This document shows, piece after piece, positions 1-64,000 of a DNA stretch of 64,000 nucleotides. The stretch is from Candidatus Acidiferrum sp. (GTDB taxonomy: Bacteria > Verrucomicrobiota > Verrucomicrobiia > Limisphaerales > UBA8199): positions 127,052 through 191,051 of the forward strand of contig DATMRF010000117.1 in NCBI GenBank assembly GCA_035566435.1, written 5' to 3'. The notes beneath the pieces were generated by a model. That model did not search any database. It had not been told where the DNA came from and saw nothing but the letters and a program-made list of their open reading frames with translations. The position numbers were made by a program, and so were the translations under genes. Each line of letters begins with the position of its first letter. Positions within the stretch are counted from its first letter, which is position 1.

Positions 1-797
1 CAAGAACTCGTCGAGGGTGAGAAGGCGGAGGGAGGGGTCGGTGCAGGCGTCGAGGATTTCGTAGGAGAAGAAGGCGGCATTTTCGTCGGAGGCGACGCAG
101 CAGTATTCCTGGTGCCAGGTTTCCTGGTCGATGCATTCGGCGCGGGTGCGTTTGAGGTAATCGTCGCGGGAGTCGGTGCGGCCGAGTTTTTTGTTGATGC
201 GCTCGACGATGCCTTCGTCGACGGCTTTTTGGATGGGGACCTGGTGGAGGCTCCAGCCCATGGGGTTGGCGCCCAGAGCGTCGCGGATGAGCTGGTAGAA
301 GAGGGTGGCGGTGCCGCGGTGGGTGGAGATGATGGAGAGCTGGCCGCCCCAAGTGGTGACGGGTTTGGCGACGCGGAAGAGGAGGCGCTGGTCCTGGTGG
401 AGGGCGAACTCGTCGAGTGTGACGTGGCCGCGTTTGCCGGCGAGGGCATTCGGGTTGGAGGAAAGGGAATAGATGCGGCGGCCATTGGCGAACTCGAGGA
501 CGTAGGCGGAGGAGTTGGGAGAGCTATCGAGGATGAGTTCGCCTTTGTCGGCAAAGCCGACTTTCATCAGGTTGGCCCAATTGCGGCAGTCGTCGAGCTG
601 GAGGGCGGCCTGCTGCTGGTCGCGGGAGGAGATGTAAGCATCGAGGCGGGCGTCGGTGGCACTGACGAGGAGGACGAGGCGGAAGCAGTTGCAATAGGAG
701 AAGCCGGTTTGGCGGGCTTTGACGCAGAGCTTCAGGCGGGAGACGTCATTGATCCAATCGATCTGGGATTGGTAGAAGTATTTTTCGAGGTCGGACA
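1..797 (-). CDS. Phage terminase large subunit-like protein (Terminase_6/GpA-like); partial, with the C-terminus beyond the window start
   Basis: Hand translation of the minus strand from the ATG at 797 gives MSDLEKYFYQSQIDWINDVSRLKLCVKARQTGFSYCNC... It runs open to position 1 and is therefore missing from the complete-ORF table. The K-x-RQ-x-G-x-S Walker-A-like motif near the N-terminus is typical of Terminase_6-type large subunits. The plus-strand ORF 112..879 is its antisense shadow. Confidence 0.55.
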
Positions 798-812
798 TGG
801 TCGGGGCTCCAG

Positions 813-970
813 GGTTATCAAGTTATCAGGTTATCAGGTTGTCAGGTGTCAGGTTATCAGGTTGTCAGGTGTCAGATGACGGGTGGCGGGTGTGGGGCGA
901 AAATTTTGCTCAGTTGTTTAGGTGCCGTTAAGTGCCGTTAAGTGCCGTTAGCTGCCGTTAGGTGCCGGTG
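813..970. repeat. Two tandem-repeat arrays in the spacer between the terminase genes: an 8-bp unit (T[A/G]TCAGGT) x ~8 at 813-875, and a 10-bp unit (GTGCCGTTAA/G) x 5 at 920-970
   Basis: Read directly: ggttatcaagttatcaggttatcaggttgtcaggtgtcaggttatcaggttgtcaggtgtcag, and gtgccgttaagtgccgttaagtgccgttagctgccgttaggtgccgg. Confidence 0.8.
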
Positions 971-978
971 AGTGGAAC

Positions 979-1617
979 TCACATGAGGTTAAGCTTTTCC
1001 GTCATTTCTTTAATCGATTCGGGGGTGATGCCCCTTTTTGCCTGGGGCGGAGGCTGGGAGTTCAAGTTGAGCTGGAGTTGGGCCTGGTCGGCGAGGTGGC
1101 GTTCGCACTTTAGGCCGCCGGTGGTGAGTCGGGCCAGGGAGTTGAGCATGCGCAAGAGGTTGAGGGGGTTGGCTTTGATGGCTTCGCGGAGGCTGTCTGC
1201 ACCGAGTTCCGCGACGGCTTCGCAGATGAGGGCAGCGGCAAGCTTGTGGGCGGCCTGAAAGGCCTGGATGCCCTGGTCTTCGCGGGCGAGGTCGAGGGTG
1301 AGCTGGTAGCGGAGCCTGGACTCGTCGAGCAGGCGCTGCTCGCGTAGATGGTCCTGATAACCACCTTTTTTCCACCGGCGGATGGAGTCGGCGGTCAGAT
1401 GCCGGCCCTGTTCGCCGAGCTGCTGGGGGATTTCGTCGAAGGGAAAGCCGTCGTCGAGCAATTGGTCAATGCGAGCACGGACTTCCTTGGGAAGCCGGGC
1501 GACTTTGCCGCGGCGTTGCCTGGAGCGTTTGATGATTGGAATTGGATTCTCGGCTGATTGAGCGGCAGGCGGCTCGGGCGAGGCGATTGAGGAGGCGGTT
1601 AAGGCGGGTTGAGACAT
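979..1617 (-). CDS. Mu gp27-like (DUF3486-type) protein, putative terminase small subunit
   Basis: 212-aa ORF with protein-like composition. The N-terminal RGKVARLPKEVRARIDQLLDDGFPFDEIPQQLGEQGRHLTADSIRRWKK matches the remembered DUF3486 / Mu gp27 pattern (LPxEvR..id.ll..G.t.deI....sRsal.R). It sits directly upstream of the terminase large subunit, in the same order as Mu gp27 and gp28. Confidence 0.45.
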   Translation of the reverse strand: MSQPALTASSIASPEPPAAQSAENPIPIIKRSRQRRGKVARLPKEVRARIDQLLDDGFPFDEIPQQLGEQGRHLTADSIRRWKKGGYQDHLREQRLLDESRLRYQLTLDLAREDQGIQAFQAAHKLAAALICEAVAELGADSLREAIKANPLNLLRMLNSLARLTTGGLKCERHLADQAQLQLNLNSQPPPQAKRGITPESIKEMTEKLNLM

Positions 1618-1679
1618 GGCTAACCTTTCGTTCTTGGCGGGAAAGGTACACGGGCGAGGGATTTATTAGTGGACGGACG

Positions 1680-1705
1680 GGGACGTGGCCGTCCCCGCCC
1701 CTGAC
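1680..1705. repeat. REP-like palindromic element GGGGACGTGGCCGTCCCCGCCCC, copy 1 of 3
   Basis: The same ~25-30 bp GC-rich palindrome-containing sequence recurs at 9844-9866 and, reverse-complemented, at 51279-51301. All three copies are intergenic. Confidence 0.7.
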
Positions 1706-1963
1706 CGGAACCAGGGCCGTCCAAATGCAGAACTTTGCAACTTTTCGAAGACCGGTGTTTCATGTGGCACCTTTCTTTGCGATGCAGAAGGAGCATATTC
1801 AGTACCAGTTTGTGTGAAGTGATATTGGCGGTGAGCGATGAGAACTAATGGAAATTGGCGTGGGGTGGACAAGAAATGGTGAGGCGTTGAAAGTCCAAGG
1901 TCAGAAGTTTCAAGTCTCAAGTCCCGAGTTCCATGGGGAGGGGATGGAGCGCGGCCAACAGCC

Positions 1964-2003
1964 ATCAGTAATCAGTAACCAGTAATCAGTGATCAGTAAT
2001 CAG
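1964..2003. repeat. Heptamer microsatellite (CAGTAAT/C) x 5
   Basis: cagtaatcagtaaccagtaatcagtgatcagtaatcag, in the intergenic region upstream of the terminase small-subunit gene. Confidence 0.8.
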
Positions 2004-2219
2004 GGTCCCGGCGTGAGGGTGGAATTGAGAATTGGGAATTGCCGAATGGGCGCGGGAGGGGATTAGCCGAGCGGCACTGGCCAATCGCCAGTGGCCGCAG
2101 AGATGGGAATCTGGGCTGGCGGGGACGCTGGCGGCGGCGGGAGGAAGTGGAGGGAGGATTGAGGCTCGCGGGGACGCTCGCCCTCCCGGGGGCTTAGCTG
2201 GAACGATTCCGTTGAAAAT

Positions 2220-2368
2220 GGGGAGCGCGCCCGCCCCGGGCGTAGTGGTTGGCGTCTCACCAACCACATGCTGGAGTAAATCCGAGCCACAGCTTTAGTG
2301 AGTTCGCGATCCAGGCAGTCAACCGGCGAGGGAGCCGGTTGAAGGCGCCCGGGGCGGGCGCGCTCCCC
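2220..2368. repeat. 149-bp element bounded by a perfect 23-bp inverted repeat (GGGGAGCGCGCCCGCCCCGGGCG ... CGCCCGGGGCGGGCGCGCTCCCC) with two internal palindromes; MITE-like or terminator-like
   Basis: The arm at 2220-2242 is exactly the reverse complement of 2346-2368. The spacer contains GTGGTTGG-N7-CCAACCAC and CAACCGGC-N6-GCCGGTTG. It lies 24 bp downstream of the PilX-like gene stop (2392, minus strand). Confidence 0.7.
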
Positions 2369-2391
2369 ATTCCCAACTGCATAGATACGGC

Positions 2392-3606
2392 TTAGAGCTC
2401 GGTCCAGGAGGTGGCGGAATAGCCGCGGCTGGGGCCGAGTCTGAGCAGGGCCTCATCGAAATGAAAGTCGTAATGGCCGTTCATCGTTATCGTTTTGGTG
2501 ATACTCGAGCCGATGAGGCCAATGTTGGCGCCGCCACCATTCAGGGTGAGGTCCGCCTCGGGCGCGTAGATGCATCCCACAAAGCTCGAGGTTCCAGCGT
2601 AGGTGATGCTCGTCACGCCGGGCAGCCCAAAATAAAAGAAATTCTGCGCTTTTCCGCTCTGCACGGTCGTGTTGCCCGACATCGAGCAAGTTCCCTGGAC
2701 CTGGTATACCGTCAAGGTGCCTGCAAGATTGGTGGCTGAGGCGATAAAGATGTTCGCTGGGTTGAAGCTTAGCGCATCGACTCTCAACCTGACGGTGACT
2801 CCGGGCGCAACATAAACACTGCCTGAGTCGGGGATTTTATAGTCGCCGCCGACCAGGAAAGCGTATTTGTAGGTGACGCCGCCGATGTTCAAATTGTTGG
2901 CTAATGCCGGAAGGAAGGTTGTCGAGGGCAGAACCACATCGGGATAAGTCACGTTAAAATCATTAAAAATGGTGCCGGAGACCTGACCAGCGCCGTTGTT
3001 GTACTGAGCGGTCGGTCCCAAATAAAGATTGCCCGCGATCGTGTGATTGCCAAGATCCACCGGCCCGGTTACGCTGGCAACACTCCCGTTCGTGCTGGTT
3101 TTGGATTGGTCGTACTGGCCATTGGTACTAAGGTTGGTTTTGCCGGAATCGAAGCTGTTGGCGGCCAAGCCACTGCCGTTCATCGCGATGGAGGAGACTG
3201 ACCCGAAGGCAACATTGAACAACGGCAGGATCCTAGTGGTGACGCGCACAACGCGTGACAACGAGCCTGGCATGGAAGGGACAGCGACGTAGCCGGTGCA
3301 GTAAAGGATCGGGAAAAGATTAGTCGTGTAGAGGACGCTATACGAGCCGCCGATTAGGCTCCGGGTCTTCGGCCCATAAACTCCGCCTGACGGTTGTCCC
3401 CAGCCATTGGCGGTGAGGTCCACGACGGCCGCTTGAGGCGCCGCTGGATTCAACTGGGCCAGGGCCTCTTCGATGCCGGCCTCGGCCATTCCGATCGTGC
3501 CATTCCAGGCTTGTGATCGGGAAACGAGCGCTCTTTGGCCGCTGACCAGGTTGAGGTAAGCGAACAGGAAGATCCCCAACATAACGGCGATAAACAGTGT
3601 AACCAT
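2392..3606 (-). CDS. PilX-like type IV pilus assembly / minor pilin-associated protein (PilX_N-type N-terminus)
   Basis: Table ORF 2392..3951, trimmed to the internal Met at 3606 (MVTLFIAVMLGIFLFAYLNLVSGQRALV...AEAGIEEALAQLN). This gives a hydrophobic PilX_N-like N-terminus. The longer N-terminal extension would read through the intergenic hairpin repeat at 3687-3780. The C-terminal ~150 aa are homologous to the C-terminus of the 10510..11649 protein. Confidence 0.6.
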   Translation of the reverse strand: MVTLFIAVMLGIFLFAYLNLVSGQRALVSRSQAWNGTIGMAEAGIEEALAQLNPAAPQAAVVDLTANGWGQPSGGVYGPKTRSLIGGSYSVLYTTNLFPILYCTGYVAVPSMPGSLSRVVRVTTRILPLFNVAFGSVSSIAMNGSGLAANSFDSGKTNLSTNGQYDQSKTSTNGSVASVTGPVDLGNHTIAGNLYLGPTAQYNNGAGQVSGTIFNDFNVTYPDVVLPSTTFLPALANNLNIGGVTYKYAFLVGGDYKIPDSGSVYVAPGVTVRLRVDALSFNPANIFIASATNLAGTLTVYQVQGTCSMSGNTTVQSGKAQNFFYFGLPGVTSITYAGTSSFVGCIYAPEADLTLNGGGANIGLIGSSITKTITMNGHYDFHFDEALLRLGPSRGYSATSWTEL

Positions 3607-3630
3607 CAGGACGCTGCCGCGTTGGCTCAA

Positions 3631-3665
3631 GGTTGCAGGGTTCAAGTTGCAGGTTGCCGGTTGGG
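3631..3665. repeat. GTTGCAGGTTG-type short tandem repeats in the PilX 5' region; the same family in reverse orientation sits at 42141-42177
   Basis: ggttgcagggttcaagttgcaggttgccggttgg here, versus caacctgcaacctgcaactttcaacctgcaac at 42141-42177. Confidence 0.6.
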
Positions 3666-3686
3666 GGCTCAGAGCGTGTTCTAATT

Positions 3687-3780
3687 TCGTAGGAGACGAC
3701 GTCAGGAGTCTCAAACTTCCAATACCAGATGCGAGCTGGCGCGCGATCAGGGACTCCTTACGTCGTCCCCTACAGAGCAG
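3687..3780. repeat. Inverted pair of the dispersed GTAGGAGACGACG..AGGAGTCTC element (hairpin-forming); single copies at 17533-17562 and 21668-21698
   Basis: 3687-3713 gtaggagacgacgtcaggagtctcaaa, and 3756-3780 ggactccttacgtcgtcccctacag, which is its reverse complement. Related copies: gtaggcgacgacacaaggagtctcaagttctc (17533-17562) and gtaggagacgacgtaaggagtctctgatcag (21668-21698). Confidence 0.7.
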
Positions 3781-3829
3781 GCGGATTGCCAAAGAGGCTC
3801 TGAGAGTGCGGGCGGTTTTCATAATGGAT

Positions 3830-4501
3830 TTATTGTTTGTTGCGCAGGACCACCATCGCGGACTGGACGCTTTCAGTATTGACTTTCTGGGCCAGGATGG
3901 TGCGCGAGCATTTCCAGGAGAAGCTGATGAGCTTGCAGAGGCTCGGGTCAAGGGTGCCGGTGGTGTTGGTGGCCGGGTAGAACGAGATATTGGTCGGAGT
4001 CACCACAGGGGTGCGTTGGTAAAGGCTGAAAGCCCAGCGGTCGCACTCAGTCAAGACCGTGATGGGGGATTGGCCGGTTTTGGTCATGACCAGGGTGGCA
4101 TTTGTGGGATTGTACGTCAGAGTGACGCCGATGGCAGTCTGGGGGTTGGTGAAGGACAGGGAGGTATTGGTTTGAAAGGCGGTCAAAGCCTGGGCCTGAC
4201 GGACTTCGCGGCTGATGATGTCCAGGCCATATCGGCTCTTGGAATCGAGGTCGGAATAATTGACGATCGCTACTTCGCTCCGCGCGGCATAGAGCGACAT
4301 GGAAGCAACCGCAGCGAGGACCAGCGAGCCCAGACCCATCGCCACCATTAACTCCATCAAGGTAAACGCCAAGTTGGGCAGGCGGCCTGGCGAAGCCGGG
4401 CGGTAGAGCGTGGCGGCTGGCGGGGGCGGGTTGGTCTCGAATTCGCGGCAGGGACGCCGGCGCTCCCGGTGGAATTGTGCAATGTTGTCCGAGGTCTTCA
4501 T
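3830..4501 (-). CDS. Prepilin-type N-terminal cleavage/methylation domain protein (minor pseudopilin)
   Basis: Table ORF 3830..4516. It contains ...RLPNLA|FTLMELMVAMGLGSLVLAAV, the class III signal with the E+5 hallmark. The start is taken as the ATG at 4501, which overlaps the upstream gene's stop in an ATGA arrangement. The leader is unusually long, so the true start is uncertain. Confidence 0.6.
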   Translation of the reverse strand: MKTSDNIAQFHRERRRPCREFETNPPPPAATLYRPASPGRLPNLAFTLMELMVAMGLGSLVLAAVASMSLYAARSEVAIVNYSDLDSKSRYGLDIISREVRQAQALTAFQTNTSLSFTNPQTAIGVTLTYNPTNATLVMTKTGQSPITVLTECDRWAFSLYQRTPVVTPTNISFYPATNTTGTLDPSLCKLISFSWKCSRTILAQKVNTESVQSAMVVLRNKQ

Positions 4502-5022
4502 GGCTGCGCCCCCCAAATATAGTTTTGCAGACCGTAGCGGGCCACCTGGGTTTGCATTTGGCGGCTGTGAGCGACGGGCGAGCCCGAGCCATAACTATTG
4601 GTCCACAAAAGGGTGACGGTGACGAGGCACATGTTGGAATTGTACGAGCAGGTCGAGGGAACATTGGTCGCAGCGCCCACCGACACGGTACCGCCGTACA
4701 CCACGCCGGCAGTGCCATTGGTAGCGCTGAACGGATCGTACTGTTCCTGGAAGGTTACATTGGTCAGTTGATCCCAGCGGCAGAGGCGAGTGGCCTCGGC
4801 TTTCTGCATGAGAATCTGAGTGGCCCGGAGGTCCTCGCGCGAGGTCTGCACAACGGCAAAGCCAGAGGAAAGCGCGGCAAAGAAGGCGCCGGCGATAACC
4901 GCCAGGATGACGACGGCAAAAAGAACCTCCGCCAGGGTGTAGGCGAGAGTCTCTCGACCAGTTTGTCTCTGTGCTGGGCCTTTCCGGTTCATAGCCGCCG
5001 GGCGGGTCCGAACCCGCCGCAT
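4498..5022 (-). CDS. Prepilin-type N-terminal domain protein (pseudopilin, GspH/FimT-like size)
   Basis: Table ORF. N-terminus ...RETLA|YTLAEVLFAVVILAVIAGAFFAAL. It is the first gene of the minus-strand module; the start may be the internal Met at 4992. Confidence 0.6.
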   Translation of the reverse strand: MRRVRTRPAAMNRKGPAQRQTGRETLAYTLAEVLFAVVILAVIAGAFFAALSSGFAVVQTSREDLRATQILMQKAEATRLCRWDQLTNVTFQEQYDPFSATNGTAGVVYGGTVSVGAATNVPSTCSYNSNMCLVTVTLLWTNSYGSGSPVAHSRQMQTQVARYGLQNYIWGAQP

Positions 5023-5386
5023 CTTCCAAGAGCAAGATCGCTACCAGTTTTCATATGAATGAGAAGTAGCCAGTTTTAAGCCAAATCCAAGGCTGGCGCT
5101 AAATCCACGGCCGAGTCATTACGGGTGGATCACTCGTACTTATACGGAGGGTGTGTCCAGTTCCGGATCAGGAAGCCAACAAAGAACCGCGATTCACGCA
5201 TGGTTGGCTGCCTGCGGTTGCATTCAAGTTGCGACAAACGGTATCGATTCAAACAGCCTTTCTGCGAACGAGTTCATATCGCTTTACCGTGAGGTTTTGG
5301 CGCGGGAGTTGCTCCGCATTGTATGAGAACAAGACATGGTAGTGAGTAAGCTTGGTTTGCACACGCGCAAGCCGGAGCCGTTAGGC
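5023..5386. promoter_or_regulatory. Shared divergent promoter region between the two mirror-image pseudopilin modules
   Basis: A 364-bp, locally AT-richer gap separating the divergently oriented first genes (4498..5022 minus and 5387..5854 plus). GGAG lies 11 bp upstream of the ATG at 5387. Confidence 0.5.
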
Positions 5387-5854
5387 ATGAACATGAAACC
5401 GGCAAGAGACAGCGCAGGAAAGCCAAGAGGTCGTCCTGCGGCAGGAATGACGCTGACCGAGGTGGTCGTGGCTCTTGCTATCTCCGGGTTGACGGTGGCC
5501 GCCATCGTCAGCGGCTATGTGTTCAGCACGGGTTTCGCGGAGGAGTCAGCGCTGTCCCTGGCGGCCAGCGCGAAGGCCATGGAGCGCATCGAAGAGGCCC
5601 GCAGCGCGACGTGGGACACGTCGAGCTGGCCGCCGGTGGACCAGCTCGTGGCGACAAACTTTCCGGATAAAACCGTCACGTTGGACCTATCGGGGTCGGG
5701 CACGGGGGCGACCTACGCCACGAATATTACCCAGATCTCGCAAATCTCCACCAATCCGCCGCTCAAGCGGATTCGCGTCGATTGCGTATGGTGTTTCCGG
5801 GGCTCTCGGTTGCTGACCAACACTATTGAGACCTGCCGCGCGCCTGACCAATGA
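5387..5854 (+). CDS. Prepilin-type N-terminal domain protein (pseudopilin)
   Basis: Table ORF 5336..5854, trimmed to the Met at 5387: MNMKPARDSAGKPRGRPAAG|MTLTEVVVALAISGLTVAAIVSGY. This is a canonical G|MTLTE prepilin leader. Confidence 0.65.
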   Translation: MNMKPARDSAGKPRGRPAAGMTLTEVVVALAISGLTVAAIVSGYVFSTGFAEESALSLAASAKAMERIEEARSATWDTSSWPPVDQLVATNFPDKTVTLDLSGSGTGATYATNITQISQISTNPPLKRIRVDCVWCFRGSRLLTNTIETCRAPDQ

Positions 5855-6459
5855 AGCTGCAAGCCACTTTTCCAAGTCGGGGTTTGAGCGTGCCGGCAAA
5901 CTCTCAATCCGCGTTTACCCTGCCGGAAATGCTCATCTCCGCGACGCTTTTCCTGATGCTGGTCTCCGGGGTGGTTGGCGCCCATCTGTTTGGATTGAGG
6001 ATGTCTCAACTCACTCAAACGAAGCTCAATACCAGCGACGCCGCGCGCAAAACGGCCGGGCGAATGGCGGATGAAATCCGGAACTGCAGAATCACCCGCG
6101 TCGGTTCCGTTTCGAACGGTGTGTTTGTGGCGCTGCTCGATGGGGAAACGCAGACCGGCAGCGCGCTGCTGATCAATCCGACGACCAATACCGCCAACTT
6201 CATCCTGTATTTTCTAAACAGCTCCGACCAGAGCTTCCGTCGAACCACCAGCGCGGCAGGGAGCACTACCGTGCTGGCCCAGGGGGTCACTAACAGCGTG
6301 GTCTTTCGCGCCCAGGATTGCCTGGGCAACATCCTGACCAACAACCAGAACAACCGCGTCATCCACCTGGACCTCGAGTTCTTCCAGGCACAGTCCCAGC
6401 TCCCCACGCCTGATTATTACAAACTCGAAACCTCAGTGACGAAACGGAGCCTGGAATGA
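5851..6459 (+). CDS. Prepilin-type N-terminal domain protein (pseudopilin)
   Basis: Table ORF. ...SQSA|FTLPEMLISATLFLMLVSGVV. There is a 4-bp ATGA overlap with the upstream gene. Confidence 0.65.
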   Translation: MKLQATFPSRGLSVPANSQSAFTLPEMLISATLFLMLVSGVVGAHLFGLRMSQLTQTKLNTSDAARKTAGRMADEIRNCRITRVGSVSNGVFVALLDGETQTGSALLINPTTNTANFILYFLNSSDQSFRRTTSAAGSTTVLAQGVTNSVVFRAQDCLGNILTNNQNNRVIHLDLEFFQAQSQLPTPDYYKLETSVTKRSLE

Positions 6460-8201
6460 ATGTGAAAATTATCCTGCCGACTCGAACAATAACGCGAGCC
6501 GGGAGCGCCTTGATGCTGACGATGGTCATGGCCGGCGTTGCGCTGATCACCGTGGCGGGCGTCATGGCATACACGGGCAGCACCGCGCGGCTTAACTATC
6601 GTTTGAGCCAGTATAACCGCTCGGTGGCCGCGGCCGAAGCAACGACCGAGAAGGTCGTGACGGAAGTGTCGCAGGACTATCTCAACGGCGGCCAGGCGTT
6701 GGTCAACTCCAAGCTGGCGACGTATCGCCAAACGGTTCTGACCGCGTCGGACTCCTCCTATTGGGCGGACTGGGAATTCAACGACGCCTGCGGCCACGCC
6801 GGCCAGACTTTCGTGGGCCCCGGGTCCGGGACGAACTACGTCGTGCTGAATTCGCCTTATGCGGGCCTGCAGGGCTACGCTTCCACTTACACGGTGGTTT
6901 CGAACGCCCGCCAGACCGACGCTCCCCAAAACGTGGTCGGCGGAGTGCTCCAGCAACTGCAGTTGGCTTGCGTTCCGATCTTCCAATTCGCGATGTACTC
7001 GTCCGGCGACATGGAAATCAGTTGCGGCCAGCCGTTTACGATCACCGGCAGGGTCCATTCCAACGGCCAGCTTTACGTCGAGCCCGATAACGCGATGACC
7101 TTTGAATCGGACGTCACCGCGGTGGGGTCGGTGTTGTTTCAGCGGAGTCCCCTCGACAGCCGTGGCGCCCCCTCCGGTACGGTCGTGTACCAGGGTCGAA
7201 AAGACTCGCACGTCGCGGCATTGACTCTGCCGATTGGCGCCAGCAATAGCCCGACGGCGATCCGGGAAATCATCGAACCACCGCCGCCGTCCGAACTTGC
7301 AAGTTCGCCGCTGGGCCGGCAGCGGTATTACAACCTCGCGGATATGGTCCTGGTAGTCACTAACCTCGGAACGAACACCGGCATCGTTGGCACCAGCGGA
7401 CTTTTTGACTCTTTCGGGACGCCTGTCCCCACCAACGAGGTGAACCTGTTCGTCTCGATGCAAAACAGTTTCTGGGACGCGCGCGAAAGCAAGACGGTGC
7501 TGCCGATCGATCTCAACATCGGCGCCTTGAAAGCCTGGAGCGCGACCAACTCGAGCCTGCGCACGGCCCTTGGAACGAGAGATGTTGCCTCGGTTTATGT
7601 CTGGGACCGCCGCACGCTGGCTGGCACCAACCTCAGCGCTGTGCGCGTGGTTAACGCTCAACAACTGCCCCCACTCGGTCTTACCGTCGCCTCGGCGAGC
7701 CCCCTTTATGTGCTTGGGAATTTCAACGCGCCGAACCCCGGGACCAATAACACTTCCGGGACCCAGCCGGCCTCGCTGGTGGGGGATGCCGTCACTATTC
7801 TGTCCGGCAACTGGTCTGACGCGAACAGCCACAATGCCTTATCCGCGCGCAATGCCACGCCGACCACCGTCAATGCCGCCTTCCTGGCGGGCGCAGTGGA
7901 TACGACCGGCGGCGCGTATGGCGGCGGGATGGAAAACTTCCCCCGCTTCCTCGAAACCTGGGGCTCGGCCAATGCCTTCACGTACAATGGTTCAATGGTG
8001 AAAATGTTTCCCAGCCTTTACGCCACCAATACCTGGGGCCAGGCAAACATTTACAGCCCACCAACTCGGAATTGGGCTTACGACCTCAATTTCAATAATC
8101 CAGCCAAACTGCCACCTTTGACCCCCGGCCTGCTGAAGGTCTTTCGCGCTCTTTGGGCCACCACAGCCCCCAACCAAACGAATGCCCCGGCCAGCTTCTG
8201 A
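6456..8201 (+). CDS. Large PilX-like pilus assembly protein (581 aa)
   Basis: Table ORF. N-terminus GSALMLTMVMAGVALITVAGVMAYTGSTARLNYRLSQYNRSVAAAEATTEKVVTEV, matching the PilX_N pattern. The rest is long and Ser/Thr/Asn/Gly-rich. There is an ATGA overlap with the upstream pseudopilin gene. Confidence 0.6.
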   Translation: MNVKIILPTRTITRAGSALMLTMVMAGVALITVAGVMAYTGSTARLNYRLSQYNRSVAAAEATTEKVVTEVSQDYLNGGQALVNSKLATYRQTVLTASDSSYWADWEFNDACGHAGQTFVGPGSGTNYVVLNSPYAGLQGYASTYTVVSNARQTDAPQNVVGGVLQQLQLACVPIFQFAMYSSGDMEISCGQPFTITGRVHSNGQLYVEPDNAMTFESDVTAVGSVLFQRSPLDSRGAPSGTVVYQGRKDSHVAALTLPIGASNSPTAIREIIEPPPPSELASSPLGRQRYYNLADMVLVVTNLGTNTGIVGTSGLFDSFGTPVPTNEVNLFVSMQNSFWDARESKTVLPIDLNIGALKAWSATNSSLRTALGTRDVASVYVWDRRTLAGTNLSAVRVVNAQQLPPLGLTVASASPLYVLGNFNAPNPGTNNTSGTQPASLVGDAVTILSGNWSDANSHNALSARNATPTTVNAAFLAGAVDTTGGAYGGGMENFPRFLETWGSANAFTYNGSMVKMFPSLYATNTWGQANIYSPPTRNWAYDLNFNNPAKLPPLTPGLLKVFRALWATTAPNQTNAPASF

Positions 8202-8203
8202 TT

Positions 8204-9658
8204 ATGTCTAGGCTCAGCGACTCCAAGCCCAATCCTTGGCATGGCGCTACGGAAGTCTTTCATCGCAAGCTTATCGCGCTGTGGTTGAGCCCGGCCCTCC
8301 GGGTCGGGCTTGTCGTGTTCAGCTTGGGGTTTTGGTGTGCTCGGCCGGTTTACGCCGCTGAAACGAATTCCTCCGGCCTGGAGATGCCGTTGATTACCGG
8401 GAATGACCTTGAAAGGGAATGGCTCCTCCAACATGCCAGGGAGACCCAGGAAGGCTACCGTGTCCGGGTGAAACTCACCGCCGACGCCGTCGCTGGAAAC
8501 GCTCCCGCTGTCGCTTTTGCCAAGGGCTCGACTCGGCCTCCAACCTTCGCGCCCGGCGGCCTGAGCCGAGATCTTTGGTTGGTGGCGATCCTTGGCATCG
8601 TCGTGCTCCTCGCCATCCGACGCCTTGCGCCCGAGCTCATGCAATCCGTTTCCTCACCCGCCAACCCCTCGGCGCTGGCGCCTTGGGCGCCTGCAGCTTC
8701 ATCGCCCCAGGATCGGGCCGAGCAGAAGGCCTTTGCAGAGTTTCTGGTCGCTTTCAAAGCCGGCCCGAAAGCGAGCACGCATACCGCACCACTTGTTGAC
8801 CCTTTCCCGGCTCCCCAGGTTTCAGCTGGCGCAGGTGGGGAGCTTCCTAAAACGCCGCCTGACCCGCTTAAAGATTTCTTTGCCCTCGCGCCGGCACACC
8901 TCCTGGCCGCGCGGAACGTTCTTCAGGAAATCGGACGCGGGCCCGAAATGGTGGCCCGGCAGAAGCTCCTGGGGGATCTCTGCGGCGAGGTTCGTATTTT
9001 GAAAGGGATGGCGGGTCTTCCCGAGTTGATCCCCGCGTGGCAACTGGCTGCCTGCCTGGAGTCGCTGCTTAAACAGCTGATCGCCCAACCCGGCAGGGTG
9101 ACCCCCTCCACGCTCAGGACGGTCGCCACGGGTGCGGATGTGCTCTGGGAGGTGTGCCAGCCTGGGCTCAAAGCGGATTTCTTTACCAACCCTCCTCTGC
9201 GGTTCCTGGCAGTGGATGACGACCCGATCAGTCGCCACGCGGTAGCTTTCTCCTTGAAAAAGGCGTTCACCCTGCCCGATGTCGCTGCGAGCGGCGAGGC
9301 GGCGCTGGCCCTGGCCTCGGAGCATGCCTACGACGCTATTTTTCTGGACGTGTTGATGCCCGGCATGGACGGCTTCGAACTTTGCTCCAAGATTCACCAA
9401 ACCCCCCTCAACCGCACCTCGCCCGTGGTGTTCATCACTTGTTTAACCGACTTTGAAGCACGTGCTAAATCCAGTCTCTCCGGTGGCACTGATCTCCTCG
9501 GCAAGCCGTTTCTGACCTTCGAGATTACCCTTAAAGCGCTCACGTTGACTATGCGCGCCCGGCTCCAAGCCCGCGGCGAGGCTGCCACCCCTGCCGGCGA
9601 AGGCAAGGCCCTCACACCGGTCCATTCTGCCAAGGCGAGCGAGGAAATTCCGGCCTGA
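8204..9658 (+). CDS. Membrane-anchored response-regulator receiver (REC) protein with an N-terminal transmembrane/helical region (possible degenerate Hpt-like segment)
   Basis: Table ORF 8153..9658, trimmed to the ATG at 8204, which lies immediately after the PilX-like stop. The C-terminal REC domain carries all hallmark residues: DDD, FLDVLMPGMDG, T (ITC) and K (GKPF). The mid-region ...LLGDLCGEVRILKGMAGLPEL resembles an Hpt helix, but the canonical HxxKG histidine is absent. Hydrophobic segments at LIALWLSPALRVGLVVFSLGF and LWLVAILGIVVLLAI. Confidence 0.6.
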   Translation: MSRLSDSKPNPWHGATEVFHRKLIALWLSPALRVGLVVFSLGFWCARPVYAAETNSSGLEMPLITGNDLEREWLLQHARETQEGYRVRVKLTADAVAGNAPAVAFAKGSTRPPTFAPGGLSRDLWLVAILGIVVLLAIRRLAPELMQSVSSPANPSALAPWAPAASSPQDRAEQKAFAEFLVAFKAGPKASTHTAPLVDPFPAPQVSAGAGGELPKTPPDPLKDFFALAPAHLLAARNVLQEIGRGPEMVARQKLLGDLCGEVRILKGMAGLPELIPAWQLAACLESLLKQLIAQPGRVTPSTLRTVATGADVLWEVCQPGLKADFFTNPPLRFLAVDDDPISRHAVAFSLKKAFTLPDVAASGEAALALASEHAYDAIFLDVLMPGMDGFELCSKIHQTPLNRTSPVVFITCLTDFEARAKSSLSGGTDLLGKPFLTFEITLKALTLTMRARLQARGEAATPAGEGKALTPVHSAKASEEIPA

Positions 9659-9843
9659 GCGAAACCGGACGTCCGCCGATGTGCCGACGATTTGTCCAAT
9701 TTTAGGCCACCCCCACGCGGCTGTGCATTTCGCCAAGCCGCTAGGGAGCGCTGTCGCAGCGCGCTGCACTGCTGGAAAGGCGACCGGCGTGCTGAAACAG
9801 CGTGGCCTACCATGGGGAGATCGCTCTCAATGCATGTCGTACG

Positions 9844-9866
9844 GGGACGTGGCCGTCCCCGCCCCG
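9844..9866. repeat. REP-like palindromic element, copy 2 of 3
   Basis: cggggacgtggccgtccccgccccgggttg. Intergenic, between the REC-hybrid gene and the cheY-like gene. Confidence 0.7.
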
Positions 9867-10037
9867 GGTTGGGTGACAAACGGGCTCGACGCAAAGTGCT
9901 CACAAATCGTTAGATTGGCCGCAAACCTGCTCGCTATCGCTCGCCTGCCCGCCCATGTGATTGCGCGCCGGCTGCTATGCCGTCATTTGACTAAGACACC
10001 GGCGCGCTAAACACCCGCGCCTCGCGAACAAGATGGG

Positions 10038-10448
10038 ATGAATCGGAAAAAAATATTGGTCGTGGATGATGACGCGGTCATCCTGAAGATACTTTCGATG
10101 AAGTTAAGGGGTGCCGGCTACGAAGTCCTGATGGCTGAGGATGGCGGTGCGGCGGTGGGCGCCGCCCGTAGGGAGAAGCCAGACGTCATATTGCTCGACA
10201 TTACTTTTCCGCCCGACATCGCAGGCGGCCCACCCTGGGACGGGTTTCTCATCCTGGCCTGGCTGCGCCGGTTGGAGGAGGCGAAGAATACGCCGGTGAT
10301 TATGATCAGCGGAGATGATTCTGCGGTGGCACAAAAAAGGGCATGGGCAGCCGGCGCGTTCGATTTCTGTCCCAAACCGCTCGATTGCCCAATGATTATT
10401 GAAGCGATCGAACGCGCGATTGGGCCGGCTATTCCAAAAGCCGCGTAG
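10038..10448 (+). CDS. Stand-alone CheY-like response regulator (REC only) with an atypical loop insertion
   Basis: Table ORF. KILVVDDDAVILK...VILLDITFPPDIAGGPPWDGF...IMISGDD...PKP. DD, the phospho-Asp, Ser/Thr and Lys are all present, but the usual MPxxDG loop is replaced by TFPPDIAGGPPWDG. Confidence 0.7.
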   Translation: MNRKKILVVDDDAVILKILSMKLRGAGYEVLMAEDGGAAVGAARREKPDVILLDITFPPDIAGGPPWDGFLILAWLRRLEEAKNTPVIMISGDDSAVAQKRAWAAGAFDFCPKPLDCPMIIEAIERAIGPAIPKAA

Positions 10449-10467
10449 CCATATCTATTCAGGGGAG

Positions 10468-10505
10468 ACCGTTAACGCAAAGACGCAAAGGAGCAAAGCC
10501 GCAAA
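10468..10505. repeat. Solo copy of the (NCGCAAAG)n element TTAACGCAAAGACGCAAAGGAGCAAAGCCGCAAAGG
   Basis: It matches the left arm of the element at 16461-16635 and lies directly downstream of the cheY-like gene. Confidence 0.65.
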
Positions 10506-10509
10506 GGGG

Positions 10510-11649
10510 TTAGTGTGACGAAGCTCCGGCGAGGCTTTCATCATAGTGAATGCCCGCTGACCCGCTGAGGATAATTGTATCGGCCATGAACGCGCCACAT
10601 GCGTCGGCAGTGCCGCTAAAGGTAACGGCGGCCTCGGGCGCGTCCACCACACCGTAGAGCGTGGAGGTTCCGCTCAAAGTCATCCTGGTGCAGGTTGGGA
10701 GCCCGAAGATGAAGCAATTAGCTGCGCGCTGGCTGTCATTGATAATGCCCCGGCCGGAGACCGTGAGACTTCCCGCAACGAAAATCTGCAGGCTTGCTCC
10801 GGGTGCGATATAGACAAAACCGTTGCCGCTGGTGGCGAAGTCGCCGGTGACGTACAGGACAGCATTTCCCGTGACGGCCATGGCGTCTGCACCGGAAAGT
10901 TGGACGGCAGGCAGCTCGTAATTGCCGGAGCCGAGGACAAAGGTGTAATTCTGCCCGGCGAAGCTTCCGTCAGCAGGGAGGGAAGCCCCAGAGGTGAAGG
11001 GGACCTGGATGTCTTGAAATGAAAGGCCGGCGTCAGTGGTGGCATGTCCAGGTTGAATGCCGAATTGGCTGGCATTCCAAGCAAGGTCGCCGACCCCTCC
11101 CTTGCCGCAGATGATGGTGCCTCCGGCCCCGGTCGCCGCCATTCCGTAGATGTGGGCGGTACGGAGAGTGATGGCGCCCGCGGCTTGGGAGGCCGTCTGC
11201 GCGAGGGCGTGGTCGCGGCGTTTGGCCGGGTCGTAAAGTCCGCCCGTGCTAAGGGCCGGATCGCTGGAGTCAAAGCTATCGAGATAAGCGCCACCGTTGA
11301 AACGAATCTGGTTCCTGGCCATCAATCCGCCGGAAGCGTTGAACTGCGCGAGCCTGAAAAAGCGGCTGGTCTCACCTTGCGCGCAGGGACGTGAGCAAGA
11401 AAAAAAGCCGCGGGCGTCGGGGATCGCCGTGGTAACGGTTGACCAGACCGGGGCCTGAATATCGGTTGCAGTTTGCAGCAGGAACGGTTGCGCCGGCGCG
11501 CCGGCGCAATCAAGGCGGACCATTTGGTCAGCCGGCCGGCTGATGGAAAGAAGCGGCTGATTTTGCTGATTGCTGGCGAGAGCATCGCCCAACGAGCCCA
11601 GACTGAGGCTGGAGCACACCAAAGCTGCCAAGAAATTCCTTCTCATCAT
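10510..11649 (-). CDS. Secreted protein with an N-terminal FYR-motif beta-sandwich domain and a C-terminal domain homologous to the PilX-like protein 2392..3606
   Basis: Table ORF 10510..11709, trimmed to MMRRNFLAALVCSSLSLGSLGDALA, a Sec signal peptide. An AAGGAA ribosome-binding site lies upstream of the ATG at 11649. The N-terminal domain ends ...GETSRFFRLAQF. The C-terminal ...ANCFIFGLPTCTRMTLSGTSTLYGVVDAPEAAVTFSG...IHYDESL aligns with ...QNFFYFGLPGVTSITYAGTSSFVGCIYAPEADLTLNG...HYDFHFDEAL of the PilX-like protein. Confidence 0.6.
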   Translation of the reverse strand: MMRRNFLAALVCSSLSLGSLGDALASNQQNQPLLSISRPADQMVRLDCAGAPAQPFLLQTATDIQAPVWSTVTTAIPDARGFFSCSRPCAQGETSRFFRLAQFNASGGLMARNQIRFNGGAYLDSFDSSDPALSTGGLYDPAKRRDHALAQTASQAAGAITLRTAHIYGMAATGAGGTIICGKGGVGDLAWNASQFGIQPGHATTDAGLSFQDIQVPFTSGASLPADGSFAGQNYTFVLGSGNYELPAVQLSGADAMAVTGNAVLYVTGDFATSGNGFVYIAPGASLQIFVAGSLTVSGRGIINDSQRAANCFIFGLPTCTRMTLSGTSTLYGVVDAPEAAVTFSGTADACGAFMADTIILSGSAGIHYDESLAGASSH

Positions 11650-11811
11650 ACGTCGTTCCTTTTCATTACTGTCATGGCTCAACTTTAGGGCGCGACGGGT
11701 TTTCAACAATCGGGGCCGGGCCGGATCATGGTCCCGGGATGAGGAAGGAATGGCGCCCGGGGGAATCCCGGGTTAACACGAACGGGTAAAGGAACGGAGA
11801 GGTGGAGGGAG

Positions 11812-11880
11812 GGGGTGGTGGAGTGATGGATTAGTGGATTAGTGGATTGGTGGGGCCGGATCGATTACGAGAACGAGGAC
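11812..11880. repeat. Microsatellites: (GTGGATTAG) x 3 followed by (GAGGAC/G) x 5
   Basis: gatggattagtggattagtggattggtgg ... gaggacgaggacgaggacgaggacgaggg, located upstream of tRNA-Leu. Confidence 0.75.
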
Positions 11881-12003
11881 GAGGACGAGGACGAGGGTGA
11901 AAACGCTTGGAGTGATGGAGGGACGAGTTACCGCCGGCCAAAGGCGCTTGCGCCGGGCGGCGGGCGTTTGTATGTTGCGGGCGCATCACCTGGTTCGCCG
12001 GGC

Positions 12004-12090
12004 GCCGATGTGGCGGAATTGGCAGACGCGCTAGACTCAAAATCTGGTACTCGTAAGAGTGTGTGGGTTCGACCCCCTCCATCGGCACCA
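12004..12090 (+). tRNA. tRNA-Leu (anticodon CAA)
   Basis: GCCGATG acceptor stem pairing with CATCGGC, then ACCA. D-arm TGGCGGAATTGGCAGACGCG is close to bacterial tRNA-Leu. Anticodon loop CTCAAAA. The long variable arm TACTCGTAAGAGTGT marks it as a class II tRNA. T-arm GGGTTCGACCCC. Confidence 0.85.
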
Positions 12091-12207
12091 ACCAAAAACC
12101 CGAATGGGTCTAAATTCTGCAAAGGCCGCTGAATTTGAATCTGAAAACGAATCTGGCTGGTTGCCGCTACCTTGAATCCCGATGGAATTTACTCCATACT
12201 GGCGCGG

Positions 12208-13296
12208 ATGAATGCCAAACAAAGTTATCCCCTCGGCGAGCGCTTGCTGCTTGGTGCAACATTGATGGGAGCGTTGTCCTGTTCAATCGCGGCGCAGGGC
12301 CAAGCTGATACGGCCAAACCGGGCTCGCAGGAGTCCATTCCCGTCCTGCCGCTGGAACAATCGGCGAGTCGCGGCATTACCACTCGGGATCCTTCCAGCA
12401 TTGTGAAATGCAAAGATGAATACTGGGTATTCTACACGGGCCGGGGCGTGCCTTCGTATCGTTCCGGGGACCTGGTGAAATGGGAACGCGGGCCGGCGGT
12501 ATTCAAAGCTGCACCGGAATGGATTGCCAAGATCGTTCCACAAAACCGCAACATGCAATGTTGGGCTCCCGACATCATCAAGCTGGGTGACCGGTATCTC
12601 CTTTATTATTCAGTTTCGTCGATGGGGAAAATGACCTCGGCCATCGGCCTCGCAACCAATCCCACTTTGGACCCGGACGATCCGGCCTGTCATTGGACCG
12701 ATCAAGGGTTCGTGGTGCGGACGCAGGACGGCGACGGTTACAATGCCATTGACCCGTCCGTGTTTCACGACCGCGATGGAAGCCTGTGGTTGACGTTCGG
12801 CTCTTATTGGTCCGGCATCAAACTGATTCAGCTGGATCCGCAGACCGGCAAACGAATGGCCCCAGATTCGAAGCTGTTTTCTATCGCTTACAATGAGTCA
12901 ATCGAAGCTTCGTATTTGTGCCGGCATGGCGACGATTACTATCTGTTTGTGAACTGGGGTAGCTGTTGTCGGGGCCCGAAGAGCACCTACAATATTCGCA
13001 TCGGGCGGAGCAAATCCGTCACTGGACCATATCTGGACAAGGCCGGTGTGGACATGCTGCACAGCGGCGGCAGTCTGTTTCTGGCGACGACCAACGGTCC
13101 ATTGATCGGCCCGGGACATGCCGGGACTTTGAACGCGCAGGGAAAGGATTGGTTCACGTCGGACTTCGAGGGTGACCTTCGGATGGATGGAAAAGCCACC
13201 CTGGCAATAATGCCGCTGCGTTGGAATGCGGACGGCTGGCCTGAGGCGACGGTGAATGATGTGAAGGGTGTTCGGTCCCCTCAACACATGCGTTAA
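12208..13296 (+). CDS. Glycoside hydrolase family 43 (endo-arabinanase-like)
   Basis: Table ORF 12172..13296, trimmed to the Met at 12208, giving a signal-like N-terminus. GH43 hallmarks: RDPS..WVFYTG, WAPDI, GDRYLLYYS, AIDPSVF, WGSCCRG. The last ~140 bp overlap the convergent AbrB-like ORF. Confidence 0.75.
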   Translation: MNAKQSYPLGERLLLGATLMGALSCSIAAQGQADTAKPGSQESIPVLPLEQSASRGITTRDPSSIVKCKDEYWVFYTGRGVPSYRSGDLVKWERGPAVFKAAPEWIAKIVPQNRNMQCWAPDIIKLGDRYLLYYSVSSMGKMTSAIGLATNPTLDPDDPACHWTDQGFVVRTQDGDGYNAIDPSVFHDRDGSLWLTFGSYWSGIKLIQLDPQTGKRMAPDSKLFSIAYNESIEASYLCRHGDDYYLFVNWGSCCRGPKSTYNIRIGRSKSVTGPYLDKAGVDMLHSGGSLFLATTNGPLIGPGHAGTLNAQGKDWFTSDFEGDLRMDGKATLAIMPLRWNADGWPEATVNDVKGVRSPQHMR

Positions 13297-13519
13297 AGAT
13301 TGCCTCGTGCTCTTTGTCCCGTTCGGGCGTCATATACTTGAGCAGGCTGCCGCGGGGGAACTGCTGTTTGTGCTCAGCCCTCACAGGAATGAGCATTACG
13401 CTGCCGTCCGGGTTTGGTTCGACGGAAAAAACCTGGCCGGGTTGGGCCGTAGGGAGCCGAACCCGCTTTTTGTCATCGACAGTTGCCGTTGTCACGTTGG
13501 GAATTTCCCACCCGCGCAC
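13154..13519 (-). CDS. AbrB/MazE/SpoVT-family swapped-hairpin DNA-binding (antitoxin-like) protein, orphan; 3' end uncertain
   Basis: Table ORF. The N-terminal ...VTTATVDDKKRVRLPTAQPGQVFSVEPNPDGSVMLIPV fits the AbrB/MazE fold pattern. The C-terminal ~45 aa lie antisense to the GH43 3' end and look junk-like, so the real protein may be shorter. No adjacent toxin ORF was found. Confidence 0.35.
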   Translation of the reverse strand: MRGWEIPNVTTATVDDKKRVRLPTAQPGQVFSVEPNPDGSVMLIPVRAEHKQQFPRGSLLKYMTPERDKEHEAIFNACVEGTEHPSHHSPSPQASRPHSNAAALLPGWLFHPSEGHPRSPT

Positions 13520-13801
13520 CTCTTGTTCAAGCGTTTTCGGCGGTCCTTAAGCGTTGTTCTCCGATTTGAAAACAGAGCGCAACCATGCTATGGAAAGGAG
13601 TCGGAAACCCGGAGATTAGACTCATGAACTTTAGCGTGCTTGCGAGTGAAGCCGAACACGCGAAGGGCCGGTCTCGGACAAAGCGGGACACCCGGCTGCC
13701 GGTGTTGGAAAAAACAACGGATGATGTCCTGAACGCGGGGGCTCGTTCGTCTTAAGATTGAACGAACGGTATAACTAATAATCTACAAAAGAAAGGCACA
13801 T

Positions 13802-14215
13802 ATGAATACACAGACCAAACCTTCCGAATACATGCTCCTGTTCCGCGGTAACGACTGGCACAAAGGGCTTTCGCCCGAAGAAATGCAAAAGGTCGCGGAC
13901 AATTGGATGGCCTGGTTCAAAGGCTTGACCGAGCAAGGCAAGGCCGTGGCGGGCAACCCGCTGGAACGCGAGGGAAGGATCGTTTCAGGGAAAAACGGAC
14001 GAGTGGTCGCCGACGGCCCGTTTGCGGAATCCAAAGAAGCGATCGGGGGTTACTTCCTGCTCCGTGTAGACAGCCTCAACGAGGCGGTGGCCATCGCCAA
14101 AGGGTGTCCGGGTCTGCAGTATGGCTCGGTGGTGGAAGTCCGGCCGGTTGCGGCGGAATGTCCGCTGGCGGCGGAACTCCGCTCGGAAGGCCAGCTCGCG
14201 AACGCGGCCGCGTAA
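13802..14215 (+). CDS. YciI-like (YCII-related) domain protein
   Basis: Table ORF of 137 aa. ...DGPFAESKEAIGGYFLLRVDSLNEAVAIAKGCP is the YCII signature. Confidence 0.7.
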   Translation: MNTQTKPSEYMLLFRGNDWHKGLSPEEMQKVADNWMAWFKGLTEQGKAVAGNPLEREGRIVSGKNGRVVADGPFAESKEAIGGYFLLRVDSLNEAVAIAKGCPGLQYGSVVEVRPVAAECPLAAELRSEGQLANAAA

Positions 14216-14319
14216 GGTTTTGGAAAGGTCAGCGAACGTCGGGGGACGGTTCGCCGGTGCTGAACGCCGCGCGCCGTTCCCGGCGCAGGCCAACTGCAAT
14301 TGCAAGCAGACTCAAAATC

Positions 14320-14871
14320 ATGAAACCAACCAGCGAACAGACCCTGGACCGCCCGGCGGCACAGCCGGCGAAGGCTCGCCCGCAGCAGCCGTTTGTGATC
14401 AGCCGCGTGCTGGAAGCGCCCCGCAGCCTCGTTTGGCATGCTTGGACGGAGCGCGAGCACATGCAGTGGTGGGGCCCAAAGGGCGTGACCATCCATCACG
14501 CGAAACTCGAGCTCCGGCCTGGAGGGACGTTCCATTATTGCATGCGAACACCGGATGGCCGCGACATGTGGGGCAAGTGGGTCATCCGTGAAGTTGCGAA
14601 GCCCGAGCGGCTGGTGTTCGTCAATTCCTTCTCGGACGAAGCAGGCGGCTTGACCCGGCATCCGATGAGCCCCACCTGGCCTCTGGAAACTCTTTCGACG
14701 GTCACCTTTGCCGAGGAGGGAGGCAAGACACGGCTGACCATACAGTGGCTGCCGTTGAATCCAACCGAAGCGGAGCGGCAGACCTTCGACCAGGGCCATG
14801 AATCCATGCAGAAAGGCTGGACGGGAACGCTGGACCAACTGACTGATTACCTGGCGCAGGTCAAAAAGTAG
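14320..14871 (+). CDS. SRPBCC-superfamily (Aha1/AHSA1-like) domain protein
   Basis: The internal Met at 14320 of table ORF 13903..14871 gives a 183-aa protein: ISRVLEAPRSLVWHAWTEREHMQWWGPKG...PGGTFHYCMRTPDG..WGKWVIREV. The upstream part of the long ORF is Arg/Gly junk. Confidence 0.65.
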   Translation: MKPTSEQTLDRPAAQPAKARPQQPFVISRVLEAPRSLVWHAWTEREHMQWWGPKGVTIHHAKLELRPGGTFHYCMRTPDGRDMWGKWVIREVAKPERLVFVNSFSDEAGGLTRHPMSPTWPLETLSTVTFAEEGGKTRLTIQWLPLNPTEAERQTFDQGHESMQKGWTGTLDQLTDYLAQVKK

Positions 14872-14883
14872 GAAGAGGGGAGT

Positions 14884-16149
14884 TTGCCTGCGGTCGTCAC
14901 CACAACGAACGAACCGAGCATGAAAAAACGAATTAAAACCAAACCCAAGCCCAACAAGAAACCGCCTGTTGCCCGCAAGAAACATCGCGCGGCCGGCGTG
15001 CGACTCCTGGTGGGCACCAAGAAAGGCGCGTTTATCCTCACCTCGGACGGCACGCGCAAGAAATGGGACGTCAGCGGCCCACATTTCGCGGGCTGGGAGA
15101 TTTATCATCTCAAGGGTTCGCCGGTGGACCCGAACCGGTTGTATGCTTCCCAAACGAGCGGCTGGTTTGGGCAAATCATTCAGCGTTCGGATGACGGCGG
15201 CAAGACCTGGCAAGCGCCCGGCGGCGGCCCGACCACAACTCCTGAAGGGATGCCGCAGGGAGAGAGCAATAAGTTCGTGTATGAAGGGGAGGTCGGAAAG
15301 CACCTTTGGTATGATGGCACGCAGCATCCGTGGGAATTCAAGCGTGTCTGGCATCTCGAACCGTCGCTGAGCGACCCCGAGACGGTTTATGCCGGCGTGG
15401 AGGACGCGGCATTGTTCAAAACGACCGACGGCGGCCGGACGTGGCGGGAGCTTTCGGGGTTGCGTAGCGCCAAGGGCCACCTTTGGCAGCCCGGAGCGGG
15501 TGGCATGGGGTTGCACACGATCCTGCTCGACCCGACCAACCCTGCGCGCATCTACGTCGCCATCTCGGCCGGGGGAGCCTTTCGGAGCGACGACGCGGGC
15601 CAGACGTGGCGGCCGATCAACAAGGGACTTAAATCTCCCTACCAACTACCGGACCCCGACGCGGAAGTCGGCCATTGCGTCCACCGCATCGCCCTGCATC
15701 CGTCGCGCCCGGACGTTCTCTTCATGCAGAAGCACTGGGACATCATGCGCAGCGACAACGCCGGGGATTCGTGGTCTGAGGTCAGCGGCAACCTGCCGAC
15801 CGACTTCGGGTTTCCCATCGACGTCCATGCGCACGAGCCGGCAACCATCTATGTAGTCCCGATCAAGAGCGACTCGGAGCATTTCCCGCCTGATGGGAAA
15901 CTGCGCGTGTACCGCAGCCGCACGGGCGGAAACGAATGGGAACCTCTCACGAAAGGCCTGCCGCAGCGCGACTGTTATGTGAACGTCTTGCGGGACGCGA
16001 TGGCCGTCGATTCACTCGAACCGTGCGGCGTTTACTTCGGCACCACCGGCGGACAAGTCTATGGCTCCGCTAACAGCGGCGGCGCGTGGATCCCAATCGT
16101 CCGCGACTTGCCAGCCGTCCTGTCTGTCGAGGTCCAGCCGTTGTCATGA
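14884..16149 (+). CDS. BNR/Asp-box repeat beta-propeller protein (Ycf48/sialidase-like fold), cytoplasmic, with a basic N-terminal tail
   Basis: Table ORF. Repeated SxDxGxTW motifs: [39 protein letters not shown]. No signal peptide. The N-terminal [22 protein letters not shown] is strongly basic. Confidence 0.65.
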
Positions 16150-16442
16150 TCCGGGTCCTGCTCCCATTTCACTTGCGGACACTGGCTCGCGTGGATGGCG
16201 AGGTGCAGCTCCAGGTTGAGAGCCCGGCCACTTTAGGCTCGGTCCTCGACACGCTCGAAGCCCGTTTTCCGGTGTTACGCGGCACCATCCGCGACCATGG
16301 CACACTCCGCCGCCGGCCGTTTGTGCGGTTCTTCGCCTGCCAGGAAGACGTCTCCCTCGAACCGCCGGATTTCCAGTTGCCGGCACCGGTAGCGACCGGA
16401 GCGGAGCCCTTCTTGATCATCGGGGCCCTGGCGGGCGGCTGA
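16146..16442 (+). CDS. MoaD/ThiS-family ubiquitin-like small protein ending in Gly-Gly
   Basis: The internal Met at 16146 overlaps the BNR gene stop (ATGA). [24 protein letters not shown]...[12 protein letters not shown] ends in the GG tail typical of sulfur-carrier or ubiquitin-like beta-grasp proteins. Confidence 0.55.
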
Positions 16443-16460
16443 AGCCGTAAAGATGCGAAC

Positions 16461-16635
16461 AGATTTTAACGCAAAGACGCAAGGGTGCAAAGGCGCAAAG
16501 GCGGAAACCGGGTTTAGCCTTGGACGAGCGGCTCACCTTGCGGTGAGCTCAGCGGACCTGCGCTTCGGGCGCGGATTCCTGAGCCCCTTTGTGTCTTCGC
16601 CTCTCGGGGCCTTCGCGTTAAGGAGTTCGACTGAA
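16461..16635. repeat. ~175-bp MITE-like element with (NCGCAAAG) x 4 terminal repeats in inverted orientation
   Basis: Left arm 16461-16500: ttaacgcaaagacgcaagggtgcaaaggcgcaaagg. Right arm 16596-16635: cccctttgtgtcttcgcctctcggggccttcgcgttaagg, approximately its reverse complement. It lies between the moaD-like and doxX genes. Confidence 0.6.
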
Positions 16636-16676
16636 TAGCAAACCACGTCCGAACGAAACCCCAAGCACTGCATCCT

Positions 16677-17132
16677 ATGGAACTTCAATCCACAGCCAAT
16701 GCCAATGAACCCGCCAGCCGGGAGAAGAAAGGCTTCGCGCGCCATCTGCCGGCCGTCGCGCGAATCCTGCTGGGGCTGGTCTTTTTCGTCTTCGGGCTGA
16801 ACGGCTTTCTGCACTTTATTCCGGAGCCTAAAACGCCCATGTCCGAAGGGGCGATGGCCTTCGCAGGAGGGCTGATGAAGACCGGCTATATGTTTCCCCT
16901 GATCATGGGGACGCAGTTACTCGTGGGAGTGCTGCTTTTGTTGAATCGCTTCGTGCCTCTGGCCCTGGCACTCATCGCGCCGGTCATCGTCAACATCATC
17001 GCGTTCCATATCTTCCTGCAGCCCGCCGGAATCGCTCCCGGCGCGGTCGCTCTGGTCCTGGAACTTTACCTGGCGTGGGCTTATCGCAAGTCTTTTTGCC
17101 CCATGCTCGTCATGCGCGCCAAACCGGATTGA
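16677..17132 (+). CDS. DoxX-family membrane protein
   Basis: Table ORF. RILLGLVFFVFGLNGFLHF... The hydrophobic four-helix pattern is typical of DoxX. Confidence 0.6.
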   Translation: MELQSTANANEPASREKKGFARHLPAVARILLGLVFFVFGLNGFLHFIPEPKTPMSEGAMAFAGGLMKTGYMFPLIMGTQLLVGVLLLLNRFVPLALALIAPVIVNIIAFHIFLQPAGIAPGAVALVLELYLAWAYRKSFCPMLVMRAKPD

Positions 17133-17160
17133 ATCGCTCACTTTCCCTAGGGCTATGACC

Positions 17161-17520
17161 TCAATGCGCTTTTCGCTTGTGGAGCATCACTTTGTTCCCG
17201 TCCGGATCGCACACGATGCCAAAACGGCAAACCGGTGTGTCCATAATCTCCATATGCACCTCGACCCCTCTGGATTTCAGCCGCGACATTTCGGCGTCGA
17301 GATCATCCACTTCAAACGCAACGCATGTTCCATCAGGCGATGATTTCCAGGCCTCCCCGTAACACCCGAGGCCAAAGGTGCTCGCGCCGACCGTATATTC
17401 CACCCACATCCCGCCGGGGGATTCCATGGTTGGCTTGAGTCCCAGCACGCCCTCGTAAAAGGCGCGGGCGCGTTTCATGTCGGTGACCGGCGAGCCGGTG
17501 AATGCAATTTCGGTGATCAT
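17161..17520 (-). CDS. VOC-family (glyoxalase/bleomycin-resistance fold) protein
   Basis: Table ORF of 119 aa. ...RARAFYEGVLGLKP... and ...GIVCDPDGNKVMLH are the VOC signatures. Confidence 0.7.
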   Translation of the reverse strand: MITEIAFTGSPVTDMKRARAFYEGVLGLKPTMESPGGMWVEYTVGASTFGLGCYGEAWKSSPDGTCVAFEVDDLDAEMSRLKSRGVEVHMEIMDTPVCRFGIVCDPDGNKVMLHKRKAH

Positions 17521-17625
17521 AATTTGGGAATTGTAGGCGACGACACAAGGAGTCTCAAGTTCTCAACAATGGGCCGTGATGGATTTCGGAGTAACATTTC
17601 GGCCCCTTTTCGCGTCTGTTTCCGT

Positions 17626-18633
17626 ATGAACGTGCGTCCATCTCTGTTCTGCCGCCTGTTGGTAGTGGCCTGTCCGCTGACGCTGGCGAGCACCCGCGAG
17701 GCTGGCGCGAACGGTTACGATCCGCTGGCGACGGACCCATCGATCCGGCCCTCTCATTTGGATCTCACCGCTCACGACGCGGCTCGGAATCGCGACATCC
17801 CCTTGCGCGTCTATTTGCCAGCGGCCACTGCACCGGCCCCGGTTATTTTGTTCAGCCACGGTCTGGGCGGTTCACGGACCGGCAGCGCGTTTCTCGGCGA
17901 GCATTGGGCGGCGCGCGGTTATGTGGCGGTCTTCCTCCAGCATCCGGGCAGCGACGATTCGGTGTGGAAAAACGCAGCAATCGGCGAGCGGATGAAGGCG
18001 ATGAAACAAGCGGCTTCCCCGGATAATTTTTTGCTGCGTGTGCAGGACGTTTCCGCCGTGCTGAACCAGCTCGAGATCTGGAACGCGGACCGAACCAGTT
18101 CCCTCGCCGGACGGCTGGATCTGAAGAAAGTCGGAATGTCCGGGCATTCATTCGGCGCCGTCACAACCGAAGCGGTGAGCGGCGAGGCATTGCCGGTCGG
18201 TGGACAAAAGTTCACCGACCCGCGAATTAAGGCGGCGGTTGTGTTTAGCCCAAGCGCGCCGCGTGGAGGCAGCGCCGCGAAAGCCTTCGGTGCGGTGAAA
18301 ATCCCTTGGCTGCTCATGACCGGCACGAAGGACCTGGCTCCCATCGGCAACGCCGACATGAAATCGCGGCTCGCCGTGTATCCGGCGCTCCACGGCGCCC
18401 CCAAATATGAATTGGTGCTGCACAACGCGGAACACTCGGTCTTCACCGACCGCGCACTGCCGGGCGACCGCGAGCCGCGAAACCCGAATCATCATCGCGT
18501 GATTCTCGCGCTGTCGACGGCGTTTTGGGACGCCTACCTGCGTGGCGACTCGGACGCGCTGGCCTGGTTGAAGGCCTCCGGCCCGCGCTCGGTCATGGAG
18601 CCGGAAGACCAGTGGCAGTTTTCCGTCCAATAA
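17626..18633 (+). CDS. Secreted alpha/beta-hydrolase (PAF-acetylhydrolase/lipase-like; GHSFG nucleophile elbow)
   Basis: Table ORF 17524..18633, trimmed to MNVRPSLFCRLLVVACPLTLAST, a signal peptide. It contains VILFSHGLGG and MSGHSFGA. Confidence 0.65.
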   Translation: MNVRPSLFCRLLVVACPLTLASTREAGANGYDPLATDPSIRPSHLDLTAHDAARNRDIPLRVYLPAATAPAPVILFSHGLGGSRTGSAFLGEHWAARGYVAVFLQHPGSDDSVWKNAAIGERMKAMKQAASPDNFLLRVQDVSAVLNQLEIWNADRTSSLAGRLDLKKVGMSGHSFGAVTTEAVSGEALPVGGQKFTDPRIKAAVVFSPSAPRGGSAAKAFGAVKIPWLLMTGTKDLAPIGNADMKSRLAVYPALHGAPKYELVLHNAEHSVFTDRALPGDREPRNPNHHRVILALSTAFWDAYLRGDSDALAWLKASGPRSVMEPEDQWQFSVQ

Positions 18634-18701
18634 GTTAGCAATGACGCGGAGCGCGAGGGGCAGGGGAGTCGGTGCGGCGTCGGTTGGCTGGCAGTCGGAG
18701 A

Positions 18702-19742
18702 TTAGCGGGGGGCTCCTTCCGGGCGAAGCCAGAGTTTGCGCCCGGCGGGATCGATCAGTGCGCCGGTTTGGGTTAGCAGTTCTCTCCCGAACATGCCCTG
18801 GACCCCTCTGAGGGTAGTCCCCAGGCCCCATGCCCGAAGGTCAACTACGCCGAAGTGAGCAGCGTTCCAGGTTCTAGAACCGATCTGGAGTTTAATCGTT
18901 GTGACACGCGTTTCGTGGGCCCCAATCGCCCCGACTCCGACGGTGATGCCCTCGACGTCGTCAGGGATAAGCGTACCGGTTCTAGGCTGCTGCCGCTTTG
19001 CGAATTTCAACCCCAACCGACTGACCTGGGTTCCGTCAAGCATGCTAAACTTACTACCGGAATCGACCAGCAGGCGCACCGGTTGGTCGTTTACCTGGGC
19101 TTCGATAAACATCCCCTGCCCAGCGTGAATGGGGATTGCGATAAACCCGCTGCTTCGGAGAGTCTCAGCGACCGAGTTGTGTAGGTCGTCGGAAGGTGCT
19201 CCTGCCCGGAAGTAAAGCCGACGCTCGCCGCAATCGATAAGACAAAAGTTGCGCAGCAGGAAGTCCAGCCCAAGCATAGCATCGCACGGGGCTCGAACAA
19301 ACGATAAATCCAGCTTCTCCACCCGCGCCGGTTGGTTCAGAAACCTAGCATCGCCCAGTCCAAGCTGGTCCATGATCACGAACGACGAATTCGTGACTTC
19401 GCCCAGCAGGCTGTCTTCGAGAACGACCCCACGCTCGTTTGGGGATTTCAAACCGGCGCTGCTTTTGGGACTGAGGGTGGTAATCAACCAGCCGGTATCG
19501 ACCGCGAACGTGGGTTTCTTGCCGTTGCTGAGTGAACTCGAGACCAGGTAGTAACCGCGTGCGCTCGTCTCGAACGGCACGGAATCGTACTCGAGCCTTT
19601 TGAGGTAATCCTCCAGGCGCAAGGCGGGCAGTGTATCGGCTGCGAACGCGGGCGCAGCAACGGACATGGATGCGAACAGACAAATGAACAGAAAGATGGA
19701 GCTGCGGTTGCTGAAAATCGTCGCAGAGCTAATGTCCCTCAT
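18702..19742 (-). CDS. Retropepsin-like (clan AA) two-lobed aspartic protease, secreted
   Basis: Table ORF. Signal-like N-terminus. Two D-[TS]-G motifs: FAVDTGWL and LLVDSGSKFSML. Confidence 0.6.
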   Translation of the reverse strand: MRDISSATIFSNRSSIFLFICLFASMSVAAPAFAADTLPALRLEDYLKRLEYDSVPFETSARGYYLVSSSLSNGKKPTFAVDTGWLITTLSPKSSAGLKSPNERGVVLEDSLLGEVTNSSFVIMDQLGLGDARFLNQPARVEKLDLSFVRAPCDAMLGLDFLLRNFCLIDCGERRLYFRAGAPSDDLHNSVAETLRSSGFIAIPIHAGQGMFIEAQVNDQPVRLLVDSGSKFSMLDGTQVSRLGLKFAKRQQPRTGTLIPDDVEGITVGVGAIGAHETRVTTIKLQIGSRTWNAAHFGVVDLRAWGLGTTLRGVQGMFGRELLTQTGALIDPAGRKLWLRPEGAPR

Positions 19743-19807
19743 ATCTTGACCGCAATCATTTTAAACAACCAGAACTGCGGTTTCAAGCAGAAACGCAGAC
19801 TACCATT

Positions 19808-20152
19808 TTGGTTTATCTCACCTTGGCAACCTGCTTCAGCGGGCTACTTCTGTCTTGCTTGCGCTCGGAGAGTCGCTTAACTGGTCGCTGGTGTCGGCCT
19901 GAGAACCGAGAACTCATGCGCTTTCCATATCCGTCGAGAGAAACGACGCCTTCTGAATATGCTGTGCTGGTGGTGTTCCTTGCCGCGGCCTTTATGATCG
20001 TGGGAGTTATCGCGCTGGTGGTGGCGTTCCGCGCGCCCGCCGAGAAACATGAGTTGGCCGTGGCGCTGGCGCACCGCGGGTTGTGGTCGTTGGGCATCGG
20101 TATCGCGATTGCGGTTGCCTATTGGCTGTACCGCCGGCTGAGGGATTATTGA
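19808..20152 (+). CDS. Small hypothetical membrane protein
   Basis: Table ORF. Two hydrophobic helices (VLVVFLAAAFMIVGVIALVVAF and LWSLGIGIAIAVAYWLY). No similarity recognised. Confidence 0.3.
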   Translation: MVYLTLATCFSGLLLSCLRSESRLTGRWCRPENRELMRFPYPSRETTPSEYAVLVVFLAAAFMIVGVIALVVAFRAPAEKHELAVALAHRGLWSLGIGIAIAVAYWLYRRLRDY

Positions 20153-20159
20153 ACGTCGC

Positions 20160-21635
20160 GTGAGACTGAGCGAGATGCGCCTCTTATTCGCGCTGCTAAC
20201 TGCGGCCAGCCTGGCCCGCGGCGCTTCCCCGGGCAACGCCCCTCCGTTGCCGCTCACCGGCACGCGCATTGTGAACGTGAACACCGAACCGCAACTCCAA
20301 ACGGCGATGGGCAATCTGCAAAGCGGCGACACCATCCTGTTGGCCGACGGCACCTACAATCTGACCAGCACCCTTTATATCAACGGTCGGAATAACGTCA
20401 CGATCCGTGGTTCGGCCGGCAGCACCAATGTTGTCCTCGCCGGCAAGGGCATGGACAATACCAATTATGGCAACGTCCCGTTCGGCATCTGGTCCAACGG
20501 CACCAACACTACCGTTGCCCACCTGACCATCCGCGATACCTGGGACAACGAAATCATTTTCAACTCGGGCGCCCAGTCGCCCCTGGTTTACTGCGTGCGG
20601 CTGCTCAACGCCGGTTCGCAGTTCATCAAGTCCAACCCCACCGACGTCACCACCGGCCTTGGAGTCAACAATGGCATCGTTGAGTATTGCTGGTTCGAAT
20701 ACACCGGCAGCCCGCCCGGAGACCACGGCTCAGGCGTCGGCTATTTCAACGGCATCAGCGCCCATGCGGCGCAAAACTGGATCATTCGCGGGAATCTCTT
20801 CAAAAACCTCCATAACCCCGATTCCGCCGCCTACCTCTGGAACCCCGCGGTGCTGTTCTGGAATCATTCGGTCAACACGCTCACCGATCAGAACACTTTC
20901 GTCAACGTGGACCGCGCCGTGGCTTACGGATTGCAAAGCACCACACCTTTCTTCGATCATGCCGGCGGCGCCATGCGCAACAACTTCGTCTATCTGGCTC
21001 CCGGCTTGATGAGCGCATCCCGAACCGCCGGCTCCGATGGCTCGCTCATCGCGTGGAACTCCCCCGGCACGCAAATCGATCACAACTCCGTCCTGCTGAA
21101 TGGCAACGAGTTCTATGCCGTCGAATTTCGGTTCTCGACTACGACCAACGGCACGGCGCGCAACATCCTCGCCGACGCACCAATTCATCTGCGCGACAGC
21201 GCCTCGGCCACGCTCAACTCAAATCTGGCGACCGCCGTGCCGGGGATGTTCGCCAACCCTGCGGGCGCCGACCTTCATCTGCTGGCCTCGGCGACCAACG
21301 CCATCGACAAAGCGCCCTTCCTTTCCACGGTCACGAACGATTTCGACGGTGACATCCGCCCCAGGGGCGCAAGGTCGGATATCGGCGCCGACGAGTTCAC
21401 CACCAACGCCCCGCCGCGAATCACTGACTTCCACCTTTCCGGCAGCAATTGCGTGGCCGGTTTCACCACGTTCTTGGGCGAAAGTTATGACGTGCAACGC
21501 GCGCCCGACTTGACGGGCAGCGCCTGGGTCCTAGTCGCGTCCAACCTTCCCGGGAGCGGTGGAGTCCTTCAGTTCACCGACACGAATGCGGCAAACCGTT
21601 CGCAGCGGTTCTATCGAGCCCGGTTGTCGCCATGA
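20160..21635 (+). CDS. Secreted right-handed beta-helix protein (pectate-lyase-like; choice-of-anchor-Q-like DIGADE motif) with a C-terminal FYR-motif domain
   Basis: Table ORF. Signal peptide MRLSEMRLLFALLTAASLARG. It has N/T/G-rich beta-helix repeats and GARSDIGADEF. The C-terminus is ...SAWVLVASNLPGSGGVLQFTDTNAANRSQRFYRARLSP*. Confidence 0.6.
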   Translation: MRLSEMRLLFALLTAASLARGASPGNAPPLPLTGTRIVNVNTEPQLQTAMGNLQSGDTILLADGTYNLTSTLYINGRNNVTIRGSAGSTNVVLAGKGMDNTNYGNVPFGIWSNGTNTTVAHLTIRDTWDNEIIFNSGAQSPLVYCVRLLNAGSQFIKSNPTDVTTGLGVNNGIVEYCWFEYTGSPPGDHGSGVGYFNGISAHAAQNWIIRGNLFKNLHNPDSAAYLWNPAVLFWNHSVNTLTDQNTFVNVDRAVAYGLQSTTPFFDHAGGAMRNNFVYLAPGLMSASRTAGSDGSLIAWNSPGTQIDHNSVLLNGNEFYAVEFRFSTTTNGTARNILADAPIHLRDSASATLNSNLATAVPGMFANPAGADLHLLASATNAIDKAPFLSTVTNDFDGDIRPRGARSDIGADEFTTNAPPRITDFHLSGSNCVAGFTTFLGESYDVQRAPDLTGSAWVLVASNLPGSGGVLQFTDTNAANRSQRFYRARLSP

Positions 21636-21825
21636 CCACTACAACTGCCCCCAGAGCATCTTTGGAAATTCTCTGTAGGAGACGACGTAAGGAGTCTCTG
21701 ATCAGAAATCGGACGTATCTAATACTACCGCGGCGGAGCCGCCGCGTCGGAGCGCCGATTTGTAATCGGCTTAGCGCATTCGTGCTCGCTGCCGTGCGCG
21801 CCTGGGTTTCGGCCGCCTTATAGGG

Positions 21826-23211
21826 ATGCGCTACCTTGCTGCCATCGCTGTTGGGGCCGCTTCGTATCTATCCCTCGAAACCGTATCCTGCGCTGCGGAC
21901 TGGCCCCGGTTGGGTGGACCCGAAGCCACTGGCGCGTCCCCGGAGACCGGCCTGGCTCACAGTTGGCCACCCGAAGGACCTGCTACGCTCTGGACGGTGG
22001 ATGTCGGCGAGGGCTTCGCCGGCCCAGCCGCGCGGGACGGACAGGTCTTTTTCCTGGACCGCATCCGCGACGAACAGGATGTCTTGCGCTGCCTCGACCT
22101 GGCAACCGGGCGCGAGCTCTGGCGCCTGGGTTACGATGCTCCCGGCTCACTCCCTCACAACGGCTCCAGGAATGTCCCGACCGTGGATGAACAATACATT
22201 TTCACTGTTGGCCCGTTCGGCCAGTTCCGTTGCGTTGACCGAGCAACCCACCAACTCCTCTGGGCCGCCCACCTTGTGGACGACTTCAAAGACCCCCAAA
22301 CCGATACCGGCAAGTCTGCTGAAACCCGCGAGGAGAAGCTCGCCCGCGCCCAGCTTCCCATGTGGGGAATGACTCAAGCCCCGTGCTTGTATAAAGACCT
22401 GGTCGTCGTGGCGCCCCAGACACAATCCACCGGGTTGGTGGCGTACGAGAAAAAGACGGGCAAAATCCAATGGCGCTCGGGCTACATCGGACGGAACTGG
22501 TATAGCCACGTGAGCCCTTGCCTGACCACGCTGGCGGGCGTCCAGCAAATCATCATGCTTGCCCAGCCCAGCGACCCCGAAAAGTCGCCACGCGACGCGC
22601 CCCCTGCGATCATCTCGTCAATCGATCCTGACAACGGCCGAATCCTATGGAAAACGCAGACCCCTGGGCCCTACAAAATCCCCATTACGGAGCCGCTGCG
22701 CGTAGCCGATGACCGTTTGTTTATCACCGGCGGCTACACGCTCGGTTGTTTGATGCTCCAGGTGCGGCGGGTCGGCGGGGAATGGGAGCCCACTCTGATT
22801 TTCCACCGCAAGACAGTGGCGGCCTTCCTCCACTCACCCATTCTTTACCATGACCGGATTTTCGTCACCAGTTTCAAAGACCAGGGCGGGAGCCACTCCG
22901 GCCTGGTGTGTCTGAGCACCGAGGGTGAGCCGCTGTGGGAAACCGGGCCGGCGCTTCAGTTTGAATCGGGCGCTTCGCTCATCGCCGATGGCCTGGCGTT
23001 CGTCATGCACGGAAGGACCGGCCAGCTCTATCTCTTTGAGCTGTCGGATTCCGGGCCGAAACTGGTCGCCCAGGCGAAAGTTCTCGATGCCCGGGGCGGG
23101 GACGCTTGGGCGCCCATGGCGCTTTCGGACGGCAAACTGCTCGTGCGCGACCAGCACCAGATGAAATGCCTCGAGGTCCGATTAGCGAAACCGGCGCGAG
23201 CAGGCTCCTGA
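21826..23211 (+). CDS. PQQ-like / BamB-like beta-propeller repeat protein, secreted
   Basis: Table ORF. ADWPRLGGPEATGASPE...LWTVDVGEGFAGPAARDGQVFF is the typical PQQ-repeat propeller opening; the WxxxxG blade pattern recurs through the protein. Confidence 0.6.
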   Translation: MRYLAAIAVGAASYLSLETVSCAADWPRLGGPEATGASPETGLAHSWPPEGPATLWTVDVGEGFAGPAARDGQVFFLDRIRDEQDVLRCLDLATGRELWRLGYDAPGSLPHNGSRNVPTVDEQYIFTVGPFGQFRCVDRATHQLLWAAHLVDDFKDPQTDTGKSAETREEKLARAQLPMWGMTQAPCLYKDLVVVAPQTQSTGLVAYEKKTGKIQWRSGYIGRNWYSHVSPCLTTLAGVQQIIMLAQPSDPEKSPRDAPPAIISSIDPDNGRILWKTQTPGPYKIPITEPLRVADDRLFITGGYTLGCLMLQVRRVGGEWEPTLIFHRKTVAAFLHSPILYHDRIFVTSFKDQGGSHSGLVCLSTEGEPLWETGPALQFESGASLIADGLAFVMHGRTGQLYLFELSDSGPKLVAQAKVLDARGGDAWAPMALSDGKLLVRDQHQMKCLEVRLAKPARAGS

Positions 23212-23332
23212 GCCCCGCTTTCTCGTAACCTTGGACCTGCTGCCGGCGTCTATCCTTGGTTCGGAGAGCCTGGGTCTGACTTCGAGAGCAGGCCCTGGTT
23301 CCACGTTAAACCGTTCCAAACTACAACATCCT

Positions 23333-23767
23333 ATGCAGTTCAAGCACAGCAACTTAGTATCAATCCTCAAACTGGGTCTCTGCACCTTTATCGCCCTTGG
23401 TTTCCTGGCTCAAGTCCAGGCCGAGGATAAGAAAGCCGACGGTAAGTGGACCTGGACCATGCCCGGCCGCAACGGCGGAGCCGACCGCAAGATGACCCTC
23501 GACTTGAAAGTCGACGGCGACAAAGTGACCGGCACTCTGACCTCTCCCGGGCGCGACGGCGCGACCACTGAAACCAAAATCGAAGACGGCAAACTCAAAG
23601 GGGAGGAGATCTCCTTCACCGTCACGCGCGAGTTCAACGGCAACAAAATGGTCTCCAAGTACAACGGCAAGGTGGGAGACACCATCAAGGGCAAGATCGA
23701 ATTTGAACGCAATGGCGAAACTCAGTCCCGTGATTGGGAAGCCAAACGCGCCACCGACGCTAAGTAA
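23333..23767 (+). CDS. Small secreted hypothetical protein (Lys/Gly/Thr-rich)
   Basis: Table ORF 23231..23767, trimmed to MQFKHSNLVSILKLGLCTFIALGFLAQVQA, a signal peptide. Confidence 0.5.
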   Translation: MQFKHSNLVSILKLGLCTFIALGFLAQVQAEDKKADGKWTWTMPGRNGGADRKMTLDLKVDGDKVTGTLTSPGRDGATTETKIEDGKLKGEEISFTVTREFNGNKMVSKYNGKVGDTIKGKIEFERNGETQSRDWEAKRATDAK

Positions 23768-24316
23768 CTACAGGTCTTCAATCTCGCGCTGGAGCGGCTC
23801 CAGGTCGGGGTCGCCCAGCGCCACTAGTTTCATTTTCTTCTTGTCGCCGAGCACGAACGCTTGCTTAAGCCAGCTTCGTGCTTGAGCCAGACGGCCCAAC
23901 TGGCACTCGTAGGAGGCGAGGTTGTAGCGCATCGTCGCGCTGAGCGGGAACCTGGTGACGACGCGCAGCAAATTATCGCGCGCCTGGGTCGTCCGTTTGA
24001 GTTCATGGAGGCAGTACGACCGGTGGACCCACCCCAGCGGGTCTTCCGGGTCATGTTGAATAAGGGCGGCGGCAACCTCCAGTGCGGCTTCCCATTCCCT
24101 GGCGGCGGCGTAAGCCTCCCAGCGCACCTTCAGGACATCCGGGTGCGATCGAAGCTCAGGAGCGATCTTCCCTAATTCCTCGTTCGCTTCAACCGCGTTT
24201 CCCAACTCCAGCCAGCCCTGCGCGGACTGGACATGAAAACTGTCCGGCGGTTTAAGCGGCTTCATGCTGATGCCCATGCCGTTCCCAGTGTAGCGGGCGA
24301 CGGGGTCAGTTGACAA
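23768..24316 (-). CDS. TPR-repeat protein
   Basis: Table ORF. Repeated helical A/L/W/Y patterns (...WEAYAAAREWEAALEVAAALIQHDPEDPLGW...). Confidence 0.5.
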   Translation of the reverse strand: MSTDPVARYTGNGMGISMKPLKPPDSFHVQSAQGWLELGNAVEANEELGKIAPELRSHPDVLKVRWEAYAAAREWEAALEVAAALIQHDPEDPLGWVHRSYCLHELKRTTQARDNLLRVVTRFPLSATMRYNLASYECQLGRLAQARSWLKQAFVLGDKKKMKLVALGDPDLEPLQREIEDL

Positions 24317-24353
24317 TCGGTACTAGGAGGTTTAGGAATTTGTCATCCAATAT

Positions 24354-26468
24354 ATGCGAACGTGCGGCTGGTTTGCGGCCACCGTGTTCCTGGGCCTGTG
24401 TTTTGGCGAGGGCCCGGCCCGCGGAGTTGATTGGACCACGACCACGGCGCCCTTTACGAACTGGTATGCGGTTGCCTGCTCGGCCGATGGCGCCAAAGTC
24501 GTGGCGGTAGTGGATAACCCGCCCGCCAGCGGCGTCTGGATCTCGACGGACGCCGGTCTTCACTGGACGCAAACGACCGCGCCCGCCGCGCCGGGATGGT
24601 CTTCGGTAGCCTCATCCACCAACGGCAACAAATTGGCGGCCTCCGGCTCGGGTGGGGTTTTCCTGTCGGCGGATTCCGGAGCGACCTGGCATCCCGCCGG
24701 CACCGGTGCTCCGAACGGTGCTGGTTCCGTTGCCTCGTCGGCCGACGGGGCGAAACTCATTGCTTGGGGAAACTTTCCTCAAGGCATCTATCTTTCCACT
24801 AACTCCGGAGGCTCATGGTCATACGTTGCGGTGAGTGCCGCCTTCGGGCCGGCGGCGGTCGCTTCCTCGGCGGATGGTCTTAGGCTGGCGGTAACGGGCA
24901 ACGGAGCGATCTATACGTCCGCCAACGCGGGCGCGACCTGGGTAACAAACAGCACCCCCGGCATTTATTGGTTCACCATCGCCTTCTCAGCCGACGGAAC
25001 CAACCTGTTCGCGATCGGCAACAACGCTACCGGGCGCCACGTTTACACTTCGCCGGATTCCGGAGCCACCTGGACCCTTACCAGCGCGCCCGTTTCCACC
25101 GCCTGGCTCGGCATAGCCTGTTCAGCCGATGGTGCCAATGTGGTGGTCGCCGGACCAGGAGGCACCGGCGGCGGACCGGGGATTATCGTGTCGACCAATT
25201 CCGGAGCGACCTGGGACCAGACCAGCGCTTCCCTCGAGGAACCGTGGTTCGGGGTGGCGGCGTCAGCGGACGGGACCAAATTCTTTGCGGTGTCCTACAC
25301 CGAAGGAATTTACGCCAGTGCCCGCGGCGCGACCTGGACGCTGAGCAGCGCCCCCGTTCAGGACTGGGGGGCCGTTGCCTGCTCGGCGGATGGAACCAAA
25401 CTCGCCGCCGGGATTCTGGGCGTTCACGGACCTACCGGCCCGATTTACATCTCGACAAACTCCGGCGGAACCTGGAACGCGAGCGTGTCACCGGATACGA
25501 ATTTCTGGACCTCCATAGGTGCTTCGGCCGACGGAACCAGGCTACTAGCCTCCAGTTCGGGCGACACCAGCGGTGGCCCGGGCGCGCTCTATACCTCGAC
25601 GAATTCCGGAGCTTCGTGGCAGCAAACCACGGCGCCCCGCTCAAATTGGTTCGCCGTAGCCAGCTCGGAAACCGGGACGAAATTGGTCGCGGCTGCCTCA
25701 GTTGACCCGTCCAGTCATCCCGGAGCGATCTTCCGCTCCATCGATGCCGGCCTGACCTGGTCAGCCGGCGTTGCTCCTCCTTCAAATTGGTTGGCGGTCG
25801 CCACGTCCGCCGATGGCGTCAAACAGGTGGCCGTCGCGGGGGCCGACCTGATTTACCTCTCCATAGATTCGGGCAACACCTGGTCGCCGAGCTTCGGCGC
25901 CGTCACGGGTTGGTGCGCCGTGGCTTCCTCATCGGACGGCACCAAACTGGCCGCCGCCGCCCTCGACCCGTTCGGTTCGGAGGGCGGCATCTACACCTCA
26001 AGCAATTCCGGAGCAACCTGGCAGCAAACCAGCGCACCCGTCATTACCTGGCAAGCCCTTGCCTCCTCCGCTGATGGCACCCGGCTGCTCGCCGCCAGTT
26101 ACAACATTCTTTACACCTCGACGAATTCAGGCCTGACGTGGGTCAGCAGCCTGCCCGTGGCAGGCTGGCAAGCCGTCGCAAGCTCGGCGGACGGAAGCAC
26201 CCTGGCAGCGGCCGTGTCTGGCAGTGGCGGCGGCGGAATCTACATTTCACGAGCTGTTGTGCCGCCGACGCTGGCGGCCACGCATTCAGGCAGGAACATC
26301 GTTCTCTCATGGCCGCCCGCCTCGGGCTTCATCCTGCAACAGAATCTTAGCCTGGCCACAACCAACTGGGCCGATGTTGCAGCCAGCCTGGTCCTCACCA
26401 ACCTCCGCTTCGAGGTCACCCTCCCGCTGACCAACAACGCGGCGTTCTTCAGGCTCAAACACCCTTAA
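24354..26468 (+). CDS. Large secreted BNR/Asp-box-like repeat protein (12 S-x-D/N-x-G-x-T-W repeats; tandem beta-propellers) with a C-terminal FFR-motif domain
   Basis: Table ORF. Repeats include STDAGLHWTQT, SADSGATWHPA, STNSGGSWSYV, SANAGATWVTN, SPDSGATWTLT, STNSGATWDQT, STNSGGTWNAS, STNSGASWQQT, SIDAGLTWSAG, SIDSGNTWSPS, SSNSGATWQQT and STNSGLTWVSS. The C-terminus is ...ILQQNLSLATTNWADVAASLVLTNLRFEVTLPLTNNAAFFRLKHP*. Confidence 0.65.
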   Translation: MRTCGWFAATVFLGLCFGEGPARGVDWTTTTAPFTNWYAVACSADGAKVVAVVDNPPASGVWISTDAGLHWTQTTAPAAPGWSSVASSTNGNKLAASGSGGVFLSADSGATWHPAGTGAPNGAGSVASSADGAKLIAWGNFPQGIYLSTNSGGSWSYVAVSAAFGPAAVASSADGLRLAVTGNGAIYTSANAGATWVTNSTPGIYWFTIAFSADGTNLFAIGNNATGRHVYTSPDSGATWTLTSAPVSTAWLGIACSADGANVVVAGPGGTGGGPGIIVSTNSGATWDQTSASLEEPWFGVAASADGTKFFAVSYTEGIYASARGATWTLSSAPVQDWGAVACSADGTKLAAGILGVHGPTGPIYISTNSGGTWNASVSPDTNFWTSIGASADGTRLLASSSGDTSGGPGALYTSTNSGASWQQTTAPRSNWFAVASSETGTKLVAAASVDPSSHPGAIFRSIDAGLTWSAGVAPPSNWLAVATSADGVKQVAVAGADLIYLSIDSGNTWSPSFGAVTGWCAVASSSDGTKLAAAALDPFGSEGGIYTSSNSGATWQQTSAPVITWQALASSADGTRLLAASYNILYTSTNSGLTWVSSLPVAGWQAVASSADGSTLAAAVSGSGGGGIYISRAVVPPTLAATHSGRNIVLSWPPASGFILQQNLSLATTNWADVAASLVLTNLRFEVTLPLTNNAAFFRLKHP

Positions 26469-26541
26469 CGCTTGTCTTTCGCTTTGAATCACCAACCGCG
26501 GATTACGCAGATTGCACGGATTGCCCGTAGCCCACCCCCCA

Positions 26542-28164
26542 TTACACGCCTGCTGGGAGCAACGCTGCCCGTCGTGGGCCTGGCTTTCCGACTGCGTCAG
26601 GCGCCTTCTGCGCCAGCCGTCTGCGGAATCTCAAGTGCCGGCGCCGTGTCAGCTCGACCAGCGGCCACCAGACCCGGCGGACGAGCCGATGCTTAATCAG
26701 GAAATGCCACAGCCGGTTCGATCGTTTATACAGATAACAGCCGGCCAGATACGTCGGCACTGCGCCCCATTCCTGCGGCCGCCGCCGCCATATCGACACG
26801 TGCGAGAAAAGCCGGCGGTAAAGCCAGTCGTATCCCAACAAAAGCTCGTCGGGGGTCATCTGCTTGGGCTGGAACACCACGTGCGCCGTGTCGTAAAGGT
26901 CCCAGTTCCGATGCAGCAGACGCCCCTCGGCCTCCATCTGCCGGAATAACGGCGTGCCGGGATACGGTGTGAGTATGTGAAACGTCGCGCATTCCATGCG
27001 GTTTTCCTCGATCCACTCCGCCAGCCGCGGAAACGTCTCTTTCGTGTCGCCATCGAACCCGACCACAAAGCTGCCATTCACCTGGATTCCGTGCTCGTGC
27101 AGAATTCCAAGCCGGCGGGCGTAATCCTCGGCCTTGGGGGTTCGTTTGCGCGCGTGAACGAGATTGGCGTCAGTGAGGGTTTCGAATCCGATGAATACTC
27201 CATTGCAACCGGCCAGCGCCATCTCACGAATCAGGCCAGGCTCATCCGTCACATCCAGGGTAACGGCGGCGCTCCAAAGTTTCTCCAGTGGCCGCAGGGC
27301 CCGGCACAAACTGCGCAAGTAGTCGCGGTTTGAGCCCAGGTTGTTGTCAATGAACACTGCGTAAGGTTGGCTCTCAGCCTCGAATTGACGGCGAATATCT
27401 TCCGGATCTCGCGCGCGGTAGGGAATATGGAGGCCTTCCGTCGATAAATAACAGAACCCGCACCGGTTATGGCAGCCGCGCGTGGCGATGAGGCTGGCGG
27501 TGGTCAGGAAACTTTCCCGCGGCAGCACGGCCCGCTTTGGGACCGGCTCAGACCGGTAATCGCCGTCGTAGCCGGCGACATATCTCGGCTTCAAGGCGCC
27601 CTCCTCGACATCGCGCAGAATCTCACGCCAGAGCCGGACGCCTTCACCCACAGCGATCGCGTCGGCGTGCGGCGCGGCCTCCTCGGGGCACGATTGGACG
27701 TGCAGGCCGCCGAACACCACTTTGCTGCCCTGCTGCCGGTACCACCTCGCCAGCGCATAGGCCCGCCGCGCGAAGGTCAGGTGCACCGTAATCCCGACCA
27801 CCTCGGGTAAAGGTTCCGCCGGCGGAGTCCCTTGCAGAAGGTTCTCGTCCCAGTAATTGACCCGCCAATTCGCCGGAGTCCCCCCCGCAATTGACGTCAG
27901 CGCCAGCGTTGGCGTCAGAACATGCTTGCCGAAGCTCCCGTGCGGCGACTTCGGATAAAACGGGTTGATGAGCAACGCATAACGCTTTTCAACGCGGCGG
28001 TTCGGCAGCGGCGCCGGCAGGCCCGGCGGTTTGGCCATCTCCCGGGGCCGCCACAGCGGCCTGCGTGGGTTGAAGAAAGGGTCCGCCGGCACCTCGCCGA
28101 GGCAGCGGTTCATGAAACGCCGGGTTTGAACGGAGAAAAGAGTCAGAGTCTGGTTTGCGCTCAT
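26542..28164 (-). CDS. B12-binding domain / radical SAM protein (class B radical SAM)
   Basis: Table ORF. A KRYALLINPFYPK Rossmann-type opening (B12-binding-like) is followed by the radical SAM motif ATRGCHNRCGFC. The start may instead be the Met at 28038 (MAKPPG...). Confidence 0.65.
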   Translation of the reverse strand: MSANQTLTLFSVQTRRFMNRCLGEVPADPFFNPRRPLWRPREMAKPPGLPAPLPNRRVEKRYALLINPFYPKSPHGSFGKHVLTPTLALTSIAGGTPANWRVNYWDENLLQGTPPAEPLPEVVGITVHLTFARRAYALARWYRQQGSKVVFGGLHVQSCPEEAAPHADAIAVGEGVRLWREILRDVEEGALKPRYVAGYDGDYRSEPVPKRAVLPRESFLTTASLIATRGCHNRCGFCYLSTEGLHIPYRARDPEDIRRQFEAESQPYAVFIDNNLGSNRDYLRSLCRALRPLEKLWSAAVTLDVTDEPGLIREMALAGCNGVFIGFETLTDANLVHARKRTPKAEDYARRLGILHEHGIQVNGSFVVGFDGDTKETFPRLAEWIEENRMECATFHILTPYPGTPLFRQMEAEGRLLHRNWDLYDTAHVVFQPKQMTPDELLLGYDWLYRRLFSHVSIWRRRPQEWGAVPTYLAGCYLYKRSNRLWHFLIKHRLVRRVWWPLVELTRRRHLRFRRRLAQKAPDAVGKPGPRRAALLPAGV

Positions 28165-28175
28165 ATATCACTTTG

Positions 28176-28295
28176 TATTACAAAGTAAATCGACCCAAGC
28201 CGCCTGTTCAGCGTTCAAACTATGTGATGCTCCAGTGCAGATTTTGGCCCCGCGAATATTTGGCGTAACCGCTGTACCACTTTGCGTCACAAAGT
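28176..28295. promoter_or_regulatory. Pair of operator-like palindromes ACTTTG-N5-CAAAGT upstream of the radical SAM gene
   Basis: 28176-28192 cactttgtattacaaagt (a perfect 17-bp palindrome, 8 bp upstream of the ATG at 28164) and 28274-28294 ccactttgcgtcacaaagtat, about 100 bp apart. Confidence 0.5.
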
Positions 28296-28479
28296 ATTGG
28301 GTGCTGAATGCGTCAAAGGCAGGTGCCGGAAATATTTCACGATCCTGATGCGGGTTCAGGCGCCAAGGGAACAAGCGAATTTGAGGATGATTTGGGACCG
28401 CAAGGATGTGGTTTGGCCCGCTCCCGCTACGGCAGACGAGGTGCTGGTTTACCGTGCGGAATCTGCAAAGAATTAGATA

Positions 28480-29976
28480 CTACCAGATCGTCTTCATCGG
28501 CCAGGCTTCGATCAGCTCAGCTCTGGCATTGCCGCCCTCGGCGCGGATCGCCAGGGTCGCATCATTAGCGAGTGGGGTGACCCTCTTGGTGACGCACACG
28601 GTTTCATTGGCAAATACCTCCATCACCGAGCGGTCTATAAAAATCCGGAGGTTCAACTTCCCCTTAGCCAATTGCAGCGGGCTCTTTGCTTCCATCACTG
28701 TAAGTTCCGAGCCGTCGAACCGCAGTTTGAGCGGCCGCGTATCCTTGTCGCTGCTCCTGACTTCGAGCGCGACCGCCTTCGCCTGCTGCAAATCAATCCG
28801 GGCAAGAATTTCCAGCGCATTGGTTTTCGGCAGGCTTAGAACTTCGCCCTGCTCGCCCAACGAACGATTGCGCCACCTAATCGGTTCGCCGCGTAGTTTG
28901 CTCAATTGCGGCGCAGGTTCCTGTCGCAGATGCCCATCCCCTGACAATCTCAGTTGGCGGGGCAAGGACAGGCAGCCGTTCCAGCCGTGTCCGCCGGGAA
29001 ATCCGGTCACCCAACCCCACACCAGGCGCCGGCCGTCCGGAACCTGCATCGTGTTAGGCGCGTAAAAATTCGGCCCGCAATCCAGCAGCCCGCGTGCGTG
29101 AGCCTGGAACCGGCAGGTGCTCGCGTCAAAATCGCCAATGAAATACTGCACCTTCCCGTACGGCGACACCAGCAGCACCCACTTCCCGTCCAGCTCGAAA
29201 AAGTTCGGGCATTCCACCGTCCGTGCCTCAGCATCCGGATGCTGAAACAGGACCCCGCGATAGGTCCATTGAGTCAGTTCTGCATTCTTCGCCTCGTAAA
29301 TATTCACGACGGCCTGCCCCCCCTTCGCCTGGTTCAGATTGCCACCGGTCACCAGGAAAGCCTTCGTGCCAATCTTGAAAATAAACGGATCACGCCAGTC
29401 GTAGATTTTTCTTTCTCCGTGCAAGGCTTCTGACAAAACCGGGTTCGCCGGGAATTTGCGCCAATGGACCAGATCATCGTCGCTGGTGGCCGCCCATTGT
29501 TCTGCATGGTCCATGGCTGATTTGCCGGGCGCGATGCTCGTGTAAAACGCCATCGGCTGGCCGCGCCCATTGACCGTGCAGCAGCCCGACCAAATTTCCG
29601 CCTCGCCCAATTCGCTCGACGGCCACAGCGCTATGGGCTGGTGCTCCCACTTCGCCAGGTCGCGGCTGCGGACATGACCCCAATATTTGGGCCCGCTGCC
29701 GTCGCTGAACGGATGCAGTTGATAGAACATGTGATAATAGCCCTTGTAAAAAATCGGGCCGTTCGGGTCATTCATCCATTGCGCGGGCGAGGCGACGTGA
29801 AAAATCGGGTGGGCAGGATCCGCCTGTGCGCGCGGTATCGCCGCCTCCATGGAGGCAGTCGCTCGCGCGATGGTGGAATCAGCGCTGTCTCCCTGCGCGC
29901 CCGCCTGCAGAATGCACAGACCCAGAACGAAACATTGCAGAACTCGTGGACTCAAGCTTGTCAGGTTTAGATTCAT
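28480..29976 (-). CDS. Glycoside hydrolase family 32 (beta-fructofuranosidase/levanase-like), secreted
   Basis: Table ORF 28480..30084, trimmed to MNLNLTSLSPRVLQCFVLGLCILQAGAQ. GH32 hallmarks WMNDPNGP, RDPF and ECP. Confidence 0.75.
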   Translation of the reverse strand: MNLNLTSLSPRVLQCFVLGLCILQAGAQGDSADSTIARATASMEAAIPRAQADPAHPIFHVASPAQWMNDPNGPIFYKGYYHMFYQLHPFSDGSGPKYWGHVRSRDLAKWEHQPIALWPSSELGEAEIWSGCCTVNGRGQPMAFYTSIAPGKSAMDHAEQWAATSDDDLVHWRKFPANPVLSEALHGERKIYDWRDPFIFKIGTKAFLVTGGNLNQAKGGQAVVNIYEAKNAELTQWTYRGVLFQHPDAEARTVECPNFFELDGKWVLLVSPYGKVQYFIGDFDASTCRFQAHARGLLDCGPNFYAPNTMQVPDGRRLVWGWVTGFPGGHGWNGCLSLPRQLRLSGDGHLRQEPAPQLSKLRGEPIRWRNRSLGEQGEVLSLPKTNALEILARIDLQQAKAVALEVRSSDKDTRPLKLRFDGSELTVMEAKSPLQLAKGKLNLRIFIDRSVMEVFANETVCVTKRVTPLANDATLAIRAEGGNARAELIEAWPMKTIW

Positions 29977-30105
29977 GCAGTTGGACGGCGGCGCGGCCAG
30001 CACAATCAACAACTCCGGAGCCGGCCTCCGCAGACCAATGTGCGAGCAAAACCGCGAGCGTGTCCACGGAAATGTCCTCATCAAGGGGTAAGAACAGAAT
30101 GGCGC

Positions 30106-30453
30106 TTAGATAACCCCTAAAACTTTCTTTGGCAAAGGCTTACGCCGATGGGTGTCCGGCAGGGTTCCGAAGAGGATCTGGCGGGACAGCTTTTCCATTT
30201 TGACAATGGTTTTTTGGAGATTGCGCCGGTTTTCAATCGCTTTGCGCAAGGACTGGAACTGCTCTGGGCTGAGGGCGACGGTAATGGTTTTTCGAGCGAC
30301 CTTGCGGGTCCACTGATAACCGGAGCGTGGGGTTCTGAGCGTGGAACGATCCAACACCGAGCCTTGGCTGATGTAACCGGTGCTGGCCAGGCTGGAGCAC
30401 AGGCGTTGGTATTGACGCTCCAAGGAATCGGCCGGGGCAAGTTTGTTTTTCAT
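30106..30453 (-). CDS. Hypothetical protein (DUF6788-like architecture but lacking the Cys residues)
   Basis: Table ORF of 115 aa with protein-like composition. It loosely resembles the pattern of small proteins often found in IS/transposon neighbourhoods. Confidence 0.35.
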   Translation of the reverse strand: MKNKLAPADSLERQYQRLCSSLASTGYISQGSVLDRSTLRTPRSGYQWTRKVARKTITVALSPEQFQSLRKAIENRRNLQKTIVKMEKLSRQILFGTLPDTHRRKPLPKKVLGVI

Positions 30454-31067
30454 GCCGTCATTTTAAGCTGGCGGTCAAGCTATTGACACGGCTACACAGG
30501 TAGGCGCATGCGCAGGACAAGACCACAACGGAAATAAAATTGTAAGTATGGCTCACCTTGTCGTCGATCCCCGGGCCGTCCTCGCTCGCAAGCAGACCGG
30601 CACTGGTGTAACCGAAGCGTATCGTTCCGACAGCGTGCAGCATGTTCGTAAGACGCCCAGTAGCCTCTAGCGCGCACTAAGAGGCCGAGACAATCGGCTG
30701 ACCATGAGGCTTGTGTCAATAGTTTTGACCCCTATCCGGCTTCCACGAATTTGCACTAAACGTGCGGCTCTCAGCCCCCAAAGGGCAAAAAGGAAAACCG
30801 AGGGACGAACCTGCGGCAATTCAGTTCACAGCTCGGCCTGGAGTGCCAGCGGAAGTGGCACCAGCGGAAGTGGCAATTGACACTTTTCTCTCCATCCGAC
30901 AGGATGCGGTTGGAATGAGTTCCTGTGAAGATCAATTCCCCCAATTTTGCGCAACAAAAATAAATCAGAGGCGGCATAACGGAAATGTTTCTCGATGACG
31001 CAGGCACTCGTCGGCGGTCCCGGTTCCCTGAAACCCAAACGCATAATAAAACGAGCGGAGGCAAAAT

Positions 31068-32933
31068 ATGACTGACCTACTGACCGGTAAAGTTCTGGCG
31101 ACCGGAATTCTGATTGGCGCCCTCCTTCTTCTCATCGTCTGCTATAAGCTGATACTTCGGATTTTCGGGGTGATTATCATTCCGAAAAACACTATCGGCA
31201 TAGTGAATAAGAAGTTCGTCCTTTTCGGCTCAAACAAGACGCTCCCGGACGGCGAGATTATCGCCCTCAAAGGCGAAGCCGGCATTCAGGCCGACACTCT
31301 GCCGCCTGGCATCCATTTCTGGCGCTGGCCATGGCAATATGGCGTCCAGAGCCAGGAATTTGTTACGATAAGCCAAGGCAAAATCGGCGTGGTCGAAGCA
31401 CGGGGCGGCAAGCCGCTGAGCAACGGCCGCGTTCTCGCTAAAAAGGTCGAGAGCGATTCGTTCCAGAATGTGCGCTTGTTCCTGCAAAACGGCGGCGAAC
31501 GCGGTCCGCAGATCGCCATCATCCCGCCCGGAACCTACCGCATCAACACTGCCTTCTTCGGGGTTAACCCGGCCGCGGTCGTGCAGCTTGAAGACAACAC
31601 AATCGGTGTCGTCACCACTCAGGATGGAAAGCCATTGCCGACCGGCGAAATTGCCGGCAAAGAGATCCCGGCACACAACATGTTCCAGGATGGTGAGGCG
31701 TTCATCCAGAACGGTGGTCACAAGGGCCTGCAGGAGCAAGTGCTTCTGGCCGGACGATACTTCCTCAACCCGAACTTCGCTACCGTCGAGATCAAGCCGA
31801 TGACGGAAGTGCCGATCGCCCACGTGGGCGTCGTCATCTCGTACGTCGGCGAGGCCGGAGCGGACGTGACCGGCGTCGAGTTCAAGCACGGCAACATGGT
31901 GAAAAAGGGCGAGAAGGGCGTCTGGGTCGAGCCTCTCGATCCCGGCAAGTATCCGATCAACCCCTATACCAACAAAGTCGAGTGCGTGCCTACGGCCAAC
32001 GTTGTGCTCAATTGGGCGACCGGAAAGACCGAGGCACACAAGCTCGATGAGAACCTGTGCACGATCAAGGTCCGTTCGTCGGACGGCTTCACGTTCAACC
32101 TGGACGTGAGCCAGATCATCCATATCCCGCGAAACGATGCTCCCAAGGTTATCGCCCGCTTCGGAAGCGTGGTCAATCTGGTCAGCCAGGTGCTGGAGCC
32201 GACCATCGGCAATTACTTCCGCAATGCGGCCCAGGGATCAGATGTCATCAGCTTCCTCAAAGAGCGGCAATCTCGGCAGAAAGATGCGAGAGACGCCATC
32301 TCAAAAGCCCTCGAGGAATATAACGTCGGCGCCGTGGACACCCTCATCGGCGATATCACGCCGCCGGAGTCGTTGATGAAGACTCTCACCGATCGCAAGA
32401 TCGCCGAGCAGGAGACGGTGACTTTCGAGACCCAGCGCAAGGCCCAGGAGATTCGCCAGCAGCTCCAGCAGGCTACGGCGATGGCAGATACGCAGGCCAA
32501 AGTCGTGGATTCCGAGCGGAGTGTGACTATCGCCGAATTCCAGGCCAAGGCCGCGGTCAAGCAGGCCGAGGGTCTAGCCCAGGCAAAGACCGTCCAAGCC
32601 ACTGCTGATGCCATGGTCGTGAAGACCGTCGGCGAAGCTGAAGCTACGAAGGTCAAAGCGATCGGCACCGCCGAAGCCGACGTGATCAAGCTGAAGATTA
32701 GCTCCATGGAAGCCGGAAACTACGCGAGCGTTCAAGTTGCACAGGCATTGGCCGGCAGCAAGATTCCGATAGTGCCCAGCATTATGGTAAGCGGCTCTGC
32801 CGGCAACGGACAGGGTGGCACGTTAGTGGATGTGCTTCTGGCCAACATGTTAACAGGGCAATTGAAGGAGAAGTCTGCGAGTCCGGCAGCGACTCCAGAG
32901 ACCTCCGTTTCTGCTGTGCCGTCTCGGCAATAG
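31068..32933 (+). CDS. Flotillin-like SPFH/Band-7 domain protein (621 aa)
   Basis: Table ORF. N-terminal TM helix (LATGILIGALLLLIVCYKLIL), an SPFH core, then a long Ala/Gln/Glu/Lys-rich coiled-coil (...AEQETVTFETQRKAQEIRQQLQQATAMADTQAKVV...). The local GC looks lower than its neighbours. Confidence 0.7.
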   Translation: MTDLLTGKVLATGILIGALLLLIVCYKLILRIFGVIIIPKNTIGIVNKKFVLFGSNKTLPDGEIIALKGEAGIQADTLPPGIHFWRWPWQYGVQSQEFVTISQGKIGVVEARGGKPLSNGRVLAKKVESDSFQNVRLFLQNGGERGPQIAIIPPGTYRINTAFFGVNPAAVVQLEDNTIGVVTTQDGKPLPTGEIAGKEIPAHNMFQDGEAFIQNGGHKGLQEQVLLAGRYFLNPNFATVEIKPMTEVPIAHVGVVISYVGEAGADVTGVEFKHGNMVKKGEKGVWVEPLDPGKYPINPYTNKVECVPTANVVLNWATGKTEAHKLDENLCTIKVRSSDGFTFNLDVSQIIHIPRNDAPKVIARFGSVVNLVSQVLEPTIGNYFRNAAQGSDVISFLKERQSRQKDARDAISKALEEYNVGAVDTLIGDITPPESLMKTLTDRKIAEQETVTFETQRKAQEIRQQLQQATAMADTQAKVVDSERSVTIAEFQAKAAVKQAEGLAQAKTVQATADAMVVKTVGEAEATKVKAIGTAEADVIKLKISSMEAGNYASVQVAQALAGSKIPIVPSIMVSGSAGNGQGGTLVDVLLANMLTGQLKEKSASPAATPETSVSAVPSRQ

Positions 32934-33623
32934 TACTGTCTGAGCTCGTCAAACCGCCCCGACTTGCCGGAGTATAGCTATACTCTCCTACCGAGAGGAA
33001 TCCGGAATTAAGCTTTGCACAGGTGCTGAGGATCTCATGCTTTGAGCCTTTGGTCAAACTATTTCATTCGACCGGTGTAGTCAAGATTCGGCGTCAACCC
33101 TCTACTCGGTCCGCGAAAATAGACGAAATCCACCAAATGAGGCTGGCGTTCGTGTAGCTCGTGTATCACCCGCGCAGCGTCAAGTACATGTCGCGCGCCA
33201 AAAACCAAATTCCTATCAGTTTCAGATCAGATCGTTTTGATTTATATGGGGGAAATCCCCCGATTGATTTTTCGGGGCTCGGCTTCATCGTATGCTTGTC
33301 TTTATGTTCACTCGTGAAGTAATTAGAGCAATCTTAGGCAACGCAGACCGAAGCGACTTTCACCACTTCGTAATCCCGGGACTCCACGTAAATCGCACAG
33401 CGGAAGCCGAGCGTGACGTGCTGGGCGGAGCAATGGTTGTCATTTTGACGGCGGTGGTGGTTCTTGTGATGCGTCTCATTCTGGCAAATTGATTTAGCCG
33501 CGTTCGCCCTTATTCCACCTTCGGCCATCCTCTCCCAGGCAGCCTTTGTGGGGGGGCGGTATAGTCGTGGACGTGCCGAGTTACACCGGCTCGCAATAGA
33601 CAGTTCTCAACAAGTTTTCCCGC

Positions 33624-34016
33624 GTGGGTTGGCGGTGGCGGCTGTCTGCCATGTGTAACGGTCGGCCCAGGCGAGAAGGTTGCGAAAGTGTTGTGCCCGT
33701 GAAAAACAAAACCGCAGTTACGAAGTTAACCCAATCCCCCGCACCGCTAGCGATTGAAGCGGGGCAGCGTGTGCAGGAATATGAGTTCGACGACTACCCC
33801 ATCCTCGGGTTTTGTAAACAGATCTTGGGCTTTACCGTGTCCGGTCGGTTAGCCCACTCCGATGGCAGGTCCACCAGGGCGGTGACCCTAAAGCGTTCGG
33901 TCGAACTGTTAGCCAAGTGGGAACTCCACGGGACATGGGAAACCGAGCCGGACGCGGGTTGGGATGCTGAAGCCAGGGTAAAGTGGCTGCGGATGGTCGC
34001 GGCCGCCATCGGATAA
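33624..34016 (+). CDS. Hypothetical protein
   Basis: Table ORF of 130 aa; no recognisable motifs. It lies in the lower-GC patch. Confidence 0.25.
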   Translation: MGWRWRLSAMCNGRPRREGCESVVPVKNKTAVTKLTQSPAPLAIEAGQRVQEYEFDDYPILGFCKQILGFTVSGRLAHSDGRSTRAVTLKRSVELLAKWELHGTWETEPDAGWDAEARVKWLRMVAAAIG

Positions 34017-34180
34017 CTAAACTGTGAACGACCCTAAAGTAAAGAGGTCAGTTGCGCAGATTTCCATAGTTAATGTCGGGCGGTTCTGAGTCAGTCCGAA
34101 TTGGGCGCCATTCCACCGCCCAAAGGACAATCCGTGAATCTGTGCAACTGACCCCTTCACGGCGAGCAAGCCTGCCCAAT

Positions 34181-35317
34181 TCACAGCTTGAAAAATATCT
34201 TGTGGCGATAAAGAAACCAAAGGAGCAACCATTCGACTCCAACGAACCCGAGGGGTAGAACCAATGGCTGGAATACCCCGGCGTGGTCGATTACCCCTTG
34301 CAGGAGCAGTTTGGCGATTCGGTCGAAATTCACGATACCAGATAACAGGTAGATGGTGATCGCGTTCATGCCGATCACCACGAAGAAAAAAGCCCACCGC
34401 CGATATCCTTTCACATCGATCACCCAATAAAACAGCGCCACCAGCAACAGGCTCCAGCCACAGGCATAGGTGACATAGGAACTGCTCCAGACGACCCGCT
34501 TGATCATGGGAAACGAAAAACTCCAGAGATACGCGAGGATCACGCTGGCAAGACCAAGGAGGGCGAGGCCGACCGCCTTCTGGTCGCCGGAGCGATTTGA
34601 GCGCAACCAATGCCCCGCCAACGACCCCCACAAAATGATGCAGATCCCGGAGGGGGTCGAAGTCGGACCTTCGTTCCAGAGATCTCCGGAAATGAAGTGC
34701 CGGTCGATGAAAGATGCCAGACTGCCTTGTTCAGTGAAGACACCGGCCCCGTAGCCAGGCACCGGGATGAGGAGGGAGGCCAGCCAATAGCAAACCAGAT
34801 ATCCGCCCACAATCCCGGCCCTCGTGCGCCAAGTGGTGTGCAGGACCACCAGTGCCGCGAAGAAGTAGCAAAGACCAATGTGCGCCAACACCCCTCCGAG
34901 GAAGGGAGGGCGCGTGAAGGTGAGCAGCCCTCCGGGGATTGAGCCCAAAACGATTAAAAGCAGCGACCTCGCGAGGCAATGGAGATATAGCTTGCCTCGG
35001 CCTTGGCTCCGTTCTTGTCGGCGGACCAGGGAAAAGGGCAAAACAACTCCAATGATAAAAAGAAAGAGTGGATAAATCAGGTCTTCGAAATGAAAACCCT
35101 CCCAGTGAACATGCTTCAACTGCTCCCGCAAGGTGAGGGTGAACCGATTTGGCTGCACTTTGGCCAACGCGGCGAACACTTCGCCGCCGCCAACGATCCA
35201 AAACATATCGAATCCCCGTAGCGCATCAATGGACACCAGCCTGGCCGTGGAAGGAGTGGATGGCTTGGCTTCTACGGTTGAGGTCCCCTGCTCAGGCAGA
35301 TCCGGGGATGTGAGCAT
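34181..35317 (-). CDS. Membrane acyltransferase-like protein (HGSNAT/DUF5009/DUF1624-like)
   Basis: Table ORF. N-terminal RLVSIDALRGFDMFWIVGG is the hallmark R-x-x-S-x-D-x-x-RG of this family. It has about ten predicted TM helices. Confidence 0.6.
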   Translation of the reverse strand: MLTSPDLPEQGTSTVEAKPSTPSTARLVSIDALRGFDMFWIVGGGEVFAALAKVQPNRFTLTLREQLKHVHWEGFHFEDLIYPLFLFIIGVVLPFSLVRRQERSQGRGKLYLHCLARSLLLIVLGSIPGGLLTFTRPPFLGGVLAHIGLCYFFAALVVLHTTWRTRAGIVGGYLVCYWLASLLIPVPGYGAGVFTEQGSLASFIDRHFISGDLWNEGPTSTPSGICIILWGSLAGHWLRSNRSGDQKAVGLALLGLASVILAYLWSFSFPMIKRVVWSSSYVTYACGWSLLLVALFYWVIDVKGYRRWAFFFVVIGMNAITIYLLSGIVNFDRIAKLLLQGVIDHAGVFQPLVLPLGFVGVEWLLLWFLYRHKIFFKL

Positions 35318-35423
35318 GCGTTGGACACTAAGGGTTGCTCAGTCCATTGCGCAAGCTCAAGATCCCAACGGCTTTCTGCTCATAGAGGGGTCACCCATTA
35401 GGGCGGGGTCAAGGGTGGCGGGG

Positions 35424-35561
35424 ATGAGATGGTTCCTGGGCACCTACACCAGCCGGTTTAACCGGCGGCACGAGGAATTTCGCCACCTGGTCAGCGGGCG
35501 GTATAGAGCCCTGGTAGTGGATGGCACCGGCAGCGGCTACCTGAAAACCGTCTGCTATTAA
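35424..35561 (+). pseudogene. Remnant of an IS200/IS605-superfamily Y1 (COG1943/RAYT-like) transposase: a central segment only
   Basis: It is the tail of table ORF 35133..35561. MRWFLGTYTSRFNRRHEEFRHLVSGRYRALVVDGTGSGYLKTVCY* matches the conserved Y1 core ...Y.s.fNrr.g..GHLwqgRf.s.lv.......l.ryI. The upstream HUH part is absent, and the upstream ORF portion overlaps the HGSNAT-like gene. Confidence 0.4.
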
Positions 35562-35951
35562 TCAGCGCACAACAAACGTAGTGCCGGGGCATTTGTTTGT
35601 CGATAAGGAGGCATGGCAAAAATCAAAAAATTCGGCCATTAGTGCCCTCGACGCCAAAGGGCTGCCTCGGATATTAGCGACTATAAAGGCATGTCTAGGG
35701 CGGAGCGCCCTGGCCCGTTCGGTTCGGCCTTAAGCACCGGCGAAGCATCGAACCCCGGCAGTTTCGCCTTCACCGAGGTCATGAACGCATCTACGGAGCC
35801 GGTCTTAAATGAGACGGGTCATGAGACAGGTCAGACCCCGAGCATGAACCAGAACAGAGCAGCGGTGGCCCCCCTCTCCTGAGGGAGAGGGCCGGGGTGG
35901 GCGGACTTTAAACACCTACACCGGTTCATGGGAAGATGCCCAGCTTGCGGA

Positions 35952-38900
35952 TTACCTTTCGCCCGCCTTCTGCAGAGTTACGCCGTCCTTGCTTAGCGTG
36001 ATCTTTCGCGCGCCTGCAGGCACTTCGAAAATATTCGTCGTTCCGCCTGGCCAACGCACCCAAAGCCCGGTGAGCGGTTCGGGGGTGGCGAGCACCTGGG
36101 TGGCTGCATCTTGCGACCAGTAACCGCCTCCGGCGCTGATCTCGCGCACCGGGCCGCTGCGGCTGCCGAACCTGGCCCGGATCTGCGTGCCAGCACCGTC
36201 CGGGTTGCCCCGTGGCCCGGACACATGCACCCGGAGGCCAGGTTTGGCGGAGGTGTTGTGGAACAAGCGCGTCTCCGCGCCATTTTGGCCGACCGCAAGG
36301 TCGACTCGCCCGTCTTCATCAAAATCGCAAACAGCAGCCCCACGGCCTTCTCCGTAAACGGTCAGGCCGCTGACCTGGCCTGGGACAGTTTCAAAATGAC
36401 CGTGTCCATCGCCACGGAGCAGCACCCCTCGACCGGCGTCACAACGCACCGCTTGCGGCTGAACACCAAAAAAGTTTTGAGCCAGGAACAAGTCTTCATT
36501 GCCGTCGCCGTCGAAATCCGCAACGCAGATTCCGAACGCCGGCGAGAGCTGCGCTTCCCGAGGCAGAACCACGGGCTCAAATTTTCCCCGGTGATTCAGG
36601 AAAACGGTCGAGGCCAGCCACGGCGCAGCCAGTTTTGAAGCTGAGCTGTATTGGTCACCGAGCACGTCCGCAACTGCGGCGTTATCGTACGCGGCATAGG
36701 TTTGAAATTTGGCGCTGACAAAAGGCAATCCCAGCTCCATTGCTGGTTTGGCGCGTATCGGAACGACTTTGCCGAGTTCCGAGTCGTACTCGGCTTCAAT
36801 GACATCGACCCCGTGGCTGCCGGTAAAGTCGCCCCAAAACACCAGCGGCACGCCCGGTCGGTCCTCCCCCTTGTAATCCGCAATCAATGCTGGCCGCTCG
36901 TAACCGTCGGGCCCGCCGTTCAGGCCCCAGTTCGAGGCCGCGATATCCAGCAAACCGTCTCCGTCGAAATCTCCGACGGTGACGCCGTGCCACCAACCGA
37001 CGTAGGAATCGAGTCCCAACTCTGCGGTGGCTTCACGGAGGCGGCCATGTTCGTTTAAGAACACGCGAATCGGTCCCCACTCGCAGGCCAAAACCAGGTC
37101 CGGCCAGCCATCTCCGTTTAAATCCGCGAAGATCGCTCCGCTAACCAGCCCGAGATTGGCCAGTTGCATCGTGTTTGTCAGATCCAACACGTACTGGCCA
37201 TTCTGGTTTTCGAACAGCAACGAAGTAGCCGGCGCCGGCCATTTGCCGGGAACGCACCTGCCGCCGACAAACAGATCGAGCCGCCCGGTCCCATGCACGT
37301 CCGCCAGCGCCAGCGGACCCGAACTGGATTCCTGCCCGGCAAAGGAGTCCGACACCGTCCCGGACTTTAGATCATAGATGCGCAGCATCGGGCCGGTAGA
37401 GTGGCCATCCTCGTAATTGCTTGACCCCACCAGGACCACCGGATTTTGGCCGTTGCCCGCAGCGCCCACGGCGCCAGTCTGGTCTCGGCCCACTCCCGCC
37501 GATACCGAGGGATTATCGACCGCGGTGAAACCACCATTGCCATCATTGCGAAACACCGCGATCCGGCCGCCCTTGCCGCTGCCAATGATCAAATCTTCGT
37601 GCCCGTCGCGATCGAAATCGAACCAGGAGATCCCGGGTCCAAGCTGGCTAAGTTTGCGCGGCAATAAAGGTTGCCGAACTAAATCATCAAAGGGGTCATC
37701 ATGATGAGAATGGTGCAGGCGCGAGCTGAGATCCTCAAACAGAGGTTTGGCTGGCGGTGCCTCGCTCGCTCCCGAACCGTGGAGCTGGGACGCGCTCTCG
37801 GCAATCTCGTACAAATAGTCCGGGCTTGGATTCTCCACGACGCTTTCGGTTCCTGAGCGCCAGTGCACTTTCAACTGCAGGTGAATGGCATTGGGCATCG
37901 GTGTCGAGTCAGGGTGAGACTGGGACCAACGGCTGCGCAGCGCCTGAGTCACGTCGGCGGCGAACACGCGCATCGGTTCATCGCTGCTGAGATAACGCCC
38001 GCCCGCGCACATTTCCTGGCTTTGAACGAATTTGACAGTGGCCGCGCTCGGTGGAGATTTTGGAGGGACGAGCTCCCGCGAGTCCCCTTCATTTTCCGTC
38101 TGATGACCCACCTCGGCAATGAGTTCAACCCTCGCTCCAATCCCGTGCGTGTTGGGAGAATTGCCTTTCAATCGGACCGCAATCCGCGGGGCGGAGCTGT
38201 TGTTCCGATAGATTCCGGCGACGCCGTTGAGGTTGTTGACCACCACGTCCAGGTCGCCGTCATTGTCCAGATCACCAAATGCCATGCCCTGAGTGACGCC
38301 AGGTTGGTTGAAACCCCAGGCAGCGGCCGCGTCTTCGAAGGTTAAATCACCTCGATTGCGAAACGCCTGCTTAGGCTGGGTCATTCGAGGATAAAGCAGC
38401 AGCTTCTGCGGCACTTTCTCGCGCGGCCACGGGCCCTTGGCGCGAATCCGCGCCTCGGCATCCAGGTCCTGGGTATCGAATTCATGACTGGTCGTACACA
38501 GCAGATCTTCGTAGCCGTCTAGGTCCACATCGAGAAAGGCGCCCAGCCACGTCCATTCCGTGGCCGGCAGCCCCGCGTACGGCGCGATATCGGCAAAGGT
38601 ATTATCCCCGCGATTCAATTGCAGCGCGTTGCGATCAAACTGCGGACGATCTTCGTAAACTCCCACCGCGGGGAGATACGGAGCTGTTTCTGCCAATTGC
38701 AGCAAGCGCCGCGAATGTCTGGGGCTGAGCATGTCGGCCACGAACAAATCAAAATGACCATCCCGGTTGATGTCGGCCACATCCACGCACATGGAAAACG
38801 ACGGTGTGTGGCGAAACATCAGCCCCGGCGCGGCGCGAAAATTTCCATGTCCGTCATTGAGCCAGATCCGATCTTCGGTCTGAAAATCGTTGCAGATATA

Positions 38901-39803
38901 TAGGTCAGGGTAGCCGTCACCGTTCAAATCGCGGCACACAACCGTCAGCCCCCAATCCAAGGGAGCTTTCGACAACGCCTGGCCATGCTCGTCTCGGAAC
39001 CGGCCGTCGGTCCACGAGACCGGGGTGAAGTGACCGTGGCCGTCATTGAGGTAAAGCACGTCCGGCTCGCCGAGTTCGAGCACGTGGCCGTCTGGCGTCA
39101 TTTCGAGCCGGTCACGGTCTTCTGGACGCACCATCATTTTCTCCCCCCTCTGGAGGATCAGGTAGCCGGTGGTCCGCACAGTTTCGGCACGGTAATTGGC
39201 CACGTACAAATCCAGGGCACCGTCACCATCGATATCCGCCAACGCCAGGGTCGTGGCGCCGTATTTGCGAAGCAGCCCGCTGTTCTTTGACTCAGTGAAA
39301 TGCCCCCTGCCGTCGTTGATGAAAAGCCGCGTGCCCGTTCCGATCCCGTTGACGAGCAGGTCCAGGTGTCCATCCCCGTCCACATCCACCAAGGCCGCGC
39401 CAGTTGAATATTGACCGTCGCAAGCGACGCCGGCTTGCTCGGTCACATCCTCGAAACGCCAGTTGCCGAGGTTGTGGTAAAGGACATTGTGGTTGTCCAA
39501 ACCGCAGAGATAGATGTCGCAAAGACCGTCGCCATCGACATCGCCCAGCGCCACACCCGCCCCATTGAGCCGAATCTGGTTTTCCGCCGCCCGCGCATCG
39601 CTCAGAACATTGGTGAAGTGAACGCCCGTTTCGCTCGGCGGCAGCAGAGTGAATCCGGGTTTGCCCCCGGACGGCACCGGCAATGCAGCGCGCCGGCCAT
39701 AAGGCTCGGCTTCCCATCGTAAATCCGCAGCCACGAGTGAAGCGGCGCCGAAGATCAGAGCCGAACAGAAAACGGAGCGCATCAGCCTAAGCGACATCAT
39801 CAA
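35952..39803 (-). CDS. CRTAC1-family protein (ASPIC/UnbV plus FG-GAP repeats), duplicated architecture (1283 aa), secreted
   Basis: Table ORF. Many DxDGDGxxD FG-GAP-like repeats (DVDGDGLCD, DVDGDGHLD, DIDGDGALD, DLDNDGDLD...). Two UnbV_ASPIC-like segments (...GIGARVELIA..., ...GAGTQIRARFGSRSGPVREISAGGGYWSQDA...). A TTG/ATG start cluster overlaps the upstream gene's stop. Confidence 0.7.
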   Translation of the reverse strand: MMMSLRLMRSVFCSALIFGAASLVAADLRWEAEPYGRRAALPVPSGGKPGFTLLPPSETGVHFTNVLSDARAAENQIRLNGAGVALGDVDGDGLCDIYLCGLDNHNVLYHNLGNWRFEDVTEQAGVACDGQYSTGAALVDVDGDGHLDLLVNGIGTGTRLFINDGRGHFTESKNSGLLRKYGATTLALADIDGDGALDLYVANYRAETVRTTGYLILQRGEKMMVRPEDRDRLEMTPDGHVLELGEPDVLYLNDGHGHFTPVSWTDGRFRDEHGQALSKAPLDWGLTVVCRDLNGDGYPDLYICNDFQTEDRIWLNDGHGNFRAAPGLMFRHTPSFSMCVDVADINRDGHFDLFVADMLSPRHSRRLLQLAETAPYLPAVGVYEDRPQFDRNALQLNRGDNTFADIAPYAGLPATEWTWLGAFLDVDLDGYEDLLCTTSHEFDTQDLDAEARIRAKGPWPREKVPQKLLLYPRMTQPKQAFRNRGDLTFEDAAAAWGFNQPGVTQGMAFGDLDNDGDLDVVVNNLNGVAGIYRNNSSAPRIAVRLKGNSPNTHGIGARVELIAEVGHQTENEGDSRELVPPKSPPSAATVKFVQSQEMCAGGRYLSSDEPMRVFAADVTQALRSRWSQSHPDSTPMPNAIHLQLKVHWRSGTESVVENPSPDYLYEIAESASQLHGSGASEAPPAKPLFEDLSSRLHHSHHDDPFDDLVRQPLLPRKLSQLGPGISWFDFDRDGHEDLIIGSGKGGRIAVFRNDGNGGFTAVDNPSVSAGVGRDQTGAVGAAGNGQNPVVLVGSSNYEDGHSTGPMLRIYDLKSGTVSDSFAGQESSSGPLALADVHGTGRLDLFVGGRCVPGKWPAPATSLLFENQNGQYVLDLTNTMQLANLGLVSGAIFADLNGDGWPDLVLACEWGPIRVFLNEHGRLREATAELGLDSYVGWWHGVTVGDFDGDGLLDIAASNWGLNGGPDGYERPALIADYKGEDRPGVPLVFWGDFTGSHGVDVIEAEYDSELGKVVPIRAKPAMELGLPFVSAKFQTYAAYDNAAVADVLGDQYSSASKLAAPWLASTVFLNHRGKFEPVVLPREAQLSPAFGICVADFDGDGNEDLFLAQNFFGVQPQAVRCDAGRGVLLRGDGHGHFETVPGQVSGLTVYGEGRGAAVCDFDEDGRVDLAVGQNGAETRLFHNTSAKPGLRVHVSGPRGNPDGAGTQIRARFGSRSGPVREISAGGGYWSQDAATQVLATPEPLTGLWVRWPGGTTNIFEVPAGARKITLSKDGVTLQKAGER

Positions 39804-42055
39804 TGGTGATGATGCGGTGGCACGCTGTTGGTATCAATGCGGAAGCTCTTGAGGTTCCAGGGAGTGGCCTGAGCCTGGTCTTCCCGGACTTTATAGAACC
39901 GATCCATCGTCAGGCCGGTAAGAATTTGAGTGCGGCCGGTCCGGGGCCAGAAAATTTCCACCTGAGCGATGGATTGCGCCTGGCCAAGGCCGATTTCCTG
40001 GCGTAACGGAGAGGCGCCGAAACTGCCGCCGGTTCCCACGGTTTTGTAGTAACTGCGTTCACCGGAGGCACTCCGGACCACGACGCGGATCCGAGCGCCG
40101 ATCGCCGCCCGATTTGATTGAACCCCTTCGAGCTTGAGCGTGACCCAATGATTGCTGGTGCCCGGATTCAAGTAGAGCACGTTGTGATAAACGTCGCCGC
40201 TGACCGCGCCACCCATGTTTTCGTAAATGTCCTGATTTCCGTCATTGTCGATGTCGCCGAACGACACGCCATGGCCCTTCTGTAGATTACCGAAACCCCC
40301 GGCGGTTGTGACGTCCTGAAACCTTTTGCCGGCGTCGTTACGGAACATCCGATTTGGCACAATCGTCGCCAGGTCCGGGTCACCGGTTCCGAGATAAAAA
40401 TCCAGATAACCGTCGTTGTCCAGGTCTCCAAAGTTGGAGCCCATGGCGTGCAAGACGTGGTAAAGCCCCATTTGTTGTGTTACGTCGGTGAACGTCCCAT
40501 CGTGATTGTTGTGGTAAAGGCGGGCCCGCTCGGCATTGGTCGGCAGCCCCAGGTAATCCGCGCAAATATCCCCAACATTATTGATGCGATAGCCGGAAAC
40601 AAAGAGGTCATCCCAACCGTCGTTATCGTAGTCAAAGAACCAGCAGGGAAAACTGTAGAGCGGCTCGGTCACCCCGGCCTGCCTGGCGACATCGGTGAAC
40701 TTCCAGATTGGCTTGCCCGCCGCGTTGGTGCCAGCGGGTCCGTCGTTGCGAAACAAAACATTGGGCGCGCCTAGAACTGAAAGGTACAGATCGGGCCGGC
40801 CGTCGTGGTTGAAATCCGCGCTGCAGACACCTTTGACAAACCCAATGAAGCCCACGCCGCACTCCAGGGCGCATTCGGTAAACGTGCCGTCATGGTTATT
40901 GTGGTAGAGCTCGCAACGATTGGTGCTTGGTCCAACCGATTCGTGGCCGACGAACAAATCGAGCCAGCCATCATTGTCGTAGTCGAACCACACCGCTGTC
41001 TGAGAAGGTTTGAGGGAAAGCAACCCTGCCGCCTCGGTTACATCCTCAAAGGTGCCGTCGCCGTTATTGCGCAATAAAGATTTCGGTAAGCGGCCTTCGT
41101 CCCGCAACCAGGCTCCGCGCAACACCAACACGTCGGGAAAGCCGTCGTTATTATAATCGGCCTGGATCAGGTTCAATCCGCCGACTTCTCCCAGCAGCCC
41201 TGCCTGTTCGGTTCGTTCGCTGAACGTGCCATCCCCGTTATTGTGATAGAGGCGAAGTTGATCCTGAAAGCCGATCGAGGAACACATTATGTCCAGATTC
41301 CCGTCCCCATCGAAGTCCTCCAAAATGCTGCCGCCCGATCGCTTCATCGGGTCCACTCCCAGCGCGCCCGCGACGTCTGGAAAGTGTTCGAGCGGGTATG
41401 CCGAAGCAAAGGCGCTGGGCGGGACCAACCATCTGGCCGGCACTTTGTCCGGGTATTCGCCCACCGTCATGCTGGCAATATTCAGTAGCCAGCGAGCGGA
41501 AAGGTCGTTCGTGTTTTGTTCAAGAACTTCCGTGAGGATTTGAATGGCGTGGCGTGAGCCCTCCTGGAATCGATGAATGCCCCGACCCTGGATCGGCGCC
41601 AGGCATGATTCGGGATTATGGTCCGCCAGGCAGTTGGTCATCTCGCCAATCCTCATCCAGCAGAGCGCTTCCTTGAGCTTTAACGTCGACCAGTTCCTTT
41701 TCGAACCTTCCGGGTTGTATGCTCTGAACCCGCTCTCGAAGCCTTCGAACTCCCGCAGCGCGTCCTCGTTCTGGCCGGAGTCCAATAACTCGCAGGCCAG
41801 GGAATATTGCAGATTCAAATGTTGAGCGGGATCCTTGGTTTCCGCCACCTTCGCTCGCAGCAGCTTGGCGCGCTCGGTATTCAGAAAAATATTGTTCACC
41901 GGGTTTGCCTGAGCTGCCAGTTTTTGCAGCCGCTCCGCCATGCCAATCGTGCCGGGCCCCCGCGGATCCCGCGCCGCCTCGGCCGAAAAGCCGTGGAACC
42001 CGCCAGCGAAGACCAAGGAAAGAAGGCACAGCAACGCTCGGCCGCGCAGCGCCAT
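39800..42055 (-). CDS. CRTAC1-family protein (TPR-like N-terminal region plus FG-GAP repeats plus ASPIC/UnbV), natural C-terminal His4
   Basis: Table ORF 39800..42160, trimmed to the Met giving a signal-peptide-like MALRGRALLCLLSLVFAGG. Repeats DFDGDGNLD, DYNNDGFPD, DYDNDGWLD, DLDNDGYLD, DIDNDGNQD. UnbV-like ...AIGARIRVVV...SGERSYYKTVGTGGSF.... Ends ...PPHHHH*. Confidence 0.65.
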   Translation of the reverse strand: MALRGRALLCLLSLVFAGGFHGFSAEAARDPRGPGTIGMAERLQKLAAQANPVNNIFLNTERAKLLRAKVAETKDPAQHLNLQYSLACELLDSGQNEDALREFEGFESGFRAYNPEGSKRNWSTLKLKEALCWMRIGEMTNCLADHNPESCLAPIQGRGIHRFQEGSRHAIQILTEVLEQNTNDLSARWLLNIASMTVGEYPDKVPARWLVPPSAFASAYPLEHFPDVAGALGVDPMKRSGGSILEDFDGDGNLDIMCSSIGFQDQLRLYHNNGDGTFSERTEQAGLLGEVGGLNLIQADYNNDGFPDVLVLRGAWLRDEGRLPKSLLRNNGDGTFEDVTEAAGLLSLKPSQTAVWFDYDNDGWLDLFVGHESVGPSTNRCELYHNNHDGTFTECALECGVGFIGFVKGVCSADFNHDGRPDLYLSVLGAPNVLFRNDGPAGTNAAGKPIWKFTDVARQAGVTEPLYSFPCWFFDYDNDGWDDLFVSGYRINNVGDICADYLGLPTNAERARLYHNNHDGTFTDVTQQMGLYHVLHAMGSNFGDLDNDGYLDFYLGTGDPDLATIVPNRMFRNDAGKRFQDVTTAGGFGNLQKGHGVSFGDIDNDGNQDIYENMGGAVSGDVYHNVLYLNPGTSNHWVTLKLEGVQSNRAAIGARIRVVVRSASGERSYYKTVGTGGSFGASPLRQEIGLGQAQSIAQVEIFWPRTGRTQILTGLTMDRFYKVREDQAQATPWNLKSFRIDTNSVPPHHHH

Positions 42056-42140
42056 CGCGGAACTTGGTCTGAATCCGAGTAAAATTCGGCAGAAAAACTT
42101 TCTCACATGATCGGGTTTCGAGTGAACCGTACCTCGAATC

Positions 42141-42177
42141 ATCCAACCTGCAACCTGCAACTTTCAACCTGCAACAG
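42141..42177. repeat. CAACCTGCAAC tandem repeats (reverse orientation of the 3631-3665 family)
   Basis: atccaacctgcaacctgcaactttcaacctgcaac. Confidence 0.6.
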
Positions 42178-42236
42178 ACATAACGCGTTCGTTCAAAGCT
42201 TGCCTCAACGTCGGCGCTAATAGGGGTCGGTGATAA

Positions 42237-42638
42237 CTATTGACATTTTTCATCTTCTTTGCGCTTTTGCACCAAGCAGTTTGACACGTGCTTCCATGCG
42301 CCCATGTTAAGCCGACGGGCGATCCATTTCAATGTCATCGTGGTGCGGGCGCGCAACTGGCAAGCGATCTCGACCTTCTCCGGGTCGCCTTTGCGCCGGC
42401 AGTTGAGCTCCGCTTCCGCCCAGCCTCGCCGGCGTAATTCCTCCTTTACGACGCGCTCGGCATGTAACAGGTCGGCGTCGCGCAACTCGGGTCCATAGGG
42501 GTCGGCGCGGCGCTCGTGCATCTGCGCCAACAGTTCCTCTTTGAACGCCTTGTCTCCCGGAAACCAGCCTCGTTCCACGGCTTTCCAGTCAGCCGGGAAA
42601 CGGGTCGAACCGTAGATTGGAACTGGAGTCGTGCGCAT
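42237..42638 (-). pseudogene. C-terminal fragment of a long Y1 (RAYT-like) transposase with a DnaA-C-like HTH tail
   Basis: Table ORF of 133 aa. ...RRKGDPEKVEIACQLRARTTMTLKWIARRLNMGAWKHVSNCL matches the remembered C-terminal extension of Planctomycetes/Verrucomicrobia COG1943 transposase-like proteins. No in-frame N-terminal HUH domain lies upstream; the adjacent frames are junk. Confidence 0.4.
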
Positions 42639-42940
42639 GGCGCCGTTTCCATTGCGGGTTTCTCACGGGGATGCACCCAATGATATGCATCCCCAAGCTC
42701 GCCGTCCGCTACCAGCCCAGGAAGGCAGTTTTTGCGACCCTTCGTGCCCTTTTGTGGCTAAACATTTTCTCCCCGCCGTCCAACCCCGCCCCTCGCCCCT
42801 CGACTCTCGACCATTCCTGACTATTCCACGCAGGATACTTTGGGATGCTTTTGCGACACTTTTGGGACGCTTTGAAAATGCAAAAACCTGGGTAAATAGG
42901 CCCTTGGGACGCCGGGACGCTTCGTTTACCCCCTCGCCGC

Positions 42941-43920
42941 ACGCGAAAGAATCACGACCGCCCGGCAACCCTGTCACCCTCAAGGCCAAAGGTTGCCACA
43001 AACCTTACCGGCGACCGGCTCGCTTCTTGCCAACCCTTGCCCGCGACTCGAGACTTGAGACCTGTCACCGTTTGTCACCGTTTGTCACCGCTGGAAACGC
43101 ACAGATCCATCGGTAAACACGGGCTTGTCACCGTGTCACCGCTGTTTTACCCCCCTTCAGCACACATTACTTTTTACACCCTCCCTCCGCGTACCTGGGT
43201 CGGCCGGCCCGGTATCCGCCACTCACAGTCAGTATCACCTAACCTTCAGGGATCAGCCCTTGCCAACCCTCATGGATCATCCTTGTCAACCTCAAGGATC
43301 AGCCTTTGGCAACCCCTGAAACGCGCAATCACTCGGTAAATACGGCGGGTGGAAACGTTTCCACCCATGGATCACCCCTGGATCACCCCCTGGCGCGAAA
43401 GAAAGAATCACGACTGCCCAGCGACCCTGTCACCCTACAACACCAAAGAAAGCTCACCGGCGACCCGCTCAATCCGTGTAATCCGTGTAATCCGTGGTCC
43501 AAACCTCCTTTGTCACACTGTCACACCCTGTCACGCGCAGCCGGCTATTCTCCACCTTCCCTCCCTCCCTTTCCGCGTGTTCCGTGTATTCCGCGGTTCA
43601 TTGACGCTCCTGTCACGGGTTTGTCGCGGCTTTGTCCCGGATTTGTCCCGGATTTGTCACGGCTCAAAAACCGCTAAAATTTCCCAGCAAATACCGCGTT
43701 GTCACGGTGTCACGGGTCAAAACCACCCCCCTGCGCGCACAACACCATCGCCGTCCCCAGAGCCTCACCCTTCCGCCATTCCCGGCTGGCGTCTTCCCCG
43801 GTCCAGCGACACTCCTGTCACACCTTGTCACGGTTCAAAGCGTGACAGGGTGAGCCTTGTCACGCTTTCAAAAGTGAAAATCCCTCGTCAAACACGGCCT
43901 TGTCACGGTGTCACGCTTTG
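42941..43920. repeat. Array of about 20 same-strand TGTCAC hexamers (often as 8-10 bp spaced doublets) plus an ~80-bp direct repeat (42941-43020 vs 43392-43475), 10-12-bp tandem duplications and palindromes; ORF-free
   Basis: Read directly; see the finding at 42640-44810. The 190-aa ORF 43349..43921 is a repeat translation (CHGVT recurring) and is not called. Confidence 0.8.
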
Positions 43921-44826
43921 AAAGCTCTCCACCCCACCCTCGCCGGAGAAAATAAAATTTATCCTTCAGCCTTTAGCCTTCCCATCCCAACTGCCGATAG
44001 CTCCCGCTGGCCTGTCCCCGCATCCGCACCTATCTGCAGCCATCTGCAGTCATCTGCAGCCATGTGCATAGTGAAAGTCTTCCCCACCCCGTCTGCACTC
44101 GATTACGCTTAATTTCAGCTACGGACGCCCAATTACGGGAAATTCCTCCAGGGCCGAACTGCAGTTTTCGCCTTTCTGCCCGCGCCCGCCTTCGTGCTCT
44201 GCCCCTGTCAACTGTCAACTTTCCAAAGTTGACACAATCGTTCTTCTCAACTTCGACCAACCGCGGCCAACCGCGGCCAACCGCGCGCTTCCCGGTCAAA
44301 GTTCAGCCCACATCGATATCACCTAATAACACTTTATATCAGTTACTAACACCTACTACCGCGTACTAACACTTCCCGCATTTTGCCACGAACTGTTATT
44401 CGCTCCCCGCACCCAGCCCGATCATCACTTTGTGCCTTCTTGTCGTTATTCGGTCCTCGTCCGTGCCATCCGTGTCATCCGTAGTTCAACACCTCCCCGC
44501 TCAAGTTCGCTCTCGCAAAAACTCGACCAATCTCGACTAATCTTGAGTAATCTCGACCAAAATTAATTTCCCCCTTTCAGGGACTTCGGACGTTGGCCTT
44601 TCGACCTAGCGGGCAAACCGACGTTTTCTCTGGGAAAAAGCGGACCTGACCCTGCTGGGACGACGTGAACGTGTACTACGTCTTGGGCACATTGGTCGTC
44701 AGAACAGGGCCGATCAGACGAACCCCGGCCTGCAGACGCCCCGGTTTCGGAACGTTCAGTTTTAGGTTGAAATTCTTCGCTGACAGTGGATATTAGTAGA
44801 GGTATAAGAGCAGATTGGGTGATTTT

Positions 44827-45150
44827 ATGAAAACATCCCCGTTCATTCTGGCGTCCGTCATCACATTGGCTGCTGCTTCTGGCGTCTCGGCTGGCGACCG
44901 GCCCAAGACCGACAAGGCCACTACTACTCCGGCGGCGGAGCCGGCGAAGGCCTCACCGGCCCAGACTCAAGCCCCGCTGAAGGAAAAGAAGGTCGAAATC
45001 ACCGGGTCGTACGTGAAGCGCGAGGTCCGGCGTAATGGCCAAATCACCGACGGCATGAACCCGGTGCTGGTGATTGACAGCAAGTCTATCCAGACCAGTG
45101 GGGCTTCGGATCTGCGACAGTTGCTTGTCCGTCAGGGCGTCAACCGTTAA
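44827..45150 (+). CDS. Small secreted hypothetical protein (possible TonB-receptor-plug-like N-terminal remnant)
   Basis: Table ORF 44815..45150; Met at 44827 gives MKTSPFILASVITLAAASGVSA, a signal peptide. ...ITDGMNPVLVIDSKSIQTSGASDLRQLL is faintly plug-like. Low confidence. Confidence 0.3.
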   Translation: MKTSPFILASVITLAAASGVSAGDRPKTDKATTTPAAEPAKASPAQTQAPLKEKKVEITGSYVKREVRRNGQITDGMNPVLVIDSKSIQTSGASDLRQLLVRQGVNR

Positions 45151-45377
45151 CGCCGGGTCCGAAGTCCGTTCAGTTTGTGCAAACATTGGCGGGCGTGGCT
45201 ATTGCCGCGCCAGTCGAGTTCTTAATTTGGGTCACGGGTCCCCGTCCGCTGGCGCGAATAGGGTTAAAGACTCCTTCCGCCTCCCTTCCTTCCGTGAACC
45301 CCATCGAGCCCGCGGTTCGGAACCGCCGCAGACGTTTTTCCATTTGAACTTGCAATCCTGGACCTTAGCCTGTCCGG

Positions 45378-46403
45378 GTGAATCAGAACGTGCCGAGCGT
45401 CACGGTGTTGATCGCCGCCCGCCCGGGCCAGGCGGAGGTTAAGGCCGTTGACGCCAGCCGTGCGCTGGATTATCCGGCCGACAAACTGGAAATCATTGTG
45501 GCCCGGGGCAAACAGCCCTCGGCCCAGCGCAACGCCGCGCTGAAAGCCGCGCGCGGAGAACTCACCTACTTTCTCGACGATGATTCCTTGCCGGAGGCTG
45601 CAAATCTGCGGCGAGCCATCGCACACTTCAGCAGGCCGGAGGTCAAAATGGTCGGCGGCCCGAATGTCTGCCCGCCGGCGGCGCCCGAGCTGGAGCAAGT
45701 CTTTGCGCTAGTGTTAGGAAGCTGGCTGGCACTCGGGCCGAGCCGCGCACGGTACACACCGGTGGGACAGGTCCGCGAGACCAGCGAGAAGGAATTGATT
45801 CTGTGCAACCTGGTCGCGCGCCGGGACGCGATGCTGGAGTTAGGGGGGTTCAACGAAGCACTCTATCCCAACGAAGAAAATGCCTTGATGGACGAGCTGC
45901 AGAAGCGCGGGGGCAAGCTCGTTTATGACCCGGCGTTTGTGGTGCATCGGCGGCCCCGTCCAAATCTCGCGGCGTTTGCCAGGATGCTGATGACTTATGG
46001 GCGTGGCCGGGCGGAGCAATTCAGGCTGCACCCCACTCCCGGGTCGGCGCTCAACTTTGTCCCGCCGCTCTTTCTGGTTTACCTGGTGTCGTTGGTTGCC
46101 GTGCCCTGGGTCGGGACGATTCTTTTGGTCCCCCTCGGGGTGTACGGCTTGGCGGTGTTGACGCAGGCGGCGGTCCTGAGAGTCTCAAGTCCCAAGTCTC
46201 AAGTCCCAGGTTCGCACTCCACGGTCCAAAGTCCACCTACGAGTACAGGGCAACAAGTATTTCGGCGCGTTGCGGTGATTCCGCTGATCTGTCTGACTCA
46301 TGTGCTCTATGGTGCGGGGTTCTGGCGAGGCTTGTTCACGAGGCTGGGCACCGGTGCGCAGCCGCCGCCGCCGGCAGTGGTCCTTGAGACTGTCGCGCGG
46401 TGA
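45378..46403 (+). CDS. Family 2 glycosyltransferase (GT2) with a C-terminal membrane region; contains an in-frame repeat-element insertion
   Basis: Table ORF. VTVLIAARPGQAEVKAV... DYPADKLEIIVARG...QRNAALKAARGELTYFLDDDSLPE shows the GT2 DxD. The C-terminal TM helices are interrupted by the S/P/Q-rich segment LRVSSPKSQVPGSHSTVQSPPTSTGQQ, encoded by the dispersed repeat at 46176-46255. Confidence 0.65.
   Translation: MNQNVPSVTVLIAARPGQAEVKAVDASRALDYPADKLEIIVARGKQPSAQRNAALKAARGELTYFLDDDSLPEAANLRRAIAHFSRPEVKMVGGPNVCPPAAPELEQVFALVLGSWLALGPSRARYTPVGQVRETSEKELILCNLVARRDAMLELGGFNEALYPNEENALMDELQKRGGKLVYDPAFVVHRRPRPNLAAFARMLMTYGRGRAEQFRLHPTPGSALNFVPPLFLVYLVSLVAVPWVGTILLVPLGVYGLAVLTQAAVLRVSSPKSQVPGSHSTVQSPPTSTGQQVFRRVAVIPLICLTHVLYGAGFWRGLFTRLGTGAQPPPPAVVLETVAR
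46176..46255. repeat. Dispersed (AGTCTCAAGTCCCAG)n-CACGGTCCAAAGTCCAC element, copy located inside the GT2 CDS (in-frame)
   Basis: gagtctcaagtcccaagtctcaagtcccaggttcgcactccacggtccaaagtccacctacgag. The same family occurs at 1878-1928, 48086-48175 and 51828-51890. Confidence 0.75.
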
Positions 46404-49400
46404 AGACGCCGCTCTGGACAAACGCCATCAAGAGCTGCGCTGATCCGCAGCGGGCTGGACATTTTCTGGACCTGCTGGCAAGCACACCTGCCCGCGAAGC
46501 ACTAACGTCCTTTTCGCCTGAACAGGCGGGCATCCTGGCTGCCTTATTCAGCGGCTCGCAGGCGCTCAGCAACACCCTCGTCACCCACCCTGATTGGCTC
46601 GCGATTTTTGAGCCTGAACGTCTGAAATTCGCCCGACGCAAGCAGGGGTTGCAACAGGAGGTAAGTCGCGCCCTGCAGCCGCTCCTCCAGCAACGCGATT
46701 ACGCTGCGGCGTTGGCGCGAGTGCGCGAGTTCAAGCAACGCGAGATGCTGCGCATCGGCGCCCGGGACCTCGCCCGCTTGGGGCGGCTGCCGGAAATTTT
46801 GCTGGAGCTTTCCGATGTGGCTGAGGTTTCCCTCGACGGGGTTTGGCGGGTCTGCCATTCGCAATTGACCGAGCGTTATGGCCGGCCCTACCACCAGGAT
46901 GCGTCCGGCCGCTGGCGCAAAACCTCGGCTTGCGTGCTCGGGATGGGCAAACTAGGCGGGCAGGAACTCAACTACAGCTCGGATGTCGATCTCCTGCTGG
47001 TCTATAGCGAGGAGGGGGAGGTTTACGCTCACGAGCCCCCGGCAATGGAGGCGGAAAAGGGCGGCCGCGGACGGAAGCGTGCGCACTCCGATGCGCCACG
47101 GCCCGTGCTGGCGAACCACCAGTTTTTCAAACGGCTCGCAGAAGCCTTCATCGCGGAAGTGACACGCCTGGCGCCGGAAGGGGCGCTTTACCGGATCGAT
47201 TTCAGGCTGCGGCCCGAAGGCGAGGGCGGACCGCTGAGCCGTTCGCTCGCCAGTTACGAGAACTACTACGCCCAATGGGGTCAGACCTGGGAGCGAATGA
47301 TGCTGATCAAGGCCCGCGGCGTTGCCGGCGATGAAATGCTGGCGGCGGAGTTTCTCGAGATGGTCCAGCCTTTTAGGTACCCTCGTTCGATCAATGACGG
47401 CGTCCTGGGTGAGGTCGGGGCGATGAAAGACCGGATTGAAAACGAGGTGGTCAAGGCCGGCGAACTTGAGCGGAACGTGAAACTCGGGCGCGGCGGCATC
47501 CGGGAAATCGAGTTTATCGCGCAATCCGTGCAGTTGCTGCACGCCGGCAGGCAGCCGTTCCTACAGGGAGCTCAGACGCTGCCCTGTCTGGAAAAGCTCG
47601 TGCAGTACGAGCTCTTGTCCGCTGTGGACTCGCGCCTGCTGCGGGACGCCTACGTGTTCCTCCGCGAGGTCGAGCACCGCCTCCAAATGGAGGATAACCG
47701 GCAGACCCACACAATCCCGGCCAACCGGCCGGCCCAGGAACGGCTCGCGCGCCTGCTCGGGTTCAGCCATGCCCGCGAGTTCGAATCGGCGCGCCAGGAA
47801 CACACTGTCAACGTCCGCCGCATCTTCGATGAACAGCTCAAGGCCGAAGTCCCCCAACTCAGCGCCGGGTCGCCTTTCCCGCGCCATTTCGAAGGTGCCG
47901 AGGCCGAGTGGAAGCGGCTCCTTGCTGACCACGCTTTCAAGGACGTGGACAAGGCCTTTCGTGTGCTGCGGGAGTTCGTCGAAGGTCCCGGTTTCGTGCA
48001 TGTGTCGCCGCGCACCAGCGAGCTGGCCTTTCAGTTGTTGCCGAAGTTTTTTGCTCTGTGCCCTCACGAAGGTGCTTGCGAAGCACGTCCAAAGTCCCAG
48101 GTCTCAAGTCCCAGGTCTCAAGCTTCAGGTCTCAAGTCCCGGGCTCAAGGTCCAGGGTCTGCCCACGCAAACGGGGCAGCGAGAGCGCCGCTTTCCGATC
48201 CCGACCGCGTGGTGACACGGCTGGACAATTTTATCGGCGCGTATGGGGCACGGGCGACGCTCTTTGAGTTGTGGGCGCACAACCCGGCGATTTTTGAACT
48301 GTTGGTGCTGCTGTTCGACCGTTCGGAATTCCTCGCCGAGCTCTCCATCCGCACGCCGGATCTTGTGGATGAATTGGTTGCCAGCGGCCGTTTGCGCCAG
48401 CGGAAAACCGCGGAGGAAACCCTGCGCGATTTGCGGCATGGGGTGCGCGATGCAGACCAACACCTTTGGCTGCGCCGGTATCACCAGGCCGAGCTCATGC
48501 GCATCGGCTTGCGGGACATCCTCGGCCTGGCGGATTTCGAACAATACCTGACCGAGCTGTCCGCCCTTGCCGATGCTTGCCTGCAGTACGCGCTCGAAGT
48601 GGTGTTGCGCAAACACCGCCTCAAGGCACCACCTTTTGCCATCATCGGCCTCGGCAAATTGGGCGGCGCGGAAATCGATTACGGGTCGGACCTGGACATC
48701 GTGTTCGTGGCGGACGCTAAGGCGAAAAACCTGACGCGACTTTCACGGTTGGCCCTGGAGGTGATGGAGTTGGTCTCGCGCCGGACGGAGCAAGGTCTGG
48801 TCTTTCATACCGACGCGCGGCTGCGGCCGGACGGCGAAAAGGGCCTGCTCGTCAATACGCTGAAGGCTTATAAGGATTATTATCGGCACCGTGCCCACCT
48901 TTGGGAAATCCAGACTCTCACGCGCACGCGCCCCGTGGCTGGCGACCTGGTGGTGGGGCAGCAATTCCAAAACCTGGCGGCCGCGTTGACGAACTTTGCC
49001 GCTCCGAGCCTGCCGCTGGCGGCCTACTCGCCCGATTGGAAGCAGAAGATCCATCAGATGCGCCTGCGCATCGAGAAGGAACGCACCCGGCGCAGCCAGG
49101 ATGAGCTGGCCATCAAGACCGGCTCCGGGGGCTTGATGGACGCTGAATTTGTCGCACAGTCGCTGTGCATGGAGTACGGCTGGCAGGAGGCCAACACGAT
49201 GAGGGCGCTGGAAAAAGGGCGCGACGCTGCGGTCCTTCCCGGCGCGGACAAACTCATCCGCCATTATCGCGAACTCCGGCGTGTCGAGGGTATCCTGCGG
49301 CGCTGGAGCTACGAAGGTGAAACCGTGTTGCCCGACGACCCGGAGCCCTACTATCGCGTGTCAGTCCGGTGCGGTTTCGCAACACCCGGGGCGTTTCGCA

Positions 49401-49459
49401 AAGCGATAAGGGCCTGCCGAAAGGCGATTCGCGAGGTATATGCCAGCGTGTTTACTTAA
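46400..49459 (+). CDS. glnE: Bifunctional glutamine synthetase adenylyltransferase/adenylyl-removing enzyme
   Basis: Table ORF of 1019 aa. Two nucleotidyltransferase cores (GMGKLGGQELNYSSDVDLLLVY and GLGKLGGAEIDYGSDLDIVFV). There is a 4-bp overlap with the GT2 gene. The inter-domain linker contains a repeat-element insertion (...EARPKSQVSSPRSQASGLKSRAQGPGSAHA...). Confidence 0.85.
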   Translation: MKTPLWTNAIKSCADPQRAGHFLDLLASTPAREALTSFSPEQAGILAALFSGSQALSNTLVTHPDWLAIFEPERLKFARRKQGLQQEVSRALQPLLQQRDYAAALARVREFKQREMLRIGARDLARLGRLPEILLELSDVAEVSLDGVWRVCHSQLTERYGRPYHQDASGRWRKTSACVLGMGKLGGQELNYSSDVDLLLVYSEEGEVYAHEPPAMEAEKGGRGRKRAHSDAPRPVLANHQFFKRLAEAFIAEVTRLAPEGALYRIDFRLRPEGEGGPLSRSLASYENYYAQWGQTWERMMLIKARGVAGDEMLAAEFLEMVQPFRYPRSINDGVLGEVGAMKDRIENEVVKAGELERNVKLGRGGIREIEFIAQSVQLLHAGRQPFLQGAQTLPCLEKLVQYELLSAVDSRLLRDAYVFLREVEHRLQMEDNRQTHTIPANRPAQERLARLLGFSHAREFESARQEHTVNVRRIFDEQLKAEVPQLSAGSPFPRHFEGAEAEWKRLLADHAFKDVDKAFRVLREFVEGPGFVHVSPRTSELAFQLLPKFFALCPHEGACEARPKSQVSSPRSQASGLKSRAQGPGSAHANGAARAPLSDPDRVVTRLDNFIGAYGARATLFELWAHNPAIFELLVLLFDRSEFLAELSIRTPDLVDELVASGRLRQRKTAEETLRDLRHGVRDADQHLWLRRYHQAELMRIGLRDILGLADFEQYLTELSALADACLQYALEVVLRKHRLKAPPFAIIGLGKLGGAEIDYGSDLDIVFVADAKAKNLTRLSRLALEVMELVSRRTEQGLVFHTDARLRPDGEKGLLVNTLKAYKDYYRHRAHLWEIQTLTRTRPVAGDLVVGQQFQNLAAALTNFAAPSLPLAAYSPDWKQKIHQMRLRIEKERTRRSQDELAIKTGSGGLMDAEFVAQSLCMEYGWQEANTMRALEKGRDAAVLPGADKLIRHYRELRRVEGILRRWSYEGETVLPDDPEPYYRVSVRCGFATPGAFRKAIRACRKAIREVYASVFT
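48086..48175. repeat. Dispersed (AGTCTCAAGTCCCAG)n element, copy inside glnE (in-frame, in the linker between the two halves)
   Basis: cacgtccaaagtcccaggtctcaagtcccaggtctcaagcttcaggtctcaagtcccgggctcaaggtccagggtc. Confidence 0.75.
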
Positions 49460-49460
49460 A

Positions 49461-50276
49461 TCACATCTTCCCGCGCTGGCGGCTGGCTTCGTAGAGAAAA
49501 ACCGCGGAGGCACTGCCGACGTTCAGTGAATCGACCGCCGGAGCCATTGGAACAGCCACCGCGTCATCGCATTCATCCAGAACGGGCGGCGAGAGCCCGT
49601 AACCTTCGCTCCCGAAAACGATGCAGCTATTGGCCGCGAAATCAGCCTCCGATACAGTCCGGCCGTCCACGTGCGGGTGGGCCGCGATGCAGCGGATGCC
49701 CCGTGCGCGCAATTCCTGCAACGTCCCTGCCAAGCCCGTGCTTTCGAGGATCGGTAGCTGAAAAACTGTCCCCATCGAACTGCGAACGGCTCGGCGCAGG
49801 TAGGGGCTGGCCGAGGTTTCTCCCACCAGCAGCGCCTGCACATCGAAGGCGGCGCAATTCCGAATCAGCGCACCGAGATTCTCGGCGCTCGAGAGGCCGT
49901 CCACCGCCGCCAGCAAATACGGTTTCGTTGCGCGTATGAGGACCTCTTCCAGTGGCGGAGCAGGCGGCACTCTACCGACCGCCAGCAGGCCCTGGTACAT
50001 CGAAAACCCGGTCAGCGTTTCGAGGAGTTTCTTCTCCGCAACGAAAACACGGATGTCCTCGCGCCGGGCTTGCAGCAGGGGTTCCAAATCCCGGAGCCAC
50101 TTTTCGGGCAGCAAAACCGAAACCACACTGACCTGGCTTTCGAGGAGCCGGCGCACCACTTTCTCGCCTTCGGCCACAAAGATGCCTTGTTGTCTGTGCT
50201 CGTACTGCCGCCGCATCGTGCGGTAGGGTTGCAACTCAGCCAGCTCAAAGGAGTCGATTGTGTGGACGTGGAACAT
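49461..50276 (-). CDS. TrmH/SpoU-family RNA 2'-O-methyltransferase
   Basis: Table ORF. N-terminal substrate-binding-like domain, then the SPOUT core (...LLVGETSASPYLRRAVRSSMGTVFQLP... GSEGYGLS... DSLNVGSASAVFLYE). Confidence 0.7.
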   Translation of the reverse strand: MFHVHTIDSFELAELQPYRTMRRQYEHRQQGIFVAEGEKVVRRLLESQVSVVSVLLPEKWLRDLEPLLQARREDIRVFVAEKKLLETLTGFSMYQGLLAVGRVPPAPPLEEVLIRATKPYLLAAVDGLSSAENLGALIRNCAAFDVQALLVGETSASPYLRRAVRSSMGTVFQLPILESTGLAGTLQELRARGIRCIAAHPHVDGRTVSEADFAANSCIVFGSEGYGLSPPVLDECDDAVAVPMAPAVDSLNVGSASAVFLYEASRQRGKM

Positions 50277-50344
50277 TCGCAGGTTGCAGTCGGGCGGTGG
50301 GAAGTCGGAAGTGCGAAGAGCCCTGGGCTCGCTTGCCCCGGCCG

Positions 50345-51190
50345 CTACAGGCCCAGCGTGGCCTGCTCGTGCAGGACCATCGGGGCCGGGACGGCGTCGC
50401 CCGGTCCCCCGAGCACCAGGGTGGGGCAGGGAACCTTTTGCGAGGTCAACTCCAGGCGCACGTGGGCGGCGCCAATCTTTTTAAGTCGCTCGTCCGCCAC
50501 CCGATGAGCGAGCTCGGGACGATTGCATTCCCGGCTCAGGTGGCCGAGGTAAAGGTGGCGAAGGCTGGCGGACATAATCTGCTCGGCGGCGTCGGCGGCG
50601 GCTTCGTTTGAGAGATGGCCGTGCCGGCCGAGGATGCGCTGTTTGAGGCTCCAGGGCCGGTGGGGACAATCCTGCAACATTTTGATGTCGTGATTCGACT
50701 CGAGCACCAGGACATTGGCGCGACGCACCCGTTCTAGTGCCAGCCGTGTCGCGTGGCCGAGGTCAGTCAGGAACCCGATGTTGCCGCCAGCTGTCTGCAG
50801 CAGGAAGCCGACCGGGTCTTGGGCGTCGTGTGGAATGCTGAAGGTCTCGACCAAAAAATCGCCAATTTCGAAACTCGATCCGGTGGCAAACATCCGGCAA
50901 TCGAGTTTCACCTGGAGTTGATATTCGATGGCCTCGCGTGTTGGCCGGTTGCAATACACCGGGATATGAAGCTTCTCGCTCAACGCCGCGAGCCCCGCCA
51001 CATGGTCGGAATGCTCATGCGTGATCAGGATACCCGTAAGGTTCTCAGGCCCGCGTCCGATTGTGGCGAGTCGCTGCCGGGTCTGGCGCAGGCTGAAACC
51101 TGCGTCGATGAGGATGCGGGCCTCCTCTGTTTCCAGGTAGGCGCAGTTTCCAGAGGAACCGCTGCCAAGAATAGTCAGGCGAACAGGCAC
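50345..51190 (-). CDS. MBL-fold metallo-hydrolase
   Basis: Table ORF 50345..51397, trimmed to a putative GTG start at 51190 (MPVRLTILGSGSSGNC...). HEHSDH zinc motif. The discarded N-terminal extension is low-complexity and would run through the REP-like element at 51279-51301. The start is uncertain. Confidence 0.55.
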   Translation of the reverse strand: MPVRLTILGSGSSGNCAYLETEEARILIDAGFSLRQTRQRLATIGRGPENLTGILITHEHSDHVAGLAALSEKLHIPVYCNRPTREAIEYQLQVKLDCRMFATGSSFEIGDFLVETFSIPHDAQDPVGFLLQTAGGNIGFLTDLGHATRLALERVRRANVLVLESNHDIKMLQDCPHRPWSLKQRILGRHGHLSNEAAADAAEQIMSASLRHLYLGHLSRECNRPELAHRVADERLKKIGAAHVRLELTSQKVPCPTLVLGGPGDAVPAPMVLHEQATLGL

Positions 51191-51278
51191 GGTCCAACTT
51201 AGTGAGGCTCCCTGCACCGGGCAATATTTTTTGGGCGTGTCAAGTCCTCTCGGCGAGCGTTCAACAACCCGGGGCGGG

Positions 51279-51301
51279 GACGGCCACGTCCCCGGAGAGC
51301 G
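51279..51301. repeat. REP-like palindromic element, copy 3 of 3 (reverse orientation)
   Basis: caacccggggcggggacggccacgtccccgg is the reverse complement of the copy at 9844-9866, including the flanking CGGGTTG. Confidence 0.7.
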
Positions 51302-51378
51302 CCAGTCCACTAGACCCCCTGAGGTGCCCGTGCCCGCCCCCGGTCTTGTGTTTGCTCGAATCGCCGTTCGTGCGGCGC

Positions 51379-51792
51379 TTACCCCGCCTCTGTCCACCGC
51401 CGCGACTCTTTCTTCGTGGCATGATGGGCTTTGTCGGCCAGCATGCGTTGTTTCGCGCGCCGACTGCGCCGCCGTTTTTGGCGGCGGATTTTTTCGATCC
51501 GTGCGCGTTGCGAGGCGACGGCCCCTGTGCGCAACGCCTCGAGTTTATCCAGGAGCAAGCGCCGCGCGATGAACCGGTTGAGCCCTTGCTGGCGGGTGGC
51601 CTGGCACTTCACTTGTAGGCCGGTCGGGCGGTGGAGCAGCATGACACAGGTCGAGGTTTTGTTAACATTCTGGCCCCCGTGTCCTCCCGACCGGACGAAG
51701 GTCTCCTCCAAATCAGCCTCCGTCACCCCCATGGCGGCCATGCGCCGGGAGAGTTGGGTTTCCTTCTCGGGGCTGACAGGGAAAGCGCTCAT
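51379..51792 (-). CDS. arfB: Alternative ribosome-rescue factor ArfB (YaeJ-like peptidyl-tRNA hydrolase with a GGQ motif)
   Basis: The internal Met (verified ATG at 51792) of table ORF 51379..52152 gives 137 aa. ...FVRSGGHGGQNVNKTSTCVMLLH... with a basic C-terminal tail (KIRRQKRRRSRRAKQR), typical of ArfB. Confidence 0.7.
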   Translation of the reverse strand: MSAFPVSPEKETQLSRRMAAMGVTEADLEETFVRSGGHGGQNVNKTSTCVMLLHRPTGLQVKCQATRQQGLNRFIARRLLLDKLEALRTGAVASQRARIEKIRRQKRRRSRRAKQRMLADKAHHATKKESRRWTEAG

Positions 51793-51827
51793 GCCAGGCA
51801 GCGTAGCTGAGTGGTTGAATGGCAGCA

Positions 51828-51890
51828 AGGTCCGAGCGCGCAGTTCACAATTCACGGTCCAGAGTCCACATTCCGTCTTCCGCCTTCTGA
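51828..51890. repeat. Variant copy of the dispersed ...CACGGTCCAGAGTCCAC... element, in the divergent arfB/ymdB promoter region
   Basis: aaggtccgagcgcgcagttcacaattcacggtccagagtccacattccgtc, compared with ttcgcactccacggtccaaagtccacctac at 46210-46240. Confidence 0.55.
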
Positions 51891-51936
51891 GCCTGAAACA
51901 GCTTGCCCATTGGTGGTCTCGCATTAGTGTGGTCCC

Positions 51937-52743
51937 GTGAAACTGCTCTTTATCGCAGATATTGTCGGGCAGCCGGGCCGGCGAGCGGTGAGAGGATTGG
52001 TTCCCAAATTGCGGCGCCAGCATGGCGTGGATGTGGTCATTGCCAACGGCGAGAATTCCGCCGGCGGCTCGGGGATCACAGTCGCCACCGCCGAAGAGAT
52101 TTTCACCGCCGGAGTGGACATTATCACCAGCGGCGATCATCTCTGGGACCAAAAGGAGGTGATGGAGTTGCTCGGAAGCGAGCCGCGATTCGTTCGCCCG
52201 TTGAATTACCCCGCAGGTGTGCCGGGGCAGGGCAGCACCGTTTTCCGGGCGCCCGGCCTGCCGCCGTTAGGCATCATCAACCTTCAGGGCCGAACCTTCA
52301 TGCCTGCGCTCGAAAACCCCTTCCCGTGCGCCCTGGCCGAGGTCGAAAGGTTGCGGCAATCCGTCAGGCTGCTCTTCATCGATTTTCACGCCGAGGCGAC
52401 GTCCGAAAAAGTAGCGCTTACCCGCATGCTCGATGGCAAGGTGAGCGCCGTGGTTGGCACCCACACGCACGTCCAGACGGCTGACGAACAAATCCTCCCC
52501 GGCGGGACCGCTTTCCTCTGCGACGCCGGCTTTACGGGACCGCACGACAGCGTGATTGGACGCGAAATCGAACCGATCATCCGGCGGTTCCTGACCAACA
52601 TGCCCCAGAAATTCGAGGTCGCCAAAGGCCGAGTTCTGCTGCAAGGCGCCCTGGTCGAAATTGACGAGCAGAGCGGGCGGGCGTCAAAGATTGAGCGCGT
52701 CTCCGAACCCCTGGCGGAGGAGCTTCGTCCCTTGGGAGCTTGA
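51937..52743 (+). CDS. ymdB: YmdB-family metallophosphoesterase (2',3'-cyclic-nucleotide phosphodiesterase-like)
   Basis: Table ORF. MKLLFIADIVGQPGRRAV...VDVVIANGENSAGGSGIT...GVDIITSGDHLWD matches the YmdB/TIGR00282 pattern. Confidence 0.75.
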   Translation: MKLLFIADIVGQPGRRAVRGLVPKLRRQHGVDVVIANGENSAGGSGITVATAEEIFTAGVDIITSGDHLWDQKEVMELLGSEPRFVRPLNYPAGVPGQGSTVFRAPGLPPLGIINLQGRTFMPALENPFPCALAEVERLRQSVRLLFIDFHAEATSEKVALTRMLDGKVSAVVGTHTHVQTADEQILPGGTAFLCDAGFTGPHDSVIGREIEPIIRRFLTNMPQKFEVAKGRVLLQGALVEIDEQSGRASKIERVSEPLAEELRPLGA

Positions 52744-52764
52744 CCGGAAAACACCCGGCCCGGC

Positions 52765-52947
52765 TTAGCTTTCCAAAAACCGCACCAGTTCCTTGCGGAT
52801 TTGGTCCAACCGCCGCCGGTCTGTCTCGCGCTTTTCGAACAGGAGCCGGGAAACCTCAGGGTTAACCTTAAGGTTCTGTTCCGCGTACGCCTGGAGCTTC
52901 AGGTCCATCATTTCTTCGAGCAAGCCTATGAGTATCTCACCAGTCAT
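52765..52947 (-). CDS. Small hypothetical protein (60 aa)
   Basis: Table ORF with balanced, helical-looking composition (MTGEILIGLLEEMMDLKLQAYAEQNLK...). No recognisable family. Confidence 0.25.
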   Translation of the reverse strand: MTGEILIGLLEEMMDLKLQAYAEQNLKVNPEVSRLLFEKRETDRRRLDQIRKELVRFLES

Positions 52948-53305
52948 AAGTTCATCATCGCGTTACGCCTCGGTTGAGAGCCGGTCGCGTCTTTTCCCGG
53001 CGTTATCACAACCTTCAGTCGTGCCAAATTCCCGGGAAGCAGCAGATGCCAAGCCACCTTTCTGGTGACTGGAATGAACTGGAGGCCAGGGGTCTGTCAG
53101 GGAGATGCTGTCCAGTATCAAGGCACTCAGCCCGGATATTTCACACCCCAGTCTCCACTGTTGCGACACGGTCGTAGGTGTGACATATCCCGGTTAGGTC
53201 AATGAGTCGAGGTTTCCGGAGCGCTCGCCCGATCCGGGACGGACCGGGTACGGCACGAACGCTTTCCCCCTTGAACTCGGCAGCGTGGACTTCTAATGTC
53301 GGCGC

Positions 53306-53884
53306 ATGAAACGAATTTCCTTTTTGTTGGCAGCGCTGACCCTCTGCGCAGGCCCGAGGTTGCGCGCCCAGGACGCCGGCACCGAGGAGCGTTTTAACAA
53401 ACTCGCCGGCCAAATCGAGGATTTGCGGGCCGGCCAGGATGCGCTCCGCCGCCAGCTCGAGACGGTCGGAAAGGAGCTGGACTCCCTCCGAGAACAGGTG
53501 AACAAACCCACCGGCAATTATGCCAGCCAGGAAGATTTGAAACGCGTCGCTGAAGCCGTCAAGGACATCGACCGCAAACGCATCGAAGACGCTGACAAAA
53601 TCCACAATGACCTCCTTAAACTCCAAAAGAGTCTGGCTGTGCCACCCGGCCCAAAGCCTAAACCGACGCCAAACGAGAACCCGACCCCGGATAAGCTGCC
53701 GGTCCCGGATAAGGGCTATGAGTACATCGTCAAAAAAGGCGATACGCTTTCGATTATTGTCCAGGCCTATCGTGACAACAACATCAAGGTTACCACCGAC
53801 CAAATCCTCAAAGCGAACCCAGGCCTGAAACCGGAACGGATGAAAGTTGGTCAGAAGATCTTCATCCCTGCGCCTCAGCCGTAA
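53306..53884 (+). CDS. Secreted coiled-coil protein with a C-terminal LysM peptidoglycan-binding domain
   Basis: Table ORF. Signal peptide MKRISFLLAALTLCAGPRLRAQ. LysM: YIVKKGDTLSIIVQAYRDNNIKVTTDQILKANPGLKPERMKVGQKIFIP. Confidence 0.7.
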   Translation: MKRISFLLAALTLCAGPRLRAQDAGTEERFNKLAGQIEDLRAGQDALRRQLETVGKELDSLREQVNKPTGNYASQEDLKRVAEAVKDIDRKRIEDADKIHNDLLKLQKSLAVPPGPKPKPTPNENPTPDKLPVPDKGYEYIVKKGDTLSIIVQAYRDNNIKVTTDQILKANPGLKPERMKVGQKIFIPAPQP

Positions 53885-53893
53885 TGAGAGGTT

Positions 53894-54655
53894 TTGAGTC
53901 CGAAGCCACAACGCATTGCGAAACCAGAACCTTTAAACGATCAAATGAGCACTGCTACCAGCTTTCGAAATGTCACGGACCTTCGTTCTTTCGGTTTCCA
54001 CACCCTGGCGCTGCTGTCTCTGGTGCTCATCGCTGGTTCGCTTACAGTCCAGGCGCAGGACACGGTCACGATTTCCAAGTCGCGCCTTGAAGAGCTCGAA
54101 CGCAACGAAGCTGAGCTTCAAAAGTTAAAACAAGCTGTCACGAACCCTCCGGCCGGGAAGGCGCCGGCGCCGTACGCCCAGCCGGGCGCCATCACAACAT
54201 TACCCGGGAGCCCGGGGGCAGCACTGGCAGTGACGCGTGCCAGCCCGCCGGTCACTTCGCTTCCGCCGCTTCAGGAGGGGGAAGTCGTGGAGTCGCTGGA
54301 CCTGGCCAACCAGTATCGCGCCGATCCCGCCGCAGCCGACCAGCGCTACCGCGGCCGGAAATTTACCGTGCGCGGCCAAATCGCCGGCTTTGAAAAGCCG
54401 ATGCTCAAAAAAAACTACAAAATGCTTTTGCCCGGGCCGGATCGAGCAACCATGGTCATCTGTGATCTGCTCCCGCCCGAGAAGTTCAACGCGGTGTTTA
54501 CTATCGATCACGGCGTTCAATTGGTCGGCCAGTTCGGCGAAAACCGCGAAACGCTTGCCAGAGTGGGTCAGGCCGTGCTGGTCAACGGCCGCTGCCGGGG
54601 TTGGAAAGATTCTTCGGTCATCTTCACCGCCGATAGCTTTCAGCCGGTGCGCTGA
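53894..54655 (+). CDS. Hypothetical secreted/membrane-anchored protein
   Basis: Table ORF; alternative start at 53945 (MSTATS...). One hydrophobic segment (FHTLALLSLVLIAGSLTVQA). No family recognised. Confidence 0.4.
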   Translation: MSPKPQRIAKPEPLNDQMSTATSFRNVTDLRSFGFHTLALLSLVLIAGSLTVQAQDTVTISKSRLEELERNEAELQKLKQAVTNPPAGKAPAPYAQPGAITTLPGSPGAALAVTRASPPVTSLPPLQEGEVVESLDLANQYRADPAAADQRYRGRKFTVRGQIAGFEKPMLKKNYKMLLPGPDRATMVICDLLPPEKFNAVFTIDHGVQLVGQFGENRETLARVGQAVLVNGRCRGWKDSSVIFTADSFQPVR

Positions 54656-54739
54656 GCTGGAGAACCGGGGCCGGCTGGATTCGAAGTGGTTTCGGTTGCC
54701 GAGCGCCGGCTGTCGAGTCTTCCGCCACTAGCAAGAGGT

Positions 54740-56041
54740 TCAGAGTGACCGCTTATCGATGACCCGTTTTGCCTTTCCTTCATTCACGGGCAGCGAGCCG
54801 GGCGGAACCAGGTCCACCTTCGGCTTGACCCAAATCTCGGCGTGGAGTTTTTCCACCAGCTCCTGTTGCAACGCCGCCAGGTGCTCGACTTGGCCGTCAA
54901 AGCTGGCGGCCGCCAGCTCCACCTTCACGGTCAGATTATCCAGCCCTTCGATCACAATCAGGTAATTACGGCCCACCTGCGGCTTGGACATCAGCACGCG
55001 CTCGATTTGCTGCGGAAAGAGGTGCGCGCCGCGGATAAAGAGCATGTCGTCCGAGCGACCGGTGATGCGGTTGATCCGCCGATGGGTTCGGCCGCAGGCG
55101 CACGGTTCCGCCGCCACCGAGGTGATGTCGCGCGTTCGATAGCGCAGCAGCGGCATCGCTTCCCGCATCAGGCTCGTCAGGACCAGTTCGCCCGTTGCGC
55201 CCTCCGGCAGCAGCTCGCCGGTCTGCGGATTAATGATCTCCAGCAGGAAGTTGTCCTCCCACAAGTGCATTCCCGCTTTGTGCTCGCACTCGAACGCTAC
55301 CCCCGGGCCGTTCATTTCCGTGAGGCCGTATGAATTGTACACGTCGAGGTTGAAGGCCTGTTCGATCCGCCGGCGGGTTTCCTCCGTGTATGGCTCTGCC
55401 CCGACAAAGGCTTTCCGCAGCGACAGGTCCCGGCTCGGGTCGAGGCCTTTTTGCTCGAGGAAATTGGCGAAATACAACGCGTAGCTGGGCAGAATATGGA
55501 CTGCGGTGGTCCGAAAGTCCTGCATCAGCATCAGTTGCCGCTCCGATGTTCCCGGACCCGCGGGAATGACCAGACAACCCACTTTCTCCGCTCCATAATG
55601 CATCACCAACCCGCCTGTGAACAGGCCGTAGCTCATCATGTTCTGGAACACGTCCCTGGCGGTAAGCCCCGTCGCCACCAACGACCGGGCGATTAACTCG
55701 GCGGCGTTATTCACATCCTGGCGCGAAAAGAACAGCGCTTTCGGCTTGCCCGTGGTACCGCTCGACGTGTGCAGCCGCACCGGCGCTTCCCGCGGGACCG
55801 CCAGTAACCCGTCGGGGTAGGTCGCGCGCAAATCCGCGCTGGTGGTGAAGGGCAGCCGTCGCGCGTCCGCCAGCGTTTTGATGTGCTCCGGCCGGAGGAC
55901 CGATTCCGCGAATTTCCTCTGGTAAAAGGGCACGTGCGCCGCCACGCGCCGGACCGTCTCCTGCAAGCGTTGAAGTTGGAGTTGTTCGAGCGCCGGACGC
56001 GCCATCGTTTCCGATTCCCGGTCCCAGAACATGGTGCCCAA
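54740..56041 (-). CDS. paaK: Phenylacetate-CoA ligase (PaaK / coenzyme F390 synthetase family adenylating enzyme)
   Basis: Table ORF of 433 aa. ...LHTSSGTTGKPK... AMP-binding motif; YGLTEMNGPGVAFEC; C-terminal ...PPGSLPVNEGKAKRVIDKR, typical of PaaK. Confidence 0.75.
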   Translation of the reverse strand: MGTMFWDRESETMARPALEQLQLQRLQETVRRVAAHVPFYQRKFAESVLRPEHIKTLADARRLPFTTSADLRATYPDGLLAVPREAPVRLHTSSGTTGKPKALFFSRQDVNNAAELIARSLVATGLTARDVFQNMMSYGLFTGGLVMHYGAEKVGCLVIPAGPGTSERQLMLMQDFRTTAVHILPSYALYFANFLEQKGLDPSRDLSLRKAFVGAEPYTEETRRRIEQAFNLDVYNSYGLTEMNGPGVAFECEHKAGMHLWEDNFLLEIINPQTGELLPEGATGELVLTSLMREAMPLLRYRTRDITSVAAEPCACGRTHRRINRITGRSDDMLFIRGAHLFPQQIERVLMSKPQVGRNYLIVIEGLDNLTVKVELAAASFDGQVEHLAALQQELVEKLHAEIWVKPKVDLVPPGSLPVNEGKAKRVIDKRSL

Positions 56042-56204
56042 CGGTCTATACCTTTTGGCGCCGAAAGTCCAGCCGCGAAATTAGAAGGCATCGGGCGTGG
56101 TTTAATTGATCATTTGGCTAATTAATGTGGTTAAGAAACACTTCATATAACTGAGCTCCTCCGCCGCGCTGGCGGCGGCTTCGAGTGCGAGGTATAGATA
56201 CACA

Positions 56205-58169
56205 GTGAAACCCAGCATCCGCGTCGCTTCCGCTCCCGGCAAGCCACTGGTGATTTTCGACGGGGACTGCAACTTCTGCTCGCTGTGGGTCCGGCGCTGG
56301 GAACAGGAGTCAGCTGGGCGGGTGGATACTTTGGTGGCGCAGGATGGGCGGGTCCCAGCGCAATTTCCCGAGTTGTCTCCTGAACGGCTCGCGTCAGCCG
56401 TTCATCTCGTGGAGACGGATGGCGTCGTGTATAGCGGCGCGGAAGCTGTATTCCGAACCCTGGCGCACCGCGAGCGCGGAGCTTGGGTGCTCGACTTTTA
56501 CGAGCGTCACCCGGTGTTCGCTCATGCGAGCGAACGATGTTACGCGTTCGTCGCGCGTCATCGGCATTTTTTTTCCTGGCTCACGCGCCTGGGCTGGGGC
56601 CAGGACCTCGCGACGCCGTCGCACCGGCTGGTGCAGGCCGTGTTTCTGCGGTGGGTCGGAGCCGTTTATTTCATCGCATTTGTGTCGCTCTGGGTACAGA
56701 TCATCGGCCTGATCGGCAACGATGGAATACTGCCGGCCCGACTTACGCTGGAGAGCGTGCGACAACGAGCGCCCTCCGCTCACGCGGGTTGGGAGCGTTT
56801 TCACAACCTGCCGACGCTTTGCTGGCTTGATGCCAGTGACGGCTTCCTCCAGGCGCAGTGCGCCGCCGGAACGTTCCTGTCCCTGCTGGTGCTCGCCGGG
56901 CTCGCGCCGGCACCCTGCCTGTTTGGCCTCTGGCTGTTGTACCTGTCGCTCGCAACCGTGAGCCGCGAATTCCTGTCCTTTCAGTGGGACGCCTTGCTGC
57001 TGGAGATTGGTTTCCTGGCTGTTTTTTTTTCGCCGGGCCAACTCCTGCCGCGGCGCAACCGCGCGCGCGAGCCCTCCCGGCTCGTTTTGTGGCTGCTCCG
57101 CTGGTTGTTGTTCCGGATCATGTTCGCCTCGGGCTGCGTCAAGCTTCTGAGCGGCGATCCCGCCTGGCGCAACCTGACCGCGCTGAGTTATCATTACGAA
57201 ACGCAGCCACTGCCGACCTGGCTGGGATGGTACGTCTTTCAACTGCCGGCCGCGTTTCAAATGGTTTCCACCGCCGTGATGTTCGGCATCGAGTTGGTCC
57301 TGCCGTTCCTGATTTTTGCGCCGCGCCGCGTACGAAAAGTGCCCTTCGTTGCGTTCATTGCGCTCCAAACGCTCATTTTCCTGACCGGCAATTACTGCTT
57401 CTTCAACTTGCTCACGATTGCCTTGTGCGTGCTGCTGCTGGATGATTCAGACCTGAACCGGCTCTGGGCGGCGGTGACCCCGCGCCGTAAACGGCCTCGA
57501 GAGTCGATTTCGCGCGCTCAGGTTCAACCGGGCCTGGCGCGCGCCCAACCGAGCACGGCGAGCTCGCCCCAGCGGGTATTGGCTTGGCAATGGCCTGGTT
57601 TCGTCGCAGTGCCGCTGGCGTGTGTCGCGATCATCATTCCGTTGGTGGATTTCGCCGGTTTGTTCGGGTGGAAGCGCTCGTGGTCGGTCCCGGTCGCGGC
57701 AATTTGGAATTGGGCCGCACCCTTCCGAAGCCTCAACAGCTACGGCTTGTTCGCCGTGATGACCGCTTCGCGGCCCGAGATCATCGTCCAGGGCAGCAAC
57801 GACGGTGTCACCTGGCTCGACTACCAGTTCAAATACAAACCCGGCGATGTGCGGCGGGCACCTCGGTTTGTTGAGCCTCATCAGCCTCGGCTCGACTGGC
57901 AAATGTGGTTCGCTGCTCTTGGCGATTATCGTCAGAACCCCTGGTTCATCAATTTCTGCGTTCGGCTGTTGCAGGGCTCGCCCACAGTGCTGGCGTTGCT
58001 TGAGCGGAACCCATTTCCCGCCCGTCCACCGCGTTATGTCCGAGCGGTGGTGTACGACTACCACTTCACCACGCTCGCCGCGCGGCGGCAAACCGGAGCG
58101 TGGTGGCAGCGCGAGGAAAAACGCGAATACCTGCCCGTCATCTCCCTGCGCGCCCAGCAGCAGCAGTGA
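56205..58169 (+). CDS. Fusion protein: DCC1-like thiol-disulfide oxidoreductase (DUF393) N-terminus plus a lipase maturation factor (LMF1) family membrane domain
   Basis: Table ORF of 654 aa. N-terminal VIFDGDCNFCSLWVRRW is the DUF393/DCC motif. It is followed by multiple TM helices and conserved LMF-family regions (...YHYETQPLPTWLGWY...NYCFFNLLTIALCVLLLDD...). Confidence 0.6.
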   Translation: MKPSIRVASAPGKPLVIFDGDCNFCSLWVRRWEQESAGRVDTLVAQDGRVPAQFPELSPERLASAVHLVETDGVVYSGAEAVFRTLAHRERGAWVLDFYERHPVFAHASERCYAFVARHRHFFSWLTRLGWGQDLATPSHRLVQAVFLRWVGAVYFIAFVSLWVQIIGLIGNDGILPARLTLESVRQRAPSAHAGWERFHNLPTLCWLDASDGFLQAQCAAGTFLSLLVLAGLAPAPCLFGLWLLYLSLATVSREFLSFQWDALLLEIGFLAVFFSPGQLLPRRNRAREPSRLVLWLLRWLLFRIMFASGCVKLLSGDPAWRNLTALSYHYETQPLPTWLGWYVFQLPAAFQMVSTAVMFGIELVLPFLIFAPRRVRKVPFVAFIALQTLIFLTGNYCFFNLLTIALCVLLLDDSDLNRLWAAVTPRRKRPRESISRAQVQPGLARAQPSTASSPQRVLAWQWPGFVAVPLACVAIIIPLVDFAGLFGWKRSWSVPVAAIWNWAAPFRSLNSYGLFAVMTASRPEIIVQGSNDGVTWLDYQFKYKPGDVRRAPRFVEPHQPRLDWQMWFAALGDYRQNPWFINFCVRLLQGSPTVLALLERNPFPARPPRYVRAVVYDYHFTTLAARRQTGAWWQREEKREYLPVISLRAQQQQ

Positions 58170-58190
58170 GCTATATGCCAGCAGCGCTTG

Positions 58191-58742
58191 TCATTCCTTG
58201 GCTTCTTTCTCCTTGGGTTGCTTTCGCTTCATGAACATTCGCATGACCAACACCAGCAACAACCCCCCTCCCAGGGAAAGCAGAAGATCTTCGTACCGAA
58301 TCAGCACCGGGCCCAAGCCCAGGTTCAATTGTGTCACATGAGCGACGATCCCTCCCAGAAAAGCGCCGGCGAGCCCGAACACCACGGTCGCCGGACGCCT
58401 GAGCTTGGCTGTCATGTGCAGGACTCCGCCTACCAACAAGCCCATGATCACCCACGCGACGATCTCGTCGCGGGTCCGGTGACTGAGTCGCTGCTCATCG
58501 ATCTTCCGCCAGAGCTCCTCGATTTTATTCATGGCAGTCTTCCCCGCATCCGACAATTTCTGCTTGGCATCGTCGGCTGTGCTGGCGAATAGTTGACCCG
58601 TTCCTGGTGAGGCCGCCAGGGCCGGCGCAGGGCTGCTTGCCCCCGCTGCGCAAAGGAGCGCGAGGGCTAACCCGATCGCGTCAAACCGCGGCCGAAGCGG
58701 CCTTAAACCCGAAGTCAAGTTTAGTTTGGATAGAATGTTCAT
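58191..58742 (-). CDS. Membrane protein with a GlsB/YeaQ/YmgE-like (transglycosylase-associated) C-terminal TM domain
   Basis: Table ORF 58191..58781, trimmed to the verified ATG at 58742 (MNILSKLN...). Signal-like AIGLALALLCAAGA. C-terminal IVAWVIMGLLVGGVL...GLAGAFLGGIVAHV. Confidence 0.4.
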   Translation of the reverse strand: MNILSKLNLTSGLRPLRPRFDAIGLALALLCAAGASSPAPALAASPGTGQLFASTADDAKQKLSDAGKTAMNKIEELWRKIDEQRLSHRTRDEIVAWVIMGLLVGGVLHMTAKLRRPATVVFGLAGAFLGGIVAHVTQLNLGLGPVLIRYEDLLLSLGGGLLLVLVMRMFMKRKQPKEKEAKE

Positions 58743-59000
58743 GTTGTCACCAAGTTGGTGTCGCCTATGGGGGGCTGTCAAACGGAACGGCGCTTGCGGA
58801 GTACTGCCTCGGCGAAGGCGGGCTGGGGCGCGAAATTGGAATCCAGCGCCCCAACCGTGACTGACGGGTTACCTTCCGGGACCTGAACCCGGCCATTGTT
58901 TCAATGGATACCGTGCACAGTTTCAGCAAATAACACCCTTAGAATTTCTCTGTCCTCCCCCTTCGAAATCCGTTATTAACGGCAGGTCGATTTCGTCGAA

Positions 59001-59594
59001 ATGAAAGATTCGGGCCGAACGTTATTCAGCGGCAATGAAGCGATTGCCCTGACTGCACGGCGCGCTGGTGTTGTCCTTGGCGTGGACTACCCCGGCACCT
59101 CTTCCACAGAAATCCTGGAGTCCTTGCCCCAATACGGCGGGCGTGCTCAATGTTCGCCCAAACAGAAGGTCACGCTCGACGTCGTCATTGGCGCCGCGTT
59201 TGGCGCATCCGCGATGACGATCTCTGCTCCGAATTTGTCCAACCAGCGAGGAAATCGCCTCAACTTCGCGACACCTGCCAATACCGCATCGTGCTTGACA
59301 GTGAGCGCAAGCGCGACCGCATCGTTGCCGGTGACATCGGCTGGTACACACTTGGCGTGCTGCAACCTTTCGAGGCGATCAATTCCTACGTATGCATGGG
59401 GGTCAGCCTGGGCTTGCGCCATGTCCTGCCCTCCGACCAGGCCCGCCGAGTGGTCAGCGTCATCCGCGACAGCAGCTCCAAAACGCAAGCGAGTACTGTT
59501 GCGGTTCCGTGGGCCCGCAAGATTTTGGAGGGTATGGTGTACCGAAACAAGGACCCCATCCCGGTGCAAAAGCGGAATTGAGGCCAGCGAATGA
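59001..59594 (+). pseudogene. Decayed remnant of the indolepyruvate:ferredoxin oxidoreductase alpha subunit (iorA-like), frameshifted with a large internal deletion
   Basis: Frame 1 (59001..): MKDSGRTLFSGNEAIALTARRAGVVLGVDYPGTSSTEILE... compared with the IorA N-terminus LL.GNEAIA.GA.EAGV.VAAAYPGTPSTEI.E. Frame 3 (59150..59581) contains ...IVAGDIGWYTLGVLQPFEAINSYVCMGVSLG, compared with the IorA mid-region GDIGCYTLG...DTC.CMGASIG. Only ~190 codons in total, versus >600 in intact iorA. Confidence 0.45.
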
Positions 59595-61342
59595 AAAACC
59601 AATACCCTCGTCTGCGCGCTCTGTGTTTCCTTTTCTGGGCTCTGCTGCTGCTACCATCGCTGCCGGATTACGCTCAAACTGGTGCCACCTACCACAACCG
59701 CGCCGACCAGGCGTTGCAGAGTTTCCTCCTGAAGTTCTGGAACGGTGGCTCCCAGTACTTGCGCAACACGTCTCCCAGCGACGGCTCACTGACCGGTTAT
59801 TGGACTTACGCTCACGGGTGGGACGCCGTAATGGACGGCGTCGAACGCACCGGCGGCCAGCAGTATGCCGGGTGGATCGAAAGCCTTTATCTTGGCCAAA
59901 ATCAGCGCGGTTGGACCAACAACTATTACGATGACGAGTGTTGGATGGCCACGACCCTGACCCGTGCCTATGACCTCACTGGGAACAGCAAATACCTGAA
60001 CCAGGCCACTGCCCTGTACGCCGATATTATGACTGGTTGGGACACGACCTGCTGCGGGGCCGCACCTGGCGGCATGTGGTGGGACAAAACCAGAACACAG
60101 AAGGCCACTGCGGCCAACGCCGGCGCCGCGTTGCTCGGCGCGCGGCTCTACCTCCGCACCGGGAACTCGCTCTACCTGAGCTTCGCCCAACAGGTATACG
60201 GGTACTGGTACACCAACATGGTGAACCCCAGCACCTACCAGGTTTGCGACCATCTCCTCACCGATGGCACCAAGGTCTGGTGGAAGTTCACTTACAACGA
60301 AGGGCTGATGATCGGCGCGAGTGTGGCCCTCAACCAGGCCACGGGAGACCTCACTTACCTCGGCCGAGCCAATAGTATCGCCAATTTCATGATCAATAAC
60401 GAGGTGGCCTCGACCACGAACGGTCCGGTGCTCTATGACGGTGACAACTCGGGCTGCGGCGGTGATTGCCACGAATTTAAGGGGCCCGGTTACCGATACC
60501 TGATGCAGCTTTTTGCGCGGAACACCACCCAGGGCCAATACCTTTACGTGTTGCGCTCCAGCGCCAATTCCATCTGGAACATGGCTCTGAACCCAACCTC
60601 CACGGTCTTTTCGGTCAACTGGGCCGGCCCCTGGCAGACCAATGCCGACCAGGCCCAGGACAACGCCGCTTGCATCGCCCTCAGCCGGTTTGCGCAACAG
60701 AACGGTCTCTATCCGGGCTCCGGCGTTCCCTCCAACCAATATGAAGCCGAGAATGCGACCCTGCACAACCTCGGCGTCGAGGCCCTCTACGGCGCGTTCA
60801 CCGGCTGGGGCTATATCGCCGGCTGGAACGCGAACGGGACATCGGTTGACTTCAACGTAAACATCGCTACCGGCGGCGTATATGCACTCAGCCTTCGCTA
60901 CGCCGCCGGTGCCGGCAATGCCAGCCGGCTCATCAGCATCAACGGCTTCAACGCGTTCGTGAACCTCAGTTTCGCCAATACAGGCGCCTGGAACAGTTAC
61001 AGCACCAACACCGTAACGGCGAACCTGCCTGCGGGACAGAACACCATCACTGTCGCATTCAATTCCACCTACGGCAGCGCCAATTGGCTTAACCTCGATA
61101 ATCTCACCCTCATCCCGATCCAAATTCTGCTCGCCAGCCCCACAGTTTCACCGGCAGGAACGGTTCATCTGACCTGGACAGCCACCCCAGGCGTTTCTTA
61201 CCGGCCACAATATCGCAACACGCTCGGAACCGGCACCTGGACAGACCTGACCGCGCCGGTCGTGGCGACCGGCCCGAACGCCAGCGCCGATGACCTCTCA
61301 AGCCTCGGCGCAGCACGCTATTACCGGGTGGTAACGCCATAG
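59591..61342 (+). CDS. Glycoside hydrolase family 76 (alpha-1,6-mannanase-like) plus CBM6/CBM35-like module plus C-terminal YYR-motif domain, secreted
   Basis: Table ORF. Signal peptide. GH76-type motifs (NNYYDDECWMATTL, WWDKT). The carbohydrate-binding-module-like segment is QYEAENATLHNLGVEAL...GWGYIAGWNANGTSVDFNV. The C-terminus is ...VHLTWTATPGVSYRPQYRNTLGTGTWTDLTAPVVATGPNASADDLSSLGAARYYRVVTP*. Confidence 0.65.
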   Translation: MKNQYPRLRALCFLFWALLLLPSLPDYAQTGATYHNRADQALQSFLLKFWNGGSQYLRNTSPSDGSLTGYWTYAHGWDAVMDGVERTGGQQYAGWIESLYLGQNQRGWTNNYYDDECWMATTLTRAYDLTGNSKYLNQATALYADIMTGWDTTCCGAAPGGMWWDKTRTQKATAANAGAALLGARLYLRTGNSLYLSFAQQVYGYWYTNMVNPSTYQVCDHLLTDGTKVWWKFTYNEGLMIGASVALNQATGDLTYLGRANSIANFMINNEVASTTNGPVLYDGDNSGCGGDCHEFKGPGYRYLMQLFARNTTQGQYLYVLRSSANSIWNMALNPTSTVFSVNWAGPWQTNADQAQDNAACIALSRFAQQNGLYPGSGVPSNQYEAENATLHNLGVEALYGAFTGWGYIAGWNANGTSVDFNVNIATGGVYALSLRYAAGAGNASRLISINGFNAFVNLSFANTGAWNSYSTNTVTANLPAGQNTITVAFNSTYGSANWLNLDNLTLIPIQILLASPTVSPAGTVHLTWTATPGVSYRPQYRNTLGTGTWTDLTAPVVATGPNASADDLSSLGAARYYRVVTP

Positions 61343-61442
61343 GTCTGCCCCGGTTTTGGGGATTGAATAGATTGGACAACCCGCCAGTCCAAGGGTATAG
61401 ACAAAACAACGGATCAAACCGGCAGATTAGCCACAAGGTCCT

Positions 61443-62192
61443 ATGAAAACGCGGATATCACCAAGCTGGGTTTTGGGGCTGGTGTTAGTCGCCTCAGTTC
61501 CCGCAATCGTCGCGCAGGAAACGGCCAAATCTTCACCGGCTTTCGCGCCAGGCCAAGCTGTGTCAACGAGTCCGGTGAAGCCGTACGAATCGCCATGGTT
61601 CACCGAGCTCGGCAAACTGGCCCGGGCCGGCATCGAGGACGGCGTCATGCTCGCCTTTGTCGATTCAGCGGGCACGTTCAATCTCCGGCCCGAGCAAATC
61701 ATCCATCTGCGGGACCTGGGTGTCGCCAGCGACGTTATCAACGCGATTCTCCAGCACGATTCCGAGATTGCCCTCGGCTTGCGACAGGTCCCGGCCTCGA
61801 CGCCGCCGGATTCCTTTTCCGCGCTCGAGAAGCTCCTGGTCGCTGGTAACAGCAGTCCAGCCGCGACTGCCGCTCGTCCAGCATCCTCGACAGCGCCAAA
61901 GCTGGTCGAGCCAGACGCATCGCCTGGCCCGGCTAGCGGAGCCTCTACGGTCGCCGCTGCGAGCCCTCCCAGCCGGAACTCCATCGAGCTCGCATCATCT
62001 CATGGCGAAGACTTGGCGCTTGGCCTGACTATGGCCGAGCCGGTGCAACCCAACGCCCTCCCAACAGAGCTTTCTCCGGTCCGCAAGCCCTACCCCGAGC
62101 AGCTCACGAATCCGATCATCATGGTCAGAGGCGTGGGCCGGGTGCCGAACCTCGTGGTGATTGAGGGGTTTGCCCACTCGGAGGAACGCTGA
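61443..62192 (+). CDS. Secreted hypothetical protein (Ala/Pro/Ser-rich middle)
   Basis: Table ORF. Signal peptide MKTRISPSWVLGLVLVASVPAIVAQE. Confidence 0.45.
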   Translation: MKTRISPSWVLGLVLVASVPAIVAQETAKSSPAFAPGQAVSTSPVKPYESPWFTELGKLARAGIEDGVMLAFVDSAGTFNLRPEQIIHLRDLGVASDVINAILQHDSEIALGLRQVPASTPPDSFSALEKLLVAGNSSPAATAARPASSTAPKLVEPDASPGPASGASTVAAASPPSRNSIELASSHGEDLALGLTMAEPVQPNALPTELSPVRKPYPEQLTNPIIMVRGVGRVPNLVVIEGFAHSEER

Positions 62193-62324
62193 ACCGCTAA
62201 AACGGAATCAGACTTCGAATTTCAAGAGCCCTAGAACCACCGAGCCGTCTTGACGTTTCCACGCTCCCACGTTTGGCCGTTTTAACCTGTTTACGTTGTG
62301 AACGCTTCATCACTGTCCCAGGCT

Positions 62325-63695
62325 TCAACGCTCTACGCTCCACGACCTGGGCACTTCTACCAAATCCGTCCGCGTGCGGCCATTCTCCGTGATCCGCGCG
62401 AGGAAATAAACACTCCCGTCCCGGCCGGTCGCGATCGAGTTGACATAAAGCGGCCGCTGGCCGTTCTCGTAAAAAACCGCACCGCGGTCGGCATATTTGG
62501 CTTTGGGGATATCGTAGGTGACCAGGTGCAAATCCTCGAGGCCCTTAGCCTCACCCATCGCCGTGCTGCTCTTGCCGGCGAGACGCTTGCCATCCACATA
62601 AATGGGCGCGCCCGTGAGATAATATAAAGTGCGGCCATCCGGTCCCAGCGTGAAGCCCAAGTACCCATAGCTGAACTGGTCGAACATGCCGCTCCGTTTT
62701 GACGTCTCGGAGGTGAGGCGGTCCAGCACTTCCAACCGGGGCGCGCTTGGGTCGAACCGGAACAGGTAGCCGGAATTGCCATGCACGCCGTAGAGCATTT
62801 TCCCTGGGGCATACCAGGCCGTCTGGCGCCAGTTGTAACCCATGTGCCCCGGCGAAGTCGGGTCGTAGAGCCCAAAATAATCTTTCCGCATGTCCTCGCC
62901 GGCAACGGGCTCAACGGAGTCCGTGTCCGGTCTGTAAACCAGGATGGTTCCCTCGGAAGTGGTAAACCAGGCGCGCCCAGTGCCAGGATCGACGCAGATG
63001 GAACGGCAGATGGTCCGGTAGGCGGCGCCCTTGCCGTTTTCTCCTTCGGCGCAGCTCTGGCCGAAATTCTTTAGATTGCGGGCCGCGAGGTCGTAACGAA
63101 AGAAATAGCCCGAAGGCCAGGTCAAACCAAAGAGCCGGCCCCGGTTGGTATCCATGTTCATTGCCAGGATGCCTTCCCGCGCCGGGGCAGTTGCAAGGTT
63201 TTCGAACCGGCCGGTCTTGAGGTCATAGGCCAGCAAATGGCCGCCCGGATAGGGCTGGTAGCCAGTTGGCGGCACACCCATTTTCTCCATGCCATCGATG
63301 ATGGTGTAAACCCCCACGTGCGACCCGAAGTAGAGCTTGCCGTTCGCCTCGACAAAATTGACATGGCTCTTGCCTTGAGGAATGGTTTTCAGCCGCTTTT
63401 CGCCGCACGCTTCCGTCAGGTCGCCCAGGTGCCGGATGCTTCTGCTCTTAGGCTCGAAGCGGTACATCTGCGCGCCGACATCAATGGATTCGGAGCTCAG
63501 CACGTAATAGATGTTTCCGTCGCTGCCGCGGCCCATCCCATTGTAGGTGTCATGCGCCTCCGGAAAACCGGAGTCATAGGTGCGCGCGATGAGACGTGGA
63601 GGAGAGGGCTCTTTTTGTGTTCCCGCGCTAGCGGCCATGCAGGGGGTGCAGGACCCTACAAAGATCGCAATGCCAATCATTACTAAACGGACCAT
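62325..63695 (-). CDS. Putative lipoprotein with a beta-propeller-like repeat architecture (hypothetical)
   Basis: Table ORF 62325..63728, trimmed to the verified ATG at 63695: MVRLVMIGIAIFVGSC (lipobox-like). It has repeated Y/F-x-x-x-G beta-strand patterns (LYFGSH, LFGLTW, YFLARI...). Confidence 0.5.
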   Translation of the reverse strand: MVRLVMIGIAIFVGSCTPCMAASAGTQKEPSPPRLIARTYDSGFPEAHDTYNGMGRGSDGNIYYVLSSESIDVGAQMYRFEPKSRSIRHLGDLTEACGEKRLKTIPQGKSHVNFVEANGKLYFGSHVGVYTIIDGMEKMGVPPTGYQPYPGGHLLAYDLKTGRFENLATAPAREGILAMNMDTNRGRLFGLTWPSGYFFRYDLAARNLKNFGQSCAEGENGKGAAYRTICRSICVDPGTGRAWFTTSEGTILVYRPDTDSVEPVAGEDMRKDYFGLYDPTSPGHMGYNWRQTAWYAPGKMLYGVHGNSGYLFRFDPSAPRLEVLDRLTSETSKRSGMFDQFSYGYLGFTLGPDGRTLYYLTGAPIYVDGKRLAGKSSTAMGEAKGLEDLHLVTYDIPKAKYADRGAVFYENGQRPLYVNSIATGRDGSVYFLARITENGRTRTDLVEVPRSWSVER

Positions 63696-64000
63696 CCGCC
63701 TGAATATTGAACCACCCGAATCCCGCACGCAATGTGTTTGATGTGAGGGATTACCGAGAGGCTAAAGTGCTCCGGCGCGGCAGACGACTTTGGGCCAAAC
63801 TACGCACCACGCTTCACGTTTCACGCATCACGAATCCCGCAGCCCGCATGACGTATCACGCATCACTCTTCCCCCTCCGTTCAATCGTTGTGCCTGACCT
63901 CCCGCGTTGGCAGACTCACCCCCTCATTGAAACACGCGCCCGATACTGAGCCATCGAGGTCGGAGGCCCGGCTGGGGATTATCCTCGGTGTCGGGGCGGT

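Follow-up and report, generated by a model that had tools for sequence, protein, structure and literature searches.

Intergenic repeats of the REP/BIME and 'TIR repeat' families are associated in bacteria with Y1 transposases of the RAYT and TIRYT types, as REPtrons and TIRtrons (Di Nocera 2013, PMC3733652; Quentin 2018, PMC6006769), and the same two papers are the source for TIRYT and for subclass 2.1 (PMC3733652, PMC6006769). What the DnaA-like domain of TIRYT and RAYT-like transposases recognises is left open in this literature. Arrays of short direct repeats are also known from plasmid partition, an example being the parC site of plasmid R1, in which two sets of five 11-bp direct iterons flank a 39-bp promoter core, 159 bp in total (PMC2241845).

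Here, we use these systems as points of comparison for a region rich in TGTCAC hexamers within a 64-kb stretch of DNA, referred to below as the window. The array of TGTCAC hexamers does exist; it represents one accumulation of a multi-copy intergenic repeat family and is neither an origin nor a unique site of the chromosome. We consider it probable that the stretch is a repeat island made of lineage-specific, REP/BIME-like selfish units of soil Verrucomicrobiota (Pedosphaerales-type), lying against the stump of a decayed TIRtron.

The TGTCAC array and its iteron units

Between 42972 and 43914 (943 bp), there are 20 exact TGTCAC hexamers, 19 on the plus strand and one on the minus strand, with a further 18 on both strands pooled in the other 63 kb of the window; three degenerate copies lie at 43622 (TGTCGC), 43633 and 43644 (both TGTCCC). 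The window's own background rate predicts 0.135 plus-strand copies in 943 nt (Poisson P ~2e-34) and 19 of 20 hexamers on one strand correspond to p = 4e-5, both figures carrying the caveat that the hexamers are non-independent events, since they are located within duplicated repeat units. Successive hexamers are predominantly 8 or 10 bp apart. A preliminary description of the region, which counted about 20 hexamers and three variants almost entirely on one strand, noted doublets at 8-10 bp and reckoned on less than one hexamer per strand per kb by chance, is borne out on these points, and all of the sequence examples that it quoted are found in the region.

The island is a mosaic of dispersed repeat modules in one shared orientation, and within it are five iteron units of ~150-175 bp arranged head-to-tail on the G-rich (minus) strand; a search of the whole 64 kb with a model of the unit recovered these five, all on the minus strand, and zero outside the region. 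The unit plan comprises an AT-rich patch, a G-run, a pair of 7-8-nt motif copies 8 bp apart, a conserved core of 36-40 nt (CAAGGCCGTGTTTACCGAGGGAT..TGCGTTT) and then three to five further copies at 10-12 bp. Three of the five units carry GTGACA iterons (TGTCAC on the plus strand) and together account for 14 of the 20 hexamers, the remaining two being of the GATCC and GCGTCCC classes. Most differences between classes fall on the central dinucleotide (GA, CC or GC) of a CGTnnCA skeleton, GATCC being the exception.

All five units were identified with an nhmmer model. The first (42816..42960, minus strand; 74 bits, together with sequence reading) is the GCGTCCC-class unit, with two copies 8 bp apart, the core GGGCCTATTTACCCAGGTTTTTGCATTTTCAAAG and three to four copies at 10-11 bp. 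The second (43043..43195, minus strand; 98 bits) is of the GGTGACA class, is 89-92% identical to copies on contigs L150, L182 and L001, and contains five TGTCAC, two of them (43126 and 43134) on one flank of the core and three (43063, 43073 and 43083) on the opposite flank. The GATCC-class unit (43264..43414, minus strand; 86 bits; 85-92% identity to copies on L164, L102, L113 and L001) is built from GGGGTGATCCA x2 followed by three GGCTGATCC-type copies; it has zero TGTCAC and contains the 20-bp palindrome GGGTGGAAACGTTTCCACCC, which had been recognised previously and whose coordinates we correct to 43347-43366. The last two units are both of the CGTGACA class. One (43601..43773, minus strand; 81 bits; 80-85% identity to L085, L171 and L173) has four exact hexamers (43611, 43655, 43700 and 43708) and the three degenerate ones in an 11-bp period, while the other (43819..43972, minus strand; 78 bits; 87-90% identity to L150, L182 and L001) has five, including the sole inverted copy (43842; inverted repeat I1), which makes it the only unit with an internal inverted iteron; a sixth, at 43816, lies just beyond the model edge.

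Across 48 aligned units, left and right iterons belong to the same class in 37, with a spacing of 8 bp on the left and 10-12 bp on the right. As same-class units are related by descent, this concordance reflects few ancestral changes and not 37 independent ones. The core is conserved over all iteron classes and the inter-iteron spacers are variable (35 distinct 15-mers among 43), with rare hybrid units having the appearance of within-core recombination. That the iterons on either side change together despite the conserved core between them suggests that they are cooperative sites for a sequence-specific DNA-binding protein, which would grip both flanks of the core. The preliminary description had proposed iterated, same-orientation, roughly helically phased sites on which a protein lands, and this part of it is supported, the putative protein-landing sites being arranged around a conserved core in a manner formally like R1 parC.

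The likeness to R1 parC lies in same-orientation direct iterons at about one helical turn, set in two blocks around a core of ~36-40 bp in the 48 aligned units, and the 159 bp of parC recurs as the shortest unit length of the tandem array on contig L153. In contrast to parC, the units are accompanied by neither parR/parM nor parAB, no promoter is recognisable in the core, dozens of chromosomal copies exist with several iteron classes adjacent, and the two blocks are unequal (2 copies at 8 bp versus 3-5 at 10-12 bp). A scan of 42000-45400 returned three promoter-like sites versus 1.3 in shuffled sequence, none of them in a core, and the units have no consistent promoter or terminator in this interval. 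Read by eye, the core does not fit a sigma-70, ECF or sigma-54 promoter, an IHF site, dif, attC or an HUH hairpin nick site.

Dispersal of the units across other contigs

More than 20 other soil-metagenome contigs contain the units and the remaining short-period modules in shuffled order, and for nearly all of 42800-44430 there are counterparts on other contigs at 75-95% identity, differently ordered. Searches gave 66 core matches at E <= 0.01 in 36 sequences and, with the full-unit model, 64 matches in 25 sequences (the window counted in), these being numbers of copies on metagenome contigs and not per genome. A further 15 core matches on viral contigs extend to an 18-nt pattern only (10-14 bits), and none is a true unit. 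Co-orientation is complete in all 16 of the loci having at least two units (45 units). Some clusters form head-to-tail, satellite-like arrays with periods of 159-239 bp; array copy number varies from copy to copy, and neighbouring repeats change together (L189, L153). The neighbouring genes are unrelated (phosphoketolase, NmrA, aldehyde dehydrogenase, ceramidase and others) and occur in convergent, divergent and tandem orientations, and no protein gene recurs beside the clusters bar repeat translations and an IS256-family transposase common to L150 and L173, which in L150 is inserted within one cluster.

This dispersal bears directly on the suggestion, made in the preliminary description, that the array marks one special locus, be it an origin, a partition site, a plasmid or ICE remnant or a chromosome-organising site. 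The same description had named the occurrence of the hexamer at similar density in ordinary intergenic DNA as what would speak against it, and TGTCAC-bearing units are present at many intergenic loci of the same population beside unrelated neighbours, a recurrence that largely overturns the suggestion on its own terms. An iteron-type replication origin or partition site from a decayed plasmid or ICE, or an origin-like chromosomal site, would be in keeping with iterons that flank a core as in R1 parC, with the adjacent AT-rich patch and with a neighbouring ORF that has a DnaA-like DNA-binding fold. We nevertheless regard it as extremely improbable, given that the units are multi-copy at many loci and that their iterons are of about 6-8 nt at 8-12 bp and not of 17-22 bp at about 22 bp in a single array per replicon. 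Further, no Rep, ParB, ParR, integrase or relaxase was found with Pfam among the 26 genuine predicted proteins of the window, whose 64 kb have an ordinary chromosomal gene content; blastn against 72,556 plasmids gave no match, and neither did phages; and at the island the GC skew has no sign switch and the cumulative skew no turning point. The DnaA box arrays of oriC, which are 9-mers partly in an 11-bp register and are bound by DnaA domain IV, differ in that the iterons do not match TTATCCACA, the units are multi-copy with neither dnaA nor dnaN nearby, and the neighbouring ORF has no DnaA AAA+ domain.

Dispersal also speaks against a cis-regulatory or nucleoid-protein landing pad. Pho-box-type sites are direct repeats with a TGTCA core and a 10-11-bp spacing. 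An OmpR/PhoB-type protein bound to TGTCA direct repeats might, by this likeness, control the flanking CRTAC1-like operon or a small secreted protein, or organise the chromosome locally; the direct orientation and 10-11-bp spacing would suit such a protein, the island sits in a divergent intergenic region, and operator arrays that surround a core promoter, of which R1 parC is an example, have a similar architecture. Units are, however, also found beside functionally unrelated genes in convergent, divergent and tandem arrangement, the core contains no sigma-70-like promoter, and three different iteron classes are adjacent within one island, so that we consider a landing pad distinctly unlikely.

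The transposase stump at the left flank

On its left, the island is bordered by an ORF of 133 amino acids (42237..42638, minus strand), which is indeed the transposase C-terminal remnant that it had been taken for. It is a 5'-truncated TIRYT (RAYT-like Y1 transposase) whose alignment with the full-length protein is confined to residues ~197-308 of the latter, its first 16 residues being unrelated to the family. What remains is the C-terminal domain alone, a helix-turn-helix domain of the Bac_DnaA_C-like type (subclass 2.1) with a fold similar to that of DnaA domain IV. The ORF has zero Pfam or NCBIfam matches and is missing the Y1_Tnp catalytic domain with its HUH motif and catalytic Tyr, a domain that its relatives keep (e.g. 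L020, PF01797 at 1.6e-11). Overlapping its 3' end is the right terminal inverted repeat (TIR) of the decayed TIRtron (42223..42245, minus strand; GGGGTCGGTGATAACTATTGACA on the plus strand), a single exact match where 0 are expected. There is no second copy and no left TIR anywhere in the 64-kb window, nor is there an intact TIRYT; the nearest relatives, whether intact or frameshifted (L204, L206, L207), are bounded by the same TIR on both sides. More broadly, full-length TIRYT relatives have TIRs on both sides in 45 of 64 cases, typically AAAGGGGTCAGTTCTTGATATTG, and tandem 10-13-mers in 16. In the comparison of neighbourhoods, one contig ends 201 nt from the ORF and another homologous locus is not syntenic, and the comparison yielded no empty site, target duplication or defined insertion boundary.

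Three TIRYT stumps are known in the lineage, one in the window and two on L001, and each is accompanied by unit clusters, whose side and strand are the same in all three cases; most unit clusters have no TIRYT sequence within the flanking DNA examined. The unit model has no similarity to TIRtron ends or TIRs, and the likeness of iteron 11-mers to TIR 11-mers (7-8/11) is within chance given the number of comparisons, so the link between TIRYT and the units is one of adjacency and shared style.

The units share with REP/BIME families the properties of being short, lineage-specific, high in copy number, exclusively intergenic and clustered in mosaics and, as in both REP/BIME families and TIRtrons, they adjoin a RAYT-like Y1 transposase gene, whose relatives have GGGGWSAS TIRs and a Bac_DnaA_C-like C-terminal domain. 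The work of Bertels and Rainey in 2011 is said to belong to the same REP/RAYT literature. Whereas a REP is an imperfect palindrome of 20-40 bp, the units are not palindromes or hairpins, carry neither a GTAG nor a CGTC tag, and instead have direct iterons grouped into two blocks, one on each side of a conserved core, in classes that differ by their iterons; they are also strictly co-oriented rather than alternating. They differ further from both systems in having no detectable TIR similarity and only a stump as the adjacent transposase. REP/BIME copies flank their cognate Y1 gene and are cleaved or bound by its product; the clusters here are found beside three truncated TIRYT copies, in each case on a single side. 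Read by eye, the units have no visible terminal inverted repeats, which together with target-site duplications define a MITE. The HUH-Rep origins of geminiviruses and circoviruses offer another parallel, in that a lineage-variable short iteron (about 5-8 nt) lies beside an invariant core, there the nick-site element, in an HUH/Y1 context; the unit core, in contrast, has no stem-loop or nonanucleotide, there is no Rep gene, and the units are chromosomal and multi-copy, leaving any relation to an HUH enzyme putative.

A less ordered history for such an island would be a junkyard of decayed mobile elements and slippage microsatellites, with no binding partner at all and with the common plan explained by common descent of duplicated segments. 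In its favour, the window has 29 tandem arrays of 6-12 nt in 13 kb of intergenic DNA, copy number varies between array copies whose adjacent repeats change in concert (again L189 and L153), and the clusters contain a transposase stump and an IS256 insertion; because short tandem arrays are common throughout the intergenic DNA of this genome, slippage alone does account for part of the pattern. It could not have produced the same motif change on both flanks of a conserved 36-40-nt core, however, and the conservation of this core across iteron classes while the spacers vary, together with the strict co-orientation of 45 units, which points to a directional process, leads us to rate non-functional debris as rather unlikely.

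Under the favoured interpretation, that of REP/BIME-like selfish units, the units would persist and multiply as non-autonomous elements and would not serve neighbouring genes, and their dispersal suggests that they are, or have been, mobile. One may speculate that the trans-acting partner is a TIRYT-type protein, because GGGGWSAS-type iterons of 11-12 bp occur in tandem in many TIRYT TIRs and the C-terminal domain is similar to the one that binds DnaA boxes; a single-strand-specific HUH/Y1 reaction would, equally speculatively, account for the strict co-orientation. Carried to its conclusion, this would make the units an undescribed class of interspersed element, an iteron analogue of REPs, serving as a platform whose core is gripped by a TIRYT-derived, DnaA-domain-IV-like protein, a proposal that we offer tentatively and, taken as a whole, think unlikely. 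Specificity would then be re-set via the central iteron dinucleotide (CGT-GA-CA, CGT-CC-CA, CGT-GC-CA), a Y1/HUH enzyme would propagate the units on one strand, and truncated, binding-domain-only ORFs such as the 133-aa ORF might be retained as binders or inhibitors.

Were the reading of the island as a family of such units to be right, bacterial intergenic repeat families would extend beyond hairpin-type REPs and MITEs to a repeated unit in which direct protein-recognition motifs, exchangeable for one another, are arrayed about a fixed core, and would provide a natural system for the joint change of a DNA-binding specificity and its sites. It would also open a route to the target of the enigmatic DnaA-like domain in TIRYT and RAYT-like transposases and help to explain the origin of the large ORF-free islands in soil Verrucomicrobiota genomes. 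At a practical level, such islands break metagenome assemblies and yield spurious ORF calls.

Composition and remaining modules of the island

The region had been described as lower in GC and free of protein-like ORFs. The GC content, 0.557 as opposed to 0.598 elsewhere in the window, is indeed lower, though only modestly, and a stronger feature, absent from that description, is a GC skew of -0.26, a dip that reflects the local composition of the repeats. The two longest ORFs of the region match no Pfam family, as expected from the description, and the region is not a pseudogenised CDS. Strong strand asymmetry, many copies of a short motif and the lack of ORFs could also signify a non-coding RNA locus, in which the G-rich or the C-rich strand would be transcribed and the heptamers would form a CsrB-like sponge or scaffold for an RNA-binding protein. 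Folding of each of the five units on both strands gave z-scores from +0.7 to -3.2 with no common fold, RNAalifold over 15 units found zero conserved pairs, Rfam at gathering and relaxed thresholds returned only tRNA elsewhere and a sub-threshold twister-P5 match, and the promoter and terminator scan described above was equally unsupportive, all of which makes an RNA locus very unlikely. The twister-P5 match (43119-43162) scores 20.6 bits against a threshold of 37.6 and was taken as chance.

Between and beyond the units are further modules, all on the minus strand. A direct repeat reported at ~80 bp is real, with 80-86% identity, and corresponds to a dispersed module of ~90 bp that is present twice (direct repeat families D4 and D13), its corrected coordinates being 42930..43021, with one TGTCAC (42972) and matches to L182, and 43386..43470, with TGTCAC at 43428. 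The tandem duplications listed in the preliminary description were recovered by TRF, except that the array at 43471-43496 has a unit of 9 nt (AATCCGTGT x2.9) and not 10; on the strand of the units it reads ACACGGATT x2.9 and is followed by three coreless GTGACA copies (43511, 43519, 43529), the whole occupying 43471..43535. This coreless run (43511-43529) resembles a right-hand iteron block, and the block GTGACAGGGTGTGACAGTGTGACA also terminates the L150_6314 unit. Another 9-mer array, of TACGCGGAA-type x2.8 (43571..43595; TRF), belongs to a class also present in L003 and L150.

To the right of the last unit, TRF delineated dispersed modules of GGCTAAA x3.3, GGGAGCTATC and GCTGCAGATG x4.8 (43958..44068), with matches in L102, L164, L178 and L001, the last having GGTGCCGATA x4 in lieu at the equivalent place. 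The next module (44205..44285; TRF; matches in L102, L113, L150 and L182) opens with a GTTGACA palindrome and direct copies (44205-44233), followed by CCGCGGTTGG x2.9; the second palindrome reported for the region, GTCAACTTTccAAAGTTGAC, is present, with corrected coordinates of 44214-44233. A dispersed module with a 10-nt period (GTGTTAGTA / GTGTTATTA / GTGATAT; family D2) covers 44306..44428 and has 78-91% matches in L178, L179, L153, L117, L001 and L182. Beyond 44428, no matches were found on the other contigs compared, the final repeat-rich stretch (44460..44560; TRF) consisting of the arrays TGGCACGGA x2.6 and ATTGGTCGAG x3.9. From 44561 to 44810 the sequence is unique and lies upstream of a small plus-strand ORF with its start at ATG 44828; the mechanical ORF call here, 44815-45150, starts instead at a TTG.

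Organisation of the repeat island

The ORF-free island at about 42640-44810 consists of iteron-core-iteron modules belonging to a lineage-specific, co-oriented, multi-copy repeat family, piled up beside a decayed TIRtron, a gene for a RAYT-like Y1 transposase (TIRYT) bounded by terminal inverted repeats (TIRs). Across both strands of the whole window TGTCAC occurs 38 times, and 20 of these copies lie within 42972-43914, most often spaced at 8 and 10 bp, with 19 on the plus strand (p = 4e-5 for strand bias), where the background rate in the remainder of the window predicts 0.135 in 943 nt (Poisson P about 2e-34). The array proposed in the preliminary description is therefore real; the sequences it cited are all present in the window and its tandem duplications were recovered by TRF, although a few coordinates are shifted by 2-5 nt and one repeat unit is 9 nt instead of 10, while the lower GC content it reported amounts to a mild drop (0.557 vs 0.598). 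C exceeds G strongly on the plus strand of the region (skew -0.26), which makes the G-rich minus strand, also the coding strand of the flanking ORF, the informative one.

Reading the region on this strand, where the hexamer becomes GTGACA, and comparing it with the organism's paralogous locus L001 revealed that the hexamers belong to a repeated unit of fixed plan. In G-rich strand order, an AT-rich patch (..TAAAAnGTnTTGTGCGC..) is followed by a G-run and then by an iteron of 7-8 nt that occurs twice at 8-bp spacing; beyond a core of 36-40 nt (CAAGGCCGTGTTTACCGAGGGATnTGTGCGTTTTCAG) this iteron recurs three to five times, spaced at 10-12 bp. A profile of the core (36-40 nt), made from nine copies, gave 66 matches at E <= 0.01 in soil-metagenome contigs retrieved by an 18-nt core pattern; 48 distinct units were taken from the stronger matches and 15 of these were aligned. 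The iterons are mostly CGTnnCA variants (GTGACA, GTCCCA and GTGCCA, plus GGGACA and TTGACA), with GGTGATCC/GCTGATCC as an additional class. The class is identical in the left and right blocks of 37 of the 48 units, and a few are left/right hybrids (L202_151, L145_592, L202_480 and L189_7000, named by contig and position).

A whole-unit model finds five units in the 64 kb, all on the minus strand and none outside the region (42816-42960, 43043-43195, 43264-43414, 43601-43773 and 43819-43972). Three, of the GTGACA class, account for 14 of the 20 hexamers; one further hexamer abuts a unit edge, three lie in a coreless iteron block (43511-43535) and two in a duplicated module of ~90 bp.

With iteron blocks flanking a conserved core, the earlier idea of iterated protein sites is reasonable, and the iterons are probably cooperative protein-binding sites. 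The arrangement bears a formal but real likeness to R1 parC (PMC2241845), where two iteron blocks surround a 39-bp core, but the partner genes that define a partition site are absent here. A decayed plasmid or ICE origin or partition site is not supported, nor is the suggestion of an origin, centromere or unique organising site: the units are multi-copy, the 64-kb window encodes no Rep, Par, integrase or relaxase, and its genes are those of an ordinary chromosome (GH32, GH43, GH76, GlnE, YmdB, SpoU, CRTAC1-like proteins and others). The window DNA resembles no plasmid or phage, and the cumulative skew at the region reflects merely local repeat composition. A structured RNA was likewise set aside, as the region matches no Rfam family, RNA folding gave no consistent fold and the unit alignment contains zero conserved pairs. 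A sub-threshold match to the twister-P5 ribozyme within a GTGACA unit (43119-43162, minus strand; 20.6 bits vs a gathering threshold of 37.6, E 0.36) is taken as chance.

Dispersal and co-orientation of the units

Matches at 75-95% identity cover nearly all of 42800-44430 and come from more than 20 other contigs; the module order differs there, and the matches within any single contig share one strand. Co-orientation holds in all 16 sequences with at least two units (45 units altogether). It could be supposed that decay and slippage alone made the island, and slippage does account for copy-number change inside an iteron block; it leaves unexplained, however, both this strict co-orientation and the same motif change on both flanks of a conserved core. 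The family is one of REP/BIME-like interspersed repeats, differing from REP/BIME in being made of iterons in place of hairpins, and its units probably persist as non-autonomous selfish elements of putative mobility.

Some units form head-to-tail, satellite-like arrays of constant period, namely 159 bp in L153 (2409-2727), about 165 bp in L202 (151-480), where adjacent units are hybrids between iteron classes, and 239 bp in L105 (201-679). Clusters fill ORF-poor, G/C-skewed gaps of 1.4-5 kb between ordinary genes, including those for phosphoketolase, NmrA and aldehyde dehydrogenase, in convergent, divergent and tandem arrangements; a comparison of neighbours across clusters found no recurrent protein gene. 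A landing pad for a local regulator is unlikely, since the same units occur in every gene context and the core has no recognisable promoter. One cluster contains an IS256/Mutator-family transposase at its middle (PF00872, 7.5e-56; L150 6812-8113, minus strand), and the L173 cluster has a related fragment at its edge (1052-1324). Neither viral contigs nor the surroundings of 80 TIRYT loci from other Verrucomicrobiota species yielded any unit, so the family is narrow.

The flanking TIRYT stump

The 133-aa ORF beside the island (42237-42638, minus strand) matches nothing in Pfam or NCBIfam and has 177 homologs, the more distant of which extend about 200 aa further upstream with an IS200-like Y1_Tnp domain. 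Inverted repeats of the type AAAGGGGTCAGTTCTTGATATTG bracket 45 of 64 full-length relative genes, and in 16 of these 45 a TIR includes tandem 10-13-mers. The organisation is that of the TIRYTs or TIRtrons of Di Nocera et al. (PMC3733652), with TIR consensus GGGGWSAS, and in the classification of Quentin et al. (PMC6006769) it corresponds to subclass 2.1, whose members bear at the C-terminus a Bac_DnaA_C-like domain with unknown target. Both TIRs are present in the nearest relatives (L204, L206 and L207; 70-81% identity), TIRtrons that are intact, internally deleted or frameshifted; the window copy retains the right TIR only (42223-42245), and its homology to the family begins only at residue 16-17, identifying it as a 5'-truncated stump.

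The units might conceivably be bound or mobilised by a protein of the TIRYT type, using its DnaA-like domain and Y1/HUH chemistry. In favour of such a link, unit clusters accompany all three known TIRYT stumps of the lineage, always on the same side and the same strand, TIRs of this gene family can hold tandem 11-12-mers, and a single-strand reaction would yield co-orientation. Against it, comparison of the unit model with TIRtron TIRs detected no sequence similarity, most clusters have no TIRYT nearby, and efforts to obtain a footprint of mobility yielded none.

Breakpoints differ among the stumps of the window, L001 and L003. The last of these, from another Verrucomicrobiota MAG, is an internally deleted TIRtron (7824-7875 and 7900-8390) whose intact left TIR (GGAAAGGGGTC x3 then TATTGACAT) lies about 50 bp from a gene lacking the entire Y1 domain. 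The window holds a second TIRYT fragment at 35367-35555 (plus strand; Y1-domain residues ~59-119, 67% identity to the L020 protein), on the strand opposite to the stump, with a CRTAC1-like gene pair (35952-42160) between them. The MAG is filed at NCBI as 'Candidatus Acidoferrum sp.' (Acidobacteriota); named relatives of the stump and the CRTAC1-like gene are mostly Verrucomicrobiota, and the label looks wrong.

Short tandem arrays outside the units

Tandem arrays of 6-12 nt and diverse sequence are a general trait of the window's intergenic DNA (29 in 13 kb, vs 13 in the 51 kb that ORFs cover), and a genome-wide one. Arrays of 6-10 nt in ordinary intergenic DNA (813-870, 918-967, 1905-2041, 10475-10506, 11827-11896, 16470-16507, 26499-26524, 50297-50318 and 63802-63866) frequently adjoin a tRNA or the start of a gene; among them are GGTTATCA x7.4, TTAGGTGCCG x5 and ACGCATC x9.3. 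An array of CAACCTG x4.6 (42144-42175) separates the end of the CRTAC1-like gene from the TIR, and the inverse-orientation heptamer AGGTTGC x4.9 lies 38 kb away (3630-3663). Paired inverted heptamer or nonamer arrays, which are hairpins made of tandem repeats, recur in L003 (3016-3107, 5257-5327, 10570-10703, 5094-5151, 9384-9444 and 13205-13277), pairing ACGAATG xn with TTCGTCA xn, CACGGAACA with TTCCGTGTA, and CGAGGGT with GACCCTC, facing. The window shares the CACGGA-type 9-mers of L003, with copies at its positions 43471-43496, 43571-43595 and 44460-44482.

Follow-up and report, generated by a model that had tools for sequence, protein, structure and literature searches.

A heptanucleotide repeat array, probably a simple-sequence repeat fixed in frame, in a loop of a Limisphaerales GT2 glycosyltransferase

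A 63 nt segment within a GT2 glycosyltransferase gene is, with a probability that we put at about 0.85, a heptanucleotide simple-sequence repeat (SSR) array of the long-SSR or STRR-like kind that became fixed in frame in a tolerant loop of the protein. This reading is based on the occurrence of AGTCYCA/RGTCCAN-type units also in non-coding DNA, on an insert of exactly nine units and 21 codons, on the different unit variants and unit numbers found at the same orthologous site, and on a lineage-wide excess of period 7 with in-frame arrays in housekeeping genes and an encoded coil that has the lowest confidence of the structural model. On the other side, slippage itself was not seen and near-identical strains keep their unit number.

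Results

The insert is an array of nine heptamers

The window, by which we mean the whole stretch of 64,000 nucleotides that was analysed, carries the array and its host gene as follows.

45378..46403, + strand: gene that hosts the array, encoding a 341 aa glycosyltransferase (GT2, ExoA-like) (ORF; Pfam)
46181..46243, + strand: nine-heptamer array in the GT2 gene (TRF, lag identity, loop length against orthologues)

A sequence-only reading of this DNA had described positions 46176-46255 as a dispersed repeat element with a 15 bp unit, inserted in frame in a GT2 gene. The DNA that it quoted does lie inside the 45378..46403 ORF and is read through in frame as ..LRVSSPKSQVPGSHSTVQSPPTST.. (in longer context ..VLRVSSPKSQVPGSHSTVQSPPTSTGQQ..), and the identity of the gene agrees with matches to Pfam PF13641, PF13632 and PF00535. 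The unit, however, is one of 7 nt with a 14 nt dimer, as seen from the lag-7 identity and from TRF, which reported periods 7 and 14 at 46181-46208. In register, the array reads AGTCTCA AGTCCCA AGTCTCA AGTCCCA GGTTCGC ACTCCAC GGTCCAA AGTCCAC CTACGAG, corresponding to nine heptamers, 63 nt and 21 codons, with VSSPKSQVPGSHSTVQSPPTS as the encoded peptide. Units 1-4 form an exact 14-mer present twice (AGTCTCA-AGTCCCA), and the five units at the 3' end are decayed.

Identity at lag 7 was 0.62, a value reached by 0 of 20000 shuffles, compared with 0.10 at lag 3, and the periodicity thus sits in the DNA and not in the codons or the peptide. The reading frame changes from each unit to the next, and the period hence has no protein-level cause. 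Furthermore, since 7 is coprime to 3, translation of any array with at least three units passes through every phase of the unit, which results in a peptide period of 7 aa (S-P/L-K-S-Q-V-S/P) and restricts intragenic survival to units that are stop-free in every phase. Direct reading of the 15-mer singled out in the sequence-only reading confirmed that it has no forward stop and a single TGA in the reverse frames. The claim built upon it, namely tolerance of insertions in any phase, has to be restated: as the array reads all phases anyway, freedom from stops is required of the unit and does not depend on the phase of a given insertion.

The array residues form a low-confidence coil in the host protein

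An entry with 100% identity to the GT2 protein, HWW02130.1, is labelled 'Candidatus Acidoferrum sp.' at NCBI. This label is probably wrong, as all credibly labelled relatives belong to Verrucomicrobiota, Limisphaerales or Pedosphaera. The modal GT2 orthologue has 323 aa and a loop of 17 aa (..QAVVLAAGGRVFQSLAAI..), as determined in an alignment of 40 sequences and a loop-length survey of 113. The loop in the window has 21 residues more, exactly at the array, and their absence from the modal orthologues bears out the lineage-specific insertion that had been proposed. In the AlphaFold2 model of the GT2 protein (mean pLDDT 86.5), the array residues were predicted as coil (aa 267-289) with helices 250-266 and 290-320 on either side, and model confidence was lowest at the insert, with pLDDT <50 at aa 271-277 and an average of 46 over block 271-280. 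Both the alignment and the model agree with the earlier view that the insert occupies a loop in the membrane region at the C terminus.

Relatives in the window include a second in-frame array in glnE

Segment 46176-46255 was aligned locally against the rest of the window, the maxima over 20 shuffled windows (23-28) serving as the null. The features concerned are listed below.

46400..49459, + strand: glnE, glutamine synthetase adenylyltransferase, 1019 aa (Pfam GlnE 4e-106, GlnD_UR_UTase)
48086..48162, + strand: second in-frame array, about 11 heptamers, in the GlnE inter-domain linker (TRF period 14, 4.2 copies)
1892..1931, + strand: intergenic array of the same family as the GT2 array (score 34 at 1905-1931)
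51828..51890, + strand: intergenic array of the same broad family (score 34 at 51843-51869; lag-7 identity 0.62)
43045..43064, - strand: two-unit copy GGTCTCA AGTCTCG in non-coding DNA (score 25, within the null range)

The closest match to the GT2 array was found at 48092-48139 in glnE, with a score of 50, compared with at most 28 in the null; this strongest relative had been missed in the earlier list. The glnE start overlaps the GT2 stop, and GT2-glnE synteny is retained in approximately 50 related loci. The glnE array (48086-48162) reads CGTCCAA AGTCCCA GGTCTCA AGTCCCA GGTCTCA AGCTTCA GGTCTCA AGTCCCG GGCTCAA GGTCCAG GGTCTGC, contains the AGTCCCA/GGTCTCA sub-family that it has in common with the GT2 array, and is translated in frame as ..PKSQVSSPRSQASGLKSRAQGPGS.. 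Its lag-7 identity of 0.60 was reached by 0 of 20000 shuffles. The array is located in the linker between ..FALCP and LSDPDRVVTRLD.., which is hypervariable and ranges from 7 to 58 aa across about 50 orthologues.

Two of the three intergenic relatives previously claimed, 1878-1928 and 51828-51890, held with a score of 34 each, whereas the third (17545-17570) scored 22 and is at chance level. The array at 1892..1931, AGTCCAA GGTCAGA AGTTTCA AGTCTCA AGTCCCG AGTTC, is flanked by two minus-strand genes, 979..1617 and 2392..3951, with a lag-7 identity of 0.60 over 1878-1931. The array at 51828..51890, AGGTCCG AGCGCGC AGTTCAC AATTCAC GGTCCAG AGTCCAC ATTCCGT CTTCCGC CTTCTGA, occupies the divergent intergenic region between a gene with an RF-1 domain (start 51792, - strand) and ymdB (51937, + strand), and matches the decayed part of the GT2 array at 16 of 17 bases. 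The copy at 43045..43064 is a weak member, as its score is within the null range. When two consecutive RGTCYMA units with at most one mismatch were searched for, the window gave 12 matches against 0.76 expected, a number reached in 0 of 100 shuffles, and together with the scores of 34 and 50 this places the similarity above that of shuffled controls.

Four or five loci of the window carry the 14-mer (RGTCTCAAGTCCCR), and about 14 heptamer arrays were found in the window, only two of them in confirmed CDSs. Array 3630-3663, inside the maximal ORF 2392..3951, was left out of the intragenic count because the protein probably begins downstream of it, at a hydrophobic helix. A Rfam scan of the window at the gathering threshold returned one tRNA and nothing else. 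The window also contains a unit close to TAACTGA, with 5.7 copies of ATCAGTA (TTACTGA on the other strand) at 1964-2003.

Heptamer arrays occur across the lineage

The survey was extended to the window together with 85 related loci, corresponding to 1.27 Mb of related Limisphaerales DNA. Arrays were counted by period, with the counts in shuffles given second.

Period 6: 17 arrays; 2 in shuffles
Period 7: 84 arrays; 0 in shuffles
Period 8: 9 arrays; 0 in shuffles
Periods 9-15: 6 or fewer arrays each; 0 in shuffles

Seven of the period-7 arrays in this survey are in the window alone. Recurring units were AAAGTCC, AAGTCCG, AAGTCCC, AAAGTTC, AATCAGT, AACATCG, AAACGTG and ACGCATC, among dozens of unrelated units overall. 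In-frame arrays were found in valyl-tRNA synthetase (ValRS; RKSEVRSPKSEVS), in RibD (MSPKSKVQSPKSS), and also in QueG, an SNF2 helicase and a LuxE-like protein, and a debranching-enzyme fusion carries several. In GlnE orthologues, 14 arrays were present at four sites in 6 of 47 sequences, mostly in alignment columns that few other orthologues occupy (occupancy down to 0.02), and these arrays are thus lineage-specific insertions. Thirty-eight of 85 arrays in the related loci were deep in ORFs of at least 300 aa, a share which, the loci all being GT2-glnE neighbourhoods, is no genome-wide estimate. An A+C-rich coding strand was seen in 30 of 38 intragenic arrays (p = 5e-4), which fits selection for hydrophilic, stop-free translations.

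Pairs of arrays with identical units made up 5.3% within a locus (each from one genome) and 1.2% between loci, compared with approximately 0.09% for random units by our own estimate. The unit heptamers showed no over-representation as single copies, and abundant seeds therefore do not explain the family. A protein search of a 5.8-billion collection with a synthetic array, (SLKSQVSSPKSQVP)x4, returned four short hypothetical proteins at E <= 1e-3 and was uninformative, since short low-complexity matches cannot reach significance in a database that large.

These data bear on the view that a discrete, ORF-compatible mobile element of MITE- or RPE-like type transposed into GT2, glnE and the intergenic sites. 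In its favour are the spread of one 14-mer sub-family over several unlinked sites within 64 kb, the sharing of identical units between such loci at a rate far beyond chance, and the in-frame insertion in a metabolic gene, as known for RPEs (PMC10969869). Nevertheless, we regard it as highly improbable. RNA folding of 46170-46260 gave -17.2 kcal/mol with z = -0.30, i.e. no structure beyond chance and no palindrome, and 0 inverted repeats were found within 46100-46330; the similarity between copies ends at the array edges (27-48 nt aligned) without shared flanks; and array lengths vary from about 20 to 77 nt. In addition, the number and the variant of the units change from one orthologous array to another (see below), dozens of unrelated heptamer units exist in the lineage, and no transposase is associated. 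What remains of the dispersed inserted element of the sequence-only reading is a recurrent family, mostly intergenic in the window, that is here read in frame; the discrete inserted element itself is not upheld in view of the SSR signature.

Turnover of the array at the GT2 site

The orthologous GT2 loop carries different versions of the array. In L003 (91% aa identity) the window's AGTCYCA array is found with substitutions, L001 has five AGTCCAN units and L007 four AGTCCRA units, and in L004 three ACAGTCC units are followed by CAAGTCC-type units to give a total of 12 (+21 nt, +7 aa). The array is decayed in L005 and almost without periodicity in L002. Unit number therefore differs between species, with nine in the window, 12 in L004 and fewer in L005, L002 and L007. 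These variants represent concerted turnover within the array, unlike copies of a fixed element.

Across 113 orthologues, the loop excess over the modal length clustered at 7, 14, 21 and 28 aa. Multiples of 7 accounted for nine of 21 insert types, which were delimited by eye (binomial p = 0.0014; p = 0.013 with the window's clade collapsed to one observation). Neighbour-joining with the loop removed revealed one clade with the insert in all members, as well as several gains nested among insert-free sequences. One such independent gain among insert-free orthologues, P0020/L089, has 63 nt, a lag-7 identity of 0.54 and different units, which resemble a native GGGCGAA beside the insert; this resemblance is only suggestive of a possible seed. 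A native GGTCCTG (Val-Leu codons) upstream of the window's array was considered as a seed heptamer and rejected, being out of register.

Significant lag-7 periodicity was detected in 8 of 17 distinct expanded GT2 loops, and the expanded loops without a heptamer signal, about half, may reflect decay or another origin. The survey took in 80 loci listed by a metagenome scan for close GT2 alleles, in which one sequence of at least 79% identity was found among the matches listed and no strain-level allelic series emerged. Altogether, 124 of 148 GT2 loops were modal and insert-free.

The recurrence of SPKS-type peptides in GT2, GlnE, ValRS (RSPKSEV) and RibD (SPKSKVQSPKS) might suggest that selection maintains the peptide as a functional linker or motif, for instance a phosphorylation- or glycosylation-prone S/P-rich loop, and that the DNA period is secondary. 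We consider this improbable, as the base period is 7 nt and not 21 nt, heptamer units of the array are present in non-coding DNA as well, and close orthologues conserve the heptamer periodicity and not the peptide sequence, the insert itself being missing in most orthologues, as the modal loops demonstrate.

No indels were found in either array between near-identical strains (P0125, P0126 and P0128, and P0129 at 98% identity), indicating that array turnover is slow. In the P0129 GlnE fragment (98% identical), 5 of 17 substitutions were in the linker, at aa 560-591. Variation of unit number, for which the sequence-only reading had looked to strains, is thus seen between species and not among the three to four near-identical strain sequences.

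Simulated slippage of one or two units in either direction resulted in GT2 products of 297-338 aa with the last helix replaced or truncated, and in truncated GlnE of 602-624 aa, and a change of three units kept the frame. Glycosyltransferases are classic phase-variable targets, and the simulated change to the last GT2 helix would suit a contingency locus, where adding or dropping one or two units puts the gene out of frame or back into it and so turns the enzyme off and on. Such a role is hardly credible here, given that only four units are near-perfect, that the near-identical strains lack length variation (a small sample with substitutions only and no out-of-frame variants), that arrays are also present in housekeeping glnE, ValRS and RibD, where on/off switching makes little sense, and that length differences between species keep the frame.

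Discussion

We favour the SSR array fixed in frame, for which the following course of events is proposed. Replication slippage or unequal exchange would create short 7 nt arrays throughout the lineage and keep changing them; polymerase slippage was reportedly proposed for heptanucleotide SSRs by Mrazek, Guo and Shah in 2007. The arrays and their turnover are read from the DNA itself, and the molecular mechanism of turnover is the one that we infer. Within genes, selection would retain net lengths that are a multiple of 3 (three units = 21 nt = 7 aa), units that are stop-free in all three phases of the coding strand, and arrays that fall in loops or inter-domain linkers; these three conditions are visible in the pattern of surviving intragenic arrays. 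Translation would then yield a hydrophilic Ser/Pro/Lys/Gln-rich peptide, probably disordered according to the structure prediction and presumably without an evident function of its own. Point mutation would finally decay the array, as appears to have happened already in the five 3' units of the GT2 array. The array in the GlnE linker would be a product of the same process.

Independent slippage alone does not predict that one 14-mer recurs at four or five places within 64 kb, nor that unlinked loci share identical units as often as they do. It is conceivable, though unlikely, that a few favoured heptamers are spread to unlinked Limisphaerales loci by a sequence-specific process distinct from simple slippage, and that disordered loops and linkers are thereby continually seeded in 7 aa steps in otherwise conserved housekeeping proteins. 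Candidates for such a process would be gene conversion between arrays, templated copying or an enzyme working in a 7 nt register. Limisphaerales would in that case possess a dedicated means of generating linker variation in proteins, and could serve as a tractable system in which to study how STRR and TAACTGA repeats are dispersed.

Coding DNA is usually considered to exclude SSRs with non-triplet units, because slippage in them shifts the frame. Set against this usual view is a bacterial order that tolerates 7 nt arrays inside essential enzymes, where they appear to drive the evolution of loop and linker length in steps of 21 nt (7 aa). Heptamer arrays are thereby a concrete DNA-level source of lineage-specific disordered insertions in conserved proteins, and for annotation it follows that S/P/K/Q-rich inserts of this kind are neither frameshift errors nor mobile elements. 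As over-representation of heptamer SSRs and occasional read-through have already been described, the advance is incremental; that non-triplet SSRs sit in frame, with 21 nt steps, in the housekeeping genes of an entire order is modestly surprising. A literature search for heptamer repeats in Verrucomicrobia/Limisphaerales found no report.

Comparison with known repeat systems

PMC4679880 and PMC4692102, which summarise Mrazek et al. (2007), describe heptanucleotides as the most abundant class of long SSRs in many genomes, especially large GC-rich ones, and as mostly intergenic; the former also gives the proposal of polymerase slippage for them. The arrays reported here resemble prokaryotic heptanucleotide long SSRs in their tandem, head-to-tail 7 nt units, in forming short arrays at many loci and in the over-representation of period 7, and unit number changes between species. 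They differ in that a sizeable share is in frame in conserved housekeeping genes, in a sample consisting of GT2-glnE neighbourhoods.

The STRR heptamers of the heterocystous cyanobacteria Calothrix and Nostoc are CCCCAGT, TTGGTCA and CAACAGT. STRR sequences of cyanobacteria (PMC4692102), which together with the TAACTGA repeats are the nearest analogues, are similar to the present arrays in that a few favoured heptamer units are arranged in tandem and dispersed over many loci. Both the phylum and the units differ (here RGTCYMA and others), however, and STRRs are described as intergenic. With AGTCYCA/RGTCCAN units and credibly labelled relatives exclusively from Verrucomicrobiota/Limisphaerales, assignment to STRRs sensu stricto was rejected.

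Rickettsia palindromic elements (RPEs) are MITE-like palindromes of about 150 bp; for each family, the copies follow a conserved full-length consensus and encode a conserved peptide (PMC10969869). The likeness is one of outcome only, i.e. repeat-derived segments in frame in unrelated metabolic genes at fold-compatible sites, as seen here for GT2 and GlnE and, in relatives, for ValRS, RibD, QueG and the SNF2 helicase. The GT2 segment, in contrast, has 63 nt, is tandem-repetitive and non-palindromic and lacks conserved ends. An RPE or MITE identity was rejected on structure, there being no inverted repeats, shared flanks or full-length consensus, in agreement with the earlier opinion that the family is unrelated to RPEs.

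Direct repeats of the heptamer TAACTGA are found in Beggiatoaceae, Cyanobacteria and Bacteroidetes (MacGregor 2015, PMC4679880), where they cluster just upstream of start codons and represent a 'favoured sequence' without evident mechanism. Some such arrays lie within ORFs and are translated in the orientation free of stops, for the most part at the periphery of the protein; the proteins concerned are mostly hypothetical ones (PMC4679880). The arrays described here share with the TAACTGA repeats, which form arrays of 2-6 copies, a favoured heptamer at many loci, single copies that are not enriched and read-through in some ORFs, but have another unit, and their hosts are conserved enzymes in which they occupy internal loops and linkers. 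The puzzle of 'favoured heptamers', as posed by cyanobacteria, Beggiatoaceae and Xanthomonas, is hereby extended to Verrucomicrobiota.

Gene order around the GT2 gene and the GlnE orthologues

The glycosyltransferase (GT2) gene, which carries an in-frame array of nine heptamers, and the glnE gene that follows it overlap by 4 nt (GTGA; window 45378-49459), and the adjacency of the two genes, with their order kept, was found in about 50 Limisphaerales loci (within the related loci L006-L085). The retained adjacency and order suggest that GT2-glnE is a conserved operon. In the GlnE orthologue of one related locus (L025, Verrucomicrobia MAG PSRM01000306.1), seven heptamer arrays with differing units occupy three sites between positions 5092 and 6445. 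One of these sites is an insertion found in that sequence alone (alignment column occupancy 0.02); in it, an AAACACC, an AAACTTC and an AAACTCC array abut one another.

The window's source record bears the name 'Candidatus Acidoferrum sp.', which would place it in Acidobacteriota. The homologues and the syntenic loci all belong to Verrucomicrobiota/Limisphaerales. Implausible labels (Binatia, Limnocylindrales, Haliangiales) were likewise seen on several other SMAG-series records among the matches.

Repeat arrays elsewhere in the window

The following features were recorded in the window:

813-974: two adjoining non-heptamer tandem arrays, GGTTATCA x7 / TCAGGTG x8 and TTAGGTGCCG x5
1964-2003: ATCAGTA x5.7 array, reading TTACTGA on the other strand
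3630-3663, minus strand: CAACCTG heptamer array, by the DUF7305 protein gene (2392..3951, minus strand)
10475-10507 and 16470-16507: arrays of an 8-nt unit, ACGCAAAG / CGCAAAGG, about four copies each
42144-42175, plus strand: CAACCTG heptamer array, by the FG-GAP/ASPIC protein gene (39800..42160, minus strand)
42237-42638, minus strand: 133-aa ORF
63802-63866: ACGCATC x9 heptamer array, probably intergenic

The two CAACCTG arrays, at distant loci, are each found either at the 5' end of their minus-strand gene or a short way upstream of it. The ACGCATC unit also occurs in two related loci, L015 (within ValRS) and L061. The arrays at 813-974 sit between two minus-strand genes. The 8-nt unit, the same at both loci 6 kb apart, is a further instance of a unit family common to unlinked sites.

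About 2 kb of the window (42640-44600) is devoid of any credible ORF and dense in TTGTCAC(C/G)G motifs. A motif search of the window gave 17 plus-strand matches inside 43062-43908, among which fall eight of the nine exact matches in the whole window. The motifs are arranged as short tandem runs (TGTCACCGTT x3 and TGTCACGGATT x4.7), and the region also holds other tandem repeats of 9-23 bp. This region has the look of an iteron or protein-binding array and not of a heptamer simple-sequence repeat, the class assigned to the GT2 insert. The adjoining 133-aa ORF gave no match in a Pfam search; its C-terminus (..TTMTLKWIARRLNMGAWKHVSNCL) has a candidate likeness to the DnaA-like helix-turn-helix tails found in some transposase-associated proteins.

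Comparison with known heptamer repeats

The ATCAGTA unit was found four times in a further related locus, L082 (2177-2734 and 9781-9931). Read as TTACTGA, the array at 1964-2003 differs by one base from TAACTGA, the heptamer direct repeat of Beggiatoaceae and Cyanobacteria (PMC4679880).

Follow-up and report, generated by a model that had tools for sequence, protein, structure and literature searches.

A heptanucleotide repeat array translated in the tether between the two halves of a verrucomicrobial GlnE

Introduction

Among long simple-sequence repeats in bacterial genomes, heptamers are described as the commonest class (Mrazek et al. 2007, as summarised in PMC4679880 and PMC4692102). [quoted passage not shown] The array described here, in glnE of a verrucomicrobial genome, resembles these repeats in consisting of tandem head-to-tail 7-nt units, in at least three copies and beyond chance, several of the copies being degenerate, and in belonging to a large, GC-rich genome of a free-living soil organism. 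Unlike the surveyed repeats it is translated, and 7-nt arrays recur at one and the same protein loop in 18 of 80 species.

[quoted passage not shown] As with STRR, a small number of heptamer families occupies many loci here and is tolerated in a variable region of a functional gene; a single unit family is found at many unrelated loci, with three arrays in the window (the whole 64-kb stretch of DNA analysed) and further copies on 51 metagenome contigs. Rotated to CCCAAGT, the AAGTCCC unit differs at a single base from the STRR1 unit, CCCCAGT. Unlike STRR, the hosts are Verrucomicrobiota and Acidobacteriota rather than heterocystous cyanobacteria, the site is a protein-coding frame rather than an RNA gene, and the unit is not one of the canonical STRR units. 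We found no report of heptanucleotide repeats in Verrucomicrobia or Acidobacteria in the literature searched. Rickettsia palindromic elements are about 150 bp long, palindromic, grouped in defined families and found in frame in protein-coding genes (PMC10969869). Here too repetitive, 'selfish-looking' DNA is read as extra peptide, at sites that suit the fold and function of unrelated housekeeping enzymes. Unlike those elements, the glnE array consists of 7-nt units in tandem over 74 nt and shows no palindrome or recognisable element ends, and it has neither the terminal inverted repeats nor the palindromic body of MITE, REP or Rickettsia elements.

The Q-linkers of bacterial regulatory proteins, reportedly described by Wootton and Drummond in 1989, are tethers between domains, 15-25 residues long, in which Q, R, E, S and P are abundant. 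The GlnE tether is likewise hydrophilic, unstructured and placed between functional modules of one enzyme. E. coli GlnE is said to have two Q-linkers, at residues 441-462 and 607-627, according to work credited to Jaggi et al. in 1997. Unlike these, the tether studied here lies at about E. coli residues 515-518, is rich in P, S, T and G but not in Q, and has its origin in a DNA repeat. Coding simple-sequence repeats are also known from phase-variable contingency loci, for example as heptanucleotide repeats in Haemophilus (PMC8262952, PMC3315296). The glnE array shares with such loci a repeat within an open reading frame, a unit that is not a multiple of three, and the property that gain or loss of one unit by slippage would cut the protein short. 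It is unlike them in being degenerate, in a free-living host and in a cytoplasmic enzyme rather than a surface structure. Instead of a near-perfect tract with in- and out-of-frame alleles, there is a tract with 82% matches; at the assembly level, three assemblies show no length polymorphism or out-of-frame allele, and all 82 tethers are in frame.

Results

The glnE coding sequence (46400..49459, + strand) encodes 1019 amino acids from a GTG start, which overlaps the stop codon of the upstream gene by GTGA. That gene (45378..46403, +) encodes a family-2 glycosyltransferase (GT2; Pfam Glyco_tranf_2_3 and related families) and is translationally coupled to glnE; the GT2-glnE synteny is found in related contigs, with a GT2 homologue at 54 loci. 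Matches to NCBIfam, Pfam and the PDB identify the product as the bifunctional glutamine synthetase adenylyltransferase/adenylyl-removing enzyme. The GlnE equivalog model NF008292 (PRK11072) matches over its full length at 565.4 bits, above the curated cutoff of 487, the Pfam domains are GlnE and GlnD_UR_UTase, and the PDB matches are 1v4a (E=3.5e-63) and 3k7d (E=1.3e-36). The N-terminal half (aa 1-483; 46400..47848, +) is homologous to the E. coli AT-N, adenylyl-removing domain, and aligns with residues 36-436 of 1v4a, where the AF2 model is confident. The C-terminal half (aa 601-1019; 48200..49456, +) is homologous to the AT-C, adenylyltransferase domain, with residues 78-427 of the 3k7d chain aligned to query residues 606-935. 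The two halves match each other as an internal duplication (BLASTP E=6e-31) and both carry the nucleotidyltransferase motif G-x-GKLGG-x-E-(L/I)-x-Y-x-SD-(V/L)-D, in the form GMGKLGGQELNYSSDVD at aa 181-197 and GLGKLGGAEIDYGSDLD at aa 750-766. Directly after the repeat segment, the sequence LSDPDRVVTRLD, beginning at aa 598, aligns to the N-terminal half from aa 14 onward.

Between the halves lies a small three-helix module (aa 501-552; 47900..48055, +), with AF2 helices at 501-510, 516-528 and 537-552; the NCBIfam alignment runs to query residue 553, which is profile position 515. The residues preceding the module, aa 484-500, have no helix in AF2 (mean pLDDT 56 for the block 481-490), and this floppy segment is the equivalent of Q-linker 1 of E. 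coli. The module is followed by a hypervariable tether (aa 553-600; 48056..48199, +), located between helix 537-552 and helix 601-615, which AF2 models without secondary structure and with pLDDT below 50 at 560-593. Identity of the repeat site with the classical Q-linker 1 was rejected, since the site maps to about E. coli residues 515-518, where E. coli GlnE has only about two residues (NCBIfam and PDB mapping).

Within the tether lies a degenerate heptanucleotide array of about 10.5 units (48087..48160, +), seen by TRF, phase listing, codon shuffling and translation. Its units read GTCCAAA GTCCCAG GTCTCAA GTCCCAG GTCTCAA GCTTCAG GTCTCAA GTCCCGG GCTCAA (one base short) GGTCCAG GGTCT, corresponding to a 7-nt unit CARGTCY and a 14-nt super-unit AAGTCCC-AGGTCTC. 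It can alternatively be written as five 14-mers, one of them 13 nt, of which the first two only are identical. TRF calls a period of 14 at 48092-48149 (4.2 copies, 82% matches, score 81) and, secondly, a period of 28 at 48097-48156 (score 92). The best lag-14 run in glnE is 19; codon shuffling of glnE, repeated 2000 times, never gave a run above 12. The 14-mer AAGTCCCAGGTCTC is duplicated perfectly at 48092..48119 (+; two zero-mismatch matches) and forms the youngest-looking stretch, and the array margins fade gradually into unique sequence. In frame, the array encodes RPKSQVSSPRSQASGLKSRAQGPGS (aa 563-587) with a 7-aa period, and repeat-derived sequence makes up about half of the tether. GC3 is 0.44 in the array and 0.76 in the rest of glnE, and the array is rich in the rare codons TCA, AGT, AGG, TCT and CCA, each accounting for at most 5% of synonymous use. 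Composition thus indicates that the repeat, rather than codon adaptation, dictates the array sequence. Searches at the array found no terminal inverted repeats flanking or spanning it, no hairpin (fold z = +0.3), no antisense partner units and no recognisable element borders, target duplication or associated transposase.

Two further arrays of the family lie in the window, and the three have the repeat units alone in common. One, AGTCTCA followed by two copies of AGTCCCA (46181..46208, +; TRF period 7/14, 100%), is in frame in GT2 and encodes RVSSPKSQVPGS in a loop between predicted membrane helices. This loop is 30 aa long here and 5-8 aa in most orthologues; in L001, the closest species, it is 12 aa and contains AAAGTCC units. 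The exact 16-mer GTCTCAAGTCCCAGGT occurs in both the glnE and the GT2 arrays. The other is intergenic, with no long open reading frame across it (1888..1930, +), and reads GAAAGTC CAAGGTC AGAAGTT TCAAGTC TCAAGTC CCGAGTT, of the AAGTCYC/AGGTCTC family; TRF reports AAGTCTC x2.7 at 1905-1923. Beyond the window, an exact 21-mer of the family occurs on the 51 metagenome contigs at unrelated loci and at 41-67% GC. At least one of these contigs is acidobacterial, the window being verrucomicrobial by its nearest GlnE relatives, and on several the array is read in frame within the linker, or at a terminus, of another enzyme. Antisense units lie downstream of the array in 32 of the 51 and upstream in none.

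An earlier note on this DNA had placed a tandem repeat in glnE, between the nucleotidyltransferase halves, and had quoted the encoded peptide. The TRF calls and codon shuffles bear out the repeat, the alignment of aa 598 onward to aa 14 onward bears out the setting, and translation returns the same peptide. A 15-bp unit in about four copies had been proposed; we rejected it, TRF and phase listings giving periods of 7 and 14. The same repeat had been seen in the GT2 gene and in intergenic DNA, as we also find, and its frame in glnE had been said to differ from that in GT2. Because 7 is not a multiple of 3, each array runs through all three frames and the contrast is moot; VSSP(K/R)SQ occurs in both proteins. 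Coincidence as the source of the similarity between copies is ruled out by the 16-nt exact match and by the recurrence of the 21-mer.

Across 120 Verrucomicrobiota GlnE orthologues, the tether is 11-70 aa long (median 28.5) and enriched in P, S, T and G, with Q at 1.09x and E depleted to 0.47x. It is in frame in 82 of 82 loci, perfect-array tethers included. A 7-aa periodicity test at the protein level on the 120 orthologues flagged 8 tethers; it was too insensitive, and confounded by conserved lag-7 coincidences in the rest of the protein, and a DNA-level test was used instead. At the DNA level, the tethers hold 18 lag-7 arrays in 6.7 kb (2.68/kb), one in each of 18 of 80 species-level loci and with units differing between species, compared with 10 in 246 kb (0.041/kb) for the rest of glnE and 17 in 507 kb (0.034/kb) for the flanks. 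Periods 7 and 14 are enriched in the tether, and no other. The A+C-rich strand is the sense strand in all 18 tether arrays (p = 7.6e-6). The tethers of the other 62 orthologues are without a lag-7 array above threshold, and the enzyme is kept. In L001, degenerate heptamer arrays stand at the matching sites of GlnE tether and GT2 loop alike, and the glnE array appears to be common to L001 and the window lineage by descent. From one orthologous tether to another the units change one base at a time, a pattern that fits mutation and re-amplification in situ. Tethers of some other species contain sense-plus-antisense arrays or REP-like hairpins, with z < -3 in 12 of 80 compared with 2 of 160 controls. 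Single-linkage clustering of the heptamer units at up to one mismatch chained nearly all of them together and was uninformative. The tether of another clade (L082) contains a palindromic 'GTRWNASLP' insert, a second copy of which is absent from 23 kb.

The identical GlnE protein is present in a second, independent JGI assembly, and a third assembly holds a 98%-identical glnE allele (L081) with an array of equal length. The source metagenomes are the MAG carrying HWW02131.1 and JGI 3300050821 and 3300049440. Among these three assemblies and two alleles, a very small sample, there are point substitutions only and no copy-number polymorphism. A search of metagenome contigs for strain-level copy-number variants by the exact 29-nt downstream flank gave 0 matches. 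Substitutions in L081 fall freely within the repeat, and the ratio of nonsynonymous to synonymous changes (N:S) in this one diverged strain is 5:1 in the tether and 13:31 elsewhere (Fisher p = 0.018). Together with codon use, these counts indicate that the tether sequence is under relaxed constraint and probably evolves nearly neutrally. Computed changes of +/-7 or +/-14 nt in the array lead to a stop at aa 603-625, and +/-21 nt preserves the frame: because the 7-nt unit is not a multiple of three, only changes of three units keep glnE in frame.

Discussion

A 7-nt tandem array is translated within an intact GlnE. We consider it probable that this segment is an ageing, in-frame array of a dispersed heptanucleotide family (AAGTCYC/AGGTCTC), held in a disordered, sequence-unconstrained tether between the central helical module and the adenylyltransferase half. 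The array would have originated in the DNA itself, either from a proto-repeat through replication slippage or unequal exchange, or through seeding by a different array of the family, for instance the GT2 array 1.9 kb upstream. It may have persisted because the tether would need only an unbroken reading frame without stops, hydrophilic character and sufficient length; given such minimal demands, its product would be a passive flexible spacer and not an evolved linker. Filtering at the protein level could then set the orientation of the arrays, with the A+C-rich strand as sense, and permit only net length changes in multiples of three. A frame-shifting repeat would thus survive in a central enzyme of nitrogen regulation because the tether has almost no sequence constraint.

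The earlier note had seen a mobile or expanding repeat, domesticated as a linker in an essential enzyme and changing linker length with unit number. Expansion within the linker agrees with our results; mobility is unsupported, the glnE array showing no terminal inverted repeats, hairpin or recognisable borders. Since every orthologue already has an unstructured tether of 11-70 aa, and the N:S counts at this locus suggest nearly neutral change, the repeat fills a permissive segment and domestication is unsupported; the tether resembles a place where repeat DNA is dumped and tolerated rather than a linker built for a purpose. The note had named an equivalent linker in unrelated phyla as evidence against its reading; GlnE of another phylum lacks one, E. 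coli having about two residues at the site. Unit number does not differ between the two alleles, and GlnE is not generally essential.

Several observations favour the alternative that the array is a mobile or actively spreading element that inserted in frame, the family dispersing by a dedicated mechanism and the GlnE tether being one survivable landing site, by analogy with the Rickettsia elements. The family's 21-mer is scattered over unrelated loci of widely differing GC content and reaches an acidobacterial contig, three arrays lie within 64 kb, antisense units stand only downstream, and tethers of other species hold hairpin-forming sense/antisense arrays or REP-like palindromes. The glnE array itself has no terminal inverted repeats, hairpin, antisense partner or associated transposase, and no borders or target duplication that could be recognised; orthologous units differ by the single-base steps of in-situ change, and the L001 array is apparently shared by descent. 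We therefore regard insertion as unlikely for this array. A function at the nucleic-acid level, through rare codons that slow the ribosome for domain-wise folding or through heptamer sites for a single-strand-binding protein, seems more improbable still. The rare codons do sit exactly at a domain boundary, CspB binds heptamer repeats (PMC4679880), and in other soil bacteria the sequence for the inter-domain linker of CoaBC forms a perfect 30-bp hairpin, with arms that change in concert from species to species. However, the rare codons arise automatically because a 7-nt unit is read in three frames, the window's array forms no structure, most orthologues keep the enzyme without an above-threshold array, and the strain variant's substitutions strike the repeat freely.

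Slippage of one or two units could, as at a contingency locus, toggle full-length GlnE and a truncated, adenylyl-removing-only N-terminal form, and so control glutamine synthetase adenylylation stochastically. The computed stops fall just past the N-terminal half and central module, a perfect 2 x 14-nt core is present, and heptanucleotide repeats drive phase variation in Haemophilus (PMC8262952). At 82% matches, however, the array is degenerate and slippage is therefore suppressed; its length is equal in three independent assemblies, one 2% diverged, though consensus assemblies could hide minority alleles, and all 82 orthologous tethers are in frame, perfect arrays among them. We consider such switching very unlikely. 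That the array is chance low complexity or an assembly artefact is scarcely credible: the source is a metagenome-assembled genome, in which repeats can be mis-assembled, but the run is unmatched in 2000 shuffles and the locus recurs in two further assemblies, with the identical protein in one and equal array length in the 98%-identical allele of the other. An array of 74 nt is also shorter than a typical sequencing read.

Some results sit less easily with an ageing array that is simply tolerated. Even if all 17 flank arrays were intergenic, with intergenic DNA assumed to be 10% of the flanks, array density in the tether stays several times that of the flanks. Tolerance alone may therefore not be the whole account, and mutation or selection could be favouring repeats in the tether. 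The same handful of heptamer families appears again at unrelated loci and in two phyla; random slippage does not predict this, and it hints that individual families have a function or a means of spreading of their own. The sense-plus-antisense arrays and REP-like hairpins of other tethers suggest the insertion of structured, intergenic-type elements besides local slippage. A broader conjecture, which we hold to be doubtful, is that a few heptamer families, common to Verrucomicrobiota and Acidobacteriota at least, have time and again entered or re-formed in frame within linkers that join the domains of larger enzymes, the two cases seen being GlnE and the CoaBC of other soil bacteria. The arrays are often of sense-loop-antisense form, and their arms keep perfect complementarity even as the unit differs from species to species. 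If true, this would imply a dedicated generating mechanism, namely hairpin-templated copying, or else that selection acts on a structure of the mRNA or DNA where domains meet.

The locus illustrates a route from non-coding-type repeat DNA to protein sequence. Inter-domain linkers, with arrays in 18 of 80 species in GlnE and a parallel in CoaBC, offer a natural place for measuring how tandem repeats of bacteria are born, turned over and filtered, and for asking why so few heptamer families span phyla. For annotation, low-complexity linker inserts need not be functional adaptations; here, the repeat-bearing tether explains the 'hypothetical' label that this GlnE carries in one database.

A heptanucleotide array encodes part of the inter-half tether of GlnE

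The array at 48087-48160 reads in frame within the ORF 46400-49459 (+; 1019 aa), which scores 565 bits against the NCBIfam GlnE equivalog model (cutoff 487), contains the Pfam domains GlnE and GlnD_UR_UTase, and aligns with the two E. coli fragments of known structure, 1v4a (AT-N, the adenylyl-removing half) and 3k7d (AT-C, the adenylyltransferase half). An identical protein is encoded by a second assembly; the entry from the source MAG, HWW02131.1, is labelled 'hypothetical protein'. The two halves are homologous to each other (E=6e-31). SDPDRVVTRLD, which begins at aa 598 directly after the repeat-containing segment, aligns with ADPQRAGHFLD, beginning at aa 14 of the N-terminal half, confirming an earlier note that had placed the repeat between the N- and C-terminal halves. 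Through the NCBIfam profile and 3k7d, the segment, aa 553-600, corresponds to approximately residues 515-518 of the E. coli protein, which has no more than 2-3 residues there, so it is a genuine tether between the halves. With 120 orthologues as input, an AlphaFold2 model (mean pLDDT 86.5) gives aa 553-600 no secondary structure and places them between helices 537-552 and 601-615, with pLDDT below 50 across aa 560-593. Identity of the tether with E. coli Q-linker 1 was rejected; by the E. coli Q-linker coordinates, the equivalent of Q-linker 1 in the model is a separate floppy stretch, aa 484-500. The protein has another charged insertion that E. coli GlnE lacks, EPPAMEAEKGGRGRKRAHSDAPRPV (47012-47110; aa 205-237), again modelled with low confidence (mean pLDDT of 54 over aa 221-230) and lying within the N-terminal nucleotidyltransferase domain.

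The array comprises about 10.5 copies of a 7-nt unit with consensus CARGTCY, namely GTCCAAA GTCCCAG GTCTCAA GTCCCAG GTCTCAA GCTTCAG GTCTCAA GTCCCGG GCTCAA GGTCCAG GGTCT. The units alternate, so that AAGTCCC-AGGTCTC forms a super-unit of 14 nt. At period 14, Tandem Repeats Finder gives 4.2 copies (82% matches, score 81), and at period 28 a score of 92. Only the first two 14-mers are identical; downstream units are increasingly degenerate, and one is a base short. The best lag-7/14 run is 19, compared with at most 12 in 2000 codon-shuffled versions of glnE. The earlier note was thus right that a repeat exists and where it lies, but its 15-bp unit is wrong, because the units are 7 nt long within a 14-nt super-unit. 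The encoded peptide, RPKSQVSSPRSQASGLKSRAQGPGS, has a 7-residue period because 21 nt correspond to three units.

Since GC3 is 0.44 in the repeat codons versus 0.76 in the rest of glnE, and the repeat draws on codons that are rare elsewhere, the array sequence is, as judged from codon usage, dictated by the DNA repeat. Array length is equal in the window and in a 98%-identical strain. The two differ by 6 substitutions within 48078-48172, of which 5 are nonsynonymous; outside this interval there are 13 nonsynonymous and 31 synonymous ones (Fisher p = 0.018). In simulated slippage, a change of +/-7 or +/-14 nt brings in a stop at aa 603-625, whereas one of +/-21 nt preserves the frame. No inverted repeats flanking the array, no antisense partner and no RNA/DNA hairpin at the array (z = +0.3) were found.

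The stop of the upstream family-2 glycosyltransferase gene (GT2, 45378..46403, +) and the start of glnE overlap as GTGA at 46400-46403, which suggests translational coupling. Related contigs show the same order, GT2-glnE-SpoU methylase-metallo-beta-lactamase; in L082, a P0033-clade locus, additional genes separate glnE from SpoU.

Heptamer arrays recur in orthologous tethers

The nearest GlnE relatives, 69-75% identical, carry in the great majority Verrucomicrobiota labels (subdivision 3, Limisphaerales, Pedosphaera), and by this comparison Candidatus Acidoferrum (Acidobacteriota), the name under which NCBI lists the source MAG, looks unreliable. Several MAGs of its SMAG series carry implausible, scattered taxon labels. 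Across 120 orthologues the tether flanks, ...LLPKLFALCP and LSDPDRVVTRLD, are nearly invariant, while the tether itself defies alignment, varies in length between 11 and 70 aa (median 28.5) and has an excess of P, S, T and G.

Tether DNA was taken from 80 species-representative genomes, and all 80 tethers are in frame. Eighteen contain 7-nt tandem runs (score >= 10), with units that differ between species: CCACGCT x5 (L047), TCAAAAA x4 (L065), TCCGCAC x4 (L071), AAAGTCC x3.3 (L050), as well as GTCAAAA, CGGCCAT, GACCTCC and others. The density of 7-nt arrays is 2.68 per kb in the tether versus 0.041 in the rest of glnE and 0.034 in the flanks, and only period 7 and its multiple 14 are enriched. 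The A+C-rich strand is the sense strand in 18/18 tether arrays (17 distinct orthologue arrays plus that of the window; p = 7.6e-6), an orientation that yields hydrophilic residues. In the nearest species, L001, the corresponding place is occupied by degenerate heptamers (TCCGAAA CCCGAAA ... GCCAAAG TCCGGGC), an array plausibly homologous to the window's.

Other kinds of tether were also observed. The tethers of L016, L043, L044, L061 and L080, which lack a lag-7 array, hold REP-like palindromes that fold strongly (z = -3.9 to -8.8) and encode peptides such as RTGVSPVS...GDRQDACPT. That of L082 (10001-13105) has a pair of GC-rich, hairpin-like units that resemble each other and are spaced about 48 nt apart, GGGACGCG...CGCGTCCC; their peptides, GTRSTGSL and GTRWNASLP, are common to many 75%-identical orthologues, and no further copy was found in the 23-kb locus. 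In an Amazon Verrucomicrobia MAG, glnE (L047:4680-6022) carries six separate in-frame heptamer arrays with differing units, in several loops and the tether. Some lie about 376-415 residues before the tether, possibly in the loop equivalent to the window's aa 205-237 insertion, and the GT2 upstream of this glnE has an AGTCCAA x5.5 array at its C-terminal end.

The unit family is dispersed

The earlier note had proposed that the same repeat element occurs beyond glnE, and the window does contain two more arrays of the family, an intergenic one at 1888-1930 and one at 46181-46208, in frame in a loop of GT2, encoding RVSSPKSQVPGS. The remark that GT2 and glnE use different frames is moot, because their arrays have in common an exact 16-mer and the peptide VSSP(K/R)SQ. 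This GT2 loop spans 5-8 aa in most orthologues and 30 aa in the window; in L001 it has AAAGTCC units and a length of 12 aa.

An exact 21-mer of the glnE array, AAGTCCCAGGTCTCAAGTCCC, was found in 51 metagenome contigs of 41-67% GC, in arrays of 4-17 units; 15 of these contigs come from one sample, Ga0213876. In several cases the array is in frame within a linker or terminus of a genuine enzyme, namely the CoaBC inter-domain linker, the FlhF N-region, the ThrRS C-end and CobN-like loops. Contig L101 belongs to the Acidobacteria by its IspG, which is 95% identical to an Acidobacteria-labelled protein and 85-88% to Pyrinomonadaceae proteins. By these contigs and the window arrays, the family is dispersed and crosses phyla.

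Origin of the tether array

The glnE array is a real, reproducible case of repeat DNA made into linker peptide. What the earlier note observed is confirmed in part, and its interpretation likewise has partial support. Our preferred explanation is that an array of a dispersed heptanucleotide family probably arose, or was seeded, in a pre-existing tether that was already disordered and unconstrained. There it would be tolerated as a passive spacer, with selection acting only to keep it in frame, stop-free and hydrophilic. An actively spreading element would account for the recurrence of a few identical heptamer families at unrelated loci in two phyla, and for the hairpin-forming sense/antisense arrays or REP-like palindromes in other species' tethers (strong folding, z < -3, in 12/80 versus 2/160 controls); we nevertheless regard it as unlikely. 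A role at the mRNA level, such as pausing at the domain boundary, is unsupported for the glnE array and seems very unlikely. Phase variation is very unlikely, because the array is degenerate, no length variants were seen and every tether is in frame. As a passive spacer, the array would have an ordinary function; its recurrence is unusual.

The dispersed family resembles the short tandemly repeated repetitive (STRR) heptamers of cyanobacteria and the heptanucleotide long SSRs, which two papers give as the commonest class in large genomes (PMC4679880, PMC4692102). Vioque, in 1997, reportedly described STRRs also inside the RNase P RNA gene. The closest known kinds further include Rickettsia palindromic elements, whose in-frame insertions into housekeeping genes occupy fold-compatible positions (PMC10969869). 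The glnE array differs from these in being a tandem array whose unit length is not divisible by 3 and which is translated in rotating frames, and the tether differs in that, across a bacterial order, 7-nt arrays keep reappearing in this one loop. No account of such a case turned up in the literature searched.

Sense-antisense arrays in CoaBC linkers

In 32/51 metagenome contigs with AAGTCCCAGGTCTCAAGTCCC, antisense units lie downstream of the sense array; in 0/51 do they lie upstream. Through one metagenome match we obtained about 120 CoaBC orthologues, most of which encode in the CoaC-CoaB linker a sense array of heptamers that a short loop separates from an antisense one, in frame (for example VQSPKSKVQS-QENQT-LDFGLWTLDL and VESRESRVE-RENQT-LDSRLSTLDL). 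The DNA was checked in three genomes of other soil bacteria (L135:1501-2778, L136:1501-2763, L137:172-1434) and in the metagenome contig that supplied the query, L109; it forms perfect or nearly perfect 30-bp stems (z = -5 to -12). Units vary by species (AAAGTCC, GAGAGTC, AATTCCA), and the arms are still complementary. Because the sense arm always comes first in the metagenome contigs, this polarity suggests a generating mechanism or a selected structure, absent from the window's solo arrays.

Other tandem repeats

Just upstream of the GT2-glnE operon, seven related species have a TTGAACT array of about 2.5-6.5 copies (L054:2952-2996, L010, L015, L023, L026, L029, L033), which in L054 ends a few tens of bases 5' of the GT2 start. 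At this place the window carries just one TTGAACTT (45344-45351). The source genome holds a library of short tandem-repeat families. About 2.4 kb at 42100-44600 is dense with varied repeats of period 7-23, including TGTCACCGTT, AATCCGTGT, TGTCACGGATT, CATCTGCAGC, CCAACCGCGG and CTCGACCAAT, and has only short, unsupported ORFs. Intergenic arrays at 813-974 and 1964-2041 have unrelated units (GGTTATCA/TCAGGTG, TTAGGTGCCG x5, ATCAGTA x5.7, GAATTGA x2.9). Two minus-strand heptamer arrays are at, or shortly before, the 5' ends of minus-strand genes: AGGTTGC x4.9 (3630-3663) precedes a DUF7305 pilin-like gene, and CAACCTG x4.6 (42144-42175) is at the start of an FG-GAP/ASPIC-UnbV gene. Near the window end, 63802-63866 holds about nine copies of an ACGCATC-like heptamer (74% matches).
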